Shown: positions 1 through 64,000 of the stretch, in pieces | Layout: each line of letters starts with the position of its first letter | How positions within the stretch are numbered: the stretch's first letter is position 1 | From: Candidatus Caldarchaeales archaeon | GTDB lineage: Archaea; Thermoproteota; Nitrososphaeria_A; Caldarchaeales; Wolframiiraptoraceae | Length of the DNA: 64,000 bases | NCBI GenBank assembly: GCA_039630055.1 | Contig: JBCNVN010000001.1 | Location: 64,001-128,000, forward strand | Reading direction: 5' to 3' | Made by a program: the position numbers and the translations under genes | Notes under the pieces: model-generated | Told to the model about the DNA's origin: nothing | The model's input: the letters and a program-made list of their open reading frames with translations, nothing else | Database searches by the model: none

Positions 1-103
1 TCCTTCCCCGAGCTCTAAGCAAAACTTCTCTCTCCCCCTTGTTAAATAAGGTTATACATGCTGTAACATACCTCATCTTAGATTTCTTCCCTACTATTAC
101 CAT
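1..103 (-). CDS. albA: DNA/RNA-binding protein Alba (partial, runs off window start)
   Basis: Not in the ORF track. Manual translation from ATG at 103 gives MVIVGKKSKMRYVTACITLFNKGEREVLLRARGR, matching the Alba N-terminus (V-x-G-K-K...Y-V...A-R-G-R). An in-frame TTG at 115 is an alternative start. Confidence 0.85.
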   Translation of the reverse strand, partial: MVIVGKKSKMRYVTACITLFNKGEREVLLRARGR

Positions 104-162
104 CGCCTTCCTCAAATCTCTTCTTACCCTATAGATGGTTCACGAGGAATATATCTTTGTTT

Positions 163-1923
163 CTAGAATAGTAAGTATAATATTGTGAAGGTTAATAAGC
201 CTGAGATGACAATCGTCGAGAAAATTGTTAAGAAGAGTAGTCTTAGGGATTTCTGCGTCTTGTCTGCAGCCTCTTCAAGGAAGTCGTTAGACATTACCTT
301 TATATTGTTGAAAATGAATGAGATCCTCGCCGCCTCCATCTTCTTGATATTGTTCTTAGCCTTTCTCACAGTTCTCAAAACAGACTCGACTATCTCTTCT
401 ATGGGAATCACCTCTCCCAGTGGATGGTATCCTCTACCTCCAAGCTTGACCCCATTAACAATATGGGTATCTGTTGTTAATACTTCGCAATAATCTATTC
501 CGATCCTTTTGACTTCTTCTAAGATCTTATCTCTAACCTGTGGAACCGCATTATTACTATCGATAACTGTGAGAGCTGAAAACTTATCGTTATTCTTTAA
601 TAAAATTGTTCTGATGCCTAGTGGCCCTATACCATCTTCTAAGCCATAACCATCGATGTCTGTCTCACCATATCCAAGAAATATTTCAGAACATCTATCA
701 ACCGATACTCTAGATGCATTCTTTAGAGCTCGCTTAACATCTTCCAGTCTATCATTTAGCTCTCTAACATCTTCAGAGAAACTATTATGAGCATCAACAA
801 CCACTAGTTCATCATTCCTTATATCATCCATAACCTCAAGAGGTATGTCTTCCATCCCTTCTGGATGTAGAGTTACTAGAGTAAGGATTGTTTTTCCTAT
901 GGGTATAAGAGTTGTAGTTACAGAACCAGAGTTTAATATCTTCGTAGAACCCAGTAGACTAGAGTAATCCGAGTCATGGTTTAATATCTTTCTCTCAATC
1001 TCATCAGATATAAACTCGCAATCTATTCTCGAGATGATGTTCTTAGAATGGTCTGATAATCCTTTAACGATAACTGATCTGATGTTATGTCTAGAAAGCT
1101 TCTCATCGATTAGATACGGTAGTATGGTGCTTCCAAAATCTTTGAATGGACCGGGATGAAAACCTGGGACTATTAGAGCTATGTCAACCTTACGGGATGA
1201 AACCTCTCTGAACGCTATCAACTCTATCTTTATATCCGATTTACTTTCAAGTTTTTCAGCCAGTCTCTCTAGATTCTCTCTCACACCATCAAGGAATATT
1301 GCCAACATCGCTGATAAGAGTTCTAACGGCTTCAACCCCCTAATCTTCAATAAGACATCGATCGTTGAAGAATAACCTATGTATGCTATACTTCCAACGA
1401 GTTGACCGATAATCATAGTAATCTTAACATCTTCTAGATTAGAAAGTAGGAAAGGAAGAACTTGAAGTAGGGAGACTGTGGTTGAATACTTGAGTGTATA
1501 GGTTAAGCTGTCTCCACTTAGAACTCTAATTATTAATCCTCTAAGCATGGTTGCTAAAGCTACAAGTGATGAGAGGATGGATAAAGCTAAGATTATCGGA
1601 AATCTTAAGATATGTGCTAAATAGATGGTTGCTAATCCAATACTGGCCATGGACAATTCTATCAATGTAATTCCGTTTAGCCTTCTAAAATTAACTAGTT
1701 CTCTCCGATTCCTGGAGAAGATGTAGTTGACTAAGATTATAGAGTAGAAGGATACTGCTGATAATAATATGATTGGATAAGCGATCAGAGAGACTAGAAA
1801 TACCGTTATAGTAGCGGACGTTATCGTTATGGTTACCAGGCTACCTTTACCTGGAAGCCCCTTAATGTATGGATAGAGAGAGGCCAATCTCGTTGTATGG
1901 TTTCTCAACTTCAAATTTTTCAT
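163..1923 (-). CDS. DUF2070 family membrane protein
   Basis: 586 aa; several N-terminal TM helices, then HPGPF, DAHNS, IDSNN and TTDTH motifs typical of archaeal DUF2070. Confidence 0.8.
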   Translation of the reverse strand: MKNLKLRNHTTRLASLYPYIKGLPGKGSLVTITITSATITVFLVSLIAYPIILLSAVSFYSIILVNYIFSRNRRELVNFRRLNGITLIELSMASIGLATIYLAHILRFPIILALSILSSLVALATMLRGLIIRVLSGDSLTYTLKYSTTVSLLQVLPFLLSNLEDVKITMIIGQLVGSIAYIGYSSTIDVLLKIRGLKPLELLSAMLAIFLDGVRENLERLAEKLESKSDIKIELIAFREVSSRKVDIALIVPGFHPGPFKDFGSTILPYLIDEKLSRHNIRSVIVKGLSDHSKNIISRIDCEFISDEIERKILNHDSDYSSLLGSTKILNSGSVTTTLIPIGKTILTLVTLHPEGMEDIPLEVMDDIRNDELVVVDAHNSFSEDVRELNDRLEDVKRALKNASRVSVDRCSEIFLGYGETDIDGYGLEDGIGPLGIRTILLKNNDKFSALTVIDSNNAVPQVRDKILEEVKRIGIDYCEVLTTDTHIVNGVKLGGRGYHPLGEVIPIEEIVESVLRTVRKAKNNIKKMEAARISFIFNNIKVMSNDFLEEAADKTQKSLRLLFLTIFSTIVISGLLTFTILYLLF

Positions 1924-2031
1924 GGAGATTCTCTACCACGAATTATATTAACCAATCGTTACAGCACTAGATATAGATATTTTTTATGTTGAGAAAGCGT
2001 TAAGAATATCTAATATGTTGAGATTTGTAGA

Positions 2032-3012
2032 TTGAGTAGGGTTAAGGTTCTTAGAGGTTATGGACCAGCTATAGATGTTAGAGGTGTTAAGCTTGTATTC
2101 GATAGTAGTCCTCACGGAAAGAGTATTCAACTTATCTCACACGCTCACCTTGACCATGTTCAAACTCTTTCTCCAGTAAATGTTATAATGACCAGAGAGA
2201 CCCACTCGATACTTGAATCTATAGGTAGGAGAGGTGAATGGACTAAGATAGAATATGGAAGAGGATTAACAATATTGGATGATGTAAAGATATCTGCAGA
2301 GCCTTCAGGCCACGTTTTAGGATCAGCTCAGTTTATAATAGATCTAGATGGAAATAGATTGGTGTATACAGGCGACTTAAACATCTACGATAGCCTAGTA
2401 CATAGAGGAGCGAACCCCATAGAGTCGGACATACTAATAATAGAGTCTACTTATGGTGAACCATCATACAGATTTCCTAGTAGAGAGAAGATATACGCAA
2501 ACATAATTAGATGGATACTGGAAACTACGAACTCAGGCGGGATACCTGCATTCAAAGTATACTCTCTAGGTAAGAGCCAGGAGATAATACAGTTAATCAA
2601 TACTTATCTAGATCTTCCCGTCGTGGTAAGTTGGCCAGTTGCAAGAATATCTGAAAGATATAGAGAATATGGAATCCCTCTAGAGTACATCATCATCAAT
2701 AGCCTTGAAGGATTAGAATTATTAAAGCATGGTGATTGCGTCTATGTCTCTAGCTCAAGAGAGGATCTTCCAACCAAAAGGAATATTCGATGGGCCGTTG
2801 CCACAGGATGGGCCTTAAGATATAGATATAATAGCTATGATATGGCTTTTCCACTTAGTGGTCATTCAGACTATGATGGATTAATAAAATATGTTGAGGA
2901 GAGCTGTCCGAAACAGGTTTACACATTCCATGGATACGCCAAGACATTCTCACAGCATCTTACACGTAAAGGTATAAGCTCTAAACCTCTCACTGAGATT
3001 AGTGAAGTATAG
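2032..3012 (+). CDS. Metallo-beta-lactamase/beta-CASP family nuclease
   Basis: SHAHLDH, SGHVLGS, YTGD, ESTYG and C-terminal LSGHSD motifs. Confidence 0.82.
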   Translation: MSRVKVLRGYGPAIDVRGVKLVFDSSPHGKSIQLISHAHLDHVQTLSPVNVIMTRETHSILESIGRRGEWTKIEYGRGLTILDDVKISAEPSGHVLGSAQFIIDLDGNRLVYTGDLNIYDSLVHRGANPIESDILIIESTYGEPSYRFPSREKIYANIIRWILETTNSGGIPAFKVYSLGKSQEIIQLINTYLDLPVVVSWPVARISERYREYGIPLEYIIINSLEGLELLKHGDCVYVSSSREDLPTKRNIRWAVATGWALRYRYNSYDMAFPLSGHSDYDGLIKYVEESCPKQVYTFHGYAKTFSQHLTRKGISSKPLTEISEV

Positions 3013-3118
3013 ATTAAGAGGATTTAAGTGGGTAATATAGTGAGTTTCTTAAGATCTTTGAAGTAGAAGTATGAGATCTTTATTAGTAACCAGGATGAGC
3101 ATCATGGTAGTGTAGCTT

Positions 3119-3286
3119 ATGAGTGCTAGGAGAAGACGGAGAGAGGCCCCGATGCCCCAGTCTGCTGCAGGTCTATTAAGATTCTTTGAAGAGGAGATAA
3201 AAGGTATTAAGATTAGAGCTGAGCTCATCCTCATACTTGCAGCGGTCATGATCGCCACGGTCATCATCGCAAATCTATTCTTCTAA
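3119..3286 (+). CDS. secG: Preprotein translocase subunit Sec61-beta
   Basis: Not in the ORF track. 55 aa MSARRRRREAPMPQSAAGLLRFFEEEIKGIKIRAELILILAAVMIATVIIANLFF; AGLLRFFEE motif plus a single C-terminal TM helix. Confidence 0.88.
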   Translation: MSARRRRREAPMPQSAAGLLRFFEEEIKGIKIRAELILILAAVMIATVIIANLFF

Positions 3287-3447
3287 ATGTTCCTCTTGTA
3301 AAATTCTGAAATGAACTAAACTATCTATTTATGATTCAATTCTTCCCCTAGATACTTATATTAACAAACAAAACTATCAAGAAGCTTCATAGTCAAACAA
3401 CATGCTTTATCATCTCTTTCACATACGATCAAACTTCTACAACTTTA

Positions 3448-3717
3448 TTAAAACAAGTCTAGTTCTGTCTGACCCATACCAGTCTGCGTCCAAATTACTC
3501 TCCTTTTATACTTATAAGACTTAACTATCCCTTCTGCCTCCATATTCTTTAGATGTCTCCTAACTGAAGAATTACTTCTCTTGACTTCTTCTGCTATATT
3601 CTTTAGAGTTGAGGGTTTAGAAGATATAATCTCGAGGATTCTAGACCTGGTATCTATCCCCCTCTTAACATTCTTGATCCTAGATAAGTATGCTCTAGGG
3701 TTGACCTTAGACATCAA
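3448..3717 (-). CDS. Small winged-helix (ArsR-like) DNA-binding protein
   Basis: TRSRILEII...TLKNIAEEVKRSNSSVRRHLKNMEAEGIV wHTH pattern; directly downstream of polC; C-terminus QTELDLF. Confidence 0.8.
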   Translation of the reverse strand: MMSKVNPRAYLSRIKNVKRGIDTRSRILEIISSKPSTLKNIAEEVKRSNSSVRRHLKNMEAEGIVKSYKYKRRVIWTQTGMGQTELDLF

Positions 3718-3764
3718 TTATAGGATCTTTACATCTTCTAGATATCTATTTACCCTTTATGGAG

Positions 3765-6700
3765 CTAGCTGGAGAAACTTTCTAGAGAGGCTTGCCTGCC
3801 AACTTTCCCCCCGACCATTCTCTGTCTTGACAACATTCTTTCAATATTCTCTATAGACATATAACCGTACTCTTTAAGATATGGTGTTTTTACATATCTT
3901 GATAAAAGTTTTCTTGCGAGCTCGACATATTTCTCCACCGCCCCTCTGAACACGGTCTGCATAAGCTCTCCACCGCATCTAGAGCACTTGGTGGTGATCG
4001 GTAGCCTCCTATACTTTAAACCACATCTCTTACATCTAAATTCTTGTGTAAAGAATGCTCTAGCATTTCCAACTATATCCGGTAAAATGTGGGTCTGCAT
4101 TATCTTCTCAACTACTAGGGTAACGTCGATTCCTGCTAACTTATTAGCAATATCCAGCTGTCCAACTATCTTATCTAGCATTGAAGAGTGTTTTTTGTAT
4201 GCTGACTCTTTAACAGGCGTGGTTAGAGAAGTTTGTGGATGTGTGAACCTTGTAGACGTGTAAGATCCAGCTTCTCCAAGGAAATTCTTTACAGTTAATA
4301 TAATTCCAGATACTTTAGATATGTGTTCTCTATCCTCTGCCCTCCTATAAAATTCTAAAGGATATCTATCTGCAACATCGAGATTATGTGCTTGTTCATC
4401 TACCTCTTCTGGATAAACTATAGAGGTTATCAAGAGAGGTGTATCCATTCTTCCACCAATTCTATCTGGGAGATATAGTTTAGAGAAGTTTATTAGAGGG
4501 TCTAATAGAAGCATTATGCTATCCTCATCTCCATCACAGTCTCTTCTCTTTGCTGCATGAAGGACCGGGTGAGCGAAACATACAAGAGCATCCACTATGC
4601 CGATCACTCTCGATACGGAGGCTGCATATGTGTGAGGTGATAAGACTACTACGAGTTCTCCTATAACATCTTCAGGACTATTGAAATTATAGTATGGATT
4701 CATTCCTGCAAGCTTCACTAACTCATCATCAATCACTTTTGAGACCTTGAATAAGTGTTCAGCAGCTTCTCTCGGGATGATTATGTCTTGTATTCTCAGC
4801 TCAAGATACTGGTCTGGAGATGTCAATAGATTACCATAGATATCATGTGTATATCCAAGCTCTCTAAGCTTCTCTACCTTCGTCCCTATCTGTCTTGGAG
4901 TAAAGTGGGTTAGAGGAGCATTCGTTACATCAAATCTCATCGTGCCATCCTTGTATATGAAAAGTCCATGTTTTGCTCTCATTATACCTTTAGAGAGCTC
5001 TTCAGGGGTTCTGGTTAGACTAGTCAATCTTTTAACACCTTTAATCTTTGATGGGGGTGCTTCACCAATCCTTCTCAAAGCCTCATAAACTTCTTCCGCT
5101 ACATTCACCACGAACTTCTCAAAATAGTGAACGGTACCTCCACACTTCACGCAAGTGCTCTCCCCATCATACTTCTTCTCTGATCCACATGATTCACATA
5201 ATCCTATAATATCTGTTATAATTCCACATTTAGGACATCTATGCTTCCACGTCTTCATTCTGCAATTCGGACAAATTCTCCTAACCAATTCAACGGCCAC
5301 TCTCTCGTTATTGTTTGAAGCTTGTACGATGTCTCTTGAAGGCCCTCCACTCAACCCTATCGGGAAGAGGATGTTTACGGGAGGGGTCGTCTCTCTCTGG
5401 GCAGCTTTTTCAGGCCTACCCATTCTAGCGCTTATAAAAGTTCCAGTCTTATCCTTAATCTTCAACCCTGATAATCTGGATAAATGCTCAAGTATGGGGC
5501 CATCAACTAACCGTTCTTCTCTAAATGGTTGAAGCGTTGCGATGAGAGCTTTGAACCATGATTTGGGGATAACTATCCTATCAGACTCAACTCTATGCTC
5601 TACAAGTATCCTAATTAGAAGCTCTCTAATATCATCAGATCTAGGTAGATGTATTTCTTCATCTTTATGAATGAGCGGCCTTATACCATTTCTAATCCAT
5701 CTTCTAATCATCTCTGACTCCTCTACCGTTATGTTTGTCCAGAAAGCAGTGTATCGAGGGTGGAGAGGAGCACCGGTCCTAAAACTTATAATGATAGCCT
5801 CATCTACGGAAGGAATCTCATGGAAGGGGTCAGTGATTAGAGAATCGATCCTCTCTAAAAGTTTTCTATCAACTTTATCGAGAGAATTGACCAAGGCCAT
5901 CCTAAGCTCTTCCGCCCACCACTCTTCACAAAATCCCGGTGGATAAAGTATAACATTGTTCTCTATCAGGTCTCCTACCGATATCAGTATATCTCCAAGA
6001 AACAGTATTTTAGCAATCTTCTCTTTTATCCTCATATACTTTGAATGATCATCTAGTCTTAGGAGCTCACCATCCTCCGTCAATACATGTGGTGGCTCGA
6101 TAGTATCTACTACGGCCACGACCCCTCCTTTCCCTGGATAGTCCAACTTTAGCTGAGTTCCAGAGACAATATACCAATTCAAGACTTCCAAGGTTAATGG
6201 GTGGAGACCTATAGATGCTAAGCCTGTTGATGGAGCCCTTCCATATCTAATCCTCAAACCACCGAACCTATCTGGGAGAGAGAGTATGGGTCTTCCACCA
6301 ACAACTTCATCAAAGTATCTCTCATCTTCATTCTTCACTTGCTCCATCATCTTGATTACTTCTTTTATCCAATCCCAGCCATCTAATCCTACCTTTTCAA
6401 CGAGTTTTAGAACTTTCTTGGCTCTACCCGCTATACCATCGTTTACAACTCTGAGAGCTCCTCCTCTAAGATAGTTTGTCTCAATCCTCGGCAGGTTCCG
6501 GAATGAAGATACAAGTATCCTATCTGTCGGGATACCTGTTACTTCTACTGGAAGATTCTTCAAAACATACTCAATTATGTTATCTGGAACATTGTATTGG
6601 AATCTCGAGACCATCTTCTTATAGACTCTCAGTTCCTCTATGAACCTTACTATCTCCTCATAAGTGGGAATATACTTATCTAATCCCATTAGCCTTCTAA

Positions 6701-7193
6701 CGTAATCTGCTAAGACTACGACTGCAGCTAGTTCTGTTCCTCCTGCAGACCTGATGGGTCCTGCAAAATATACGGCGAGATATCTCGTACCATCTAGATT
6801 CTTCTTAATCTTCACTTTAACTATGCCTTCTGTAGGGGCAGCGGTTATACATGGAGGGGTCATCACTGCTAAAGATGTCCTTATAGCTTGAAGTATGATC
6901 TTTTCATCATCTCCTCCTGTACCATGTTCTAAGATGATGTCCTCCGCCAATCTTAGTGCCAGCTTCTCTATAGTAGTCTTGCTAAACAGTTTTCTAATCT
7001 TCTCTGCAATACCTTTCGGTCCAACTAGAAGCTCAACCCTCTCTGCTAAGTCTCGTGCAAACATTACCTCGATGTATGGTGTTGGAGATGATATCCTCTT
7101 CCTAGCTTCAACAGCTATCTTCTTAGCATGATTTATCTTTTCAATTAGTGAACCATAGTATCCTTGTAACTCTTTGGGGGTCTCACCAATCAT
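3765..7193 (-). CDS. polC: DNA polymerase D large subunit (DP2)
   Basis: YFAGPIRSAGGT, RGGALRVVNDG, RMGRPEKA, Zn-finger CxxC clusters, catalytic HAAKRRDCDGDEDS, C-terminal PIP-like QASLESF; no intein seen. Confidence 0.97.
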   Translation of the reverse strand: MIGETPKELQGYYGSLIEKINHAKKIAVEARKRISSPTPYIEVMFARDLAERVELLVGPKGIAEKIRKLFSKTTIEKLALRLAEDIILEHGTGGDDEKIILQAIRTSLAVMTPPCITAAPTEGIVKVKIKKNLDGTRYLAVYFAGPIRSAGGTELAAVVVLADYVRRLMGLDKYIPTYEEIVRFIEELRVYKKMVSRFQYNVPDNIIEYVLKNLPVEVTGIPTDRILVSSFRNLPRIETNYLRGGALRVVNDGIAGRAKKVLKLVEKVGLDGWDWIKEVIKMMEQVKNEDERYFDEVVGGRPILSLPDRFGGLRIRYGRAPSTGLASIGLHPLTLEVLNWYIVSGTQLKLDYPGKGGVVAVVDTIEPPHVLTEDGELLRLDDHSKYMRIKEKIAKILFLGDILISVGDLIENNVILYPPGFCEEWWAEELRMALVNSLDKVDRKLLERIDSLITDPFHEIPSVDEAIIISFRTGAPLHPRYTAFWTNITVEESEMIRRWIRNGIRPLIHKDEEIHLPRSDDIRELLIRILVEHRVESDRIVIPKSWFKALIATLQPFREERLVDGPILEHLSRLSGLKIKDKTGTFISARMGRPEKAAQRETTPPVNILFPIGLSGGPSRDIVQASNNNERVAVELVRRICPNCRMKTWKHRCPKCGIITDIIGLCESCGSEKKYDGESTCVKCGGTVHYFEKFVVNVAEEVYEALRRIGEAPPSKIKGVKRLTSLTRTPEELSKGIMRAKHGLFIYKDGTMRFDVTNAPLTHFTPRQIGTKVEKLRELGYTHDIYGNLLTSPDQYLELRIQDIIIPREAAEHLFKVSKVIDDELVKLAGMNPYYNFNSPEDVIGELVVVLSPHTYAASVSRVIGIVDALVCFAHPVLHAAKRRDCDGDEDSIMLLLDPLINFSKLYLPDRIGGRMDTPLLITSIVYPEEVDEQAHNLDVADRYPLEFYRRAEDREHISKVSGIILTVKNFLGEAGSYTSTRFTHPQTSLTTPVKESAYKKHSSMLDKIVGQLDIANKLAGIDVTLVVEKIMQTHILPDIVGNARAFFTQEFRCKRCGLKYRRLPITTKCSRCGGELMQTVFRGAVEKYVELARKLLSRYVKTPYLKEYGYMSIENIERMLSRQRMVGGKVGRQASLESFSS

Positions 7194-7477
7194 CTAGTAG
7201 AAGAATATCTCTGGATGTTATTATGTATAGTTTTATCTTATATTTTTATTGTGATGATGTTCTAGAAGAAGATTGGGAAAGAATTAGCTTTGGCCATGTC
7301 TTTAACATGGTCCGAATAGTTCTACATCGTGAGGGAAGGATTAATCTATATTTATCGGACACTCAATCATCTATTATCTTATGATTGTATATAGATGGTA
7401 GATGGATCCAAAGCTGTAAGAATGTTTAGCTATAACTTAGTATAAGGTCTATTAAGATGTGAGAGAAGACGACTGTC

Positions 7478-7855
7478 TTAACCCTTATACTTCATCCACT
7501 CTTCTACAAGATCGTATCCTAACAGCTTCTTTAAAGCTTCTCGTCCTTCAGGTGTAACTTTCAGCGGTGTCCATGGAGGCTCAAAAACTAGATTTACATT
7601 GACCTCTTTAGCTTCTGGAATCTTCTCTCTTATAGAATTTTCTGCTGTCATTAATATCATGGTGGCTATCGGGCATCCTGGAGCGGTTAACGTCATATCT
7701 ACATTTACTCTCCCCTCATCATCGATATCTATTTTATAGACTAGCCCTAGGTCGTAAACGTTTACAGGGATCTCAGGGTCATAAACGTTCTTCAAAGCCT
7801 CAACCACTTTTGAATTCATTATCTCCTTCTCTATAGCTGAGAGCTTCCCACCCAT
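7478..7855 (-). CDS. DUF59/MIP18 (SufT-like) Fe-S cluster assembly protein
   Basis: VYDPEIPVNVYDLGLVY, MTLTAPGCP, FEPPWTP motifs. Confidence 0.9.
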   Translation of the reverse strand: MGGKLSAIEKEIMNSKVVEALKNVYDPEIPVNVYDLGLVYKIDIDDEGRVNVDMTLTAPGCPIATMILMTAENSIREKIPEAKEVNVNLVFEPPWTPLKVTPEGREALKKLLGYDLVEEWMKYKG

Positions 7856-7899
7856 CTCATTTATAAACTCATTAAAGCTAGGATTTATCTGTATGTTAC

Positions 7900-8667
7900 C
7901 TACAATTCTTCAAGAGCGACCTTGTCCAGACGCTCAGATAGTGGTTCTTTAATGACTATCCCCTCTCCAGGCTCTATCTCAAATATGTATACAGATGAAT
8001 CAGTTATAGACCAACGCATCTTTCTCACATAGATCGTCTTCAGAAGCTTACCTTTAAAACGTGAGACTCCGAGAACGATCACCCCAGAAGAAAGAAACTC
8101 TTCAAAACCAAATCTACTAAGCTTTTTCGAGGCCGATGGTATATCACATGTTAGAAGAGTTGTAGCCCTCATCCTCTCCTCGAGCATGTTTATAACCTCT
8201 CGAAGATATTCTCTCACAATGAATTCTTCTCCCGCACCTAGAGCTAATGCAGATATTGGATCTAGGACTATTCTACTTATAGGCCGGCCACGTGCCACCT
8301 TCTCTATGGCCTCAACGAATGCTCTACTCTCTTTTCCAAACCTCTTTAGGTCAGAGGTAAATAATCTAAACTCGAAAGGATAGAATGTTCCCTGATGGAT
8401 ATACTCCCAGAAGTTCCATCCGAGTGATAATGCACCATTAAGAACCCCATCTATTCTTTCATCTAGCGATACATATATTCCATTCTCATTCCTCTTTAAA
8501 CCCTCCAAGAGAAATTGTAAGCTTAGGATAGTCTTTCCTACCCCTGTCTCGCCTGTTACAAGGTAGGTCCTACCCTTTAGCAGCCCGCCTCCAAGCATCT
8601 GGTCAAGCTTAGGTATGCCGGTAGATACTCTATCATATACTTCTGCCAACTCTTTTCGAATATTCAT
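7900..8667 (-). CDS. KaiC/RAD55-like RecA-superfamily ATPase (single domain)
   Basis: STGIPKLDQMLGGG, Walker A GETGVGKT, RIVLDPIS, GFEEFLSSGVI, VRKMR. Confidence 0.88.
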   Translation of the reverse strand: MNIRKELAEVYDRVSTGIPKLDQMLGGGLLKGRTYLVTGETGVGKTILSLQFLLEGLKRNENGIYVSLDERIDGVLNGALSLGWNFWEYIHQGTFYPFEFRLFTSDLKRFGKESRAFVEAIEKVARGRPISRIVLDPISALALGAGEEFIVREYLREVINMLEERMRATTLLTCDIPSASKKLSRFGFEEFLSSGVIVLGVSRFKGKLLKTIYVRKMRWSITDSSVYIFEIEPGEGIVIKEPLSERLDKVALEEL

Positions 8668-8748
8668 AGTTAGCTCCTACAATATAAACGGTTGCTAATT
8701 ATAATGAGCGCTCTAGATATCTAGATGGAGGTTTACAAGTGTTTAGAG

Positions 8749-9543
8749 TTAGTCTGTTCTATAGCTATTGATAGTATTTATGAGCTTCCTCAGCCTGTCT
8801 ACATCTTCTTCTGCAAGTGTTCCAGTAACTATTATATCCACACCGGAATCTAGTATCGCGACAACCTGCTCAACAGTCCTTATACCTCCACCAACTATCA
8901 ATGGTATATCTATCGATGATTTTATAGTCTTCAAGATATTTGATGATATGGGATGAGACGCTCCTGAACCCGCCTCTAAATATACGAACCTAAACCCTAG
9001 GTACTGGGCTGCAAGAGCGTAAGCTACTACAACCTCTGGATGATTTTCAGGTATTGGTAAGACTCTTCCAATAGCGGATACAGCTGTATCTGCTCTAAAG
9101 ACGATGTAAGCTAGTGGGATGGTCTCGATGTTGTGCTTTTTGATGAATGGTGCAGCCTGCATCTGTGCTCCAACTATATAATACCAATCTAGAGAATTTA
9201 GTAGAGACATGTACCAGACTGCATCAGCATACTTTGATAATGCTTGAACATTGTTTGGGAATATTATAATAGGTATCTTGACATTCTTCTTTAGACTTAT
9301 AATAAATTCATCCATCTCACTCTGCGATGAAACTGTAGATCCTCCAACCATTATAGCTGCGCAGCCCTCAGATTCAACGATCTTTGCAATCTGAATTGCC
9401 CGATCTATAGATATATTCTCAGGATCTAATAAAGTCATATGTATAGGACCATTCTCCAGCTTACTTAGTAAGTAGCTTTCAGTTGATCTGATTTTTAATG
9501 ATCTTAAAAACTTGTCCAAACATCGCCCCCTCTTCATCAACAA
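8749..9543 (-). CDS. Geranylgeranylglyceryl phosphate synthase (PcrB/GGGPS family)
   Basis: HMTLLDPE, IMVGGST, YLEAGSGA, LIVGGGIR motifs; exact start uncertain. Confidence 0.92.
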   Translation of the reverse strand: MLMKRGRCLDKFLRSLKIRSTESYLLSKLENGPIHMTLLDPENISIDRAIQIAKIVESEGCAAIMVGGSTVSSQSEMDEFIISLKKNVKIPIIIFPNNVQALSKYADAVWYMSLLNSLDWYYIVGAQMQAAPFIKKHNIETIPLAYIVFRADTAVSAIGRVLPIPENHPEVVVAYALAAQYLGFRFVYLEAGSGASHPISSNILKTIKSSIDIPLIVGGGIRTVEQVVAILDSGVDIIVTGTLAEEDVDRLRKLINTINSYRTD

Positions 9544-9569
9544 ATTATCAATCTCATATCTAACTATTT

Positions 9570-9941
9570 CTACATCGCATTACTTATTTCATCATTGCTC
9601 TTCTCAGTTACCCTACCCTCCTCAAAGGTTCCAATATCGCCGCTTAAAGTATCTAGTACTTTTTCATCTTCACTGCTCTCAGCAACTACTTCAACTTTCT
9701 TAGCTCCAGTAACGATATCATAGAATTCTGTATAGGCATCTACTTCAGAATATGATGGATGCCATCTGACCCTTACCCTGGTTTTACAGTTAGAGCATGC
9801 TACATCCGCATATTCTTCATCTTTCAGACGGTGAACGGTCACCGCCTCAACATTACATAATGGACATACAAATATCTTTGGAAGAGGTCTTACCGGCCTC
9901 TTCTTAATGATCTTTCTTCTTCTACGCCCCACCTCAACCAC
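9570..9941 (-). CDS. elf1: Transcription elongation factor Elf1
   Basis: GRRRRK basic N-terminus, LPKIFVCPLC...CSNC Zn ribbon, VDAYTEFYD, then an acidic tail. Confidence 0.85.
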   Translation of the reverse strand: MVEVGRRRRKIIKKRPVRPLPKIFVCPLCNVEAVTVHRLKDEEYADVACSNCKTRVRVRWHPSYSEVDAYTEFYDIVTGAKKVEVVAESSEDEKVLDTLSGDIGTFEEGRVTEKSNDEISNAM

Positions 9942-10143
9942 TGGTAGTCAATAGAAGACACTACAAGATAAATTTTGCAGACTTATGGTTCATCTAGAAT
10001 TATTCTATCATCTTGTTAAATAGTTGTGGATAGAAAGTTTCGAGAAAAAGAATTTTAAGATTATACGTAGATACTGGTCTATCATCTCAGAGTAAGAGAA
10101 AGTGAATATTATTAAAGAGTAATCTTAGGTATGATCGGGAGAT

Positions 10144-10803
10144 ATGAAGGGTGGTGTAGGATTAGTTACACTAGAAATGAAGTTTGCAAGCATGTTTAAA
10201 GAAGCTGCCTCCAATCTAGGATTAAAAGTGATCCATGTCCTCGAAATAGATGAACTTCCACTCTCTATAAGAATAGTAGTTACAACAGAAAAGAATATCA
10301 CAAAGAATAGTGGTGATAGGACTATAATCTATGCTGGAGACTATGGAAGTATCGAAGAGATCTTGGAGAAAGTGTTGGAGACGCTGCTTGGAATAGAAGC
10401 TTATAGAAATGTCCTGGTAGCTATAGATCCTGGAAAGACTATTGGGGTCGCTTATCTGGTAAATGATAAGATAATAAAAACTTCTAGATATGTTTATGAG
10501 GAGAAGATGATGGAGGATCTAAAGAACTTCTTAGAGAGACATAAAACAGCAGGTGAAAAGACTATAGTAATCGGTTCTACTACAGATGTAGAATCGTCCT
10601 TGAAGCTTGTAGAGAGTATTAGAAAGAATCTTGAAAGATTCAATGATTTAAGAATTGAGATTATAGATGAATCGAGAACTAGGAAGGGGTTAGTCCCTAA
10701 AGAGAAGAGTGTGAGCAGAGATGAATACTCCGCTATACTCTTATCTCTGAGAAATAGGTTGAAGGTGAAGAGGGCGGGGTCTAATGTCTATCCATACTCT
10801 TAA
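10144..10803 (+). CDS. Hypothetical protein with C-terminal RNase H-like (YqgF/RuvX-like) domain
   Basis: LVAIDPGKTIGVAY, IVIG, IIDESRT and DEYSAILL resemble the YqgF acidic motifs. Confidence 0.55.
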   Translation: MKGGVGLVTLEMKFASMFKEAASNLGLKVIHVLEIDELPLSIRIVVTTEKNITKNSGDRTIIYAGDYGSIEEILEKVLETLLGIEAYRNVLVAIDPGKTIGVAYLVNDKIIKTSRYVYEEKMMEDLKNFLERHKTAGEKTIVIGSTTDVESSLKLVESIRKNLERFNDLRIEIIDESRTRKGLVPKEKSVSRDEYSAILLSLRNRLKVKRAGSNVYPYS

Positions 10804-11986
10804 AGCGGGTAAGACGCTAATAGTTAATGGTCCTGCATCTATAAGACTCTTGGAGGGGAGAGCATCAATCTTAGCTTGCCCCCTCATCCATAAGAAGCAG
10901 ATAGTGATTAAGAGCTGGAGATCTAGACCGGTATACGCACATGAGGACTCAAAGATAGAGTATACTTTTGGAGAATCTGGCACTATAGAGGAGGTTGAGG
11001 GGAACACAATCCCAAGAGAGTGGACTGAGACCATCGAAGACCTCTTAGATGAAGAAAAGCTAACCTTGATGGTTATCGGATCTCCGGACTCGGGTAAAAC
11101 CTCTCTAGCAACCTTCTCAGCCAATATGATCCTGAATACGGGTAGGGAATGCATACTTCTAGACTTAGACATAGGTCAATCCAATATCTGTCCTCCAACC
11201 ACCGTTGGATACACATGTTTGAAGAACCCTGTTCCAGACATATCCCATCTTAGAGCTGAAAGTATTGAAGTAGCAGGATATTCCTCTCCATCATACGTGA
11301 TAGACAAACATATTGAATCTATCCGTAAACTTTACAGTATGATAAAGAGTAAGTACGCAGACCGGCCGATAGTAATAGATGTAGATGGATGGATAAGCGG
11401 TGAAGGTGCAGCTCAACATAAGAGAGAATTGATGAAGATTCTAAATGTCTCCCACCTGCTCATCATTGGCGAACTATCTCGAGAAATGGAAGATATCTGT
11501 AGTGAGAGCTCAATAGTGGTGAGAAGACTGCCCCCACCAACCTTCGTAAGAAAGAGAAGCCCTGAAGCACGGAAGAAGTTGAGAGAGATGATGTATGAAA
11601 AGTTCTTGAGAAAGTCTCTACTCAGGACAATCCCACTTTCCTGGATAGATGTAAGATATATATCAGGAGAAGGCGGAGTCCAGAAGATAACGTCGATCAT
11701 CAATAGACTTATTATGTTATTCTCTGAAGATAGGAAAATCATAATAGAGAATGGTCTAGATGAACTGGGTAAGGTGTATAAATCTGGGATACTTTCATAC
11801 GTATACGACTTGGATTATAGATTTTCTGGAATAGGATTGGTAACCGCATTCGATCCTAGAAGAAATCTGATAAAAGTATACACTCCTTTCCGTTCTCAGA
11901 TTAAAAAGATAGTTTTAACAAGTCTCATAGTCTCAGTAGATGGTTCCGAGCTCTATTCTACTCGCCCTCAATCTCTGGAGTCATGA
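10784..11986 (+). CDS. Clp1/Nol9/Grc3 family polynucleotide 5'-hydroxyl kinase
   Basis: GSPDSGKTS Walker A, DLDIGQSNICPPTTVG, VIDVDGW, lid motif RSPEARKKLRE. Confidence 0.87.
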   Translation: MSIHTLKAGKTLIVNGPASIRLLEGRASILACPLIHKKQIVIKSWRSRPVYAHEDSKIEYTFGESGTIEEVEGNTIPREWTETIEDLLDEEKLTLMVIGSPDSGKTSLATFSANMILNTGRECILLDLDIGQSNICPPTTVGYTCLKNPVPDISHLRAESIEVAGYSSPSYVIDKHIESIRKLYSMIKSKYADRPIVIDVDGWISGEGAAQHKRELMKILNVSHLLIIGELSREMEDICSESSIVVRRLPPPTFVRKRSPEARKKLREMMYEKFLRKSLLRTIPLSWIDVRYISGEGGVQKITSIINRLIMLFSEDRKIIIENGLDELGKVYKSGILSYVYDLDYRFSGIGLVTAFDPRRNLIKVYTPFRSQIKKIVLTSLIVSVDGSELYSTRPQSLES

Positions 11987-12539
11987 TAATCAACTTGTAT
12001 GCTATGCCTTTGACGATGAGAGTCTGAGCATTGGACTTGGGTAAGACAGCTATATCTCCCATTTTGAAGGGTCCATAAGTTCTCAAGTCTTCTCCAACTA
12101 TCTGGGGAAAATCCTGCTGGAAACAAACAACATCATAGTTCGACTCAATTATCTTCCACCTGTTGTATGCGGCGGCCATCATGATCGATTCTACATGTTT
12201 TTTATGGTCATTTAAGATTCTATGTAGAGATATATACGTGTTTTTCTCAAATCCGTACATGTTCTCAGGATAGGTTCCAGATTCAAGAGCTCTAAGGATC
12301 TTCCCTAATCTAATCTCAAATAAAGATTGGATTATCTTAGCGATAGAATCTATCTCAGCCTCTTTCAAGCTAGTGGATAGCATCTTCTTATCGGCAACTC
12401 TAAGATAACCTCTAGTTTTAGAGAAATATTCTCTAAGCTTATCTTCGAATCCTTCCGGCAACTTGGCCAACTCTCTTGTAGAATTCTCTATCTTCCAATA
12501 CTCGTAGACGAGTTCATATAAAGATACCTCACTCGACAT
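11958..12539 (-). CDS. GINS complex subunit (Gins51/Gins15 type)
   Basis: Helical A domain (RLGKI) plus B domain PQIVGEDLRTYGPFKMGDIAVLP; conserved position downstream of priS. Confidence 0.82.
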   Translation of the reverse strand: MSSEVSLYELVYEYWKIENSTRELAKLPEGFEDKLREYFSKTRGYLRVADKKMLSTSLKEAEIDSIAKIIQSLFEIRLGKILRALESGTYPENMYGFEKNTYISLHRILNDHKKHVESIMMAAAYNRWKIIESNYDVVCFQQDFPQIVGEDLRTYGPFKMGDIAVLPKSNAQTLIVKGIAYKLIIMTPEIEGE

Positions 12540-12588
12540 CTACAATAAGCTATGTAGAAGGCAGATAATAAAATTGATGTAAAAAGAT

Positions 12589-13839
12589 CTAGGAAGAATA
12601 GTCCGAAGATCTTGAAATTGTCGCGGCACTCTTCGCCACTAGCAGTACGGCCGCTGGGAGGGGAAGAACCACTCTCGAGTTCTCGTATGGTCCAAATTCT
12701 CTACCATCTAAAGTAAACTTAGGAGCTTTTAAAACTAGTACTTCAACTTCTTCATCTCCATGAAATGGTACAGCATGAGAGAATGGGTCGAAGTTGTCAA
12801 GATCTTCTAAGTTGATCGTTTTTGCAAGTAGACCCGATTTACCATTAAGAGTATTCCCAAGTCTAATCAGTCTATGGATATCAGATGTAACTACAACGTC
12901 TATTTTTGCCGAGGCATGTGCGACAGCCGCCTTTCCCAAGATCTTAGCAAGACCACTTGGTAGAATATTCCATGAAGGAATCTCTCCCTCTTCTGAATAC
13001 TTTTTCAACAGTTCAGAATGCTTTCTAACTAGCCGAGGCTCACCCGATAGCTCACATAATTCTTCCAAATCAGCTCTCAATGCTAGAAAAATTGCTGATC
13101 TTGCTATTCTCTTCCTCCAACCTTTCTCTGTAACCTCAGGTCCACTTTCTCTCACCATCCTATCTCTTCTAAGATCTTCAACGAGATTAATCGAACTAAG
13201 AGATATTCCAGTTCCAGTTATGTAGTCTACTATCTCTTTCCTCTCCTGTTGGTCTAACTCGATTACATTTTCATCCATAACAATAGCATGGTAGCCTCTA
13301 TTTCCCGAGAAAGACAGTCTAATCTTCTTGAATCCTAGGTCTTCCTCCAGGAAGTTCAAGAGCTTCTCCACTTCTAGTTTAGCTTCTTCTAGACAGATGT
13401 TGCAGATCCACTCTACATCTATTAGTGGCCCATGGCATACATTGCATTCACCCATATTCTTGGGATAGGCTAAGAAGCATCTTGAACATACCTTGAAGTC
13501 ATGGGTTTTTCCACATGACGTCCTGAGATGATCTGCATCGATATCGAATATTAGCTCTGCACCTATCCACCCCTTCTCCTCCATAGGTGCACTAGGATAC
13601 TTATAGAAAGCGGCTGAATGATATATATGTAAAGGAACATTCTTTTTTAAGAATTCTCTAAGGTTTTTCGCAGACTCTACATGGATATGCCTTATCATCG
13701 TCTTTTCTTCGAAGGAGAAGTAGCCAAATTCTCTCTCATTAATCCTTTCTGGAATGAAGACGTCTTCAACATTCTCACGGTAATATCTTCTAAACACTGA
13801 TTCTACGAATCTTGAATCAGCTGAAGTAAGAAAGACCAT
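12589..13839 (-). CDS. priS: DNA primase small (catalytic) subunit
   Basis: REFGY, ELIFDIDAD, FSGNRGYH, IDVVVTSDIHRLIR; Cys-rich Zn-binding insertion. Confidence 0.94.
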   Translation of the reverse strand: MVFLTSADSRFVESVFRRYYRENVEDVFIPERINEREFGYFSFEEKTMIRHIHVESAKNLREFLKKNVPLHIYHSAAFYKYPSAPMEEKGWIGAELIFDIDADHLRTSCGKTHDFKVCSRCFLAYPKNMGECNVCHGPLIDVEWICNICLEEAKLEVEKLLNFLEEDLGFKKIRLSFSGNRGYHAIVMDENVIELDQQERKEIVDYITGTGISLSSINLVEDLRRDRMVRESGPEVTEKGWRKRIARSAIFLALRADLEELCELSGEPRLVRKHSELLKKYSEEGEIPSWNILPSGLAKILGKAAVAHASAKIDVVVTSDIHRLIRLGNTLNGKSGLLAKTINLEDLDNFDPFSHAVPFHGDEEVEVLVLKAPKFTLDGREFGPYENSRVVLPLPAAVLLVAKSAATISRSSDYSS

Positions 13840-14340
13840 CTCTACACTATGAAGATATCGATATCAAGTAAAACTTATTCTTTTGTAAGTTCCTTATACA
13901 TGATATACCCTATTATTAGGAGAAGGGTAAGTAGGGATAGCCAGAATAGAGAGTTATAAAGTAAATCTATGAAGCTTTCCACCGTCATCTATACTTCAAG
14001 CCTCAACACTTAAATGAACAGGTTTATTTTTAAGTTTATTCTCTTGAGCTCTTTGAAGATGGTGTTTGGCCAGACTCCGAATACGATATAGTTATTGAAG
14101 ATGCTGCTGAGGCAATGTTTTTCTAATTAAGATTTCAAATCCTATTATGGGCGGTAGAAGATATATTCACTCTCTAGAAATGCTCTGAGCCCTTCTATAT
14201 CGATACATCCGATCTTGTCACTTATTTATAATCTTACCACATTTCCAACCAACTAGCCAAATAGATTGAATTCTGCTATAAAGTGACCTGATCTACCAGT
14301 AGAAAGAATTTTATGAAGGTCTGATAAGAATAATCTTGAG

Positions 14341-15792
14341 ATGCCTATACCTATCGGTATTATAGGTAGTGGTGCAACTGAATCTAATGCAGTAGTCATA
14401 CTTTATGAAGAGATGGAGAAGAAGGTTGAGAATGAGAGCCTAGTCATAATAAAGAACAAGAATGGTGGAAGGGTTTTAGCGGTTTGTAGAGGTGGTAAGG
14501 GGATGAATGATAGTTTAAGGGCAGGAGCATTTACTCCAGGATTAGCATATGCAAAAAGTAGGAGGGTACCTAGCAGCGTGAAAGAATACTTTTTATTCAA
14601 CCTTCAAGTCATCGGAGAGATCACCGATGAAGGAACAATCTCTCAGAACAGGATGATAATTGCTCCAACATCTCAAGTTGAGATGTTTGATGAAGATGAT
14701 AACCCTATGCGATATCTTGGAAAGAGCGAGTTGACGATAGGACATTATTGGGGGAAGCCCGGCTGGAAAGTTCCCGCCCTAAAGGAATACGTAAACTATC
14801 ATATAGGGGTCTTCGGCGTAACAGGCTCAGGCAAAAGCTATCTAACAAGATATGAGATAATACCGCTACTTAGAAGAGCTGGATATGATGTAATAATAAT
14901 GGATTGGAAGGGTAGCGATTACTCACCATACTTTGAGTCAACCATAACCCTTGACAAGATAAAAATAGACAATCAGACTGTCGTAAAATATTTCGGATCT
15001 ATAACGAGAAATTTTGGATACTATGAGAGAGAAGAGAACCCTGTAGCCGCTGCGGTCGAGACAGCTTTAAGACAAGTAGATTGGAGAGGGAAGGATCCGT
15101 ATACGAGTCGAAACCAAGTATATCAGAGAGCTAGAGCGATACTTATGTCGACTCCCGGTGTGAGAGAAGATACTAGAAACTTACAGTTAAACAGGCTTGA
15201 TGCATCGTTTGAGCAGATAACAGAAGAAGAGTTTGAGAGATTTCTAGGGATTGTTGAGCCTTGGGAGATAGTTGGTATGGTGAGAGAGAAGGGTATAATA
15301 GTAATAGATATGAGTAGAGGGATGAAAGAACAGAAGCTTGCAGTTTTTACAGCTGTATCAAAACATTTGAAGAAGCTTATGGAGAGAAAACAAGTACTGA
15401 ATATTGCTTTAGTGATAGATGAGGGTCCTCAATATGCTCCATGGCAGCCTAGAGGCATGGAGAGAGATACAACCGACATCATCATAGATTTATGCGCACT
15501 TGGAAGAAGCTATGGACTATCTATAGTTATACTATCTCAAGGAATGGCTGGAGAGATAGGTTTAAACTCTGCAGTAAGAAGGAATCTGAATACACAGTTC
15601 ATAGGAAGGATACATCCATTGGATATTGAAGAAGCACAGAAGCTTGCAGCCTCATATTACATCTCACCTGAAACCCTTTTAACATTACCTGAAGGACACT
15701 TCTACTTCTTAGGAAGGATGAATCCATCTCCAATACCAATACTGATCAGCTTCCAGATAAGTTCCAAAGAAAAGAATCCAGCTGAAATATGA
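14341..15792 (+). CDS. herA: HerA-like (DUF87/FtsK-HerA) ATPase
   Basis: N-terminal HAS-barrel-like region, HIGVFGVTGSGKS Walker A, IMDWKG, LVIDEGPQYAP Walker B, GRSYGL arginine finger, LSQ motif. Confidence 0.88.
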   Translation: MPIPIGIIGSGATESNAVVILYEEMEKKVENESLVIIKNKNGGRVLAVCRGGKGMNDSLRAGAFTPGLAYAKSRRVPSSVKEYFLFNLQVIGEITDEGTISQNRMIIAPTSQVEMFDEDDNPMRYLGKSELTIGHYWGKPGWKVPALKEYVNYHIGVFGVTGSGKSYLTRYEIIPLLRRAGYDVIIMDWKGSDYSPYFESTITLDKIKIDNQTVVKYFGSITRNFGYYEREENPVAAAVETALRQVDWRGKDPYTSRNQVYQRARAILMSTPGVREDTRNLQLNRLDASFEQITEEEFERFLGIVEPWEIVGMVREKGIIVIDMSRGMKEQKLAVFTAVSKHLKKLMERKQVLNIALVIDEGPQYAPWQPRGMERDTTDIIIDLCALGRSYGLSIVILSQGMAGEIGLNSAVRRNLNTQFIGRIHPLDIEEAQKLAASYYISPETLLTLPEGHFYFLGRMNPSPIPILISFQISSKEKNPAEI

Positions 15793-15800
15793 ATCATCAT

Positions 15801-15828
15801 CCTAATCTATAAAATTTTATAGATTAGG
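15801..15828. repeat. Perfect 28-bp palindrome between herA and nurA
   Basis: CCTAATCTATAAAA|TTTTATAGATTAGG, starting 8 bp after the herA stop codon. Confidence 0.95.
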
Positions 15829-15969
15829 TATCTTGGTCGAATATGGAGAGATTTGAATAAGATATATGAAACATTTATTGATAAGAAGATATTTTCAAGA
15901 TGGAAAGCGTGAATCTGATTTTGATTGACATGCATACTTAAATGAGGGCATATCCACGATATCTTCGGG

Positions 15970-17262
15970 TTGGTAGAGATATTCGAGGAGGAGAAACGTT
16001 CATCACTTAGCAGGCTTCCACCTAAACTTCAAGAAGACTTCTTCGAGTATGCCGCAGAAGCAGCTAATAAGACTATCAGAGAGGTTATCTTAGAGAGAGA
16101 TAGAATACTTAAGATTAAGAGCATGTTTAAGTTTAGAGATATCGCCGAGATCTTGGGGAAAGACCTTAGGGTAGCAGCTGTAGACGGCTCATCATCACCC
16201 GCATTTAGTGACAGGCTAGGCTATAGGATAGGAGTGTACGCTGCATGTTACATGGTTTTCGATGGTGGAGAGATAATCTCGGATAAAGATGGTGAGAACA
16301 TGGAGTGTGGATACATAATGGTCAACCAGGTGGGCAGCATCTTACAGACTAAGAAGATCTTATCACTTTTAATGACGGCCAAGGAGAGGGAGATGGCATT
16401 GAGATGTCTGGAAAAGTATAATGTAGATCTACTGCTAGTAGATGGATCTTTCTATGGTTTTAGAACGAGATGTAGTGAGGTTAAGAAGATTAGTCTTACG
16501 GATATGGGGTTGAAAGGCTACAGGACAGGATGGGACCTGATAAGACATGTATTAGAGCTTACAAGAGAACTCATCAAGACCGGTAAGGCTGTCGGGGTAA
16601 TAAAGAGGCTGAGAACTTGTGCTATAGATGGATGGCTATTATCTAGAAGATGGAGGTTGGAGGATATGTTAAATAGGAATGATAGGTCTGTTCTATGCAC
16701 GCTTCTACCTTATAGGAAATACTTTGACTATAGAGACTTAATAGGAGATAAATGGAGTTATCTACATTATAATAGTCTAGTTACATGGTATAGTGAAATG
16801 ATAAGTAGAAGAAAGATAAAAGTAGACAGTGGTTTAAAAGATAATCTCTCAGAGGCAATGGAGTATGTTGAAAAGAAGCTGAAGACACAGATTAGGACAG
16901 ACCTATCTCCACCCGATCTAGATAGTAATACATCCGATAGGCTCGGTAAAGAACTGCTTGAAGAGATAACTAGTCGACCTAGACTATATGCTAGGTTATC
17001 TCAGTATGCTGCACCCATCTGTCTAGAATTAGGGGAAGGATTAGATGTTGATACTGTTTTAGCCTATGCTCTTACCTCTGCTAACAAGGTGACTGGAATA
17101 CCCTTCCCTATAGATCTAGTCGATGAAATGATATCTATCGAGAAGGATACAGCGAGAGAGTTTGCAGAAGAGATTGAAGCAAGATTACTGCTAGATCCAA
17201 GAATATCTTCAGAAGAAGTTGAAGCTAGACTGGAGCCTTTGAACCCTCAGAAGGAAGGTTAG
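15970..17262 (+). CDS. nurA: NurA-family nuclease
   Basis: VAAVDGSS, LLLVDGSF, VGVIKR and C-terminal GIPFPIDLVDE motifs; TTG start; follows herA. Confidence 0.85.
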   Translation: MVEIFEEEKRSSLSRLPPKLQEDFFEYAAEAANKTIREVILERDRILKIKSMFKFRDIAEILGKDLRVAAVDGSSSPAFSDRLGYRIGVYAACYMVFDGGEIISDKDGENMECGYIMVNQVGSILQTKKILSLLMTAKEREMALRCLEKYNVDLLLVDGSFYGFRTRCSEVKKISLTDMGLKGYRTGWDLIRHVLELTRELIKTGKAVGVIKRLRTCAIDGWLLSRRWRLEDMLNRNDRSVLCTLLPYRKYFDYRDLIGDKWSYLHYNSLVTWYSEMISRRKIKVDSGLKDNLSEAMEYVEKKLKTQIRTDLSPPDLDSNTSDRLGKELLEEITSRPRLYARLSQYAAPICLELGEGLDVDTVLAYALTSANKVTGIPFPIDLVDEMISIEKDTAREFAEEIEARLLLDPRISSEEVEARLEPLNPQKEG

Positions 17263-17417
17263 ATTACTCCAATAGAATTCCATATTTTGAAACTAGTTAG
17301 ATCTCCTCTAAGAGGGATTAGAATCATCATAAAGAGTAGTATGAATGTTTTACCACACATCCATCGAGACGTAAAAAGATATATCATGCTACTAGCTATC
17401 TTCTAGCTAGAGTTAAT

Positions 17418-18257
17418 ATGCTATTAGGAGCACACGTCTCCATATCTGGAACGATCGATAAGGCTGTAGAAAGAGCCCACGAGTTAAAATGTACTACATT
17501 CCAGATATTTACTAGAAATCCTAGAGGATGGAAAGCGAAGAAGTTACAAGATGAAGAGATTGAAGAATTTAAGAGAAAGATGAAAGAATATAACTACTCT
17601 ATGGCGGTCTCACATATGCCATATCTTCCAAACATCTCATCACCTCTCCAACAGACATACAAGAAATCTCTATCTTCTCTCATAGAAGAATTGGAGAGAA
17701 CAGGTGAACTTGGGCTCAAGTATCTGGTCGTTCATATCGGCAGCCATCTGGGGAAAGGTCTCGATTCAGGTATTAGGAAGGCGGCTGAATCCGTCAATAT
17801 AGCTCTGGGTAAAGTAGATAATGATGTGATGGTACTATTAGAGAATATGGCTGGACAGAAGAATAGTGTAGGATCCAGATTTGAAGATATAAAGAGAATA
17901 CTCAACTTGATAGAATATCCAGACAGGGTTGGAGTATGCATCGATACATGTCACGCATATGCTGCTGGATACGATTTAAGGACTAGAGAAGCTATAGAGA
18001 ATACTCTGAGAGATTTCGATGAGATAATAGGTTTAGAACTATTGAAGGTATTGCATATAAATGATTCTAAAGGAGATCTTGGAAGCCATCTAGATAGACA
18101 TGAACATATAGGTTTGGGAAAGATTGGAGAACAAGGTTTTAGAGAACTCTTCCACAACAAGCATATTAGAGAACTTCCACTGATCCTTGAGACACCCGTA
18201 GACTCTAGAGGAAATTTTGCATCAAACCTTGCTAAATGTAGAGAACTCTATCTATAA
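17418..18257 (+). CDS. nfo: Endonuclease IV (AP endonuclease)
   Basis: LGAHVSI, HMPYLPN, VHIGS, LLENMAG, CIDTCHAYAAG, HINDSK, DRHEHIG, ILETP. Confidence 0.95.
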   Translation: MLLGAHVSISGTIDKAVERAHELKCTTFQIFTRNPRGWKAKKLQDEEIEEFKRKMKEYNYSMAVSHMPYLPNISSPLQQTYKKSLSSLIEELERTGELGLKYLVVHIGSHLGKGLDSGIRKAAESVNIALGKVDNDVMVLLENMAGQKNSVGSRFEDIKRILNLIEYPDRVGVCIDTCHAYAAGYDLRTREAIENTLRDFDEIIGLELLKVLHINDSKGDLGSHLDRHEHIGLGKIGEQGFRELFHNKHIRELPLILETPVDSRGNFASNLAKCRELYL

Positions 18258-18271
18258 TCGATGTGTAAGAG

Positions 18272-18706
18272 ATGAAGAATCCTAACAAATTATTTATCAA
18301 GATATGGAAGAAGCTTTTCTCACCAGAGTTCTTAAAGTTTAATATAGTTGGAGGGGTCGGGATAGCTGTAAATATGTTCTCATATGTACTGCTGAACGAT
18401 CTTCTACACATACACTACATGCTCTCTGGAGCCTTATCGACAGAGATCGCAATAATCAATAATTTTGTATTGAATGATTTATGGACTTTCAGAAATAGGA
18501 ATAAAAGGATGAATCTTTGGGTTAGAGCCGGGTTATTCCATGCTTCACGTCTTATCGGTATGTTTGCAACCCTCAGCATATTCTTCATATTAGTAGATAT
18601 ATTTAAAATGAATGATGTCTTAGCATACTTTTTCGCTATAGGAGTAGGAGTATTGGTAAATTTTTACACTAGTGATGTTTATGTATGGTCAGAGCGGAAA
18701 CTTTAG
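18272..18706 (+). CDS. GtrA family membrane protein
   Basis: KFNIVGGVGIAVN, NNFVLNDLWTF; four TM helices. Confidence 0.85.
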   Translation: MKNPNKLFIKIWKKLFSPEFLKFNIVGGVGIAVNMFSYVLLNDLLHIHYMLSGALSTEIAIINNFVLNDLWTFRNRNKRMNLWVRAGLFHASRLIGMFATLSIFFILVDIFKMNDVLAYFFAIGVGVLVNFYTSDVYVWSERKL

Positions 18707-19274
18707 AAGGTAGATGTACCTTCTCGATAGAAACGCTCAAAGTAGCCATTACTCCAAGCTTATCTAACGTTAACGCTATGATATAGCCTATTACCGAGCC
18801 TGGTATTGAGCTAGCAGCCCAACCAGCCCAGAAGACTGGTAGAAGATTTAGGACGCCCTCCCTCTCCATCAATCCAAGAAGTCTTACATCTCCTATCAAT
18901 GGAGCTAAGATTAGTAATGAGAAGGTTCCACCTATCAAGACCGTTCCAACAGGTTCTAAGAATGCTGCAGAATATTTTACAAATCTATTTCTCGACTTTC
19001 TCGTAAAGAGATATCCAAGTCCCACGAGTATTCCACCCGGTATCCCTCCTGGAAAAGCGTATAGCGTTCCTATCCCTAGCATATTTCTTATAGAGCCGAT
19101 GAATATTGCTGCCATGGCAGCCCACCATGGCCCGATAGTTATACCGCTCATCACATTTATAAAATGCTGTGTTGGATAAGCTTTAGTCGTAATAAATTGG
19201 AACCAGAAGAATGGTGCTAATGAGACGCCGAGAGCTGTGAAGACAGCTAATAAAGCAATCTTCTTAGTCTGCAC
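18669..19274 (-). CDS. thiW: ECF transporter S component ThiW (thiazole/thiamine precursor uptake)
   Basis: YPTQHFINV, GPWW, IRNMLGIGTLYAFPGGIPG, EPVGT; GTG start. Confidence 0.88.
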   Translation of the reverse strand: MQTKKIALLAVFTALGVSLAPFFWFQFITTKAYPTQHFINVMSGITIGPWWAAMAAIFIGSIRNMLGIGTLYAFPGGIPGGILVGLGYLFTRKSRNRFVKYSAAFLEPVGTVLIGGTFSLLILAPLIGDVRLLGLMEREGVLNLLPVFWAGWAASSIPGSVIGYIIALTLDKLGVMATLSVSIEKVHLPSKVSALTIHKHH

Positions 19275-19487
19275 TTAAACCACTAATTCTATTCTAACTC
19301 TTAAAGATCTTTATAAATGATAGTATAAGCATCTTATATTTCTATTAAAAGTATGTTAAGAAAATGGGAGACTATAGTTCGTGATAATTGAAGATTCTAA
19401 GATACATCATCCATGCTAGAGTACCGATGAAATCTTCGATACACATCGCAATATTCTTACATTGGTGAAAGAATTATTATTGATGGT

Positions 19488-20813
19488 ATGGCTAAGAAGA
19501 AAGTAATAATCATGGGTGCAGCTGGGAGAGATTTCCATAACTTCAACATGTATTTTAAGGATAATCAAGATTATGAGGTCATCGCATTCACATTCTCCCA
19601 GATACCTGGGCTGAGTTATAGATCTTATCCACCTGAGCTGGCTGGTCCAAACTATCCTGAAGGCATACCCATATACCCTGAAGAAATGTTGGTAGAATTG
19701 ATCAAAAAATACAATATTGATCTAGTGGTCTTATCATATAGCGATCTAACCCATGAAGATGTTATGCATAAAGCTTCTCAAGTAATAGCTGCAGGAGCAG
19801 ATTTCATGCTTCTAGGTCCGAAGAATACTATGCTAGAGCCCACCCTACCAACCATCGCGGTTACGGCCGTCCGAACTGGTGCTGGAAAAAGCACGGTTGT
19901 AAGAAAGATCGCCTCTATATTGAAGAAGTGGAATATTAGATTTAACATAGTTAGACATCCGATGCCTTATAGTAGGATACTCAGACATCGTGTACAGAGA
20001 TTTAGCTCGTTTGAAGACTTAGATAGATACGAGTGTACAATAGAAGAGAGAGAAGAGTATGAACCTCACCTAGAGATGGGAAATACAGTTTATGCAGGGG
20101 TAGATTATAGAGAAGTTTTAAGAGAAGCCTCGATAGGTGTAGACGTCCTGGTCTGGGATGGTGGAAATAACGACTTCCCATTCTTTAGACCTTCTTTAAT
20201 GATATCGGTTGCAGATGCTCTTAGACCAGGTCAGGAAGTCTCAGCATATCCAGGAGAAGTAAATATTAGAATGGCCGACGTAGTAGTAATAAATAAAGTG
20301 AATGCAGCAGATCCAGACAGCGTTAAGACTATAGAAGAAAATATAATGAGATTGAATGAGAGAGCGATAATCATAAAAGCATCCTCGAGGCTCTATGTTC
20401 CAGATCCTAAAATTATTGAAGGGAGAAGGGTTCTTGTAGTAGAAGATGGTCCAACCGTTACCCATGGGGGGATGAGCTATTCTATCGGAATGCTCGCCGC
20501 CAAAATGTATGGTGCTAGAGAAATAATAGATCCGAGAGATTATGCGGTCGGATCAATTAAGGAGGTTTATAGTATATACACTCATATCGGCCCCGTCCTT
20601 CCAGCTCTAGGATATAGTAGAGAACAGATAGAAGAACTCCGAGAGACTATTAGAAGAATCGATTGTGATCTTATCATCCTTGGAACACCGATAAATCTGG
20701 GAAGATTAATGAATCTTGATAAACCATGTTTGAAAGTAAGATATGAGCTTGAAGAGATATCTAAGCCAGACCTTGAAGATGTATTAAAGAATTCTGGAAT
20801 ATTGAGGGGTTGA
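19488..20813 (+). CDS. COG2403-type P-loop NTPase (cDPG-synthetase-like; candidate arginine synthetase ArcE)
   Basis: IMGAAGRDFHNFN, AVRTGAGKS, RHPMPY, TIEEREEYEPH, WDGGNND, VEDGPTVTHGGM. Family call is solid; the specific activity is inferred. Confidence 0.75.
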   Translation: MAKKKVIIMGAAGRDFHNFNMYFKDNQDYEVIAFTFSQIPGLSYRSYPPELAGPNYPEGIPIYPEEMLVELIKKYNIDLVVLSYSDLTHEDVMHKASQVIAAGADFMLLGPKNTMLEPTLPTIAVTAVRTGAGKSTVVRKIASILKKWNIRFNIVRHPMPYSRILRHRVQRFSSFEDLDRYECTIEEREEYEPHLEMGNTVYAGVDYREVLREASIGVDVLVWDGGNNDFPFFRPSLMISVADALRPGQEVSAYPGEVNIRMADVVVINKVNAADPDSVKTIEENIMRLNERAIIIKASSRLYVPDPKIIEGRRVLVVEDGPTVTHGGMSYSIGMLAAKMYGAREIIDPRDYAVGSIKEVYSIYTHIGPVLPALGYSREQIEELRETIRRIDCDLIILGTPINLGRLMNLDKPCLKVRYELEEISKPDLEDVLKNSGILRG

Positions 20814-20820
20814 AGGATGG

Positions 20821-21360
20821 TTGAGAGAATTCCTAGATAAGAAGACGCTTTTATCTGGAGAAGCTGGGTCAGGAAAGACAAAATTTATAGTAAACTTTCT
20901 CAAATTCCTAGTAGATAATGGTTATGGAAAGGATACTACTGTTATCGATATGGCCCCCTCAAAGATCTATGGGATTGGAGGTTCTATGAGAGAATATACG
21001 GACATAGTCTCGAATACAAGATATCTTAAACCAGAGAATATATGGCCCCCTAGACTACTGGGTAAAGATAGGCTAGAAGTCTTAAAATACTCTGAAGAGA
21101 ATATGAAAAGCCTCACCCCTCTTATAGATGAATATCTATCTAATCCAACCAGTATACTTCTTGTAAACGATTTAACCATCTACCTCCATGCAGGAGATAT
21201 CGAGAAGATCTTAAAACTAATAGATGTTCCAAAAACTTTTATGGCTACTGCATACGAGGGGGTTAGATTAGAAGATGATAAAGGTTCAGGGATAACAGAG
21301 AGGGAGAGAAGACTCCTCAACATATTAAAGAAGAAAATGGATAATGTTTTAAAATTCTAA
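20821..21360 (+). CDS. Small P-loop NTPase of unknown function
   Basis: [11 protein letters not shown] Walker A, TVIDMAP, ILLVND; 179 aa; tightly packed between the COG2403 gene and thiDN. Confidence 0.6.
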
Positions 21361-21422
21361 ACCAGCAATATAAGATATTAATGTCTAAATTTATTAAACC
21401 GTCTGAGAATAAGGTCTTGAGT

Positions 21423-22775
21423 ATGAAGGTTCCAAGAGCATTAACGATCGCCGGCTCCGATTCAGGTGGTGGAGCTGGGATACAGGCCGACCTGAAGACC
21501 TTTGCTGCTCTAGGAGTCCATGGCATGTCAGCGATTACATCTATCACCGCTCAGAATACTAAAACTGTAACAAAGGTACATGACGTACCTGTAGAGATTA
21601 TCAAGGAGCAGATAAGAGTGGTGGTTGAAGATATCGGGGTAGATGCGGTAAAAACGGGAATGCTCCACACATCGGAGATAATCTCTGCGGTCGCTGAGGA
21701 GCTTGAGAATATCGATGCTCCTATCGTAGTTGATCCTGTCATGATTGCGAAGAGTGGTGCGAGGCTACTGAGAGAAGATGCTGTAGAGAATCTGATCAAG
21801 AAAATCTTGCCTATCGCTACCGTAACTACTCCGAATGCTAGAGAAGCTGAAGTGTTGAGCGGTCTCAAGATAAATAGTATTGAAGATCAGAGGATGGCGG
21901 CTGAGAGGATATCGAGGCTAGGTCCAAAAGCAGTAGTTGTAAAGGGAGGACATATAGATGGTGAAGAAGTAATTGATATTCTATATTATCAGGGAGAGTT
22001 TAGAGAGTATAGTAGAACTAGGGTCGATACTAGGAACACTCATGGGACAGGATGTACATTTGCATCAGCGATAGCAGGGTATCTAGCGAAAGGCTACGAG
22101 ATCGTGGAAGCCGTAAAGGCTGCAAAAGAATTTGTAACAAATGCAATCCTATATGGGTTGGATATTGGAGGCGGTCACGGCCCTGTGAACCCGACTGGAA
22201 AACTAGTGAGAGACTCGGAAAGATACAGGGTACTAGAGAAGATTAGAGAAGCCTTGAAAACTATTGAGGAGTCTAGCTGGATGGCGGATCTTATCCCAGA
22301 ATCTCAGAGCAATCTAGTAATGGCTGTAGAGGATGCGGAGACATTAGATGATGTAGTAGGTGTACCCGGTAGGATTGTTAGAGTTGGTGAGAGGGTAAAG
22401 ATCTCTTCTTGCCCATGGTTCCAATCTTCTAGACACGTGGCCAGTGCTGTACTCACCATCATGAAGTATTTTCCTCAGATTAGATCTGCCATAAATATCA
22501 AGTATAGTGAAGAATTGGTGAAGGCTGCCGGCGAGCTCGGATTCTCGATAAGTAGTTATGATAGGAGAGAGGAGCCCATAGAGGTAAAGAGGACTGAGGG
22601 TGGTACGATTCCCTGGGGTATAAAGACCGCTCTAGAGAAAACGGGATGGAGACCTGTAGACTTAATCTATCATCTAGGAGACTGGGGTAAGGAGCCCATG
22701 ATCCTCATATTCGGTGTGGATGCTCTAGATGTTGTAAGTAAGCTGGAGAAGATTGCTTTTAAATTGAGAAGATAG
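21423..22775 (+). CDS. thiDN: Bifunctional HMP/HMP-P kinase - thiamine-phosphate synthase (ThiD-ThiN fusion)
   Basis: [32 protein letters not shown], then a ThiN domain ([27 protein letters not shown]). Start placed at ATG 21423. Confidence 0.93.
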
Positions 22776-22868
22776 AATCCTATGAAGAGTTTCTCAAACC
22801 TCTTCTAACCTTAAGATCGACCCCATACCTCTTCAAAAACGATGAAATTCCCCTATCAGTATGCTGTC

Positions 22869-24404
22869 TTATCTTGGATATGCTTCTAATCTTACTTCAA
22901 GTTTTCTAGCCATCTTCAAGAGCTTGTTCTGACATTTCTTAAGATAGATCCTATAAAATCTATCAGGTATATAGATTCTGATCGTGTCTTCATGTTCCTC
23001 TACCTCGTACTCTGGTATATATTTACCGAGTAAACTACTAATCTGTTTGACAGGGTGACTTGAGTCTTCTCTACTTCCACCTACAGGGACTACGAAGTTT
23101 CTCTCACCAAATACGTAAAGCTCATATTTTGGCTCACCAGTTAGAAAGTCTTTTACTATGACGGTCGGCCTTGCTAGATCTGCTTTTTTAAGACCGGTTG
23201 GAACCTTTACAACCATCTCTAAAGTATAGATCTCTGTAATCATACCTTTATCCATGAATATTACTGTATCTATTATCGATGGAAGAGTTCCTACATCTAC
23301 TTTATTCGCTATACGCTGGATTGCATCTATAGGAGAGGTCGCATGTATCACTCCAACCATACCTATACCTGCATACCTCAAATCGATGAATAGGCTGAAA
23401 TCTTCCGATCCCCTAATCTCATCGAATATGGTATAGTCTGGTCTGCTAAGTAGAAGGACATCATGAAGCTCGTTATCTTTAGATGTAGATTTAGAGTATT
23501 GGGTTATCTCAGGTGAGACATGCAGATCTCTCGGACTCTCAATAGTTTTAACGATCTTGTTCATCTGTCTATAGTGTTCTGCTAAAGCCTGGGCAAAGGT
23601 TGATTTACCCATTCCTGGAGGACCAGCTATAAGAATTCCCTCAGCATGGCCTTCAAGCCTATCGACTACCTCTCTCGGCAGATTGTAATCTCGTAAGCTT
23701 TTCTTTAGGATCGGTCTAACAACCGTTACCTCGAACCCATCTGAGAATGGAGGTCTAGTAACAACTATCCTATAATCTCTTAACTGGAATATCTTAACAT
23801 CTGACCTATCCACCTCTAGAAAAGAATCGACACCAAAAGAAGAATATGCTTCTCTCATTAAATGAGCTATAAGCAGCTCTAACCCTTCACGATTAACAGG
23901 CTTATCTGAGACCTCTTCTAACTTCCACTTGCCTGGAATACCTCTTTTAACTCTAGGTGGAAGTCCCTCTTTTAGATGTAGGCTCATAACATCTTCAGTG
24001 AATAATGTTTCCATGTTGAACGGTGGTGGAGGTAGATCATATAGTACCTCGACACCTACTGCTTGAGCTAATTTAGCGGTTATAGGATCACATGTGATTA
24101 ATGTTGCTTTTAGTTTTCTAGCTTCTTCTATGAGTTTGAGCCTATTATTTTCAGATCCCTCATCCACCTCTCCAATATAGCTTATTTCTACATTTTTCAT
24201 CTTACATATTCTTTCAAGCTCTTCTAATCCATCCATGGCTAGAGTATCCCCACCGACGGCGTACTTCTCTATCTCTGATAGTAGTAGCCGGTGAATTATC
24301 AGTCTACCCTTGAGTAATCCTTTCCCTACTAGATGGGATACCAACTTGAGCTGTATTGCAGATAGGTCTACTAACGCTAGCTCCACCATGAGCGTTTCTA
24401 CCAA
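22869..24404 (-). CDS. PINc/VapC-family ATPase (PINA; PIN + ATPase + KH-like)
   Basis: MSLHLKEG, RPPFSDGFEVTVVRP, GPPGMGKSTFAQA, KTIESPRDL, LLSRPDYTIFDE, GVIHAT. Confidence 0.9.
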   Translation of the reverse strand: MVETLMVELALVDLSAIQLKLVSHLVGKGLLKGRLIIHRLLLSEIEKYAVGGDTLAMDGLEELERICKMKNVEISYIGEVDEGSENNRLKLIEEARKLKATLITCDPITAKLAQAVGVEVLYDLPPPPFNMETLFTEDVMSLHLKEGLPPRVKRGIPGKWKLEEVSDKPVNREGLELLIAHLMREAYSSFGVDSFLEVDRSDVKIFQLRDYRIVVTRPPFSDGFEVTVVRPILKKSLRDYNLPREVVDRLEGHAEGILIAGPPGMGKSTFAQALAEHYRQMNKIVKTIESPRDLHVSPEITQYSKSTSKDNELHDVLLLSRPDYTIFDEIRGSEDFSLFIDLRYAGIGMVGVIHATSPIDAIQRIANKVDVGTLPSIIDTVIFMDKGMITEIYTLEMVVKVPTGLKKADLARPTVIVKDFLTGEPKYELYVFGERNFVVPVGGSREDSSHPVKQISSLLGKYIPEYEVEEHEDTIRIYIPDRFYRIYLKKCQNKLLKMARKLEVRLEAYPR

Positions 24405-24500
24405 CTATACCTACACTAGAATTCTATGAGCCACCTAATAAGTTAGTATATCTAAATCTAGATTGTAATAGTTATGCTAAATTTACTTGTTTAGTATAAC

Positions 24501-24791
24501 TTACTTCCGTTCAACCTTCTTCTCCTCAACTCTGTACTTTACCAAGAATTCATCATCTCCCAAGACTTGATAACCTGTTAAATTAACTCTATAATCATCT
24601 GTCAATCTCTCCATCTCGTAAATGAAGTCTTCCAGATAATCTATGAAGCCACATGTATGGCATAGAGATCCAGAGATCTTCAATACAACTTCATCATCCT
24701 TTATCTCTATCAACTCAGCCTCTGCTACAGATCTTCTATACTTGTTAAATTCTTGGATTGTCTTTACTATGACATCTCTTAGATTCGACAT
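24501..24791 (-). CDS. Small conserved archaeal protein with CxxC (NifU C-terminal-like)
   Basis: From ATG 24791: EFNKYR..AEAELI...ISGSLCHTCGFIDYLEDF. The longer track ORF overlaps trm5. Confidence 0.65.
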   Translation of the reverse strand: MSNLRDVIVKTIQEFNKYRRSVAEAELIEIKDDEVVLKISGSLCHTCGFIDYLEDFIYEMERLTDDYRVNLTGYQVLGDDEFLVKYRVEEKKVERK

Positions 24792-24837
24792 CTTTGGGGA
24801 ACATAGAATGATGGATACTTTTAAGTTTTCCTCCAGT

Positions 24838-25902
24838 ATGTTTAAAAATGGTTTGGAGGATAAGATAGCCGTCAAGATTGAAAAGTCCAAGGCTGAAGTT
24901 CTGAGGAGAAGATTGAAGGCTCTTAATATAATAGATGAAGATTTCAAACCGAGGTTTATAGATGGATATGTCTATTTCCCAATAAAATCTAGAGAGTTTT
25001 TAGACCTCATCTCAGATGAATATGTATTCGAAGTCGTTAGAGAGAGGTTTGAGAGACGTGGGAAGAAACCTAGAAGCTTGAGGGAGGCATTGGAGAAGAC
25101 TCTGCCCAGAGACCTCCACCATTACATCCCCTCATCTATAGACTTGATAGGACATATTGCATTGATAGATATCCCTGATCCACTAAAGGATTATAGTGGA
25201 GAAGTGGGTAGGGCAGTAATGATGGTCTATCCACATGTAAAGACAGTCTTATCAAAGGAAGGAGGAACTATCGGAGATTATAGGATAAGATCGTTTAATA
25301 TGATTGCAGGTTCACCGATAACTGAGACGATCTACAGAGAACATGGATGTATCTATAAGCTAGACTTAGGTAAAGTCTTCTTCAATCCTAGAATGAGTGG
25401 AGAGAGGCTTAGAATAGCATTAGAGGTCAAAGATGGAGAATACGTCCTGGATATGTTTGCCGGGATCGGTCCATTCTCAATCTTGATCGCTAAGAAGAAT
25501 CCTTCAGCAAGAGTTGTCGCGGTTGAGCTGAACCCTGAAGCATACAGATACCTAGTAGAGAATATCTATCTGAATAAGGTCTCTGAGAGGGTAGAGGCTG
25601 TTAGAGGAGATGTAAGAGAAGTTTTGAGAGCTCATGGCGGAGTCTTTGATAGAGTTATAATGGATCTTCCATTTAGAGCCTTAGAGTTCTTAGACTTAGC
25701 GTTAAATAATGTTAAGAAGTATGGGATAATCCACCTATACCATGTTGAGGAGGGAGAGAATGCTATAGATAAAGCATCTGTAAAGACTGTTAGGATAGCG
25801 GAAAAGATGAATATACGATTAGAGGTGGCTTATTCTCGTCGAGTACTTGAGGTAGCTCCGAGAAGATTCATCATAGCTCTAGACCTTCTTAGAAGAGAGT
25901 GA
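24838..25902 (+). CDS. tRNA m1G37 methyltransferase Trm5/Taw2 family (class I SAM MTase)
   Basis: SIDLIGHIA, ETIYREHG, VFFNPRM, DMFAGIGPF, VELNP, VIMDLP. Start trimmed to ATG 24838 (TTG 24853 is an alternative). Confidence 0.88.
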   Translation: MFKNGLEDKIAVKIEKSKAEVLRRRLKALNIIDEDFKPRFIDGYVYFPIKSREFLDLISDEYVFEVVRERFERRGKKPRSLREALEKTLPRDLHHYIPSSIDLIGHIALIDIPDPLKDYSGEVGRAVMMVYPHVKTVLSKEGGTIGDYRIRSFNMIAGSPITETIYREHGCIYKLDLGKVFFNPRMSGERLRIALEVKDGEYVLDMFAGIGPFSILIAKKNPSARVVAVELNPEAYRYLVENIYLNKVSERVEAVRGDVREVLRAHGGVFDRVIMDLPFRALEFLDLALNNVKKYGIIHLYHVEEGENAIDKASVKTVRIAEKMNIRLEVAYSRRVLEVAPRRFIIALDLLRRE

Positions 25903-25950
25903 ACCCTTATACGTCTCTTGATATAATATATCATCTGGAGATAATGGTCT

Positions 25951-26985
25951 ATGGGTGTAAAACTTGGAGATATAATCCCTGAAAATGTAGTCCAGAAGGT
26001 CTCTCTAGAAGATCTTAGAGGAAAACCTATCGCCTTTGATGCATACAATATGCTCTACCAATTCATAACGATAATAAGAGGTCTAGATGGTAGACCCCTA
26101 ATGGATAGACAGAATAGGATAACAAGCCATCTAAGCGGTTTATTCTTTAGAACTATAAATTTTCTGAAAATAGGAGTTAAACCAATATTCGTATATGATG
26201 GAAGACCACCGGAACTTAAGCAGCAAACCCTTGAGAAGAGGATGGAGAGGAAGGCTGAGGCCGCCCGACTATATCGTCAAGCTTTAGAAGAAGGAAGAGT
26301 TGAAGAAGCTAGAAAGTATGCACAACAGTCAGCGGTACTAGATGAGTATATAGTTGAGAGTTCTAAGAAGCTGATAAGATTGTTGGGGTTACCTATCATC
26401 CAAGCTTTAAGCGAGGGAGAGGCTCAAGCAGCCTACCTAGCTAGAAGGGGAGATGCATATGCCTCAGCCTCACAAGATATGGATTCACTCCTATTCGGCT
26501 CACCACGTCTAGTAAGGAATCTTTCAATAGTTGGGAGGAGAAAGCTTCCAGGAAGAAAAGAGTATGTAGAAGTCGAGCCAGAGATAATATGTCTAGATAC
26601 GCTACTCGATTCATTGAAGATCTCTAGAGAGCAACTAATCGATGTGGCCATACTTGTTGGGACAGACTATTTCGAAGGGGTTAAAGGTATAGGTCCAAAG
26701 AAAGCTCTTAAACTTATTAGAGAGTATGGATCGATAGAGGGTTCTTTAAGATACTTGAATATAGAACTCGAGGTAGACATTGATAGGATTAGAGAAATAT
26801 TCTTGAAGCCGAAGGTTTTAGAATCATATTCATTAGAATGGAAAGATCCAGACTATGAAGGTATTGAGGAGATGTTACATGGAGAACATGATTTTTCTCT
26901 ATCGAGGATTAGGAAAGCATTGGATGAGCTTAGAATTACTGTTGAAGAAGAAAGGAGAAAGACAAGTCTAGATACATGGCTTTAG
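25951..26985 (+). CDS. fen: Flap endonuclease 1
   Basis: MGVKL, DAYNMLYQF, TSHLSGLFFRT, EGEAQAA, SQDMDSLLFG, GTDY..GVKGIGPK, PIP-like SLDTWL. Confidence 0.97.
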   Translation: MGVKLGDIIPENVVQKVSLEDLRGKPIAFDAYNMLYQFITIIRGLDGRPLMDRQNRITSHLSGLFFRTINFLKIGVKPIFVYDGRPPELKQQTLEKRMERKAEAARLYRQALEEGRVEEARKYAQQSAVLDEYIVESSKKLIRLLGLPIIQALSEGEAQAAYLARRGDAYASASQDMDSLLFGSPRLVRNLSIVGRRKLPGRKEYVEVEPEIICLDTLLDSLKISREQLIDVAILVGTDYFEGVKGIGPKKALKLIREYGSIEGSLRYLNIELEVDIDRIREIFLKPKVLESYSLEWKDPDYEGIEEMLHGEHDFSLSRIRKALDELRITVEEERRKTSLDTWL

Positions 26986-27157
26986 AATCATTTACCTATA
27001 ATAAACGGTCATCAGCCTCTCAAATCATCTTTACTAGACCTGCTAGGTCTCTCCCTGCTTTTCTAGTATAGTTTTGATAAAAGCTTACGATAATTTCCTA
27101 ATCCTTAATTTTAGAGAATAGAGAAGTAATCTTTTGATCTAGATAGAAGTTATACGC

Positions 27158-27409
27158 TCATGATTCTCTCTGTTCTTTCTGGATCAGCTCGATCAGCTTC
27201 CTCTCTTCATCTAGACTGAAAACTCTTATCTTATCATGTATCTCCAACTTCATCAATATGCTTCTCAAATTTGTCAGAGTAATATCAATCCCTTTCTTCC
27301 TTAACTCTTCTAGAAGGTTCTCTTCTAACGCTTTTCCACCCATTTTTTGAAGTATCTCCATAACCCTTGCATATATCTCGCTCCTAAGAACTATGTGTCT
27401 CCGACTCAA
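27158..27409 (-). CDS. Small winged-helix-like protein downstream of cdc48
   Basis: 83 aa; LEELRKKGIDITLTNLRSILMKLEIHDKIRV helix-wing pattern; 13-bp gap to cdc48. Confidence 0.6.
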   Translation of the reverse strand: MSRRHIVLRSEIYARVMEILQKMGGKALEENLLEELRKKGIDITLTNLRSILMKLEIHDKIRVFSLDEERKLIELIQKEQRES

Positions 27410-27422
27410 ACGTCTCCAACTC

Positions 27423-29597
27423 TCAACCTATCATTGTCAACTGTTTCTCCGTATACTTTAATACTTCTCTCATCCGTTCATACTCTCTTATCATCTGTGG
27501 AGATAAACTAGGCTTAACAGTTCTCAATGCTTCTTCAAAATCTTCTTTAGAAACATACTCAGCCTCAATATTCTTTCTGAGAGCGCTTAGAGCTGCTTCT
27601 CTACATACGGATTCAAGGTCTGCACCTGAGTATCCTTCTGTTCTAGCAGCCAGCTCTCTCAAGTTTACATCATTGGCCAAGGGCATCCTTCTAGTATATA
27701 TCTTGAATATAGAGAATCTGGCCTTTTCATCTGGTGGCGGGACGTATATTAGCCTATCTAGTCTTCCAGGTCTAAGAACTGCTGGATCTATCAGGTTAGG
27801 CCTGTTTGTCGCTCCTATAACTATTACATCTGCTAGTTCTTCTACTCCATCCATCTCTGATAGAAGCTGGCTTGAGACCCTGTTCGTTACACCTGAAGAA
27901 TCATCTAACAGATCTTTCCTAGGTATAATTGATTCGATCTCATCGAAGAATATTATACATGGAGATGCTTGCTTGGCTTTTCTAAATATCTCTCTCACAG
28001 CTTTCTCAGATTCTCCTACCCATTTACTGAATATCTCTGGACCTTTAACAGAGATGAAGTTAGCTTCAGACTCTGTGGCCACAGCCTTAGCCAGTAGAGT
28101 CTTACCACATCCTGGAGGGCCATAGAGTAGTATGCCTCTAGGAGGCTTTATATCAAACTTCTCAAATTTTTCAGGATATTTTAACGGCCACTCAACCGTC
28201 TCGACGAGCCTCTGCTTCAATTCTTCTAATCCACCTATATCCTCCCATCTAACATTTGGAACCTCTATCTCTACCTCCCTCAACGCCGTCGGCGTTATCT
28301 CTTTGAATGCATCTAAGAAATCTCTCATAGTAACCATCAAGCTGTCAAGGATTTCAGGAGATATCCTTTCTTCATTAAAATCTATGCTGGGAAGTATCCT
28401 TCTAATAGCTTTCATAGCAGCTTCTCTACATAGAGCCGCTAGGTCGGCTCCCGTATATCCTCTAGTCATCTCTGCCAGCTTATCTATCCTCACATCCTCA
28501 GATAGAGGCATACCACGAGTATGTATCTGGAGTATCTCTCTCCTACTATTCTTATCAGGTATACCTATCTCTATCTCTCTATCAAATCTTCCAGGCCTCC
28601 TTAATGCCGGGTCTAGTGCATTAGGCCTATTCGTTGCACCTATAACTATTACTTGTCCTCTAGTCTCGAGCCCGTCCATTAATGTTAGAAGCTGAGAGAC
28701 AACCCTCTTCTCAACCTCTCCTGTAACCTCACTCCTCTTAGGAGCGATAGCATCGATCTCATCGATGAAGATGATGCTTGGAGCTTCTTCCTCAGCTTTT
28801 CTAAATATCTCTCTCAGCCTCGCCTCGGTCTCCCCATAATACTTATTCATGATCTCTGGACCATTTATCAAGATGAAGTTTGCCTCCGCCTCTGTTGCAA
28901 CAGCCTTTGCTAATAGTGTTTTACCACATCCTGGAGGACCATATAATAGTACCCCTTTAGGTGGCTCGATACCGAGCTTCTGGAATAGTTCAGGATATCT
29001 GAGTGGTAGCTCTATCATTTCTCTTATCCTCTGTATCTGTTCTTGTAGACCACCTATATCCTCATAAGTTACACTCGTTCTGAAGGTCTTCTCTTGGATT
29101 ACCTTACTATGTATTACAAGCTTTGTCTTAGGGGTTATTTTTACAACCCCAGCAGGTCTTGTCTGGATCACGGCGAAGGTGAATAGGTTCCCGAAGAATA
29201 GTACTGGAACCACATTTTTCTGTACTAGTGGATATTCTATAAGGCGACTCTTGATAAGCCTGGTAAAATTCTCATCGGATTTAATAGTAGTATTTACAGG
29301 TGCAAGCACTACTAATTGAGCTTCTTTTACATCTGCTTTACGGATAGTGACCCAGTCATTTAATGCTACTCCCGCATTACTCCGAATATATCCATCGATC
29401 CTGATAACATCTTTCTCATCTTCGAGATAGCCTAGCCAAAGAGTTGCAGCCGCAAGCTTCTTACCTCTAATCTCCACCATATCCCCTGTCTGGAAGCCGG
29501 CATTCGAACCTACTTCTCTATCTATTCTAGCTATACCATAGCCTACATCTCTCTGTCTAGCTTCAGCGACTCTTAGCCTAAGTTCCCTAGGGCTCAT
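27423..29597 (-). CDS. cdc48: CDC48/VCP family AAA+ ATPase
   Basis: N domain ([11 protein letters not shown]); two AAA modules with [15 protein letters not shown] / FFDEIE and RPGRFDR / RPGRLDR. Confidence 0.96.
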
Positions 29598-29688
29598 CCA
29601 AGATCTAGAACATTAAATCCTCTATTTAAACGAGTGTCTTAAACAAATATGAAGTTTCAATACTCTTTACGGGGATCGTAATTCTATA

Positions 29689-29955
29689 TCATAGTCTGCT
29701 AATTCCTGATATATCTATCTCTCCCACTTCTTCAAACTTCTTTAGATATTCTTCTAACTTTGAAGGGTATCCTTCTTCATCAGGCATGGTAAACATGGCG
29801 TTTATTATTTTGAGCCCGTAGACGAAAGGCTCCACCCTCACCGATACCATTTCTATCCTCTCAGGAAGGTCTGTTCTTATCCTTGAGATTAAGTCGTCTG
29901 TATCTACCTTCTCATCCACCGGCATTATCTTGACTATTACTGCTACCTTGCCCAT
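29689..29955 (-). CDS. ef1b: Translation elongation factor 1-beta
   Basis: MGKVAVIVKIMP...EPFVYGLKII...PDEEG; 88 aa. Confidence 0.9.
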   Translation of the reverse strand: MGKVAVIVKIMPVDEKVDTDDLISRIRTDLPERIEMVSVRVEPFVYGLKIINAMFTMPDEEGYPSKLEEYLKKFEEVGEIDISGISRL

Positions 29956-29958
29956 ACC

Positions 29959-30132
29959 TCATGGCCCCTCGAAGCCACATGATGGACATGAATAAGGTCT
30001 AGAAAGCTCTCTACACAGTCTACATCTCCATATCCGGACTCTGCCACAGTTAGGACATGGAAAATTTACTGCAGGCTCACCAGGTGCAACAGGCTTATTA
30101 CATGAACTGCAGACTACCGTCTTCTTACTCAT
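29959..30132 (-). CDS. DUF1610 zinc-ribbon protein
   Basis: CSSC...FPCPNCG...IWRCRLCR...[11 protein letters not shown]; usual neighbour of ef1b. Confidence 0.88.
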
Positions 30133-30222
30133 AAAGTCTTCTAAATGTTTCCTCAATATAAAGCCATCCTAATGAGAGAAGTTATTAAGAAGAATCTTAA
30201 GATTTTCTTGTGAGGATCGTCT

Positions 30223-30393
30223 TTGGGCATAAGAGAATTTATTAAGGATTCGCTAACACTCTTTAAACTAGCTAGAAAGCCTGCGAGGAATGAATTTCTC
30301 CTCGCCTTAAGGATAACCCTACTCGGAGTAGGCATCATTGGGGTCATAGCATTTATTATAAGGTTTGTAGCTCTTGCTATCCAAGGAGTTTAG
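30223..30393 (+). CDS. secE: Preprotein translocase subunit SecE/Sec61-gamma
   Basis: Not in the ORF track. TTG start; MGIREFIKDSLTLFKLARKPARNEFLLALRITLLGVGIIGVIAFIIRFVALAIQGV; LARKP..EF hinge plus TM helix; upstream of spt5. Confidence 0.9.
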   Translation: MGIREFIKDSLTLFKLARKPARNEFLLALRITLLGVGIIGVIAFIIRFVALAIQGV

Positions 30394-30403
30394 GGGGATC
30401 GAG

Positions 30404-30907
30404 ATGTCTTCGGGTACTCCAAGATATTTTGCCGTAAAAGTAACGGTAGGGCAAGAAAGAAACGTGGCAAAGATCGTTGAAAGCAAAGTTATCAGAGAGG
30501 TTGTGGAGGATGGTAAAACCGTCAAGGTTGAGAGGATAGTTGAAGGCATATACTCTATTATTGCATTGCCAAACATTAAAGGCTACATATTCATAGAAGC
30601 TGATAGTAGAGAGAAGGTCTCACTAATAACTCAAGGGATAAGACATGTAAAATCTAGACCCGCTATATTGGTAAAGAAAGAAGAGATAATGCAACATCTT
30701 ATAGAGAAGCCGATGATCGAGATGATCTCTATTGGAGATATGGTAGAGATCGTTTCAGGGCCTCTAAGAGGAATATACGGCAAAGTCTTAAGGATCGATA
30801 AACCAAAGAATGAGGTAACGATAGAGCCTACAGATGCTGCCTTCCCCCTACCTATCTCTATCCCTGCAGACCAAGTAAGGATAGCTCAACAATCGGAAAG
30901 GAGGTGA
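30404..30907 (+). CDS. spt5: Transcription elongation factor Spt5 (NusG family)
   Basis: AVKVTVGQERNVA, KGYIFIEA, KOW GDMVEIVSGPLRG; ATG at 30404 after the secE stop. Confidence 0.93.
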   Translation: MSSGTPRYFAVKVTVGQERNVAKIVESKVIREVVEDGKTVKVERIVEGIYSIIALPNIKGYIFIEADSREKVSLITQGIRHVKSRPAILVKKEEIMQHLIEKPMIEMISIGDMVEIVSGPLRGIYGKVLRIDKPKNEVTIEPTDAAFPLPISIPADQVRIAQQSERR

Positions 30908-30911
30908 CCTA

Positions 30912-31391
30912 ATGCCTCAGAAGACTGTTAGATTCATAGTTCAAGGAGGTGAAGCAACAGCAGGCCCACCGATCGGGCCTTCACTCGGTCCACTAGGTGT
31001 AAATGTTCTCCAGATCGTTGAAGAAATAAACCGGGTTACTTCAGAGTTTAAAGGGATGAGGGTTCCAGTAGAGGTAACAGTGGATACAGGTACAAAAGAT
31101 TTCAAAGTTACTGTGGGTATACCTACAACTACAGCCTTGATAGTGAAAGATGCAAAGATAGAGAAAGGTGCTAAGATGCCTGGAAGAGAGACTGTAGGTC
31201 AAGTCAGTCTCGAGCAGGTTATAAAAATAGCTAGGATGAAGATGGATGATATGCGTGCTAAGAGCTTGAAGACTGCTGTAAAGCAAGTTCTAGGAACATG
31301 TTTAAGTATGGGGATATTGGTAGATGGTAAAAGTCCGAAAGAAGTCTTGAGAGAGATCGACTCCGGTCTTCACGATGAAAGATTGAAGTAG
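30912..31391 (+). CDS. rpl11: 50S ribosomal protein uL11
   Basis: GGEATAGPPIGPSLGPLG, GTCLSMG. Confidence 0.96.
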   Translation: MPQKTVRFIVQGGEATAGPPIGPSLGPLGVNVLQIVEEINRVTSEFKGMRVPVEVTVDTGTKDFKVTVGIPTTTALIVKDAKIEKGAKMPGRETVGQVSLEQVIKIARMKMDDMRAKSLKTAVKQVLGTCLSMGILVDGKSPKEVLREIDSGLHDERLK

Positions 31392-31493
31392 CTTATGCGA
31401 AATTGAACCATGAGGGATAGATCCGGAATATAGGTTGGAATACTTCAAGGTATGTTTAAATTAATCCTCTAGCCCTCAACCTTTAGAGAGGTT

Positions 31494-32150
31494 ATGCTTA
31501 AGAGTTTAGAAGCAGACTTGGCAACAGCTATCGAAGAAGCTAAGAAGAATGGAAAGCCTAGAAAATTTGAGCAGAGTATAGAGTTGATTATAAATATAAA
31601 AGGGTTAGATTTGAAGAAGGCTGAGAATAGGTTCGTGGAAGATATAGAGCTTCCGAACAGTCCAATAGGTGGAAGAAAGATCTGTGTAATAGCTGGAGGT
31701 GCGCTAGCCTCTGAATCTAGGAAGATAGGAGAGGTTAGTAGAGTTATAGAGAGAGATGAGCTGGAATCGCTTATCGGTAACAAGAGGATAGCGAAGAAGG
31801 TCGCCTCACAGTATGATTACTTTCTAGTTGATCCACCTCTGATGGGTTTAACGGCTAAGGCTCTTGGAGCTGCTCTAGGAGGAAGAGGTAAGAAGCCTGT
31901 CCCTATACCTCCAGGATCAAGTATAAGCGAACTCGTTAAGAAGTATAGTCGGATGGTTACGGTAAGTGTTAGGAAGAATCCTCAAGCTATGTGCGCGATA
32001 GGTACTGAAAGTATGGAGACTAGAGCCCTCGTAGAAAATGCTCTAGCGGTAATCTCTAAAGTCTCAGATAGATTAGAGAAGCATTTCAAGAATATAAAAT
32101 CAATATATGTTAAGAAGAGTATGGGTAAGCCTATCAAGATAACACTTTAA
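31494..32150 (+). CDS. rpl1: 50S ribosomal protein uL1
   Basis: RKFEQSIELIINIKGLDL, LGGRGKKP, IGTE, IYVKKSMG. Confidence 0.94.
   Translation: MLKSLEADLATAIEEAKKNGKPRKFEQSIELIINIKGLDLKKAENRFVEDIELPNSPIGGRKICVIAGGALASESRKIGEVSRVIERDELESLIGNKRIAKKVASQYDYFLVDPPLMGLTAKALGAALGGRGKKPVPIPPGSSISELVKKYSRMVTVSVRKNPQAMCAIGTESMETRALVENALAVISKVSDRLEKHFKNIKSIYVKKSMGKPIKITL
32141..32150 (+). repeat. Left copy of direct repeat AACACTTTAA (3' end of rpl1, including its stop codon)
   Basis: Identical 10-mer at 35161-35170; both copies are preceded by CCTATC (32130-32135 and 35151-35156). Confidence 0.75.
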
Positions 32151-32190
32151 AGATAAAAATCATCTCTCAGAGTATAGTTAGAGAAAGTTT

Positions 32191-32208
32191 ATCAACTTAC
32201 ATGTTGAT
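32191..32208. promoter_or_regulatory. Inverted repeat ATCAAC-N6-GTTGAT overlapping the putative promoter of the HTH_10 regulator
   Basis: Perfect 6-bp arms next to GAAAGTTTATC (BRE/TATA-like), ending 13 bp before the TTG start; function inferred. Confidence 0.4.
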
Positions 32209-32221
32209 GTAGATCTAGAAC

Positions 32222-32839
32222 TTGAAGCAGAAGTTGGGATTAAAGATCTCAAAGATCTTGATACGTAATAGTGATTGTAGAGTTGTAAGGTGGTTGGAGA
32301 GTAAAGGGGTTGAAGCAGAATTTAAGATTGTTAAGATAAGTGAGAATACTTCTACACATCTATTAAGATTTCCCAAACCGATAGAGTTTGACAAACAGAT
32401 GGATATCCATGGTTCATACATGGTCTTGCCAGGCAACTATCTCTGGATAAATACAGAAAGCTGTACAGCATGTAGAACCTTCTCAAAACTACCTGTAATA
32501 ATGAGATCTATATCATATGCTAAATCCTCAGGCATTATCGTAAGATTAATAGTTCCAGGGAGATTATTTCATAGACAGCTTATAGAGTGCTTAGAGAATT
32601 CTGGTCTAGAAGTAGAATCAATCTCGATCAGAGAATATGAAGATTATGAGTTGACTGAAAGACAGATGGAGGTTCTCATAACGGCCTTAAAGTTAGGATA
32701 TCTAGGAAGTAGGAGAAGCGCAAAGCTGAAAGACATAGCATCCTTTATAGGCTCAGATCCCTCTACAGTCTCACGGATTATTAGAGACGGCATCAAAAAG
32801 ATAATAAAAAGAACTTTAGATGAAGAACATATTTATTAG
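32222..32839 (+). CDS. Bacterio-opsin-activator-type HTH_10 transcriptional regulator with Cys-containing sensor region (NarO/DmsR-like)
   Basis: C-terminal LTERQMEVLITALKLGYL...AKLKDIASFIGSDPSTVSRIIR; N-terminal SDCRV, ESCTACRT and IECLE cysteines. Confidence 0.85.
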   Translation: MKQKLGLKISKILIRNSDCRVVRWLESKGVEAEFKIVKISENTSTHLLRFPKPIEFDKQMDIHGSYMVLPGNYLWINTESCTACRTFSKLPVIMRSISYAKSSGIIVRLIVPGRLFHRQLIECLENSGLEVESISIREYEDYELTERQMEVLITALKLGYLGSRRSAKLKDIASFIGSDPSTVSRIIRDGIKKIIKRTLDEEHIY

Positions 32840-32843
32840 TATA

Positions 32844-32863
32844 TCATACAACATTTTGTATGA
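32844..32863. promoter_or_regulatory. Operator-like perfect inverted repeat TCATACAA-CATT-TTGTATGA
   Basis: 8-bp perfect arms with a 4-bp spacer, just upstream of an AT-rich BRE/TATA-like stretch and about 33 bp before the subunit II start. Confidence 0.7.
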
Positions 32864-32895
32864 AAATATTATCTTTAATCATGAATAAACATTAA

Positions 32896-33474
32896 TTGAT
32901 GGCACCCCAGATAATTATAGAAGTAGTCTATCTTGTAATAATATCGATAGTCATAGGGTTCATTATAGTCTTCTACATATTGACTCAGAGAGGTAAGAGT
33001 AGAGGTCAGAATTCAAGTGGTGAAGAGCATGGGATAAAGAAGGGTATGGAGAAAGGAGAGAAACGATGGCTGGTCTTCTTATTCATAATAGCTTTGATCG
33101 GAAATATGGTGATGCTGTCTCCACTTCTCCCATCTACGAGATACACTTTATGGTTAGAAGAAAAACCAAAATTAACGATAAAAATAGAAGTGATAAACTA
33201 TGAATTTATACTTCCTGAAAAGCCTATAACTATCCCAGCAGGTACTCCAGTAGAGTTTATAGTAGTATCTCAAGACCTAGTATATGGTTTCGGGGTATTC
33301 AGAAAGGATGGGCTCATGGTATTCCAGATGCAGGTGGTTCCTAAACCATATGAAAATCGAATAGTATGGGTATTCGATGAGCCTGGGTACTATGATATAA
33401 GGTCTACAGAATATAGTGGTCCTAAGCATCCCTACATGTATGTTCCCGATGCAATAAAAGTAGTGGGAGGATGA
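32896..33474 (+). CDS. Heme-copper oxidoreductase subunit II (cupredoxin fold) lacking the CuA site
   Basis: Two TM helices plus a cupredoxin domain; DLVYGF (Tyr at the CuA His position) and RSTEYSGPKHPYM (both CuA Cys replaced by Ser). Confidence 0.9.
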   Translation: MMAPQIIIEVVYLVIISIVIGFIIVFYILTQRGKSRGQNSSGEEHGIKKGMEKGEKRWLVFLFIIALIGNMVMLSPLLPSTRYTLWLEEKPKLTIKIEVINYEFILPEKPITIPAGTPVEFIVVSQDLVYGFGVFRKDGLMVFQMQVVPKPYENRIVWVFDEPGYYDIRSTEYSGPKHPYMYVPDAIKVVGG

Positions 33475-33480
33475 GAATGT

Positions 33481-35049
33481 ATGAATGAAGAAGAGAGGAA
33501 GGTTCTCTCGATAAGGTTTGTAGTGATCTCATTGATCTTCTTAGCATTAGCTGGGATTGAAGGAATACTGATGAGGTTTAGAATAGTAAATACTCTTGTA
33601 GAACTCTTTGATGAAAAGCATTTCTACTCTATGATGACAGCCCACCCATTTATCGGAGTATATGGATGGGCTTATATGGCTGTTATGGGTGCATTCTACT
33701 TTCTCGTACCCTATATTCTCAAGAAAGATATCTACAGTAAGAAGGCTGCATACTTGAGTTTCTGGCTGATGATTATAGGTTTGGCAACTGTCTGGACAAC
33801 TACATTTTTAACTCATTATGCACCCCTCTACACTCTCTACTGGCCTATACCGGTGGCATACGATATAATTGGATGGAACATATACTCTATACTCTCTTTT
33901 GGTTTAGGTGTCGCATTGATCTTAGGAGGTGTACTCACATTCTTTGGGAACATGTTTGCTACAATATTCCTATCTCAGCGGCAGACAGATGGAGGATCTG
34001 CCAGCCCATGGTACATAATCAAAGAACTAATTATAACAGCATTCAATCTAGATAAGGTTAGGGCAAATATACTAAGACTACCGCAATATACTTCGAAGGC
34101 CTTCAGTTATCCAGTCTTTGTTGTAGCCGTTTTTAGAGGATGTGTAGATACGACATTAAACGCGTTTGTTATAGGAGGTGTAGGAGTACTCTTGATAGTG
34201 TTTGCTATAGGAAACGTGATCCCGAATCTTTCTATATCCCATACTATACTAGATCCATTAATATACAAGAATATCTTCTGGTGGGGGCTAGACCTTATAG
34301 CTGATGGGAACGTCCTCATCTTCACCGCTGGAACATGGTATCTTCTCGTACCACTACTACTCAATAGGACTTTATACGGAGAGAGTGTTGTGAGAACTGT
34401 TATCCTTGCAGACCTTGTAATCTCTCTCTTCGTCTGGAATCACCATATGCTGGCAGATACTCCTCAGCCCTTAGCTCTACAGATACAAGGTCAGATATTC
34501 ACTTGGGGAGAGCTGCTGACGATGGGGTTGACAATGTTCGCTGTTCTAGCAACGATATGGTATGCGAGACCTGTAAAATATTCTATGCCCTTGAAGTTTA
34601 TTCTCGTATCTATTGTAGGATATGCTGTAGGTGGTTTAGCTGGAATAATACAAGCGAACTATGCATCAAACAGATTCTTCCATAATACTCAGTGGGTTAT
34701 AGGGATCCATGGACATATACAACTGCTTGTAGGGTTATCTTCAACTCTGTTTGCAGCGGTTTATGCTCTCTTCCCATTACTTACAGGTAAGTCGCTTAGT
34801 GAAAGATTGGGAAATGTTCATTTGATACTCTGGACTGTTGGTGGACTGGTGATGGGATTAAGCATGGGGTTGGCTGGAACACAGGGGATGTTGAGGAGAA
34901 CTCTCTACCCGATGGGATTAGGACCTTTCGAACCATATATGAACATAGCGATCATAGGAGCTTTGATGATGGCAACGGCCTTCATAATCTTCCTTGTAAA
35001 TATCATTAGAACGGTAAAGCTTGGCAACCTACTAAAGATACTCTTTTAA
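33481..35049 (+). CDS. Heme-copper oxidoreductase subunit I, B-family derived, gNOR-type (putative nitric oxide reductase)
   Basis: Heme ligands H55 and H410/H412 (HNTQWVIGIHGH), H321/H322 (WNHH), E344, MLRR. Helix VI reads FWWGLDLIAD where ba3-type oxidases read FWWxGHPxVY. HCO membership is clear; the NOR activity is inferred. Confidence 0.85.
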   Translation: MNEEERKVLSIRFVVISLIFLALAGIEGILMRFRIVNTLVELFDEKHFYSMMTAHPFIGVYGWAYMAVMGAFYFLVPYILKKDIYSKKAAYLSFWLMIIGLATVWTTTFLTHYAPLYTLYWPIPVAYDIIGWNIYSILSFGLGVALILGGVLTFFGNMFATIFLSQRQTDGGSASPWYIIKELIITAFNLDKVRANILRLPQYTSKAFSYPVFVVAVFRGCVDTTLNAFVIGGVGVLLIVFAIGNVIPNLSISHTILDPLIYKNIFWWGLDLIADGNVLIFTAGTWYLLVPLLLNRTLYGESVVRTVILADLVISLFVWNHHMLADTPQPLALQIQGQIFTWGELLTMGLTMFAVLATIWYARPVKYSMPLKFILVSIVGYAVGGLAGIIQANYASNRFFHNTQWVIGIHGHIQLLVGLSSTLFAAVYALFPLLTGKSLSERLGNVHLILWTVGGLVMGLSMGLAGTQGMLRRTLYPMGLGPFEPYMNIAIIGALMMATAFIIFLVNIIRTVKLGNLLKILF

Positions 35050-35160
35050 GATATCTAACCCTCAAACTTCATATTTTTCAGTTATATTTAGACTAGTTAC
35101 TATAAAGTAACTCTGAAAGTTAAGAGATGAATATTTAAGATCTTTAGAGTCCTATCCTAC

Positions 35161-35170
35161 AACACTTTAA
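35161..35170 (+). repeat. Right copy of direct repeat AACACTTTAA
   Basis: Matches 32141-32150; lies in the 188-bp gap before rpl10. Confidence 0.75.
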
Positions 35171-35237
35171 GTTTTTTAACTAGGTGAAAGTATAGACAGA
35201 CTGAGTTAGTAGAGTTTAAAGGAGTGTTGGTTTAGAC

Positions 35238-36107
35238 TTGAATGGACAGACCGTGATCTCGAGGGTGCAGAGATGGAAGATTGAAGAAGTCGAGGAATTG
35301 GCAAGTTTAATCGGAAAGCATCGAGTAATCGCTGTCTTTAGTTTATCCGGCTTGAGAACAAACCTAATACATGAGATTCGGAAGAAGCTTAGAGGCTTCT
35401 GCACTATAAGAGTTGCAAAAAAGACCCTCTTTATCAAGGCCGTAGAGCGGGCGGGTAGAAAAGATCTGGCTAAGCTTGTAGAAGATATTAAAGAAAGCGT
35501 TGGGTTCATATTCTCAGATCTTAACATATTCAAGCTTAAAATGCTGCTGGATAAGAATAAGGTACTCATGCATGCTAAAGCAGGAGAGAGATCAGATATA
35601 GATGTAATAGTGCCTGAGATGAATACTGGACTTCCTCCGGGACCTATCTTGAGCGATTTCGGAAAGTTAAAGATACCTACGAGGATCGAGGGAGGTCAGA
35701 TATGGATCGCTAAAGATACTCTAGTAGCTAAGAAAGGTGATGAAATATCAGCTCCTCTGGCCTCACTTCTATCAAGGCTTGATATAAAAGCGGTGATGAA
35801 AGGGATAACGATCGATAAAGGCTATGAAGATGGAGTGATATTATCTGGAAAAGACCTTGAATTAGATCTAGAGATGTTCAAGAATAACATTATAGAGGCC
35901 AGTAGCACAGCCATGAAGTTAGCGTTAGAGATAGGATATGTAACAAGAGAGACTATACAGCCTCTAATAATCAAAGCATATAGAGAGGCTAGGTCTCTCG
36001 CAATTGAATCAGGGTTCCCAGATAAAGAAGTGATAGGAGAGATGATTATCAAGGCTGAAGTAATAGCTAGAAGGCTGGAAGAGTTGATAGAGGCTAAGAG
36101 GACCTAA
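35238..36107 (+). CDS. rpl10: 50S ribosomal protein uL10 (P0)
   Basis: WKIEEVEEL, VAKKTLF, AKAGE...NTGLPPGPILSDF, IPTRIEGG. Confidence 0.95.
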   Translation: MNGQTVISRVQRWKIEEVEELASLIGKHRVIAVFSLSGLRTNLIHEIRKKLRGFCTIRVAKKTLFIKAVERAGRKDLAKLVEDIKESVGFIFSDLNIFKLKMLLDKNKVLMHAKAGERSDIDVIVPEMNTGLPPGPILSDFGKLKIPTRIEGGQIWIAKDTLVAKKGDEISAPLASLLSRLDIKAVMKGITIDKGYEDGVILSGKDLELDLEMFKNNIIEASSTAMKLALEIGYVTRETIQPLIIKAYREARSLAIESGFPDKEVIGEMIIKAEVIARRLEELIEAKRT

Positions 36108-36118
36108 CCCTCTATTGA

Positions 36119-38884
36119 TCACTTGGCCAATATCTGGATGATTAGATCGTTGACAGTTTTTCTTAAATCTTCTTCATCGACATCTCTTCCCAAGTTTCCC
36201 TGACCAAGCCTAGATTGTCCACCACCCTTTCCACCAAGCTTTGATGATATCGCATCGGCTAGTCGTCCAGCATGAATTCCTAGATCCTGAGCCTCTTCAC
36301 TAGATACTATAAGCAATTTTGGTTTCCCCACATCGAATGCTATCACGACGCATTTCGGACCCTTTTTCTCCATCAATATATCCGAGATCATGAATGCATA
36401 ATCCCTATCACCCTCTACTTCCCTGGCTACAAATACTTCGATCCCCCCGATTATAGACCGTCTATCGAATAATTCTTGAGCTCTATATTTTGCAACCATT
36501 CTTTCAAGCGAGTTGATCTTCCTCCTCAGTTCTTTAACCTGATCCAATTCTTCCTTTAACTTCTCTAAGATATCTACTGGAGATGATTTAAGAAGTATAG
36601 ATGCCTCATTTATTATTCTATCGTTTTCTTGGAGGTATGGTAAAGCTGATGGACCTGCAGCGAAGATGAGTCTTTCCACACCATCTTGTATTCTCTCCGT
36701 CTTCAATATCTTTATCAATCCTACGTCTTCAGTGTTTTCACAGTGCATTCCACCACATGCTTCTACATCCCAACCTAATATCCCTACAACTCTAATCGTA
36801 GCAGAGGGTACCTCGCCTCCTTGATATAGGGTGAATCCATAAATCCTCTCCGCCTCATTTCTATCCATCCACTTGATGACGACCGGTATCCTACTCATAA
36901 CGATCCTATTCGCTTCCCTCTCTATCTTCTCAATATCTTCTCTGGTCAACCTCTTATGATGGTATATGTCTAATCTAGCTTTATCTGGTTCCTTCTCTGC
37001 ACCGGCTTGCCAAGCATGCTTACCTAAGACCCTTCTCGCAGATCCCAGAATTATATGTGTGGCAGTATGGTGTCTCATCAATGTAAGCCTCCTCTCTCTG
37101 TCTAACTCTGCATCTACTATGGTTCCTACCTCTGGTGTAGGACCCTCGATCTTATGGAGAATTACACCACCACTCAATAGACTGGTCTCGACAACTCTTG
37201 CTTGATTATTTTGACCCCATCTTATGAAACCTATATCGGTGGCTTGACCTCCTCCAGTAGGATAAAACAATGTCTGATCGAGAATTACATAATTATCTAG
37301 AACGCCTATGACCTTTGCCCTGAACTTGAACTCAAAAGGTTGCTCATAGTACAGCTTCCTCGTTGGAGGATAGTTTTTCACTCTTTCCTCTAGAATTTTG
37401 AGCTCATCATGGATTGGAGGTTCAATGGATCTGAGATGTCGTGATGCTACAAGCTCATAGAAGTTCTCGGGGACCGATATTTTTACATCTTCTCTTTCAG
37501 CGATCTGTCTTACAAAATCGGGGGTGAGCCCTCTCTCATCATACATTCTAACCAAGAAATCTACTGGAACCTCTCCATGACTATCCTTCAACCGCTTGAT
37601 CTCTCTCTCAACATAAGTAGCTCCACGGAAGATTGTCTCTTTAAACTTCTTTATCTCAGACTCTATTATCTCGAGAGCTTCATCCCTCATCTCTATGAGA
37701 TGTGGAAAATCCTTTCCCCAGAAGTTTAGCTGTAGATCTACCAGCTCGAGCAGTTTATCAGATGAAGATATGGAGTCTATCAGTCTGTATGCCTTCCTAA
37801 TCAGTAACCTTGCTAGATAGCCTACCTTTACATTTGATGGTACAACCCCCTCACTTATTATAAATGCTATAGACTTTGTGTAATCAAGTAGTGCATAGAC
37901 TTTCTCCAGTGCTGCTATCTCCTCCTCTATAAACCTGAGGGGGATCTCAGATTTTTCTGATATTAGTCTCCTCACTTCAGAGATCGTTTGTCCAGACTTT
38001 GGGATGACGAGAGCCGTATATGGTGAGTATCTCTCGAGAAGCTTTCTATCAGGCTTAGGGAATGGTAGGATCTTCTCAATCCTCGGATAGAGCTCACCAT
38101 ATACTGCATCGAAGCAGCTGGGTGTTCCTTGGCTGAACCATGCAAACCTCTCGATGCCATAACCTGTATCTACAGTTCTTATCGGTAGCTCTATCAACTC
38201 GCTATCAAGTGTCTTATACTGCATAAAGACGAGTGTTGCTAACTCTAGTCCATAAGAGATGGTTTCAAAGCATGGTCCAGCATTTCCGCCACCACTCCAA
38301 ACAGACTCTTTGTAGACTATCTGATCTTCAGGTATGCCGAATTCCTCCATAACATATTCATGATAATATCTTACTGTATCCTCTTTCCAGTAGATCTCCT
38401 TGTCTGGATAGTTGAATGCATGGGCTCCACCCATCTCGAATATCGTTAGATGTCTTCCGAAAGTTAATCCAACCTTGTCTATGTCTACCAGTCTTATACA
38501 TGGCTGACTAATTACTAGGGGGTTGGCTGGGGGTGGGGCTATTCCAGAAGTCACGAAGGGTTGGAAGTCTACGATGCTAGCATCGGTTAAGAACATGTCG
38601 GTCCTCCATCTAGCAACGACTGGATATGGCTTTATCACTGTATGACCTCTCTTCTCGAAGAATCTGAGAAAGGTCTCTCTAGAACCTTTAACGTCAACCT
38701 TCTTCTTTGCTAGACTTCTACCGATAAATTTGTATTCTTCACAAGGTGACTCTCCACAGACTTCTCTATCTAGATCGACTGTCCAAAAATATTCTCCACA
38801 ATACTTACATCTTCTTCTGACGTAACCTCTCTCTTTAAAGAATTCTAGACTATAAACTTCTTCGCTGAACCTCATACCATCCAT
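36119..38884 (-). CDS. alaS: Alanine--tRNA ligase (archaeal type)
   Basis: N-terminal CKYC, YPVVARWR, SQPCIR, FEMGGAHAF, DTGYGIER, editing HHTATH and ACGGMH, GGKGGG. Confidence 0.97.
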   Translation of the reverse strand: MDGMRFSEEVYSLEFFKERGYVRRRCKYCGEYFWTVDLDREVCGESPCEEYKFIGRSLAKKKVDVKGSRETFLRFFEKRGHTVIKPYPVVARWRTDMFLTDASIVDFQPFVTSGIAPPPANPLVISQPCIRLVDIDKVGLTFGRHLTIFEMGGAHAFNYPDKEIYWKEDTVRYYHEYVMEEFGIPEDQIVYKESVWSGGGNAGPCFETISYGLELATLVFMQYKTLDSELIELPIRTVDTGYGIERFAWFSQGTPSCFDAVYGELYPRIEKILPFPKPDRKLLERYSPYTALVIPKSGQTISEVRRLISEKSEIPLRFIEEEIAALEKVYALLDYTKSIAFIISEGVVPSNVKVGYLARLLIRKAYRLIDSISSSDKLLELVDLQLNFWGKDFPHLIEMRDEALEIIESEIKKFKETIFRGATYVEREIKRLKDSHGEVPVDFLVRMYDERGLTPDFVRQIAEREDVKISVPENFYELVASRHLRSIEPPIHDELKILEERVKNYPPTRKLYYEQPFEFKFRAKVIGVLDNYVILDQTLFYPTGGGQATDIGFIRWGQNNQARVVETSLLSGGVILHKIEGPTPEVGTIVDAELDRERRLTLMRHHTATHIILGSARRVLGKHAWQAGAEKEPDKARLDIYHHKRLTREDIEKIEREANRIVMSRIPVVIKWMDRNEAERIYGFTLYQGGEVPSATIRVVGILGWDVEACGGMHCENTEDVGLIKILKTERIQDGVERLIFAAGPSALPYLQENDRIINEASILLKSSPVDILEKLKEELDQVKELRRKINSLERMVAKYRAQELFDRRSIIGGIEVFVAREVEGDRDYAFMISDILMEKKGPKCVVIAFDVGKPKLLIVSSEEAQDLGIHAGRLADAISSKLGGKGGGQSRLGQGNLGRDVDEEDLRKTVNDLIIQILAK

Positions 38885-38918
38885 CTAGTGACAACTACTT
38901 ATAGATAAAAATAATCCT

Positions 38919-39233
38919 CTAACCAAAGAGAGCGCTTAATCCTGCTAAAGCCTCTTCTTCTCTCTCTTCTTTCTTCTCTTCTTTCTTTTCAGCTGGTTTT
39001 ACTTCTGGAGCAGGAGCCTGGGCCGCAGAGCTCGGACCTGCCGATATTATAGGAGTAGCTGAAGCCGACTTCAAGACTTCTTCAATATTGATCTCTGAAA
39101 CTGCTGCTACTAGAGATTTAATCCTAACTTCATCTGGAGTGATCCCGGCGGCTGATAGGACCCTCTTCACATTCTCTTCATTAATCGGCTTACCAGCCTT
39201 GTGGAGAAGTAAGACTGTATATATGTACTCCAT
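38919..39233 (-). CDS. rpl12: 50S ribosomal stalk protein P1/L12
   Basis: [20 protein letters not shown]...Ala/Pro hinge, acidic tail, LAGLSALFG; start placed at ATG 39233. Confidence 0.95.
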
Positions 39234-39389
39234 CTCTAGTCTAACATAGTCTAGGTTAGCCTGCATTTAAAGATTATCCAGACCACCATTTTATACATCT
39301 CTATTTAATCGAGAATAGTTAGCCCTCAAATTTTTGTGAATATTGAATAGTAATATCGTATATAAACTGGACCTAGTCTATAGATTGGC

Positions 39390-40823
39390 ATGGATCGGGA
39401 AGGCTATAGGGTTGAGAGAGATTTATTTGGAGAGGTCCTGATACCTGTAGAAGCATACTATGATACTAGCACTGTCAGAGCAATAGAGAATTTTCCAATA
39501 TCTGGATTGAGATTTCCTAGAGCTTTCATAAGAGCTTTAGGATTGATAAAGTATTCCGCTGCTAAGGTCAATCTAAAGCTAGGACTATTGGATAGAGATA
39601 GAGCTGAAGCAATAATGAGAGCAGCTCTCGAGGTTGTGGATGGAAGATACGATGATCAGTTTGTCGTTGACATATTCCAAACAGGTTCAGGTACATCGAC
39701 AAATATGAATGCAAACGAGGTTATAGCTAATCGAGCTGCAGAGTTGTTGGGTGGAAAAAAGGGAGATAAGAAGCTAATACATCCAAATGACCATGTAAAT
39801 ATGTGTCAATCGACAAACGATGTGTTTCCCACCGCTATCCACATCTCGGTAGCTGAAAGTATTATCAAGATGCTGCTACCCAGCTTGAAGATTTTGGAAG
39901 AATCTTTAAGGATGAAGGCTTCGGAGTTCGAATCGATTGTAAAATGTGGTAGAACCCATCTACAGGATGCTGTCCCGATAACGCTTGGACAAGAGTTCAG
40001 TGGTTACGCATCTATGATTAGACATGGGATCCAGAGGCTGGAGAGGAATATGGAAGAGATATTAGAGCTACCTATAGGTGGAACAGCGGTTGGAACAGGC
40101 TTAAATGCTCATCCAGATTTTGGAAGAATGGTTGTAGAAGAGATTAGCAATATCACCAACATTATGTTCAAGGTCTCTGAAAATAGATTTGAACAACTCC
40201 AGCTTAGAGATTCTTGTGTTTCAATAAGTGGATGCTTGAGAACAATAGCTGGAAGCATATTGAAGATTATTAGAGATTTGAGACTTCTCAGCTCTGGACC
40301 GAATACCGGGCTTGGAGAGATAGAAGTACCGGCCACACAGCCAGGCTCATCTATAATGCCTGGAAAAGTTAACCCTGTAATACTTGAGAGTTCTATGCTT
40401 GTATGTGTAAAGATCTTTGGAAGTGATCTGACGATCGCACTCTCGAACCAGCTTGGAGAGCTTGAACTCAATATGGGTATGCCTCTAATCGCATATGAAT
40501 TGCTCGAATCGATCCGACTACTATCTAACATGTCTAAGAATTTAGCTGTCAAGTGTATCAATGGATTGAGGGCAAACGTTGAGAGATGCCGTTACTATGC
40601 AGAGGTTAGCCCAGCTCTAGTAACAGCATTGACTCCTATCATCGGATATGATAGAGGAGCATTGATAGCTAAAAAAATCGTAGATGAGAAGAAGACTATA
40701 ACACAAGCATTGATAGAGGAAGGATATTCAGTCGATGATTTGAAGGATGTAATAGATCCGTTAAGGTTGACTAAGGGTGGGATAATCTCAAAGACCTCTA
40801 TCAAGAGAGGGGAAAGCCTTTAA
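39390..40823 (+). CDS. fumC: Class II fumarate hydratase
   Basis: QTGSGTSTNMNANEV and GRTHLQDA (His, favouring fumarase over aspartase), signature GSSIMPGKVNP. Confidence 0.88.
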   Translation: MDREGYRVERDLFGEVLIPVEAYYDTSTVRAIENFPISGLRFPRAFIRALGLIKYSAAKVNLKLGLLDRDRAEAIMRAALEVVDGRYDDQFVVDIFQTGSGTSTNMNANEVIANRAAELLGGKKGDKKLIHPNDHVNMCQSTNDVFPTAIHISVAESIIKMLLPSLKILEESLRMKASEFESIVKCGRTHLQDAVPITLGQEFSGYASMIRHGIQRLERNMEEILELPIGGTAVGTGLNAHPDFGRMVVEEISNITNIMFKVSENRFEQLQLRDSCVSISGCLRTIAGSILKIIRDLRLLSSGPNTGLGEIEVPATQPGSSIMPGKVNPVILESSMLVCVKIFGSDLTIALSNQLGELELNMGMPLIAYELLESIRLLSNMSKNLAVKCINGLRANVERCRYYAEVSPALVTALTPIIGYDRGALIAKKIVDEKKTITQALIEEGYSVDDLKDVIDPLRLTKGGIISKTSIKRGESL

Positions 40824-40872
40824 ACCTTCACGAAAAACTCAAATTATGAAATCTTGAAGATACCTTGAATTA

Positions 40873-42057
40873 TTGGATAGAAGATTAGTATATGTATTCA
40901 TCGCTTTAGGCATAGTTTCCCTACTGGCAGATATAACATATGAAGGTGCCAGATCGATCTCGGGAGCATACTTAAACTTTTTAGCTGCACCAGCGATAGC
41001 AGCGGGATTACTGGCCGCTGGAGAGTTCTTAAGCTACTTGATAAGATTTCTCAGTGGACTGATCGCTCAGAAGACTTACTCAGCAAAAACATTCTGGAGC
41101 CTCATCTATATCGGTTATGCAGTAAATCTATTCGCTATCCCTCTACTAGCATTCACAAATTATTGGTTCCTAGCATTAATCCTATATTTCGTGGAGAGGA
41201 TGGGAAAAGGTCTAAGAACACCTATTAGAGATGTATTAGTTGCAGAGATATCTGAGGGGATAGGCAGAGGTAAGGGATTCGGAATCCATGAAGTAGTAGA
41301 CCAGGTTGGAGCCATAGCTGGGCCTGCAATCATAGGACTATCCCTTACATACTTTGGGGATAATGTATCGTTAGGATATAGATACTCATTTATAATACTT
41401 GGAGTTCCAGCAGCGCTTAGCTTGATTACTCTAACATATGTTTACAGTAGATATCCAGTGCCTAGAGCTGTTGATGTTAGAAGATCAGTCGTGGAGGTTA
41501 GAGATCTAGGTAGAGTCTACTGGTTATACCTAGCCGGCTCATCTATAGCTATGGCTGGATTGATTCATTGGGGTTTGGTATCTTATTATCTTGAAGACTT
41601 AGCAAGAACCGGTGAGATATTCTCATCTGAGATCCCGATCTTCTATCTTATAGCCATGGCCTCGGATGCGATAATTGCTTTACCTTTAGGGATTATCTAT
41701 GATAGGTATAAGTATTTTTCCTTATCCCTCGTACCCATAACCGCAATCCCAATACCAATATTGTTATTTATCTATCCAGATCGGTTGGGACTGTATGCTA
41801 TGTCTATTATTTGGGGAGCCTCTATGGGTGGGGCTGAGACGATTATGAGAGCGGCGGTCGCCGATATAACCAGAGAGTCTTCAAGACTTATAGCATATGG
41901 CTTATCCTCTATGCTACATGGCGCATCGATGTTTCTAAGTGGAATAGTTTTTTCATATCTATACCAGATAAGAGCAATATATTTGATAATCTTTTTAATC
42001 ATTATCATCGAAATAATTGCATTAACTCTCTATAGTACTTTGATGATTAAAAGATAA
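40873..42057 (+). CDS. MFS transporter
   Basis: About 12 TM helices; SLLADITYEGARS, ERMGKGLRTPIRD, GFGIHEVVDQVGAIAGP. Confidence 0.88.
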   Translation: MDRRLVYVFIALGIVSLLADITYEGARSISGAYLNFLAAPAIAAGLLAAGEFLSYLIRFLSGLIAQKTYSAKTFWSLIYIGYAVNLFAIPLLAFTNYWFLALILYFVERMGKGLRTPIRDVLVAEISEGIGRGKGFGIHEVVDQVGAIAGPAIIGLSLTYFGDNVSLGYRYSFIILGVPAALSLITLTYVYSRYPVPRAVDVRRSVVEVRDLGRVYWLYLAGSSIAMAGLIHWGLVSYYLEDLARTGEIFSSEIPIFYLIAMASDAIIALPLGIIYDRYKYFSLSLVPITAIPIPILLFIYPDRLGLYAMSIIWGASMGGAETIMRAAVADITRESSRLIAYGLSSMLHGASMFLSGIVFSYLYQIRAIYLIIFLIIIIEIIALTLYSTLMIKR

Positions 42058-42073
42058 GGATTGAATAGTTAAG

Positions 42074-43024
42074 CTATATGCTGATCAGCATCAGCAGATT
42101 TACGATGTGTGAAATAAAGTAAACTATTAGTATTACGAGTGCAGCCGATGTACCGCTCAATCTTCTACCGAAGGCCGTTAGAGCTATGATGAATGGAAGA
42201 GATATTGCTTGAGCTACCGTCATGTATAAATCTCTTATCTGGTAGAATCCCGGTTCACTGGGCTTGGGGATCAAGTTGAGCTGGAAAAATCTATCTAAAG
42301 CTAAGATGCCTGGATAGAATACTAAGGGAAGTACTGCAATAAATAATGACAAGATAAATTTTATTTCATCCTCAAGAGAACTCCATGCAACATCTCTAAT
42401 CCTATCGAGAACCTTCCCCTCTCTTAAATGAAACAGTCTACCCGAGAATATTATAGAGATAAACGTTATCAATAAATATAGTATAAGGATGTTGAAGAAA
42501 TATTTTCCAGTGATCTCTATAATGTTAGGCTGAGAACTGTACATATGGAGTATTAATGGAGATGTTCTACTATATATCATCAAGGTTAAACTTACTAAGA
42601 CTGAGAGGGTTGGAACAACTATTCTCAAACCTGTACTTTGATATATTGGAGAAAATAACCATATAGGAAAGAAAACATCATTGATGATTGTAGTAATCTT
42701 GCTAGGAGTTCTTGGTCTAAAAATATCTGGAGAGATGACCCCTCCCTCTTTCAATATCTTATATACTCTTTCCCCCTCTTCTGTTAAGACATAGTTTCTA
42801 TCTTGGTCTTGAGCTACGAAATCTTTAAGTTGCCTGAGATTGTAATAGAGAGATCCTGTACTTATGTTGAGAGCATCTCTTAGAGATGTGGCACTGATCT
42901 TTCCAGCGTTCCCTATGGCCAACAAGATCTTCCTCCTAGTCCTCTGTCTAAGAAGCCAGACTAGTTCATCTTCACTACTAAATCTTATGGTCTCTGAAGG
43001 CAAACTAATCTCCTCTCTGAACAT
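42074..43024 (-). CDS. Membrane-anchored winged-helix transcription factor (ArsR-like HTH + multi-TM C-terminus)
   Basis: RTRRKILLAI...SATSLRDALNISTGSLYYNLRQL...YVLTEEG followed by 4-5 hydrophobic segments. Confidence 0.75.
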   Translation of the reverse strand: MFREEISLPSETIRFSSEDELVWLLRQRTRRKILLAIGNAGKISATSLRDALNISTGSLYYNLRQLKDFVAQDQDRNYVLTEEGERVYKILKEGGVISPDIFRPRTPSKITTIINDVFFPIWLFSPIYQSTGLRIVVPTLSVLVSLTLMIYSRTSPLILHMYSSQPNIIEITGKYFFNILILYLLITFISIIFSGRLFHLREGKVLDRIRDVAWSSLEDEIKFILSLFIAVLPLVFYPGILALDRFFQLNLIPKPSEPGFYQIRDLYMTVAQAISLPFIIALTAFGRRLSGTSAALVILIVYFISHIVNLLMLISI

Positions 43025-43142
43025 GAAGATAGACAGTAAATTTTAAACTTGTCTCCTCAATAAACATGACTAGGATTTATTTCTTAAGTTAAATATATCT
43101 TTTTCGAGTAATATTACTAGAGTTTAGAGGTTTCGGAATAGA

Positions 43143-43718
43143 ATGGATTGGGTTGAAGATAGTGTTGTATTTAGAGGGGCTATTAGGAGGAGTGGTAATA
43201 GTCTTGTCATAACTATTCCAGCAGAACTCTCCCAGAGACTTCTTCTAAGAGAAGGGCAAGACTTCATCATATATGGTATAGGGAGAAGGAGGCCTGATTT
43301 CGAGGGAGGGCTCCAAGTATATCTAGGATACTTTATAGTTAATGAGAAAGTTCCTGTTATGAGATTCAAGATTGACATAAACGGTGGGAGCCTTGAAAAG
43401 CTTATCCCATTGATAAGAGAGATAAGAGATACTTACTCTCTATCGGACATAAGGTATAGACAGCTGGATAGTAAGACGATAGAGGTTGAACTATTCTTCG
43501 GAGCAATAAGTGAGAAAGGGATTACCAGGTTGAAGACAAGGGAAGAAATAGAAGATGCTGCCTCATCTATAGAGTTTAAATTAAGGCTTGAAGGTTTTAA
43601 GATCCTGGAGAAAGAACTAGTAGACAAGATAATAGAATGGAGGAGTATTGATCCATCTATTATATCGAGAGCACCTTACAAGATTACTGAGATAGTGAGG
43701 TGGCGGTGGGAGATCTAA
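43143..43718 (+). CDS. AbrB/MazE/SpoVT-like N-terminal domain protein
   Basis: IRRSGNSLVITIPAELSQRLLLREGQ swapped-hairpin motif plus an unknown C-terminal region. Confidence 0.75.
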   Translation: MDWVEDSVVFRGAIRRSGNSLVITIPAELSQRLLLREGQDFIIYGIGRRRPDFEGGLQVYLGYFIVNEKVPVMRFKIDINGGSLEKLIPLIREIRDTYSLSDIRYRQLDSKTIEVELFFGAISEKGITRLKTREEIEDAASSIEFKLRLEGFKILEKELVDKIIEWRSIDPSIISRAPYKITEIVRWRWEI

Positions 43719-43760
43719 AATTATCTAAAAGTAACTCCTATCTAATCTTGAAAGATAGAG

Positions 43761-45065
43761 GTGGTAGGTATAGAGTTAATTGCAGATCTACATATCCATA
43801 GTAAATATTCAGGAGCTACCTCTCAGAGGATGAATATTGCTGAGTTGGTAGAGTTTGCCAAGATGAAGGGATTGAATATTCTAGGTACAGGTGATGCACT
43901 CCATCCTCAATGGGTTAAAGAACTTACAAGAGAGCTAAACTACATCGGTGATGGATTATATTCATCGAATAACGGTAAGGTATACTTTATAGCACAAGTT
44001 GAAGTAGCTACGATACATAAGTTCAACGGTAAATCAAGGCGGATACATCATGTAATACTGATGCCCAGTTTAGAAGTAGCAATACAGCTGTCAGATGTCT
44101 TGAAGAACTATGGAGACAATCAGTCTGATGGTCGACCTATCTTAAACATCGAACCAGCTGAACTGGTAGAGAAAGTGATAGAATTGGAGAGGTCAAATAT
44201 TGTCTTTCCTGCTCATGCTTGGACCCCATGGTGGAGCATGCTTGGAGCATTCAGTGGTGTAGACAATATTAAAGAATGTTATGGAGATATGGTTAAGTAT
44301 ATTTATGCTATAGAGACTGGTCTAAGTAGTGACCCACCTATGAACTGGAGAGTTAGCTGGCTTGATGACTATACTCTATTAAGCTTTAGTGACTCCCACA
44401 GTCCTTACCCATATAGAATCGGGAGAGAAGCAGTAGTATTCAATCTATCTAAACCAAGTTATAGAGAGATATTTGAAGCTATAAAGAATAAAGATCCAGA
44501 AAAGATTCTGATGACTATTGAAGTTCCACCAGAATATGGAAAATATCATTGGAGCGGTCATAGAAACTGTAACTTTGGACCGGTAGAACCTAGAGAAGCT
44601 AGGAGACTCAATTATGTATGTCCCGTATGTAGAAAGAAGCTTACGAAAGGAGTAGATGATCGTGTAGAAGAGCTTGCAGATAGACCTAGAAACCATATGC
44701 CGGATAAGCGTATAAATTATGTACATCTTATACCACTACAAGAGTTGATAGCATTAAGTATGGGTCTAGAAGTGGAAAACGAGTCCAAGCTTAACAGTGT
44801 TAAAGTATGGAGGGAATATGAGAAGTTGGTTAAGATATTCAGAAACGAGTTTAATATATTATTGAAAGTCCCAGAAGAAGAGATAGGAAAGGTTGCTGGT
44901 ATCAAGCTTGCCAGAATAATCTCGATTATGAGGGAGAAGAAGGTTAAGATTAAGCCAGGGTATGATGGAGTCTATGGACGGATCATCATAGATGAAGAAG
45001 ATAGTAAGGAAGAATATATGAAGATCAAAAGCCTTGAAGACTACATTAAAGATAATGGGGAATAG
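43761..45065 (+). CDS. Endonuclease Q family protein (PHP domain + Zn finger)
   Basis: ADLHIHSKYS, GTGDALHP, DGRP, PAHAWTPW, ETGLSSD, SDSHS, YGKYH, CPVC...GVDDRV, PGYDGVYG. Confidence 0.9.
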   Translation: MVGIELIADLHIHSKYSGATSQRMNIAELVEFAKMKGLNILGTGDALHPQWVKELTRELNYIGDGLYSSNNGKVYFIAQVEVATIHKFNGKSRRIHHVILMPSLEVAIQLSDVLKNYGDNQSDGRPILNIEPAELVEKVIELERSNIVFPAHAWTPWWSMLGAFSGVDNIKECYGDMVKYIYAIETGLSSDPPMNWRVSWLDDYTLLSFSDSHSPYPYRIGREAVVFNLSKPSYREIFEAIKNKDPEKILMTIEVPPEYGKYHWSGHRNCNFGPVEPREARRLNYVCPVCRKKLTKGVDDRVEELADRPRNHMPDKRINYVHLIPLQELIALSMGLEVENESKLNSVKVWREYEKLVKIFRNEFNILLKVPEEEIGKVAGIKLARIISIMREKKVKIKPGYDGVYGRIIIDEEDSKEEYMKIKSLEDYIKDNGE

Positions 45066-45277
45066 ATAGAATGAATTGTGTTAGTGAAGATCAGAGGATA
45101 GTGAGAGAAATGGGGAGACAGACCTACAATCTTATCACCATGGTAGGAGACAATGTATCTTAACAAGGCAAGCGATTTTATAACAAGCCTACAAATATCA
45201 CTATGTACAGACCAACAAAATGCGAATCTAATTATAATTCTTAAGAATTTTAAGAATTACAGTTTGTAAGAATTTAG

Positions 45278-45365
45278 AGCCCCGGGCGGGATTTGAACCC
45301 GCGACCTGCGGCTTTCTTGACTTGTATTTACAAGGCCGCCGCTCTACCCGCTGAGCTACCGGGGC
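45278..45365 (-). tRNA. tRNA-Thr(UGU) with 15-nt canonical 37/38 intron (45314-45328)
   Basis: Cloverleaf with GCCCCGG/CCGGGGC acceptor, GCGGC-CT-TGT-A anticodon arm and TTCAAAT T-loop; BHB central helix CUUG/CAAG. Confidence 0.95.
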
Positions 45366-45577
45366 CAGCCTTATTTGACACATCCCTTGATATATGTTTT
45401 TACTCATTCTAGTTAACCGTCTATGTTAACCATTAATTATATCGTTATTAGAGATCTGTAAGATTCTTTGGAGTTATCATTTATAGAAGTTGATGAATCG
45501 AGTGTAGTGGTCTCTCATAGTGGGAGTTTCTAGACGACTAAGATAGTTTTATTATGGTTTTTAGGCTTATTCTATAG

Positions 45578-46315
45578 ATGTTTGAGGTCGTAATCGTTAT
45601 TCCTACATATAATGAGGCTGAGAATGTTAAGAAGATTATTCCAAGCTTGGCAGATATTTTGGAGAAGGCTGGATGGAAAGCAATGGTATTGGTTGTCGAT
45701 GATTCAAGCCCAGATGGTACCGCTGAGGTTGTTGAAGAGATCTCAAAAAAGATTGAAGGTGTTAAGATCTTGAAGAGGCCTCGAAAGCTTGGTTTAGGCT
45801 CTGCCTACATAGATGGATTCAAGTATGTTATTGAGAAGATGGATTCTGTAAAGTATGTATGTGAGATGGATGCAGATGGTAGCCACCCCCCTGAGATTAT
45901 GCCCAGCATGCTCGAGATAGCTGAGGAGGGGGGATACGATGTGGTTATAGCCTCTAGATATATTGAGGGTGGAAGATGGGGGGAGGGAACTATTATTAGG
46001 AGGTTGATTAGCAAGGGGGCAAACTTTTTGGGAAGAGTCTCTACAGGTTTGAAGGTTAGAGACATAACATCTGGATACAGAGTGATAAGGTTAAACACAT
46101 TGAAGAAGGTTGTTGATAGTCTTACCGAGCTCCACTCAGGATACGTATTCCAAGTAGAGCTACTATACCTACTCCATAAGGTTGAAGCTAAGATAACTGA
46201 GTATCCACTAATATTTAGACCTAGGCTACATGGTAGATCGAAGCTCGGGAAGTCCGAGATCATCTCATTCGCTTCATGGTGTATAAAGAAGCTTTTTGGG
46301 AGGATATTTTCATGA
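45578..46315 (+). CDS. Polyprenol-monophosphomannose synthase-like GT2 glycosyltransferase
   Basis: IPTYNEAEN, VVDDSSPDGT, GLGSAYIDG, MDADGSHPP, DITSGYR, GYVFQVE, GRSKL. Confidence 0.9.
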   Translation: MFEVVIVIPTYNEAENVKKIIPSLADILEKAGWKAMVLVVDDSSPDGTAEVVEEISKKIEGVKILKRPRKLGLGSAYIDGFKYVIEKMDSVKYVCEMDADGSHPPEIMPSMLEIAEEGGYDVVIASRYIEGGRWGEGTIIRRLISKGANFLGRVSTGLKVRDITSGYRVIRLNTLKKVVDSLTELHSGYVFQVELLYLLHKVEAKITEYPLIFRPRLHGRSKLGKSEIISFASWCIKKLFGRIFS

Positions 46316-47298
46316 AGAAGCTTAGAGATCTGGGAGAGAGATCATTAATAAAATACATTAACTCGACTCTGAAGAGGTTTCCCGGATCTATTTTACCTGT
46401 AGGTGATGATGCAGTCGATATGTTAATTCAAGGCAGATTTTTGGTCTCGGTAGATATGATGGTCCAAAGTACGGATATTCCAGAAGGAGTAGGTTGGAGG
46501 GTAGTAGGATATAGGGCTGTGACAAGCACTACGAGCGATATAGCTGCAAAAGGGGGAAGACCGAAAGCATATCTCATATCTATGGCGCTTCCACCAAATA
46601 TGGATGAAGAAGATTTTAAAGATCTTTGGAGTGGAATCTTGGAAGCTGTAGAGCAGTATGGAGGGATCGTGGTTGGAGGAGATACGAATGAAGGAGACCA
46701 GGTATTAATCGATGTAATCTGTATAGGAGAAGTACCAGGAAAGTTAATTACTAGAAGTGGTGCTAAGCCTGGAGATATAGTTGCGGTGACAGGTCTCTTC
46801 GGAGTGGAAGCTGCAGGATTACATGCTTTGATTAATAAGGTGAAGAATGATGTCTCTAGAAGGGTTGTCGATAAGATGTTGAAACCGGTTGCAAGAGTTA
46901 GAGAGGGTGAGGTTCTATCTAAGTTAGCAACATCCTCGATAGATTCAAGTGATGGTCTCGCTGAATCATTGTTCTTATTAGGTGAATCGAGTAACGTGGG
47001 ATTTAGAATAGATAATCCTCCTATAGATCCGCTTGCTGAAGAGTATTCGAGAGAATGTAGGGTAGACCTACTGGAGTTGGTTTTCTTCGGGGGAGAAGAA
47101 TACGAGCTAGTTGTAACTATTAGTCCAGAGAATTGGGATAAAGCATGTAAAGATATTGAAGATCTGGGTGGAAGGCTCATCAAGATAGGCCATGTGATAG
47201 ATGCTCCAAACATCGTAGAGGTCTTATGGAACGATGAATACATTAGACTGCCTAGAAGAGGGTATGCTCATTTTACAGATCGAGCTCTACCAAGATAG
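46312..47298 (+). CDS. thiL: Thiamine-monophosphate kinase
   Basis: LGERSLI, VGDDA, SDIAAKGG, VGGDTN, RSGAKPGD, DSSDGL, GGEEYEL; ATGA overlap with the upstream gene. Confidence 0.93.
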   Translation: MKKLRDLGERSLIKYINSTLKRFPGSILPVGDDAVDMLIQGRFLVSVDMMVQSTDIPEGVGWRVVGYRAVTSTTSDIAAKGGRPKAYLISMALPPNMDEEDFKDLWSGILEAVEQYGGIVVGGDTNEGDQVLIDVICIGEVPGKLITRSGAKPGDIVAVTGLFGVEAAGLHALINKVKNDVSRRVVDKMLKPVARVREGEVLSKLATSSIDSSDGLAESLFLLGESSNVGFRIDNPPIDPLAEEYSRECRVDLLELVFFGGEEYELVVTISPENWDKACKDIEDLGGRLIKIGHVIDAPNIVEVLWNDEYIRLPRRGYAHFTDRALPR

Positions 47299-47807
47299 AG
47301 GTATTTATAGTATAAGAGTGCGAGGAAGGTTTTCCCATCGACCTCCCCACCTCTCACCAACTCTCTAATCGCTTCATCTACATCCATCTCGACTAAAATT
47401 ATCTCTTCATCCTCCTCTAACCTTTGCGACATCTTCACTAGCCCCGATGCTAAATATAGGTGGATATATTCTGTGGAGTATCCAGGGCTTGGAGTCATCG
47501 TCAAGATCTTCTCTAATATTCTTGCTCTGTATCCGGTCTCCTCTTCTAGCTCTCTTAGAGCGCATTCCTCTGGAGATTCATTCTCTTTTAATGTTCCAGC
47601 GGGGATCTCGATGATCCACTTGTCCAAAGGATATCTGTACTGTCTGATAAGAATAACTGTATTGTCTTTTATTATCGGAAGAACCGCGACGGCTCCAGGA
47701 TGTTCTACAACCTCTCTCACCTTCACTACATCGTCCTCAATTATATCAACCCTCAAATTTACCACTCTACCACTATATATCCGTCTACTCTCTTTTACCT
47801 CTACCAT
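47268..47807 (-). CDS. NUDIX hydrolase (ADP-ribose pyrophosphatase-like)
   Basis: REVVEHPGAVAV, QYRYP, Nudix box PAGTLKENESPEECALRELEEETGY, SPGYSTE. Confidence 0.9.
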   Translation of the reverse strand: MVEVKESRRIYSGRVVNLRVDIIEDDVVKVREVVEHPGAVAVLPIIKDNTVILIRQYRYPLDKWIIEIPAGTLKENESPEECALRELEEETGYRARILEKILTMTPSPGYSTEYIHLYLASGLVKMSQRLEEDEEIILVEMDVDEAIRELVRGGEVDGKTFLALLYYKYLYLGRARSVK

Positions 47808-47865
47808 TTTGTTGAATAATATTATATGCTATGCCAAAAAGATTAACAGTCGGCTCGTATATGAT

Positions 47866-48966
47866 ATGCTTATGAAGGTTAGGGAATTATTTAGCTATTT
47901 TAAACCATATGAATGGGAGACACCTGACTGGAAGATAGCTGAAGAGTATAATCTTAAGCTTGACCAGATCATTAGAATGGATCTGAATACTTCTCCATAC
48001 CTCCCTCAAAAATGGTTGAAGAATCTAGAATCGAAGATTAAGATGATGAAGATAAATGGTTATCCTGATGCTACCTATCGAGAGCTTGTAAACGAGATAT
48101 CAAACTATGTTGGAGTGAGGTCTGATAAGATAATACCTACCAATGGTGCAGATGAAGCTATCGATATAATAGTGAGGACATTTGTGGACTCTGGCTCTGA
48201 AGTAATATTGTCATCTCCAACTTACGACTATTTTAGAGTCTCAGTAGAGCTTCAAGGTGGCAGGATAATAAATATACAGAGAAAGAATGATTTCAAGGAT
48301 GACGTAGATAGAATAATCTCATCGATCACTGATAAGATTAGGGCCATATTCTTATGTAGTCCAAACAATCCAACCGGAAACACCATCGAGTATAATGATA
48401 TTGTTAGGATCCTCGATGAAGTTACAGATACAGCGGTAATAGTTGATGAAGCATACTATGAGTATTCTGGAAGAACCTTTATCGAGCTTACAGATTCCTA
48501 TGATAACCTCATAATTATTAGAACCTTATCTAAAGCCTTCGGACTAGCTGGTGCGAGAATCGGATACATAGTCGCATCAAGAGAGACTGCTAAATTGATA
48601 AGTAAAGTTAGACCTCCTAATAGTCTAAGCATCCCATCTATTGAATTGGCGATAATAGCATTAAAAGACTCGGAGACAGTTATAAGAAATGCTAGAAAGA
48701 TTGTAAAGGAGAGGGAAAGGGTTAGAGAGCTTCTATCAGCTCTTCCCAAATTGAAGGTCTACCCATCAGAAGCAAACTTCATATTATTCAAGCTGGTTAG
48801 AGGTAACCCGAAAAATCTTCATAGAAGATTGATGGAGAGAGGGATCATCATAAGAGACTTAGATCATGTCCCCGGCCTCCAATCACATTTTAGAGTAACA
48901 GTCTCTGTACCAGAAAACAATAATAGGTTCTTAAAACTACTTGAGAAATTACTTGAAGAAGTATAG
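47866..48966 (+). CDS. hisC: Histidinol-phosphate aminotransferase-like PLP aminotransferase
   Basis: YPD, NGADEAI, CSPNNPTG, VDEAYYEY, RTLSKAFGLAGARIGY, SEANF. Start trimmed to ATG 47866; no other his genes nearby, so the substrate is uncertain. Confidence 0.8.
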   Translation: MLMKVRELFSYFKPYEWETPDWKIAEEYNLKLDQIIRMDLNTSPYLPQKWLKNLESKIKMMKINGYPDATYRELVNEISNYVGVRSDKIIPTNGADEAIDIIVRTFVDSGSEVILSSPTYDYFRVSVELQGGRIINIQRKNDFKDDVDRIISSITDKIRAIFLCSPNNPTGNTIEYNDIVRILDEVTDTAVIVDEAYYEYSGRTFIELTDSYDNLIIIRTLSKAFGLAGARIGYIVASRETAKLISKVRPPNSLSIPSIELAIIALKDSETVIRNARKIVKERERVRELLSALPKLKVYPSEANFILFKLVRGNPKNLHRRLMERGIIIRDLDHVPGLQSHFRVTVSVPENNNRFLKLLEKLLEEV

Positions 48967-49121
48967 ATAGATGGATCTGGTAAGATATAGATAGTTTCAA
49001 CAAATCTTTAATCTTCATACTGTTTCATAGTGAACCCTGGAAGAGGCGAGTATCAGGAAATCCAGTAATAGTTTCTTCGAAAAATTAGAAATTAGCTTTA
49101 TGAGTATTATGGGATGGATCT

Positions 49122-49139
49122 TCTTCTAGATCTAGAAGA
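49122..49139. repeat. Perfect 18-bp palindrome TCTTCTAGA|TCTAGAAGA in a 430-bp intergenic region
   Basis: Read directly from the sequence; built from two TCTAGA sites. Confidence 0.85.
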
Positions 49140-49397
49140 GGGTTGTAACTTTGATTACTTACCAGGTCTCTCTGGTTCGGAGTAGACAATATAGGCTAAA
49201 ACAGTGAAGATTAAATCTACTGAGATAGAATTATATTTTATCTATATCGTGACCCGGCTCAAGTTGAAGACTCCATGTTATATAGAAATAAACTTGATGA
49301 AGTAATCTATAGATCAACCTCTAAATATTAGGAGCACACACTCCAAGATGTGAGAGAACAATAGGTGATGATAATCTCAAAGATTGATAAATAGAAG

Positions 49398-49495
49398 GGG
49401 CCTGTAGCTCAGCATGGATAGAGCGCCGGATAAGCTTTAACGCTTAGGTGAGCCTGCGGAGCCGAAGGTCGGGGGTTCAAGTCCCCCCAGGCCCA
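49398..49495 (+). tRNA. tRNA-Arg(GCG) with 23-nt non-canonical intron at 30/31 (49430-49452)
   Basis: GGGCCTG/CAGGCCC acceptor, A20 in the D-loop, CT-GCG-GA loop; strict BHB with central helix CGCC/GGUG and inner stem UAAGC/GCUUA. Confidence 0.92.
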
Positions 49496-49585
49496 TAATA
49501 GAATAATAATCTCATGAATAACTATCTTGGAATATTTTTGTTCTATCGAGGCAAGAATTGGTAGAATAGTATTCTTTGAGATTTA

Positions 49586-49678
49586 TGGGGCCGCTGGGAT
49601 TTGAACCCAGGACCTCGCGGGTTCCCGTAGATTGTATAGCCCGAGCCGCGTATCATAACCATGCTAGACCACGGCCCC
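49586..49678 (-). tRNA. tRNA-Pro(CGG) with 18-nt canonical 37/38 intron (49622-49639)
   Basis: GGGGCCG/CGGCCCC acceptor, CGCGG-CT-CGG-G arm, BHB central helix CUCG/CGGG. Confidence 0.93.
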
Positions 49679-49918
49679 TTCTTAGATTGAGCTCAAGTTA
49701 GGTTATAAATTTTAATTATCACATGATTAGATTCTCCAATTATAATATGGAGAATAACATTATATTGTAATTATCCTTATATGTGAACGGGGAACTAATT
49801 ATCTAGAGTCGGTATGGTCTCACTATATAAAAGATTCATAGAGGCTTGTATCTCTATCTGGAGGCATGGTTCTTAGGAAGGAAAATGAAAACGGCTAAGT
49901 CTCTAGTATCGTCTCCCA

Positions 49919-50377
49919 CTAATCCTTAGGCATCCGCTTTAATTCATCCAGAGCTATAAGCGATTCTTTAACGTGTTTTCCAGGCATAACCCCTGATATA
50001 ATCTTTCTTATGATCCCATTCTCATCTATGACGAATGTCTTCCGCTGAGATCTTCCTCCAAAACCTAGTGCACCATATTTCTTCGAAACCATGCCATCAG
50101 TATCACTGAGAAGTAGATGGGTTAACCGATACTTATCAGCAAATCGGTTATGGCTATCTATCCCGTCTACGCTAATACCTATAGCAACTGCTCCTCTCTT
50201 CTCAAACTCTTCAATGTTATCTCTTATCAGACAGTTCTCACGAGTACAACCTGGAGTATCATCTTTAGGGTAGAAGAAGAGAACAACTGGTCTCCCTAAC
50301 ATCGATGACAGCTTGAAACGATCTCCCTTATGTGATATGAGCTCGAAATCTGGAGCCTTATCACCTTCCTTAACCAT
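49919..50377 (-). CDS. bcp: Peroxiredoxin, BCP/PrxQ family
   Basis: GDKAPDF, FYPKDDTPGCTRENC (CxxxxC), GISVD, RKTFVID. Confidence 0.93.
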   Translation of the reverse strand: MVKEGDKAPDFELISHKGDRFKLSSMLGRPVVLFFYPKDDTPGCTRENCLIRDNIEEFEKRGAVAIGISVDGIDSHNRFADKYRLTHLLLSDTDGMVSKKYGALGFGGRSQRKTFVIDENGIIRKIISGVMPGKHVKESLIALDELKRMPKD

Positions 50378-50730
50378 ACTATTCCGAGAATCGATGAATA
50401 ATTTATTTATTTCTAGTTTACCAGTATTTTTAGTGGATTACGTCAAATTTTATATTCTATTAATGGTTGTTGAAGCTTCTTTCCCATATCATAATGCAGG
50501 TGAAATTATGATTTAGCCGCCGATGGTATAGTCTCATACGGATCAGTGGAGTGTATTAACATCTACTTACAATTTCAAGAATAAAATTGCATCAATATAT
50601 TTAGTTTAAGTAGCTTGAGCAAATTTTTTAAGAAGATGTTATCTTAAGCTTTAATCTTTAGTATTTATCCTATTTTTTTGATGTTGGAGTATTTTCTTTA
50701 AAACGGCGTTATAACATAAAATGAAAAGAT

Positions 50731-51339
50731 ATGGTAAAGAAATATGAGCTTCCACCTCTTCCGTATAGCTATAATGCATTAGAACCAGTAATAATAGAAG
50801 AGATAATGAGGCTTCACCACACAAAGCATCATCAAGCATATGTTACGGGGGCCAACACTGCACTAGAGAGATTGGAAAAAAATAGGAAAGGAGAGAACCC
50901 TGAAAATATAAGAGGAATACTAAGAGACTTAAGTTTTAATCTAAGTGGACATAAATTGCATACTGTATTCTGGCATAACATGGCTTCTCCTGGAAAGGGT
51001 GGTGGGAAACCTGGAGGTCGGATAGCCGACCAGATAGAGACAGACTTTGGAGGATTTGATTCATTCAAGAAACAATTCAGTGATGCGGCTAAGAACGTTG
51101 AAGCCGTAGGGTGGGCAGTATTAACATACGACCAAGAGATCGACTCCTTGGTGATATACCAAGTAGAGAAGCAGAACTTTATGCATCCTCCAAACTTGCC
51201 ACTGATTCTAACTTTAGATGTATGGGAGCATGCATACTATCTACAGTATAAGAATGATAGAGCAAGCTATGTTGATAGTTGGTGGCAAGTGGTAAACTGG
51301 GATGATGTAGAGAAGAGATTCAACAAAGTAAAAATTTAA
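50731..51339 (+). CDS. sod: Fe/Mn superoxide dismutase
   Basis: YELPPLPY, LHHTKHH, GHKLH, DVWEHAYYLQY. Confidence 0.97.
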   Translation: MVKKYELPPLPYSYNALEPVIIEEIMRLHHTKHHQAYVTGANTALERLEKNRKGENPENIRGILRDLSFNLSGHKLHTVFWHNMASPGKGGGKPGGRIADQIETDFGGFDSFKKQFSDAAKNVEAVGWAVLTYDQEIDSLVIYQVEKQNFMHPPNLPLILTLDVWEHAYYLQYKNDRASYVDSWWQVVNWDDVEKRFNKVKI

Positions 51340-51459
51340 TTGGAAAGTCCGCTGTTGGCTCAGCTCACTTGAAATCCACCAGACTTAAACAATTTTTTAT
51401 TAAAGTCTTCCTAAGATTCAATACGTTAAAATTTCTCTCAGATCCGAGATAGATGTTCG

Positions 51460-53508
51460 TCAGCATATAATCTTCTCTAACTCTTCTAGCGTTGTTACAG
51501 GCTTCTTACATGAATAGTTCTCACATACATAGACAGTGGGCTTTCCCTCTACCTCAACCTTGCCAGCCACAACTTGTGATAGCTCTTCAAGCTCTTCTCT
51601 ATTCCAGCTTCCAATACTGATTATCGTTCTAAAAGGCATATATATCTTGTATATAATGTCGAGGAAGGGTTTTACTTCCATCATCTCTCCCACGATAACG
51701 ATCTCTCTTCTTGTTCTAAAGTTAGCGGCCAGGCACTGAAGCATAAATGTATAATCTCCTGGACTCTCAGAGATATCACCATAGAAAGCTTTCAAAGTCT
51801 TCTCAAAAAATTCCCAGTACTTATCTAATCCAGTAATCTCATATAATCTTAGAAGCGTATGAGCTGCCACTGAGTTTCCCGATGGCATTACTCCATCGTG
51901 TGCATCCTTGATTCTCGATATTCCTCCAACATCCTCAATGCTGAAGAAAAATCCATCTTCCTCCCTATCCCAGAAATTGTCGATCATGGAGTCAGTTATC
52001 GTGATAGCTCTACTAAGCAACTGTGGATCAAAAGTTGACTCGAAAAGGTCTAGTAGCCCAAAGACAAAGTAAGAGTAATCTTCTAGACAGCCTTCTGCTC
52101 TAGCTACTCCACTTCTATAATATCTGTACATGCGTCCCTCTCTCCACAGCTTACTGTAGATAAAGTCAGCTGTTCTCTGAGCAGTCCTAAGATATTTTTC
52201 TTCACCGGTGACTTGGTATCCTAAGCTTAGAGCTGAGATCGCCAGCCCATTCCAAGATGCGATTATCTTATCGTCTACTGTAGGCTTCGGCCTCTTTCTT
52301 CTAGCATCCAACAAGATTCGACTACATAGTTCTAGTTTTTCTTCAATATCCTCGATTTTCATAGAGAAGTATGAGGCTAGACTGGATGTATCCATGCTTA
52401 TAGTAGGTATTGAACGGCCATGCTCGAAATTTCCAACATCACTTATTCCAAAGGCTTTACAGAAGATCTCTCCAAGCTCCCGTCCCAAAATATCTAGAAC
52501 CTCTTTCTTTGTCCAGGTATAGAATATTCCCTCACCTTCAGAACTATCTGCATCAACTGCAGAGTAGAATCCTCCTTCAGGACTAAGCATTTCATTTATC
52601 ATCCAGTCTAGAGTAGATATAGCAACCCTCTTCATGAAGGGATTGCCGGATATTTGATATGATTGTAGATATACACGGGATAAGAGGGCGTTGTCGTAAA
52701 GCATTTTCTCGAAGTGGGGTATGGTCCAGAATCTATCTGTTGAGTATCGGTGGAAGCCGCCACCCAGCTGTTCTCTTATACCTCCTTTCGCCATATTCTC
52801 TAAAGTCATCCTAGCCATGTTTAACGCAAGTGAGATATTCTCCAGTTTATAGAACATGTGTAGAAACTCGATGTAGTTTGGCATCGGAAATTTAGGTGCA
52901 GTCCCAAACCCTCCATAAACCTTGTCAAAATTTGAAACAAGAGATTCGAAACCTCGATAAACTACATCATAAGATATCTCATCCTCAACAGATCCTTTAA
53001 TATTCATGCGTTTTAGAATCGATACTATCTGTTCTGCATTTTTCTCAACCTCTTCAGGATTGTTCCTCCAAATCTCTATGATTGACGTCAATATCTCATC
53101 TAACCCTACCATTCCACCTCTCCTCCTAGGTGGAAAGTATGTGCCTCCGAAAAATGGCTTAAGACTAGGTGTCAAGAAAACGTTTAGTGGCCAGCCTCCA
53201 GAACCAGAAATCAACATAACTGCTTTCATGTAGATTTCATCTATGTCAGGTCTCTCTTCTCTATCAACCTTAACGGGGACAAAGTATTCGTTAAGTAACT
53301 TGGCAATATGCTCATCTTCGAATGATTCTTTCTCCATTACATGGCACCAGTGACATGATGCATAGCCTATGCTTAGGAAGATAGGTTTATTCTCTTCTCT
53401 CGCCTTCTTTATTGCCTCTTCACCCCAAGGATACCAGTCGACTGGATTATATGCATGCTGGAGAAGATAAGGGCTGAGCTCTCTAGCTAATCTATTAGGT
53501 TTATTCAC
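51460..53508 (-). CDS. Thioredoxin-domain protein YyaL/SSP411 (DUF255 + alpha/alpha-toroid)
   Basis: [52 protein letters not shown]. Confidence 0.93.
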
Positions 53509-53856
53509 GCCCCTCCAAGAACTTAAAGCTGCTAAAGAGGATTCTGCAACTACATATCATTTAGTAGTATGTGTAGGGTTGGTCAACTCTATTAATTATC
53601 TAGGATAAGGTTCTCAGAAGCCTAGAGATGTTTATTATTGATAGGATTCCATGTAAGGCTTAGGTGAGAACTATTTAGAGGCTAAAGATTTCGAAGAAGA
53701 TGGCAGAGATACTCTGATGATAAACCCTACTAAGCTTCTGATTCACTACTGGAATACATGAATAATATTTCCTAAGACTCTAAAAAGATAACAAATATAA
53801 CTCATAATCTAACCCATTCTATAGTAATAGGTTATATCCGGCTCTTCCCTAAAAGA

Positions 53857-54921
53857 TTACTGGTATTGGTCTACCCTTTCAGGCATCTCTGGAGTTGTAG
53901 GATATTTTGGAGGCCACTGTACTGAGCGTCGACTATCTAGAAGTCTAAGATTATCTTCTATCCTCTTTCTCTCAGCCTCGAGCCATGGTGGAAGTATTAG
54001 TTTCGAGCCTAAAGATTCAGGCGGCTCATCTATAGTATATCCAGGCTTTTCGGTAGCTACTTCTAGAAGGTTTCCGAACGGGTCTCTAAAATAAAGAGAC
54101 TTGAACCAGAACCTATCGATTATCCCCGAATGTATTATGCCCATATTATCAAGAATCTTCATTACCTCTCTCTGCTCTTCCTCATCTACAACCTTTACCG
54201 CTATATGATGGATGCTTCCCACACCTAAGAATCCTGATGGAGTATTTGACTTAACAATATATCTGAGAAAACCATATTCTTCTAAGCCGAAGCTTAAAAT
54301 TAAACTTGAAGGGTCGTGAGGATTTCTCCATCGAGCCAAGAGCTTTAGGCCGAATATCTTAGAGAGAAAACGTTCTAGTAGATTAGGATCGGTGGCGAGA
54401 GGAGAGCCATGATCTAAGATCTTCAAGTTCATGTCAGACGATATAGACTTGGCTGAGAACCCCTCAGAGAACATCTCAACTAGATACGCTGAGTCAATCC
54501 CACTCTCTACTTTACATGTTAACTCGAGCAGGACACCATCCGGATCTCTAAAATATATTGAGACCCTATCCTCAAACAAGTATGGTCTAGATACATGTAC
54601 TCCATGAACTTTAAGCCAAGCCGACCACTTCTGTAATGCCTCGATCCGGCTAACAGAGTAAGCCAGATGATGGGGGAATCCTAACCCCACCCTCCCCTCA
54701 TATAGATGGGGCCACTCGAAGAAGGTAACCACCGAGCCGCTCGATCCTCTCTCATCACCATAGAAGATATGTCTATGGAAGATGTCATCCTGGTTTACAG
54801 ATAGTTTGACACGCCTAAGACCGAGGACTTCGGTATAGAATCGTCTGTTAATCTGCTCATTATCGGTGACGAGGGTTATATGGTGAAGTCCCTTAACGAG
54901 GCCTTCAGACATTTCGGCCAT
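53857..54921 (-). CDS. VOC-family ring-cleaving dioxygenase (MhqO/PcpA-like)
   Basis: GLHHIT, FYTEVLGLR.VK.SVNQDD, TFFEWP, IHHIA, DRFWFKSLYFRDP, EVATEKPG, LILPPWLE. Confidence 0.88.
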   Translation of the reverse strand: MAEMSEGLVKGLHHITLVTDNEQINRRFYTEVLGLRRVKLSVNQDDIFHRHIFYGDERGSSGSVVTFFEWPHLYEGRVGLGFPHHLAYSVSRIEALQKWSAWLKVHGVHVSRPYLFEDRVSIYFRDPDGVLLELTCKVESGIDSAYLVEMFSEGFSAKSISSDMNLKILDHGSPLATDPNLLERFLSKIFGLKLLARWRNPHDPSSLILSFGLEEYGFLRYIVKSNTPSGFLGVGSIHHIAVKVVDEEEQREVMKILDNMGIIHSGIIDRFWFKSLYFRDPFGNLLEVATEKPGYTIDEPPESLGSKLILPPWLEAERKRIEDNLRLLDSRRSVQWPPKYPTTPEMPERVDQYQ

Positions 54922-55153
54922 CTATCTTTCCAAATACCAATCCTGCCTCTTAAATGTAAGCTAATTTGAAATTCTCATGTAGCTCCGAATAATCCATATA
55001 TTATCATATCCTGAAAGACCTATCTATCCATCAAGTATGTACCCTCTCCATGTGAACATGCACTAATATTAAAGAGCTAAAATAAGATTGATATTCTTTT
55101 TCGAGGTAAATAATAAGGATAATCTTAAATCTGGCGTAGAAAAGATAAGTGTA

Positions 55154-55243
55154 GCCCCGGTAGCTCAGCGGGTAGAGCGGCGGCCTCGTATCAATCTAAG
55201 TCAAGAAAGCCGCAGGTCGCGGGTTCAAATCCCGCCCGGGGCT
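55154..55243 (+). tRNA. tRNA-Thr(CGU) with 17-nt canonical 37/38 intron (55191-55207)
   Basis: Exons identical to the tRNA-Thr(UGU) at 45278-45365 except position 34. Confidence 0.94.
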
Positions 55244-55797
55244 TCAAAGACAGTTAACGCCCCCTCCACATTAATATTAGGAAAATTTCCAGTCTTCACA
55301 TCTTATAATATTTTATGCCTCTTCTAGATTTCTCTAAATGTTAAGTTGAGGTCTATCAAAGTATGGTCTTCTTAGATATTATTTATTTTATCATAGTCAA
55401 AGTTTTAGAGGTTCGTTTTATTTAACCTGTAATAAGTGTATAGACATGAACTCTCTGTTTATAGATTATGAAGTTGTCTAAAATAAGAACGGACACCACC
55501 ATCATTATCCTCCAATCTTCGTTAAAATATACGTGAACATTGTTATAGCTGAGATAGGGTCTGCTAGTACATTTCTCCAAGAAGAATTTTTAGATTAAAC
55601 CATGCTATAGTAAAGGAAAGAACTTCAAAATTATGTTTATCATGGAGATCAATGCTGGCATAAACCCTACTTCCTCATTTCAGTCTGCTAAGCTGATCCA
55701 AATACATGATGTATTAGATAAATATCTGATGTATTCCATTACCCAATTAAAAGAATTAAGAAATGTTAATAATTCCCTCTATCAGATTATCTTCTAG

Positions 55798-56163
55798 ATG
55801 AACAGAGTTTTTAAATATAGGAAAAGCTCGATGTTTAACCTACCAGTAGAAGAGTTTGAATATGTTGAAGATTTTGGGAGGCTTATCCGTGAAGCTAGGG
55901 AGAGGATGGGTTTAACACAGGAAGAATTTGCTAAACAATTAAATGAGAAGGTTACTATTATCAAGAAGATTGAAGCTGGTGAGTTTAATCCATCGATCGA
56001 ATTATCTAAGAAGATTGAGAGGTTGCTTAAGATAAAGATACTGGTCCCATCGATCGAAGAAGATCTTGAACAGATCTCAAAATATGTAGAAAAAGGAGAG
56101 AAGCAGAAAAGTGTATCTTTAGGATTATTCTTTAAAAAGATTGATGAAAAATCTAAGAGATAG
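55798..56163 (+). CDS. Multiprotein bridging factor aMBF1-like HTH protein (no Zn ribbon)
   Basis: VEDFGRLIREARERMGLTQEEFAKQLNEK..IIKKIEAG...KIERLLKIKI, SLG motif; upstream of hflX. Confidence 0.85.
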   Translation: MNRVFKYRKSSMFNLPVEEFEYVEDFGRLIREARERMGLTQEEFAKQLNEKVTIIKKIEAGEFNPSIELSKKIERLLKIKILVPSIEEDLEQISKYVEKGEKQKSVSLGLFFKKIDEKSKR

Positions 56164-56228
56164 TATAAATTTATGTAAAGAGTTTTAAAGAAGCTCTAGA
56201 ATTAGTAGGGATGGAAGGTACATAGAGA

Positions 56229-57479
56229 GTGAAGGTTGCAATCGTTCATAGAGTTAACCCGGGAGAAAATGATAATCTAGAAGAACTCAGCGAGCTTTGT
56301 CATACTGCTAACTATGAAGTAGTGTATAGGGTACGGCAAGAGAGACCTCCACATCCAGAATATAATATTGGTCCAGGGAAGGTGGAAGAGCTTAAAAAGG
56401 CTGTTCAAGAGCTGGATATAGAGAAGGTAATATTTGAGAACGAGTTGAAGCCTGTTCAAGAATATAATCTTGCTAAGAAGCTAGGCGTACAGGTAATTAG
56501 TAGAACTCAGCTCATCTTAGAGATATTTACTCTACATGCTAACAGTATCGAGGCTAAACTCCAGATAAAACTAGCAGAATTAAAGTATGAGCTATCTAGA
56601 GCTAAGGAGAAAGTTAGACTGGCGAAGAAGGGAGAGCAGCCTGGATTTCACGGTCTAGGAGCCTACGAAGCAGACGTGTATTATGATGAGATCCATAAGA
56701 GGATAGTTTCAATTAATAGAAAGCTTGAATCAATTAAAAAACATATGGATCTGATAAGGTTTGAGAGGAAGAAGCTAGGTATACCTCTAGTCTCACTATC
56801 TGGATATACCAATGCTGGCAAATCTTCTCTATTCAACCTCTTAGCATCAGAAGATGTTGAAGTAAATTCCCAGCTTTTCACGACTTTAACGCCGACCACG
56901 AGGATCGTGAGATTGGGAGGCAAACCGGTATTCTTATCAGATACTGTAGGATTCATCAGCAATCTTCCAACGCTACTGATAGAGGCATTCTATGCAACTC
57001 TTCGAGAGATTGCTTTATCAGACTTAATATTATTGATGGTCGATATATCTGAACCTCTACCTATAGTAGAGAAGAAGCTTGGAACATCTATTGATGCGTT
57101 AAACAGTATCGGTGCCAATGGTGTCCCAGTCTTAGTTGTCTTTAACAAGATAGACTTGGTAGATGAATCTGAATTAAATAAAAAGATTGAGAGGTTGGGT
57201 CTACCATATCAACATGTAGTGATATCTGCAAAGAATGGCATTAATATCGATAAGCTGGAGAAGACGGCATCAGAGATGTTGAGAGGCTTTATCAAGGTTA
57301 AAGCTACAATCCCCCATGATAGAAGATATATGAAGATAGTTAAAGAATTGTATAGAAAGTCAAAGGTAATGAGTATCGAATACGATGATAGCCATGTGAA
57401 GATAGAGGTGGAGACTACTGTGGATTTAGCGGAAAAGTTGAAGAGATTATCTATCGAAGGAGGATTTAGAGTTGAATGA
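56229..57479 (+). CDS. hflX: GTPase HflX
   Basis: GPGKVEEL, LILEIF, EAKLQIKLA, GYTNAGKS, FTTL, DTVGFI, NKID, SAK. Confidence 0.95.
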   Translation: MKVAIVHRVNPGENDNLEELSELCHTANYEVVYRVRQERPPHPEYNIGPGKVEELKKAVQELDIEKVIFENELKPVQEYNLAKKLGVQVISRTQLILEIFTLHANSIEAKLQIKLAELKYELSRAKEKVRLAKKGEQPGFHGLGAYEADVYYDEIHKRIVSINRKLESIKKHMDLIRFERKKLGIPLVSLSGYTNAGKSSLFNLLASEDVEVNSQLFTTLTPTTRIVRLGGKPVFLSDTVGFISNLPTLLIEAFYATLREIALSDLILLMVDISEPLPIVEKKLGTSIDALNSIGANGVPVLVVFNKIDLVDESELNKKIERLGLPYQHVVISAKNGINIDKLEKTASEMLRGFIKVKATIPHDRRYMKIVKELYRKSKVMSIEYDDSHVKIEVETTVDLAEKLKRLSIEGGFRVE

Positions 57480-57963
57480 TCAAGATCTTCTAGAAGCTGT
57501 TAGACTTATAGCCGATTACCAGTTCGGCTTTAGAGTAGGATCAAGACTCTTTCCAAATGAGTCTAAAATCCAAGTATCTAAGAAGACTGGTAGACCTAGA
57601 TACATCTTACTTGGAGATAAACTATTAGCAACTGTAAGGAGTAGTGATGGAATGTTGGCTTTAACATTATATGGTGGTGAGAGACTTTCCCATATAATCG
57701 AATGGCCAAGACGTAGGATCATAGTTAAAGACAGTCATCTAGATAAAGTTTTAGAAATGAAGGTTGTAAAGGCAGACTGGGTATCTTATGTAGATGAGAA
57801 CCTGGCTCCAAATGAAGAAGTATTGGTCTACAACTCTTCTAGAAGATTGATAGGTGTTGGGAGAGTAACTACATCTGGTAAAACCATCCTCACTGTTAGC
57901 GGTGGGACGGTCGTAAAGATAAGAGAAGTTGATGAGAAAATAAGACCTGATCCTGTACCCTGA
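57472..57963 (+). CDS. Pre-PUA/PUA domain RNA-binding protein (archaeosine TGT C-terminal-like)
   Basis: IADYQFG, SKKTGRPRYI, DGMLALTLYGG, PNEEVLV...LIGVG...VVKIR. Confidence 0.8.
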   Translation: MNDQDLLEAVRLIADYQFGFRVGSRLFPNESKIQVSKKTGRPRYILLGDKLLATVRSSDGMLALTLYGGERLSHIIEWPRRRIIVKDSHLDKVLEMKVVKADWVSYVDENLAPNEEVLVYNSSRRLIGVGRVTTSGKTILTVSGGTVVKIREVDEKIRPDPVP

Positions 57964-58086
57964 TATCTTATTCCTTCCATGATATTGAGATAGGCAATAT
58001 ATTATTTTATTTAAAAAATATAGGAAAGAATATTATACGACCTAGAACATAAGACTTAACAGAAGCCAAGTATAGGTGTTAAGGGT

Positions 58087-58467
58087 ATGAAAAAGCTCTC
58101 CCCTCGGCAATTGAGACGGATGCAGGCCCGCATGCTTGGAAACCTTGGATTAGATCTAAAAGAGTTGGGAATAGCTGAAGAAGTGGTTATCAGACTCCAA
58201 GACAAGGAGTTGAAGATTAAGAATCCAACAGTCATGTCCATGAAGATTGAGAATGAGACAGTGTACCAGATCCTAGGAGGAGAGGTTGAAGAAGTCTCAC
58301 CGACTATTGGTAGAGAGGTTGAAGAGGCTTACACTCCATCTGAGGAGGATTTGATGCTCGTGGCAGCCCAGGCTGGAGTAAGTGAGGAGGAAGCTAGGGA
58401 AGCCTTAGTAGAGACTCGTGGAGATCTAGCCAAAGCGATACTATTATTAAAGTCTAGGAAAACCTAG
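58087..58467 (+). CDS. nac: Nascent polypeptide-associated complex protein
   Basis: PRQLRRM, AEEVVI...IKNPTV...YQI, UBA domain EEDLMLVAAQAGVSEEEAREAL..TRGDLAKAI. Confidence 0.92.
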   Translation: MKKLSPRQLRRMQARMLGNLGLDLKELGIAEEVVIRLQDKELKIKNPTVMSMKIENETVYQILGGEVEEVSPTIGREVEEAYTPSEEDLMLVAAQAGVSEEEAREALVETRGDLAKAILLLKSRKT

Positions 58468-58473
58468 ACGGGC

Positions 58474-60273
58474 TCAATCTTCAAATCTTATAATGAATGG
58501 GTTTCCAGTCTCTGAAAGATATCTAAAAAGTACTATAGCTTCGTCAAGGATCTTTCTCTTTCTAAGATTTTTAACAATAGAGATATATCCTCCATCGATC
58601 TGAGAAGCTATCTCAGATTCTAGACTCGCTCTCTCTTCAATATTCTTAAATTTTTCCATAGGTGGATATACTAGGAAACTATAATCACTGATATCTTTAG
58701 GCTCCTTTAATCCTAGTCTACGATACGTTGATTTAAGCATTCTTCTAGCTGAGGATCTAGCAGTTCGAGAAGATAGGGATATTTTCCCAATTAGACTTGA
58801 ATCTTTCTTCAGTGAGTCTTTAAATATTCTTAAAACCTCATTAATAAAATTGTATGATTCTTTTGAAGCTTGTGGCCCAGCTTCATAGACGGTTCTCGCA
58901 GCATCGAGGACTCCATATAAAGATGAAGTATAGGCGATCTCTCCAAGATATCTTCTACCATATATCTGTTTAAAGAACTTCGTTCTTCTACTTAATGCAG
59001 TGAGACCGTGCATGGTTAACTCTCTAACTCTCCTCATGATGTATTCAATGTCTTTACCTGATACTAGAGCAAGAGATAGTACATTTATAGTAAAGATTGC
59101 ATGAATATCTGAAGGGTTTTCTCTAGGTGGAAGCTTGAAGCCAGAGTATAGTATATCAGGTGAATTAGCGACGGCATATTCGTGGTTAAAATTCTTAAAG
59201 ACTTCGCTGAGCTTCTGAAGGTCTTGATGCTTTAGATTATCTAAGACTACGGTAAACTTTATCTTATCTTCTGATCCATCGATCCTCTTAACAAAATCGA
59301 TCATCTTTTCATAATTTTCCAGTAGATCTTCAATGCTTATAGTTATACTGAAGTATCTCCTCCTTAGTAAACCAGCATGGAACACATGCTTAATCATCTT
59401 AAAAGTATTTTCAAATTCTTCTTTTCCACCAACTCTAATATTTAATTCATGTTTAATATTAATAATATAGCTAGATATATCTGAGATGATCTCTAGAGAT
59501 TCTTCTACATCGCTTGGAGCATGATAGCTTCTAGCTAAGATACAGGTTAGCCAACCCTCTAAAGGATATAGGTCTATCTCTCCTGAAAGATGCATCTCTG
59601 CAATATTTCTTGGGAGTAAGCTTTGTAGACAGTATTCTTTCATAATCGATTCTGAAGATTTTTCAATGAACTCTCTTAGATCTCCTGTATTCGAGATATT
59701 TTTTAAAGTTTTAGAAACATCATATATCGGCATCCCAATCCTTGTTAATCTATGTCTATACTTTTCCAAACCCATATCTAAAAGTATGTTGTTGACAAGC
59801 TCTCTTATGAGAGAAGATGTTAGATACTCTATTTTCAGATCTTTTAACTTCTCTTCAGCTATTGAAGCTATCTCCGAGGCCAATTTTAAACTAATGTTTG
59901 CTTCTCTCACTAGTGATCGAGCTATCTTAGACTTGTCAAACGGTTCTACGAGATTATCACTTCTCCTTACAATCATTAAATCTCTAGACCCTAAAGCTTT
60001 CCTAAGCTCTTCTAGAATTTCTAGCATCGTCAGACCAATCCTTGACAATTTATATTTACCAGAATCTTTATCAACTTCAATTAAACTCACATTTAGCATC
60101 TTCTTTAAATGATATGAAAATTTTCCAGCATCTTTATTCTTCTCTAATCCAAGCGAAGCCATCAACTCTGAGTAACCCATCTCTCTCTTAGATAGAAGCC
60201 TTAAGATCTCTGATCTTGTAGGAGATGCGATAGCGTCCAAGATATTATTGACATCGTTTGCAGTCTTATCCAT
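58474..60273 (-). CDS. ArsR-like wHTH + ATP-cone + degenerate class III ribonucleotide reductase (NrdD-like) fusion
   Basis: HTH (SPTRSEIL...AGKFSYHLKKM), ATP cone (IVRRSDNLVEPFDKSKIARSL...LTSSLIRELV), NrdD-like LPRNIAEMHLSGEI, TINV, DGGYI. The protein ends without a glycyl-radical loop. Confidence 0.78.
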   Translation of the reverse strand: MDKTANDVNNILDAIASPTRSEILRLLSKREMGYSELMASLGLEKNKDAGKFSYHLKKMLNVSLIEVDKDSGKYKLSRIGLTMLEILEELRKALGSRDLMIVRRSDNLVEPFDKSKIARSLVREANISLKLASEIASIAEEKLKDLKIEYLTSSLIRELVNNILLDMGLEKYRHRLTRIGMPIYDVSKTLKNISNTGDLREFIEKSSESIMKEYCLQSLLPRNIAEMHLSGEIDLYPLEGWLTCILARSYHAPSDVEESLEIISDISSYIINIKHELNIRVGGKEEFENTFKMIKHVFHAGLLRRRYFSITISIEDLLENYEKMIDFVKRIDGSEDKIKFTVVLDNLKHQDLQKLSEVFKNFNHEYAVANSPDILYSGFKLPPRENPSDIHAIFTINVLSLALVSGKDIEYIMRRVRELTMHGLTALSRRTKFFKQIYGRRYLGEIAYTSSLYGVLDAARTVYEAGPQASKESYNFINEVLRIFKDSLKKDSSLIGKISLSSRTARSSARRMLKSTYRRLGLKEPKDISDYSFLVYPPMEKFKNIEERASLESEIASQIDGGYISIVKNLRKRKILDEAIVLFRYLSETGNPFIIRFED

Positions 60274-60466
60274 ATTTCTCCAAGAATAGAATTAGAGTAT
60301 TCGCTCTAAAAAATTTGTACTCATTGTTGTAAAAGATATTATTTCGAGAATCTCAAGATAATTCAAGAATATTCTACCTATGGAAAATTACTAAAGACTA
60401 CAGGATAGATTGTAAGACTATGATACCTTATATATTCTCTATTCTTTATTTACTGAGAGGTCCTAT

Positions 60467-61348
60467 ATGGAAGAATTTTATAGTGGAATTCGAGAGATTG
60501 TAAACGATAAAGTTCATGGTTCAACCCAGATTGCTATAAACTTAATGAGGTTTCTATCAAGAAATTTAGAGAATGTTGATCTATACAAACTTAGAGAGAT
60601 ATTTGACGAAGTATTGAGTATTGCTGAAACTAGGACTTCCATAATCCTACCGATAAACATGCTACATATACTGAGAGAAGCTGTCGAATCATCTATAAGT
60701 AGAGATGTGAGATCAAATGTGAAGAGATTGATAGACTCTCTCCTTTCATATTATAGTCAAGATCTAGAATGGTCGGCAGAGAATGGGGCGAAGGCTTTAG
60801 AGGGTTACAGAAGAATCTTTACTTTAAGTTATAGCTCACAGGTATTAAAGGTTCTGAGAAAGATTAAAGATATAGAAGTATCTATTGTGGCTGGATGGCC
60901 TCTCTTAGATGGGTTAAGGGCTTCAAGAGAATTGAGATCAGTCGGTGTTAAAACTTTCCTCTATCCAGACTCCTCCATATATGAGGCCATAAATTCATCA
61001 GATGCCATCTTCCTAGGATGTGACGCTATTCTCATAGATGGTTCAATAATAAATAGATCAGGCTCTAGAATAGCCACATTGATTTCTAACTACGAGTCTA
61101 TACCCTCGTATGTGATCGGTGAGAGTCTAAAGTTAGATATTAGGTCTATATGGAAGCCTGAGGTATGGAAATATGTTTTTGAAGATGTAGAGACGGAGTT
61201 TCAAGTATTCGAAAAGGTTGAGTTTGAACTTATCTCGAAACACATCTCAGAGCTGGGCATAGATACTCCAAGAAATTTTGTAAATAAAGCCTTGAGAAAG
61301 ATGGAAGAATATACTAGAAAACTTTTAGAGAGTGTTCTCAGCAACTAG
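60467..61348 (+). CDS. eIF-2B alpha/beta/delta family protein
   Basis: DKVHGST, FTLSYSSQV, PLLDG, LGCDAI..DGSIINRSGS, FEKV, ISELG; lacks the Cys of the R15P isomerase THC motif. Confidence 0.8.
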   Translation: MEEFYSGIREIVNDKVHGSTQIAINLMRFLSRNLENVDLYKLREIFDEVLSIAETRTSIILPINMLHILREAVESSISRDVRSNVKRLIDSLLSYYSQDLEWSAENGAKALEGYRRIFTLSYSSQVLKVLRKIKDIEVSIVAGWPLLDGLRASRELRSVGVKTFLYPDSSIYEAINSSDAIFLGCDAILIDGSIINRSGSRIATLISNYESIPSYVIGESLKLDIRSIWKPEVWKYVFEDVETEFQVFEKVEFELISKHISELGIDTPRNFVNKALRKMEEYTRKLLESVLSN

Positions 61349-61388
61349 GTTAAGTTGTCTGTATACACGTTAGCAAACTAACTATCAT

Positions 61389-61994
61389 TCAATCTTGTAT
61401 TAAACTATCCCAGAAATCCAACTCATACCGCTGGATAGTCTTCGCAATAAACCTATATCTATCCCAATCCAGATACCTTTCAGCGATCTTCTCAGCCTTC
61501 TCATCTAACACGTTATATGGACCTGAAAACAATTCAAAGATCTTTGTAGATCTTATCGATATCCTCTTGACGTATTCTCCGAGATTCTTGACGTTCTCGC
61601 CCCAAACGGGAAGGTTTACGATTAAAGCTATGGCCACATCCCCTGGAGAACCATTCAATGCTAGCCATGAAAGAAAGTGTGTGTAGGATACTGCTTTGGG
61701 AGATACCTTACTATAGTCTAATTTGATATTGAGCTCATCTGAGAGCATGTATAGTGCTCTTAGAGCTTCGTAATCACCATCAACTAAGAGTTTGAAGAAC
61801 TCGAGCTCATCCATCCTACTAGCCTTAGAGAGTATATGTGAGAGAGCTTTCAGATCGTGTGGAATTATATATAGCTGATTCTCTACAAATCTTCTAAGTA
61901 TCTCATTGCTTGGTTCACGAATAGAAGGATGTTGAAGTATCTTCTTGTTCAGTTCTTCCAACTCTTCTCTCAGCTTATTTATTATGTAACCCAT
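61389..61994 (-). CDS. TenA-family protein (no catalytic Cys)
   Basis: ILQHP, FVENQLYII, AVSYTHFL, YELDFWD; overlaps the stop of the upstream tenA. Confidence 0.8.
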   Translation of the reverse strand: MGYIINKLREELEELNKKILQHPSIREPSNEILRRFVENQLYIIPHDLKALSHILSKASRMDELEFFKLLVDGDYEALRALYMLSDELNIKLDYSKVSPKAVSYTHFLSWLALNGSPGDVAIALIVNLPVWGENVKNLGEYVKRISIRSTKIFELFSGPYNVLDEKAEKIAERYLDWDRYRFIAKTIQRYELDFWDSLIQD

Positions 61995-62635
61995 TCCTCT
62001 TCACCATATGCTGCGCTCCAAAATAGGTATTCATATTTTGTAGAGAGCTCGAAATATGGCCACATCTCTTCTATGGATAAGCTGGAAGAGTCGACCTCGC
62101 TCTTAAATACCTCGACTATCTCCCTATATTCTTTCGTTAGATAGGCTGTTGCCCACTTCTTATAGAGGGCTGATGGATTTGATTCTAGCTTGTCTCTATG
62201 CTTTTCCGCGATCTCTTGATATGTCCAATAGCATGGTAGTAGTGATGCGATAGTAGTCCAATAGTCTTTTGAGTAGCTTGTAGAGATAAGATAATTCATG
62301 TAGGCGATATTTGTAGGGTTTGGAACCGTGTTTACCGCATCTCTTATTGAGAGCCCCATCTCAGAGAGGAGTTTTTCATAATTCGCCATCTCTCCCTCTA
62401 CAGTCATATATGCTAACTTTAACGCTATCTTGGAACGGTTGATATCAGGCGCTTTAGCTGAAACTATGCTTAAAACCTTAACGATACTTGTAAGATAGTT
62501 GTAGTCTTGGAGGATATAGTACTTGAACTTAGAGTATGGTAAAACCCCAGAGTAGAGCTCTACAACGAATGGATGTTCAATTATCTTCTCCCATATCTTG
62601 GAAGCCCGTTCCCTCAGTATAGATGATCTACCCAT
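61982..62635 (-). CDS. tenA: Thiaminase II / aminopyrimidine aminohydrolase TenA
   Basis: HPFV, FKYYILQDYNYL, LLPCYWTY (catalytic Cys), YEYLFW. Confidence 0.9.
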   Translation of the reverse strand: MGRSSILRERASKIWEKIIEHPFVVELYSGVLPYSKFKYYILQDYNYLTSIVKVLSIVSAKAPDINRSKIALKLAYMTVEGEMANYEKLLSEMGLSIRDAVNTVPNPTNIAYMNYLISTSYSKDYWTTIASLLPCYWTYQEIAEKHRDKLESNPSALYKKWATAYLTKEYREIVEVFKSEVDSSSLSIEEMWPYFELSTKYEYLFWSAAYGEEEWVT

Positions 62636-62677
62636 CTCTCTACACTAGATTTTAACTTTTAGACCATATATCTCTTT

Positions 62678-64000
62678 CTACCTGAAGCTAGGTCTCTTTG
62701 AAAGATGCTTGGGTAAAGTAAGCGGTCTGAATGGTTTTCCCTCCGTATCTTTCTTCAATTTCATAATGAGCTCATCTAGATTCATGTACTCGATTCTTCC
62801 AGTCTCCCTAATCCTTACCGAGAGTTTTCCCATCTCTCTTTCTTTATCACCGAAGACCACTATGTATGGTATCCACTCTACTTCTGCATCTTTAATCTTC
62901 TTATCCACAGTCTCTTCCCTATCATCGATATCTACTCTAATCCTTCCATCTTCCAGAATTTTAAGAATTTTTTGAGAATCTTCTAGATGTCTCTCTGCAA
63001 CAGGTATTATCCTCACCTGTGTAGGCGACAACCATACAGGTAGCATGGGTTTCCCACCACTCTGCATTATCATGTACGATTTTTCAAGTAGTGCATAGAT
63101 AACTCTTTCTATCGCACCGCTTGGAGAGCAATGTAAGATTATTGGATACTTCTTAACTCCGTCTTCATCTACGAATGTTATTCCATATTGTTTAGAGTTT
63201 TCTATATCTATCTGGTCCGTTGATAGGGCGGCAGCCTTCTTCTGGCTATCTATAAAATTGAGCTCCCACTTTAGTATGAAGTAGAAGAATTTCTCCTCCC
63301 ACATCTCTGCAAGAACTGGTTTACCGAACTCTCTTACAAGCTCATGTATGAACTCTTTATTTTCATGATAGAATTCTTTTGTAAATCTAATCGCCATCTC
63401 CAAGTCATCTTTAGTTAACCCTATTCCTTCAAGTACTTCCAAGCTTAGTCTAAGCCTCTTCTTCATCTCTACTTTTGCCTGCTCAATATCTTTACAGAAT
63501 GCATGAACATCAGGCATTGTAAAAGCTCTAAGTCTTTTTAGACCTGCAAGCTCTCCACTCTTCTCCCTCCTAAAACTGTATCTAGTCAATTCATATAACC
63601 ATAATGGTAGATGACGGTAAGAGATAACCATATCACTAGCCATCAAGAACTGTCCAAAGCAAGCTGCAAACCTTAAGAAGTATTCTTTATCTTCGCTCTT
63701 AATAATGTACTGTCTTGCGGGGAACCTATTCAGATACCTCTCCAAGCTTGGATGATGCATATCGTACATTATAGGTGTCTCAACCTCTATTCCACCATAC
63801 TCGACCACTTTCTCTGTAACATACTGTTCTAGAAGAGATTTTATGAGCCTACCTTTGCCCGGCCAACGCATATTTCCAGGATCGCTACCGCTCTCATAAT
63901 CTGCTATCTCTAGCTTTCTCATCAATTGGACATGGGGTGGCTGCTCCAAGACGGCTCTAGACTTAGAGATCTCGTAACGTGCTAGATTCTCCAAGTTTCC
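62678..64000 (-). CDS. thrS: Threonine--tRNA ligase, archaeal type (partial, 5' end beyond window)
   Basis: [58 protein letters not shown] anticodon-binding domain; frame open to the window end. Confidence 0.96.

Follow-up and report, generated by a model that had tools for sequence, protein, structure and literature searches.

The heme–copper enzyme encoded at positions 33481..35049 (+ strand) of the window, the whole 64,000-nucleotide stretch of archaeal DNA analysed here, is a member of the already proposed gNOR family. Its 522-aa open reading frame (subunit I) follows those of a 191-aa subunit II (32899..33474, +) and a 205-aa transcription regulator (32222..32839, +). The sequence-only reading of this DNA had ranked the locus as its best candidate for an undescribed system, which it is not: gNOR is already tallied in Geocrenenecus, the genus of the window's closest relatives, which Dataset S8 of Murali et al. 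2024 PNAS (PMC11214002) gives as Caldarchaeales f__NZ13-MGT g__JGI-0000106-J15, with gNOR but neither nir nor nos. We think it probable that the three genes form a self-contained gNOR-type cassette whose most likely function is the quinol-driven reduction of NO to N2O, for detoxification or the use of external NO. Four elements described below do not appear in the portions of PMC11214002 drawn on here: a Cys3-His regulator, a unique palindrome, two genomic sites for the cassette and counts of its neighbours.

Active site of subunit I

Subunit I matches PF00115 (COX1) over residues 10-496 in a profile scan (2.3e-61), and its AF2 model (pLDDT 84.3, pTM 0.87) reaches Z 37-41 in structural comparison with solved subunits I. 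With the ba3 and bo3/aa3-600 oxidases it shares the 12-helix fold, the helix VI D-P-L...F-W-W signature, the helix VII HH pair and the helix X HxH motif. Family placement by fold was tried and set aside as non-discriminating, with A-, B- and C-type subunits I all lying within a few Z units of one another (Foldseek, VIA-align).

The departure from these oxidases lies in helix VI, which contains DPLIYKNIFWWGLDLIAD. Here the codons of D271-L-I-A-D275 (34291..34305, +) supply two aspartates, D271 (34291-34293) and D275 (34303-34305), in place of the His ligand and the cross-link Tyr. We aligned the window protein and 8 family members with 39 other full-length heme–copper enzymes (the outgroups) using MAFFT L-INS-i. 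In this alignment, gap-free upstream of the site, the D271 column holds His in 38 outgroups and Arg in one, and the D275 column holds Tyr in 29, Asn in 8 and Leu or Gln in 2. HMMER pairwise alignment to B. subtilis aa3-600 opens a one-residue gap that pairs the His with L270 and the Tyr with A274; whichever of the two alignments is used, neither His nor Tyr occupies the helix VI site. A search of PDB sequences with a 49-residue helix VI fragment, aimed at a residue alignment to ba3, returned chance antibody matches only.

The other expected ligands are in place, with His in all 39 outgroups at the columns of H55, H322 and H412, in 38 at H410 and in 36 at H321. At the E344 column, in helix VIII, outgroups carry I, V, L, A or M in 36 of 39 cases and Glu in only one, which makes E344 a family-specific carboxylate. 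Compared with ba3, bo3 and aa3-600, then, the window enzyme has an Asp/Asp pair for the His-Tyr cofactor, a Glu for a hydrophobic residue, and one-residue insertions after D275 and before H410, and it lacks the three-His CuB site of the A, B and C families.

All of these positions are held without exception in 68 homologues at 48-100% identity, in which H55, W267, W268, G269, L270, D271, A274, D275, G276, H321, H322, E344, H410 and H412 are invariant and the motif WWGLDxxADG is unchanged in Archaea and Bacteria alike. The invariance of D271 and D275 in 68 of 68 shows purifying selection on an altered site; neither chance nor decay accounts for it. The sequence-only reading had called the His-to-Asp and Tyr-to-Asp swaps and had listed H55, H321/H322, H410/H412 and E344 as present; outgroups and homologues bear it out on both counts, the gap-free match that it stated for ba3 having been checked here against the 39 outgroups. 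In helix I of the same homologues, E27 never varies and R32 hardly does. H47, which stands eight residues before H55 at a spacing like that of the bo3 quinol-site His, was considered as a quinol ligand and rejected, as it is not conserved across the family.

Read from these alignments, H55 and H412 would ligate the low-spin heme and H410 the high-spin heme, the latter facing a non-heme metal probably held by a 2-His-1-carboxylate set of H321, H322 and D271, to which D275 and E344 would add carboxylates nearby. The metal would most likely be Fe, not Cu.

Subunit II and family placement

Subunit II has an N-terminal membrane part followed by a domain with a predicted cupredoxin fold and no CuA site. 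Its start is the ATG at 32899, which is kept across 6 loci; a TTG at 32896 is not conserved. Matches to CoxB/COX2 profiles are weak, and the top-scoring PDB sequences are those of ba3 subunit II and of CuA domains, ba3 subunit II leading by a small margin (27 bits, against 25 for CyoA). Aligned to 1ehk_B, the three CuA ligands are gone (His to Y129, Cys to S169 and Cys to S173), with H177 and M180 retained. Of 77 aligned subunit II rows, 73 have this Y/S/S state, and conservation of the RSTEYSGP motif is at least 90%. The gene lies directly 5′ of subunit I in 75 of 80 loci; the remaining 5 have less than 50 nt of upstream DNA.

The gNOR family of heme–copper oxidoreductases is reportedly treated in Hemp & Gennis 2008. 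As described in the parts of Murali et al. 2024 (PMC11214002) used here, gNORs carry Asp for an active-site metal His, lack the Tyr (the position is given as '-' in Dataset S5) and pair with a subunit II without CuA ligands, and NO reduction is put forward for them as a proposal, not a demonstration. The window enzyme agrees with the family in the Asp-for-His swap, the loss of Tyr, the CuA-less cupredoxin subunit II and, as follows, its clade, and within those parts of PMC11214002 we find no difference in the enzyme itself.

In a tree of heme–copper oxidoreductases (HCOs), the check suggested alongside the sequence-only reading, the 15 rows with Asp at both positions form one clade (SH-aLRT 100, stem 0.94) that contains the window protein together with proteins from WOR-1 RIFCSPLOWO2_02_FULL_46_20 and HRbin02. 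The first is the organism of tree reference OGC04573.1, and for the second Dataset S8 records one gNOR (PMC11214002); these references were matched to our tree rows by organism, not by the accession numbers of Murali et al. Scores drop from at least 395 bits within the family to at most 114 bits for other full-length HCOs. The assignment to the gNOR group, claimed from the sequence, is upheld by the ligand swap, the missing Tyr, the altered subunit II and the shared clade. The accompanying statement that gNOR is described mainly from bacteria needs correcting, as PMC11214002 gives Bacteria and Archaea, with Caldarchaeales in Dataset S8.

The B-family origin given in Murali et al. 2024 is not clearly reproduced by our profile scores or tree. 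Against the PDB, the family profile scores A-family chains (108 bits) above ba3 (65 bits), and the nearest tree rows to the Asp/Asp clade are odd H...N-type enzymes on unstarred branches.

With cNOR and qNOR the window enzyme would share the reaction 2 NO to N2O, and it shares the absence of a Tyr cofactor and, as predicted, a carboxylate-containing non-heme metal site; with qNOR it would also share quinol as donor, and we take E344 to lie roughly at the position of cNOR Glu280. The differences are plain: cNOR, qNOR and nNOR hold FeB by three His and a Glu (PMC11214002), a site that is absent here because Asp replaces one His in helix VI, and subunit I is paired with a cupredoxin subunit II devoid of CuA, as the subunit II of bo3 also is (PMC11214002), in place of NorC or a fused domain. 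The best 60 of 64 PDB profile matches include no cNOR or qNOR chain. The nNOR type, whose reference in Dataset S1 of PMC11214002 is an Aigarchaeota cell, comes from the same archaeal order and likewise has a proposed B-family derivation, but combines its three-His-plus-Glu site with a His/Met low-spin heme, against D271 and His/His in the window enzyme.

Regulator, candidate operator and genomic setting

The cassette sits between ribosomal protein genes read from their translations as L1 (31494..32150, +) and L10 (P0; 35238..36107, +, also placed by synteny). The order nusG-L11-L1-[regulator-II-I]-L10 recurs at loci L003, L004 and L005; L074 shows it too, up to the limit of its contig. Within the genus, 6 of 7 other genomes hold the gNOR gene and the cassette occupies two distinct genomic sites; among species-representative genomes in general, the family has at least 548 matches. 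A five-T run 25 nt past the subunit I stop codon (35074..35078, +) may be an archaeal terminator. The locus is present in three DNA runs from one hot-spring study, one of which may be the source of the sequence, and no RNA run is among the listed runs that contain it.

The regulator combines a BAT-like N-terminal domain with a C-terminal HTH_10 domain (PF04967, 6.7e-11, residues 144-196). Its structural neighbours in the Atlas are 'HTH bat-type' proteins with PF15915 BAT; a fold search with its model gave a best TM of 0.42 (Thermoplasma Ta1207) and at most 0.29 otherwise, none convincing. The TTG start is kept in 6 of 6 orthologous loci. Across 10 regulator homologues at 19-68% identity, C19, H46, W75, C81 and C84 are invariant, defining a Cys3-His set that could hold a metal or an Fe–S sensor. 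Another 10 archaeal loci, showing three different arrangements, have a regulator homologue beside gNOR.

Between the regulator stop codon and an A/T-rich, TATA-like stretch 5′ of subunit II lies a candidate operator, the perfect 8+4+8 inverted repeat TCATACAA-CATT-TTGTATGA (32844..32863; core ATRCAA-N4-TTGYAT), whose arms are 100% complementary. All 6 orthologous loci keep it, with A/T to G/C changes that are symmetric between the arms: pairing is retained in 91.7% of cells, which only 3 of 500 shuffles attain, compared with 23-60% in slid controls. The exact site is unique both in the 64-kb window and in the 1.54-Mb genome. A second site with one mismatch, at 34717-34732 within subunit I, was discarded as within chance expectation. 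The conservation and uniqueness of the palindrome, together with the gNOR-adjacent regulator homologues, substantiate the module of regulator, operator, subunit II and subunit I that had been read from the sequence.

A precedent of similar design exists in haloarchaea, where, in the portions of the literature used here, regulators of the NarO/DmsR/Bat type control anaerobic respiration or denitrification genes, the latter by NarO, and the nor, nir and nos promoters are preceded by a semi-palindrome whose centre is 4 nt long. Like these regulators, that of the window is small and joins BAT to HTH_10 with neither PAS nor GAF. It differs in phylum and in the half-site (CGAA there, ATRCAA here). 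The Cys3-His set is defined here for the gNOR-linked group only. The window regulator would most likely bind the single palindrome just 5′ of the subunit II promoter and turn the operon on.

Substrate and alternative explanations

Several lines of evidence bear on what the cassette does. First, because the subunit II cupredoxin lacks CuA, electrons would most likely come from membrane quinol, and the cytochrome bd-like genes of the genome imply a quinol pool. The most likely reaction would be 2 NO to N2O.

Second, profile searches of the whole 92%-complete genome gave no match to nirK, nirS, nosZ (TIGR04246) or the molybdopterin-oxidoreductase (Nar/Nap-type) families, which extends to the genome the earlier remark that no nir, nar or nos gene lies in the window and favours detoxification or the use of external NO over denitrification. 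A search of the genome for other oxidases, also suggested with that reading, left subunit I as the only HCO, beside the bd-like genes and a heme O synthase (255 bits, above the cut-off).

Third, genes of NO stress recur beside gNOR. Within 5 kb at 80 loci we counted hemerythrin-HHE at 20, Hcp at 4 and YgbA_NO at 4, with at least one of these at 25 loci and none of hemerythrin, Hcp or YgbA at the other 55; a Crp/Fnr regulator lies within the same distance at 11 of the 80. Loci with such neighbours span several phyla, and the counts are not independent because many positive loci are from related Chloroflexota. The NsrR regulon of E. coli, which responds to NO, includes Hcp, YgbA and hemerythrin proteins of the YtfE type. 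The window's own genome (92% complete) yielded no hemerythrin and no Hcp.

NO reduction by the cassette would suggest that these organisms tolerate or consume NO from neighbours or from hot-spring chemistry, and they may be an unnoticed source of N2O. A bolder version, which we advance tentatively and on balance doubt, would make the cassette a complete and portable system with which strictly anaerobic thermophilic archaea that lack nir sense NO and remove it. In this version the Cys3-His BAT/HTH_10 protein would be an archaeal sensor of NO (or of O2/NO) of a new kind, its regulon comprising one operator, and the quinol-driven 2-His-1-carboxylate iron site would be chemically unlike that of every characterised NOR. 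A compact, two-subunit, thermophilic gNOR that comes with a regulator and an operator lends itself to the first biochemistry and structure of an Asp-ligated heme–copper site.

It is unlikely, in our estimate, that the enzyme acts on some other substrate with its heme and non-heme metal (for example, N2O, peroxide, a sulfur species or NO dismutation), which would make 'gNOR' a misnomer and require a new name for a family present in at least 548 species genomes. Sites of the 2-His-1-carboxylate kind do support many chemistries, no N-oxide source or sink enzyme was matched in the 92%-complete genome, and among the papers from 2023 onward listed as containing the whole word 'gNOR' (19 of 22), no title or abstract reports an assay of any member. 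According to PMC11214002, gNORs also come mostly from sulfidic settings; yet the same paper cites a synthetic mimic of the gNOR site that reduces NO, and the recurrence of hemerythrin-HHE, Hcp, YgbA_NO and Crp/Fnr genes beside gNOR across phyla points to NO specifically.

A terminal oxidase that reduces O2, perhaps in high-affinity scavenging, with the carboxylate-rich site standing in for the His-Tyr cofactor, is considerably less probable still. Public names would favour it, as the relatives are annotated as cytochrome c oxidases (for example, 'cbb3-type cytochrome c oxidase subunit I'), and so would the presence of heme O synthase with this sole HCO, the oxygen response of Bat-type regulators such as NarO and the portions used here of papers on Aigarchaeota and Nitrososphaeria, which infer an aerobic life from HCO genes. 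Against it, all 68 members have replaced both the His and the Tyr of helix VI that four-electron O2 reduction requires, and the stretch LVISLFVWNHH before the HH pair offers no substitute Tyr, the C-family Tyr position being held, by our reckoning of the equivalence, by an invariant S315. Beside gNOR lie genes of NO stress and not those for oxidase assembly, and the cytochrome bd-like genes could deal with O2. The cassette is routinely mislabelled as oxygen-respiring, and recognising the gene as gNOR removes the heme–copper-based evidence for oxygen respiration in the genus.

That the locus is a decayed, non-functional oxidase remnant is scarcely credible: the canonical CuB and CuA ligands are absent and the regulator of relative L004 has an in-frame stop, but both subunit frames are intact, all heme ligands are retained, the substituted residues are invariant over 48-100% identity in two domains, RSTEYSGP persists in subunit II, and nearly every other genome of the genus has kept the gene.

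Active site and family of subunit I

The catalytic subunit I (522 aa, 33481–35049, plus strand) is an ORF with a PF00115 match at E = 2.3e-61 in a profile search; every NCBIfam oxidase equivalog scores far under its cut-off against it. Its AlphaFold model, with an alignment of 68 homologues as input, is confident (pLDDT 84.3, pTM 0.87) and gives Z of 37–41 when superposed on solved subunits I.

The sequence-only reading held that a His and the Tyr of the active site are both replaced by Asp with the other ligands kept, and this is confirmed by an alignment of the window protein and 8 family members with 39 other full-length heme-copper enzymes from an exhaustive search, as well as by invariance among the 68 homologues. 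In 38 of the 39 outgroup enzymes, D271 is matched by the metal-ligand His of helix VI; D275 is matched by the cross-link Tyr in 29 and by Asn in 8. His is found opposite H55, H322 and H412 in all 39, opposite H410 in 38 and opposite H321 in 36, and the position of E344 is I, V, L, A or M in 36. The family also carries two one-residue insertions, after D275 and before H410. Across the homologues (48–100% identity), WWGLD-x-x-ADG, H55, the HH pair, E344 and HxH are invariant. A HMMER pairwise alignment to aa3-600 sets helix VI one residue off, still with neither His nor Tyr there.

As described by Murali, Hemp and colleagues in the parts of their paper that treat gNOR (PNAS 2024, PMC11214002), this family of Bacteria and Archaea, counted in 156 GTDB genomes, is marked by an Asp substituted for one active-site His, by absence of the Tyr cofactor, by a cupredoxin-type subunit II without CuA residues and by possible quinol oxidation. 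Several lines of evidence support placing the window protein in gNOR, and all sequence-level marks tested agree. First, in a tree of 54 rows (the window protein, 14 further rows with both Asp residues and 39 outgroups trimmed to 640 residues, with fragments excluded), all 15 Asp/Asp rows fall in a single clade (SH-aLRT 100, stem 0.94). Second, this clade includes L078, a locus of WOR-1 RIFCSPLOWO2_02_FULL_46_20, from which the paper took its tree reference OGC04573.1, and L006, from HRbin02, which has one gNOR in the Dataset S8 entry for that genome (PMC11214002); WWGLDLIAD is present in both. Third, full-length family members score at least 395 bits in the exhaustive search, and the next full-length protein scores 114 at 28% identity. 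A motif-guided scan of species-representative genomes gave at least 588 pattern matches, at least 548 of which encode a relative; the best 80 of these, used below, comprise 26 archaeal and 54 bacterial loci as judged from record titles.

A B-family origin of gNOR was not clearly reproduced by the tree or the profile scores: the subunit I family profile gives 108 bits against A-family chains and 65 against ba3, and the rows nearest to the Asp/Asp clade are unusual H...N-type enzymes on unstarred branches. Among the nearest non-family heme-copper proteins, P0161 has Arg at the helix VI His ligand position, Gln at the Tyr position and Gln in place of the first His of the HH pair. Another, P0159, has WWGL and the post-motif insertion in common with gNOR; its His is retained, Asn occupies its Tyr position, and it has the look of an intermediate.

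Subunit II, regulator and a candidate operator

Directly before subunit I lies subunit II (191 aa, 32899–33474, plus strand), with an ATG start conserved in relatives; a TTG 3 bases upstream was rejected as the start in favour of this ATG. The PDB sequences that match it best come from Thermus ba3 subunit II and CuA-domain constructs (E ~ 2e-5), with E. coli CyoA narrowly behind. In a position-by-position comparison with 1ehk_B, Tyr replaces the first CuA His and Ser replaces both Cys, and the second CuA His and the Met are retained. This Tyr/Ser/Ser state recurs in 73 of 77 aligned rows (the window and 76 ORFs of 73 loci). In 75 of the best 80 of at least 548 related loci, subunit II immediately precedes subunit I; in the remaining five, the DNA ahead of subunit I is shorter than 50 bases.

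The regulator (205 aa, 32222–32839, plus strand, an ORF call) has a C-terminal HTH_10 domain, and small 'HTH bat-type' proteins with a BAT domain are its neighbours in structure. With an HMM derived from the regulator, full-length relatives adjoining gNOR were found in 10 further archaeal loci, upstream on the same strand in Geocrenenecus-like loci and L013 and immediately downstream of gNOR in L011, L012, L027 and L028. Another four loci match more weakly, and over the C-terminal part alone; none was found in the bacterial loci. C19, H46, W75, C81 and C84 are invariant in the window and in the regulators of 9 of these 10 loci (19–68% identity), and the Cys3-His set is a possible site for a metal or an Fe-S cluster. 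In L004, from Candidatus Geocrenenecus huangii, an in-frame stop splits the regulator (3679–4344) into ORFs 3679–4032 and 4036–4344, with subunits II and I intact; a pseudogene or an assembly error may account for the split.

The gap that separates the regulator stop codon from subunit II contains a perfect 8+4+8 inverted repeat (32844–32863). Shortly after it comes an A/T-rich, TATA-like stretch, some 30 nt ahead of the ATG. The core of the repeat, ATRCAA-N4-TTGYAT, is present in all six orthologous loci, where its changes are symmetric. Across these loci 91.7% of cells are paired; slid controls give 23–60%, and the observed pairing is reached by 3 of 500 shuffles, from only six sequences. 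The site has its sole exact copy in the window, and in the whole genome, here. It is a candidate operator, and its position would be that at which archaeal activators usually bind. In haloarchaea, NarO, a Bat-type regulator, controls denitrification genes, and nir, nor and nos promoters have a common semi-palindrome 66–79 nt ahead of the start codon. Another small inverted repeat, ATCAAC-N6-GTTGAT (32191–32208), precedes the regulator start codon and was rejected as a conserved element: L003 and L004 retain no more than its left arm, TATCAAC, and the other relatives do not retain it, so it is probably due to chance.

Distribution and genomic sites

The sequence-only reading named the cassette its best candidate for an undescribed system, a claim that does not hold. 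The closest relatives (80–87% identity) are from Candidatus Geocrenenecus and Aigarchaeota/Nitrososphaerota MAGs. Geocrenenecus is given as GTDB genus JGI-0000106-J15 in the relevant part of Buessecker et al. 2022 (PMC9246946), and the Dataset S8 rows for that genus (PMC11214002) list several genomes with one or two gNOR and with nap, nar, nirK, nirS and nos all zero; the enzyme of this genus is therefore already in print, as a table entry. Close relatives (E of 1e-60 or better) occur in 17 of 76 genomes of the order, the window genome counted, and in 6 of 7 other genomes of its genus.

The cassette is flanked by genes that we take to encode ribosomal proteins L1 and L10. L003, L004 and L005 have the order nusG-L11-L1-[regulator-II-I]-L10 too, as does L074 up to its contig end. 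In L002 (the Geocrenenecus dongiae representative, 87% identity), the same three genes lie amid QueT, DUF350, amidohydrolase and peptidase genes; the trio at two different sites indicates that the three genes move together. Outside Caldarchaeales, the tree's nearest relatives are bacterial (Terriglobales and Methylomirabilota, 64–66% identity), which suggests a possible transfer between domains. The archaeal nusG-L11-L1-L10-L12 string (30374–39266), normally conserved, is broken at two points: between L1 and L10, by the cassette, and after L10, where alaS (36119–38884) and the L12-like gene (38919–39266) are on the opposite strand. L003 and L004 show the same twice-broken layout.

Genome content and gene neighbours

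The genome-wide searches proposed with the sequence-only reading gave no match to nirK, nirS or NosZ in the whole genome (1.54 Mb, 80 contigs, 92% complete), and found cytochrome bd-like genes and no heme-copper oxidoreductase other than subunit I. Nor did this 92%-complete genome match Hcp, hemerythrin or a molybdopterin oxidoreductase of any kind, the control for the last matching in 11 of 14 genomes; a heme O synthase scores over its cut-off. The cytochrome bd subunit I-like matches (L082 and L083, contig C11:65–1536) lie at the extreme contig start, split into two or three pieces over two frames or ORFs, and may be two adjacent copies or one gene cut by the contig end.

NO-reducing chemistry is a reasonable proposal for the whole gNOR family, and it is put forward as a proposal in PMC11214002. 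We clustered every ORF within 5 kb of gNOR in the best 80 of at least 548 loci and scanned recurrent clusters. Hemerythrin-HHE genes occur in 20 loci, 7 of these genes encoding DUF438-hemerythrin-PAS proteins; a 21st locus, L043, has its gene cut by the contig end with only DUF438 visible. Eleven loci have a Crp/Fnr regulator, 8 a UbiA prenyltransferase, 6 DUF166, 4 Hcp and 4 YgbA_NO. At least one of hemerythrin, Hcp and YgbA is present in 25 of the 80, spanning Chloroflexota, WOR-1, Omnitrophica, Firestonebacteria, Methanomethylicia, Bathyarchaeia and Thermoproteota; the counts are not independent, since many of these loci come from related Chloroflexota. In E. coli, YtfE-type hemerythrin proteins, Hcp and YgbA belong to the NO-responsive NsrR regulon. 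These recurrent neighbours are the best indirect evidence in our analysis that the gNOR family deals with NO.

Large DUF438-hemerythrin-PAS_10 proteins, candidate sensors of gas or redox state, stand beside gNOR as 7 ORFs in L037, L044, L046, L051, L059 and L072, plus the cut L043; the records are of one Thermoproteota and several Chloroflexota.

Follow-up and report, generated by a model that had tools for sequence, protein, structure and literature searches.

The window, a stretch of archaeal DNA of 64,000 nucleotides, carries on its minus strand an uninterrupted open reading frame that starts with ATG and runs for 599 codons plus a stop, and whose product we refer to as DRR (Table 1). The frame had been predicted to be intact, which was confirmed by reading it, and all motifs quoted in the original prediction (LPRNIAEMHLSGEI, TINV, SLYGVLDA, TARSSARRM, and DGGYI) were present in the translation. 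The protein consists of an N-terminal winged helix-turn-helix (wHTH), an ATP-cone, and a barrel derived from NrdD, the catalytic subunit of class III ribonucleotide reductases (RNRs). No description of this architecture was found in the openly accessible papers searched. The gene shares its upstream region with a divergently oriented IF-2B-family gene, an arrangement with a 193-bp spacing that is common to the genus. As had been noted from the sequence, nrdG is not adjacent to the gene.

Table 1. Position of DRR, its domains and the neighboring features in the window.
Feature	Position	Strand	Description or evidence
Whole gene, DRR	58474..60273	-	wHTH + ATP-cone + catalytically dead NrdD-like barrel; 140 homologues
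NrdD-derived α/β barrel, aa 176-599	58477..59748	-	Profile, Foldseek, VIA-align
ATP-cone, aa 99-175	59749..59979	-	Pfam, Foldseek vs NrdR cones, dN/dS 0.027
ArsR/SmtB-type wHTH, aa 1-98	59980..60273	-	Pfam, PDB profile matches, Foldseek
Divergent intergenic region, 193 bp	60274..60466	.	Between DRR and IF-2B-family gene; presumed promoter
Everted palindrome TAGAG-N6-CTCTA	60293..60308	.	Between T-rich box and start codon; weak candidate operator
IF-2B-family gene	60467-61348	+	Divergent from DRR

The Winged Helix of DRR Is of the ArsR/SmtB Type

The N-terminal domain had been described as an ArsR-like wHTH, and this assignment held. Three Pfam models exceeded their cut-offs over residues 11-84, namely HTH_5 (27.9 bits, cut-off 22), HTH_20 (27.8 bits, cut-off 27), and DUF7347 (32.5 bits, cut-off 27.6), while the NCBIfam ArsR/SmtB model NF033788 scored 31.8 bits, under its cut-off of 55. 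A profile of the N-terminal region matched ArsR-type proteins only among the PDB sequences (E ≥ 1e-3), with NolR, ArsR, HlyU, and SmtB at E-values of 1e-3 to 0.1. In Foldseek searches with a model of 190 residues, HlyU (TMt 0.77) and CzrA (TMt 0.80) were matched, the range of 0.7-0.8 also including SmtB and NolR. DRR shares the fold and the order of helices with these proteins (NolR, 4omy; ArsR, 6j05; HlyU, 4k2e; CzrA, 1r1u; SmtB, 1r22), down to the C-terminal helix after the wing, which in DRR is a long helix spanning residues 78-94. It differs from them in a four-residue insertion (K-D-A-G-K-F) ahead of the recognition helix and in its setting, since the ArsR/SmtB proteins are small stand-alone metal sensors, whereas the wHTH of DRR is joined to a predicted nucleotide-sensing domain. 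Apart from H55 of the recognition helix, no Cys/His cluster was found in residues 1-98.

The recognition helix (DAGKFSYHLKK) contains five invariant residues, G50, F52, Y54, H55, and L56. The same helix is invariant in Aigarchaeota, ammonia oxidisers, and Bathyarchaeia alike, which would be difficult to account for if it had no conserved nucleic-acid target.

The ATP-Cone Resembles That of the Bacterial Repressor NrdR

The ATP-cone predicted to follow the wHTH was recovered by the Pfam model PF03477 at residues 100-172 (36.5 bits, cut-off 25.8). Foldseek matched it to the ATP-cones of NrdR (9a6n_B, E 9.9e-5; 9fvr, rmsd 2.2-2.5 over 86 columns), and the fold is also that of the cones in 9fxk and 7p37; a search with the ATP-cone alone against PDB sequences gave zero matches. 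NrdR is described as the RNR-specific repressor of bacteria, consisting of a Zn ribbon and an ATP-cone (PMC9110341, PMC12176259), and its nucleotide-contact residues are given there as V48, K50, R51, E56, F58, and K62 (PMC9110341). When these were transferred by fixed spacing rather than by superposition of structures, V48, E56, F58, and K62 corresponded to V102, E110, F112, and K116 of DRR, each at least 90% conserved, within the motif V102-R103-R104-S105 ... E110-P-F112 ... K116-I117. The K50/R51 pair of NrdR corresponds to R104/S105; most other lineages of the family have T or S at position 104, giving T-or-S/S for the pair. An invariant Arg (R103) stands one residue before the position equivalent to K50. 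With the canonical K-R pair absent, the cone may bind a ligand other than ATP/dATP. The original prediction of an ATP-cone agrees with the fold, but DRR does not have a plain ATP/dATP cone.

The C-Terminal Body Is Derived From NrdD and Lacks the Radical Machinery

The body of the protein had been predicted to be NrdD-like, and profile, Foldseek, and VIA-align comparisons all identified the C-terminal region as NrdD-derived. The Pfam model NRDD (PF13597) matches residues 394-589 with profile positions 282-497 of 562 at 20.9 bits, under the cut-off of 26.2, and the DRR family profile matches the T. maritima NrdD 4coi at E 3.1e-15. Using the AlphaFold model of DRR (pLDDT 86.2), class III RNRs were the top Foldseek matches (9dau, E 2.7e-15), and VIA-align superposed 389 residues on the P. 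copri NrdD 8p27_A (Z 25.9, rmsd 3.7). Residues 192-599 of the model were placed on residues 26-538 of T4 NrdD (Z 24.3). The C-terminus of DRR thereby aligns at T4 residue 538, which we take to lie directly ahead of the T4 Zn site. With the NrdD proteins of P. copri (8p27), S. thermophilus (9d3x), T. maritima (4coi), and T4 (1h7b), DRR shares the order of ATP-cone and barrel, the fold of the ten-stranded RNR α/β barrel (Z 22-26), and the motifs LP..A..H..G.I, NLPR, S..R(F/M), YS, and GG. The retained residues include N397 (in the NLPR-like motif), R511, Y531, and G561-G562. Unlike these enzymes, DRR carries the additional wHTH and has no finger-loop Cys, Zn ribbon, or glycyl-radical loop, nor was an NrdG found in the genome.

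The catalytic losses agree with what had been read from the sequence. The protein stops before the Zn ribbon and the glycyl loop and is without a CxxC pair or an R-x-x-G-Y motif, the latter being found in 0 of 120 homologues. The finger-loop Cys is missing, as C329/C330 of T. maritima stand opposite non-Cys columns of the family. Neither of the two Cys in DRR lies at a conserved column, no column of the family alignment outside the Zn ribbon has at least 50% Cys, and 5 of 73 family sequences have zero Cys outside the last 60 residues. The Zn ribbon (CxxC...CxxC) is absent from DRR and from all 50 no-Zn sequences, which share the same end point, and is present in longer forms from other lineages. 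Bathyarchaeial relatives keep a degenerate tail, and a single one (L050) ends in KRCGYAL.

The body evolves fast: when 1.84 billion representatives were searched by phmmer with the body alone, 18 proteins reached E ≤ 1e-3, with no canonical NrdD among them. The N-terminal 190 residues of the family, with a mean column identity of 57%, are conserved far above the body. These observations bear on the question of whether DRR is still an enzyme, performing non-radical chemistry on nucleotides in the old active site. Such an activity would be in line with the retained substrate-pocket motifs that are common to NrdD and with the purifying selection on the body reported below. However, the conserved Cys and the glycyl loop are gone, no activase was found, the body diverges rapidly compared with the N-terminal region, and we know of no precedent. 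We therefore regard this explanation as very improbable. About 14 of the listed homologues, some of them from aerobic ammonia oxidisers, carry the source annotation "anaerobic ribonucleoside-triphosphate reductase," a label that is probably wrong.

DRR Is an Old Gene Under Purifying Selection

To our analysis of selection we assigned the pair L116/L117, which was chosen as unsaturated (dS 0.34), and obtained a dN/dS of 0.129 overall. By part, the values were 0.027 for the ATP-cone, 0.077 for residues 176-245, 0.159 for residues 246-599, and 0.19 for the wHTH. All DRR domains are under purifying selection, which is strongest on the ATP-cone. A single intact copy without internal stops is present in 30 of 31 genomes of the family. 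The distribution of homologues, which had been proposed for analysis along with dN/dS, extends to 200 of 301 sampled genomes of the phylum and 85 of 128 genera, and in most families of the phylum the presence of DRR is all-or-none, those that lack it including one family with 0/14 and another with 0/20. Short proteins consisting of wHTH and cone numbered only eight, four of them labelled "partial" by the source, and the body therefore appears to be kept.

In the sequence tree, the forms without a Zn ribbon make up one side of a single branch (SH-aLRT 99), and the loss of the ribbon maps to this one old branch. The window carries the most reduced form, which shows that the ribbon is dispensable for the role of DRR. 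It had been considered that orthologues might retain the glycyl loop and that this copy might be a recent truncation, which is at odds with both the old branch and the complete lack of the loop among the 120 homologues. The missing C-terminal 60-100 residues of NrdD and the NRDD score under the Pfam cut-off might still raise the suspicion of an nrdD pseudogene, either truncated recently or in decay. This explanation is refuted by the intact frames, by the dN/dS of 0.13, and by a loss that took place on one deep branch with a common end point in 50 sequences, and we give it practically no credence.

The Genome Contains a Single RNR Gene and No Match to NrdR

One working RNR gene was found, encoding a protein of 903 aa with ATP-cone, lgN, and lgC domains on contig C2 (nrdJ). 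Since NrdB was not found in a genome-wide search, the RNR of the genome is apparently of class II. The whole genome has exactly two ATP-cones. A genome search for a true NrdD with PF13597 gave nothing over the cut-off, and the best genome-wide match to NrdG reached 53 bits against 131 with TIGR02495, the sole model used, in a genome that is 91.9% complete. The NrdR model TIGR00244 had no match in the genome at E ≤ 0.01, and no NrdR model was listed in an NCBIfam scan of the DRR protein.

Palindromes Suggest a Link Between DRR and nrdJ

To look for candidate target sites, we analyzed gene neighborhoods and upstream regions of DRR homologues and nrdJ. An RNR gene directly adjoins the DRR homologue in 28 of 80 related loci, and all 28 fall in L048-L083, whose records for the most part bear the titles Nitrososphaerales, Nitrosopumilales, or Conexivisphaerales. 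Within the 15.5 kb that lie upstream of the homologue or separate it from nrdJ, the palindrome GTCAA-N6-TT[GC]AC was counted 16 times, against 0 times in the remaining 272 kb of the same 22 loci; the pattern had itself been derived from these sequences.

In the genus of the window, nrdJ is preceded at a distance of 130-168 nt by a different palindrome, C[TA]CTA-N6-TAG[AT]G, in 7 of 7 genomes, a count that was likewise made on the sequences from which the pattern was derived. In the 1.54-Mb genome of the window, where this palindrome occupies positions 7649-7664 of contig C2, no other site exceeds 20 bits, the runner-up reaching 17.5 bits. The arms of the palindrome recur in a second genus at -157. 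The palindrome is located ~85-95 nt upstream of a TATA-like box and not over it, which is unusual for an archaeal repressor. The palindromes thus differ by lineage (GTCAA vs CTCTA) despite the invariant recognition helix. No match to GTCAA-N6-TTGAC was found with up to one mismatch in the nrdJ and DRR upstream regions of the family. Three other genera of the family have no clear shared site upstream, and in one of these the best match lies inside the nrdJ coding region.

Several further candidates were discarded. In a second genus, the PWM match CTCGAGAAAATTAGAG (15 bits) lies within the N-terminal coding region of nrdJ (S-R-K-L-E) and is ambiguous. A unified pattern, [GC]TC[AT]A-N6-T[AT]GA[GC], yielded in the loci of the family only the genus sites already known. 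A hairpin upstream of the TATA-like box of nrdJ was unsupported (RNAalifold -1.58 kcal/mol, 0 compensatory pairs), and a search of six nrdJ loci against Rfam found tRNA only.

The presumed DRR promoter contains a T-rich box at about -44 to -37 from the ATG. In an alignment of the DRR upstream regions of the genus, the block (C)TCAATATTTTTAGAG is found at -44 in 4 of 7 genomes, and the 16-mer CTCAATATTTTTAGAG, which resembles the nrdJ palindrome, stands at -44 in the promoter of the DRR homologue in 4 of 7 genus members. At this position the window has TACAAATTTTTTAGAG instead, and compared with the nrdJ-type arm CTCTA its promoter reads TACAA, so that 3 of 5 positions of the left arm differ. 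The everted palindrome in the same region (Table 1) was rejected as evidence for an operator, as it is 1 of 12 such sites in the genome, other spacings giving 7-15 sites, and is indistinguishable from chance. An analysis of paired 6-mers of this type found 25 similar pairs genome-wide, and just 2 of 7 genus members retain the second arm of the everted palindrome. In the motif search upstream of nrd genes that had been suggested, nrdJ was thus found to be preceded by a unique palindrome conserved in the genus, which the promoter of DRR in the window matches poorly.

This poor match is also what would be expected if DRR were a DNA-binding regulator with a regulon other than the RNR gene, reporting adenylate or nucleotide status elsewhere and possibly binding a ligand other than ATP/dATP. 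Its targets could then be, for instance, genes of replication or the cell cycle, genes linked to translation, or the divergent IF-2B-family gene, with which DRR shares its 193-bp promoter region throughout the genus. In its own order, DRR lies near nrdJ in 0 of 21 loci (L004-L024), and its conserved neighbors are the housekeeping genes NAC, PUA, HflX, and MBF1, which together with the altered phosphate-contact residues of the cone also favors such a role. The arrangement with NAC is convergent, however, and thus implies no co-transcription. In addition, nrdJ adjoins the homologue in ammonia oxidisers and their relatives, where the GTCAA palindrome is confined to these regions, and the only strong palindrome of its type in the genome of the window is the one upstream of nrdJ. 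The secondary PWM matches in this genome (≤ 17 bits), which we rejected, lie near genes for an aminotransferase, a VIT-like protein, a class II aaRS, an FGGY kinase, and a KaiC-like protein and have no common theme. Taken together, we consider a different regulon unlikely.

The locus-specific palindromes also bear on the idea that DRR is not a transcription factor at all but assists the class II RNR as a partner without catalysis or as an allosteric buffer, or else is a scaffold that binds nucleotides, the winged helix serving protein contacts. RNR large subunits oligomerise via their ATP-cones, the NrdD motifs N397, R511, Y531, and GG561-562 are kept in a barrel that is under selection, and DNA binding by DRR is itself a prediction, all of which would suit such a role. 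Nevertheless, the existence of the palindromes and the ArsR-type recognition helix that is invariant in all three archaeal groups argue against it, and to our knowledge no hetero-oligomers of class III and class II RNR subunits have been described. This possibility appears decidedly unlikely to us.

Discussion

Our analysis suggests, with a probability of roughly 0.6, that DRR is a pseudoenzyme transcription regulator derived from the catalytic subunit of a class III RNR, whose most likely targets are nrdJ and its own promoter. The original prediction of a repurposed pseudoenzyme agrees with the anatomy of the protein, the lost radical machinery, and the purifying selection, while its regulatory role is predicted from sequence. 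The link to nrd genes draws on the synteny and the locus-specific palindrome in ammonia oxidisers and on the unique conserved palindrome upstream of nrdJ in the genus of the window; for the genome of the window itself, the evidence for a connection between DRR and nrdJ is suggestive.

In the mechanism that we propose, a class III RNR catalytic subunit lost its thiyl-radical cysteine and its glycyl-radical domain, and in the lineage of the window the Zn ribbon too, while the ancestral N-terminal ATP-cone and the barrel were kept and an ArsR-type winged helix came to stand in front of them. DRR would bind DNA via its winged helices at palindromic 5-N6-5 sites, probably as a dimer or a higher oligomer held together by the RNR-type body. 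An adenine nucleotide on the ATP-cone may alter the oligomeric state or the affinity for DNA, and (d)NTPs possibly bound in the retained barrel or effector pockets could shift them as well. Transcription would thereby be coupled to nucleotide pools, as it is with NrdR in bacteria, and the likeliest targets would be the single class II-type RNR gene nrdJ, located on another contig, and the promoter of DRR itself.

It is reasonable to regard DRR as an independently evolved analogue of NrdR, as originally predicted; the accompanying suggestion that the specificity site or the dimer interface of the RNR may be in use as well is more speculative. In both proteins, the DNA-binding domain directly precedes the ATP-cone, and the association of NrdR with RNR genes and palindromes has its parallel in the DRR homologues of other lineages. 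In contrast to the Zn ribbon of NrdR, the DNA-binding domain of DRR is an ArsR-type winged helix without a Cys cluster, the cone of DRR is followed by a dead RNR barrel of 420 residues, the candidate sites are 5-N6-5 palindromes instead of NrdR boxes, and DRR is archaeal whereas NrdR is bacterial. [quoted passage not shown] There too, a winged-helix regulator senses its ligand through the borrowed fold of a nucleotide-metabolising enzyme and is given an enzyme label in databases, as happens with DRR homologues. The two differ in the enzyme fold and in the order of the domains, which is opposite, and the regulon of NrtR was established by comparative genomics and experiment, whereas the targets of DRR are predicted.

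A broader reading, which we offer tentatively and consider rather doubtful, is that in much of the Thermoproteota (Aigarchaeota, ammonia oxidisers, and Bathyarchaeia) the supply of dNTPs is under the control of an RNR-derived master regulator, an archaeal substitute for NrdR of independent origin. The wHTH would act at 5-N6-5 palindromes of nrdJ and its own promoter, the ATP-cone would read an adenylate or dATP signal, and the fossil active site and the specificity site might still bind (d)NTPs. Overall and specificity information would then be integrated as in an RNR, with transcription rather than catalysis as the output.

Two thirds of the sampled genomes of the phylum have DRR as a single-copy core gene. 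According to PMC9110341, NrdR is rare in archaea, and no archaeal RNR regulator was found in the literature that we searched. If our reading is true, the labels of the ~14 homologues, which distort metabolic inferences on anaerobic growth, would be corrected, DRR would be the missing RNR regulator of archaea, and it would exemplify an essential enzyme that came to sense its own substrates or effectors.

Domain architecture and origin of DRR

The DRR protein combines an N-terminal winged helix-turn-helix domain (wHTH, aa 1–98) with an ATP-cone (aa 99–175) and a NrdD-like barrel (aa 176–599). All peptide motifs named in the original prediction are present in the translation of its gene (see the table). 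In Pfam, the winged helix at aa 11–84 was matched by HTH_5 (27.9 bits), HTH_20 (27.8 bits) and DUF7347 (32.5 bits), each above its cut-off, and the ATP-cone at aa 100–172 reached 36.5 bits (cut-off 25.8). The NRDD profile remained below threshold (20.9 bits against 26.2; aa 394–589, profile positions 282–497 of 562), NCBIfam returned only sub-threshold matches of ArsR type and to the 2-phosphoglycerate-kinase cone, and ArsR was the sole match type in a PDB search with the single DRR sequence.

With a sequence profile built from 19 family members, T. maritima NrdD (4coi) was matched at an E-value of 3.1e-15, as were the NrdD proteins of S. thermophilus, T4 and P. copri. The structure predicted by AlphaFold from 73 aligned sequences had a mean pLDDT of 86.2 and a pTM of 0.71; in Foldseek, class III RNRs took all the top places (9dau, E 2.7e-15, to T4 NrdD, ~1e-10), followed by class Ia enzymes at ~1e-8. 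VIA-align gave Z 25.9 for P. copri NrdD (rmsd 3.7, 389 residues) and Z 24.3 for T4 NrdD, with model residues 192–599 placed onto chain residues 26–538, and class Id, Ia and II RNRs came next (Z 19–24). Profile and structure comparisons thus agree on the proposed NrdD-like body. Since T4 residue 538, where this alignment ends, lies just ahead of the Zn site of T4 NrdD, DRR ends where the Zn ribbon would start.

A separate model of aa 1–190 (pLDDT 82.7) matched ArsR/SmtB repressors (HlyU, TMt 0.77; CzrA, TMt 0.80; also SmtB, NolR, ArsR and CadC) as well as the ATP-cones of NrdR proteins (9a6n_B, E 9.9e-5; 9fvr, rmsd 2.2–2.5 over 86 columns; 7p37), which together with the Pfam scores supports both an ArsR-like wHTH and an ATP-cone. 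Across Aigarchaeota, ammonia oxidisers and Bathyarchaeia, this region shows a mean column identity of 57%, and the recognition-helix residues G50, F52, Y54, H55 and L56 are invariant. In S. coelicolor NrdR, V48, K50, R51, E56, F58 and K62 are nucleotide contacts or mutation-sensitive residues (PMC9110341); fixed spacing maps them to V102, R104, S105, E110, F112 and K116 of DRR. The cone is very constrained yet non-canonical, since V102, E110, F112 and K116 each show a conservation of 90% or more among the sequences, position 104 carries Arg in the DRR lineage and either Thr or Ser in the ammonia-oxidiser and Bathyarchaeial sequences, Ser occupies position 105, and an invariant R103 stands one residue ahead of position 104. 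Its ligand is likely an adenine nucleotide, and discrimination between ATP and dATP would not be assured.

Features of the window and palindrome upstream of the RNR gene in the same genome
Feature	Position	Strand	Remarks
DRR gene	58474..60273	-	intact, 599 codons and stop, ATG start
String of MBF1-like HTH_3, HflX-like GTPase, TGT_C2+PUA protein and NAC	55798-58467	+	convergent with the DRR gene
Two adjacent TENA/THI-4 family genes	61389-62635	-	201 and 217 aa, 13-base overlap
Threonyl-tRNA-synthetase-like gene	62678-63994		adjoins the TENA/THI-4 pair
Palindrome CTCTAAAAATCTAGAG, 16 bp	G000 (own genome) contig C2:7649-7664 (locus L084, ~4331-4346)		outside the window; 122-146 nt ahead of the class II-type RNR gene

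Loss of the catalytic parts

In the profile alignment, the finger-loop residues C329 and C330 of T. maritima NrdD lie opposite non-Cys columns of the family. Apart from the Zn ribbon, the 73-member alignment had no column with at least 50% Cys; five members lacked Cys entirely once their final 60 residues were set aside, and the only two Cys of DRR are both non-conserved. The R-x-x-G-Y motif was found in 0 of 120 homologues. The finger-loop Cys and the glycyl-radical loop are thus missing, as predicted, and the original observation as a whole, comprising the open reading frame, its domains and the missing catalytic parts, is confirmed. Since every known RNR requires a thiyl radical, and the catalytic parts are absent, ribonucleotide reduction by the known mechanism is impossible for the DRR family. 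DRR is a pseudoenzyme.

Distribution and selection

A word-indexed search yielded 140 homologues and a species-level genome scan 551 relatives. Within the window's own family, one copy without internal stop was present in 30 of 31 genomes, and all 19 high-quality genomes carry the gene. In a sample of the phylum it was found in 200 of 301 genomes and 85 of 128 genera, with an all-or-none pattern within most families (for example 18/18, 12/12, 44/44 and 24/24 versus 0/14, 0/20, 0/10 and 0/11).

The homologues differ at the C-terminus: Bathyarchaeial forms (730–780 aa) keep the Zn ribbon and a degenerate tail, ammonia-oxidiser forms (660–745 aa) end ~10 residues past the ribbon, and Aigarchaeotal forms including DRR (566–605 aa) have neither. 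One Bathyarchaeia relative (L050:7974–10265, 763 aa) retains the Zn ribbon, contains 11 Cys and ends in ...KRCGYAL, possibly an intact glycyl-radical motif; this protein could represent either an intermediate or a wHTH-carrying NrdD that has remained active. Elsewhere among the Bathyarchaeial forms the tail is degenerate (RIRYFL, RQSYDF).

A maximum-likelihood tree was computed by a quick method from 95 rows (73 from the family alignment and 22 locus-read proteins) and midpoint-rooted, with some long branches flagged. In it, one branch (SH-aLRT 99) separated all 50 no-ribbon sequences from the rest, and two ribbon-bearing sequences were their sister. Ribbon loss on one branch and the lack of the glycyl motif in all 120 homologues rule out that DRR is a recent truncation. 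The homologue on a contig titled Candidatus Krumholzibacteriaceae bacterium (L027) nests within the Bathyarchaeia clade beside that of locus L031, and its bacterial label is probably a binning error in that MAG.

Nei-Gojobori dN/dS, determined on the sole unsaturated pair (loci L116/L117, dS 0.34), was 0.129 for the whole protein, 0.19 for the wHTH, 0.027 for the ATP-cone, 0.077 for aa 176–245 and 0.159 for aa 246–599. The body is fast-evolving, and a body-only query matched just 18 proteins among 1.84 billion representatives. Only eight short wHTH-cone proteins were found, four of them 'partial' according to their source, and the body appears to have been retained rather than dropped. At the sequence level, DRR is demonstrably under selective maintenance.

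Genomic context

The window's own genome (91.9% complete) carries a single RNR large subunit gene on another contig (nrdJ, apparently class II; 903 aa with ATP-cone, lgN and lgC), and its only two ATP-cones are those of this RNR and of DRR. Neither NrdB nor NrdR was matched in this incomplete assembly, and neither NrdG2 nor a true NrdD was found above cut-off. A weak PF13597 match on another contig (C10:5643–5723, locus L001; 14.9 bits, profile positions 506–533) in a 1209-aa open frame scores too low for NrdD.

The order of the NAC-PUA/TGT_C2-HflX-MBF1 string and its convergence with the DRR gene are kept in nearly all Aigarchaeota loci having enough flank; the divergent neighbour, an IF-2B-family gene, is conserved only inside the genus. 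No RNR gene was present in the flanks of the 21 loci L004–L024 (mostly Aigarchaeota). At loci L108–L111 and L113 (relatives' genomes G015, G021, G022 and G024), the RNR gene lies within an open frame of ~1280–1292 aa, where the 903-aa query matches in two pieces ~1 kb apart, suggesting an intein-type insertion; two of the frames also contain a TAA.

Association with RNR genes

A working RNR gene adjoins the homologue in 28 of 80 fetched loci, 22 times downstream on the same strand and six times tail-to-tail. All 28 belong to L048–L083, records mostly titled Nitrososphaerales, Nitrosopumilales or Conexivisphaerales; in five of the other eight loci of this range, a contig edge lies at or no more than ~1 kb from the 3' end of the gene. 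One further locus, L045, matched to the cone only. The 22 same-strand loci contain GTCAA-N6-TT[GC]AC 16 times within the 15.5 kb that precede the homologue or separate it from nrdJ, and 0 times in the other 272 kb. This contrast is descriptive and carries no P-value, the loci being related and the pattern having been derived from them. At least one exact match was present in 14 of the 22 loci, the eight misses being mostly one-mismatch or N7 variants, and three loci show the perfect palindrome GTCAA-N6-TTGAC near -88 relative to the homologue. Several ammonia-oxidiser and Conexivisphaerales loci (L049, L058, L061, L069, L072 and L079) have, ~60–90 nt upstream of the homologue start, a sequence ending GGTTCAAATCC...CCCCA(T)C that resembles a tRNA gene's 3' end.

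Within the window's genus, C[TA]CTA-N6-TAG[AT]G was found in 7/7 genomes 130–168 nt ahead of the nrdJ start, where it belongs to the most conserved block of the upstream region. Scored with a PWM derived from the seven sequences, the nrdJ palindrome reached 23.5 bits and was the one match in the 1.54-Mb genome to exceed 20 (runner-up 17.5), the 99th percentile in random 330-nt windows being 10.8. A second genus has equal arms (CACTAA...TTAGAG) at -157, and CTCAATATTTTTAGAG (12.5 bits) occurs at -44 of the homologue's own promoter in 4/7 genus members. Several observations count against the link: the window's DRR promoter has TACAAATTTTTTAGAG in place of CTCAATATTTTTAGAG, scoring below that promoter's best match of 10.8; a clear shared site was not seen in three other genera of the family; one PWM match falls in coding sequence; the nrdJ palindrome lies ~85–95 nt upstream of a TATA-like box and not over it; and the palindrome arms vary by lineage although the recognition helix is invariant. 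We regard nrdJ as a tentative target of DRR in this genome, with clearly less than an even chance.

Relation to known systems and putative function

No description of a protein combining wHTH, ATP-cone and dead NrdD was found in searches of the openly accessible full-text literature, and passages of an RNR-phylogeny preprint, the NrdR study (PMC9110341), Lundin 2010 and a Tn7 preprint do not mention this architecture. The nearest known system is NrdR by function and NrdD by descent, and DRR belongs to neither family, as it lacks defining features of each. Of the predicted nucleotide-responsive pseudoenzyme regulator, the pseudoenzyme status and the selective maintenance are established, while the regulatory function, the ligand and the targets are what we infer. 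With a probability of roughly 0.6, DRR would act as a nucleotide-sensing DNA-binding regulator.
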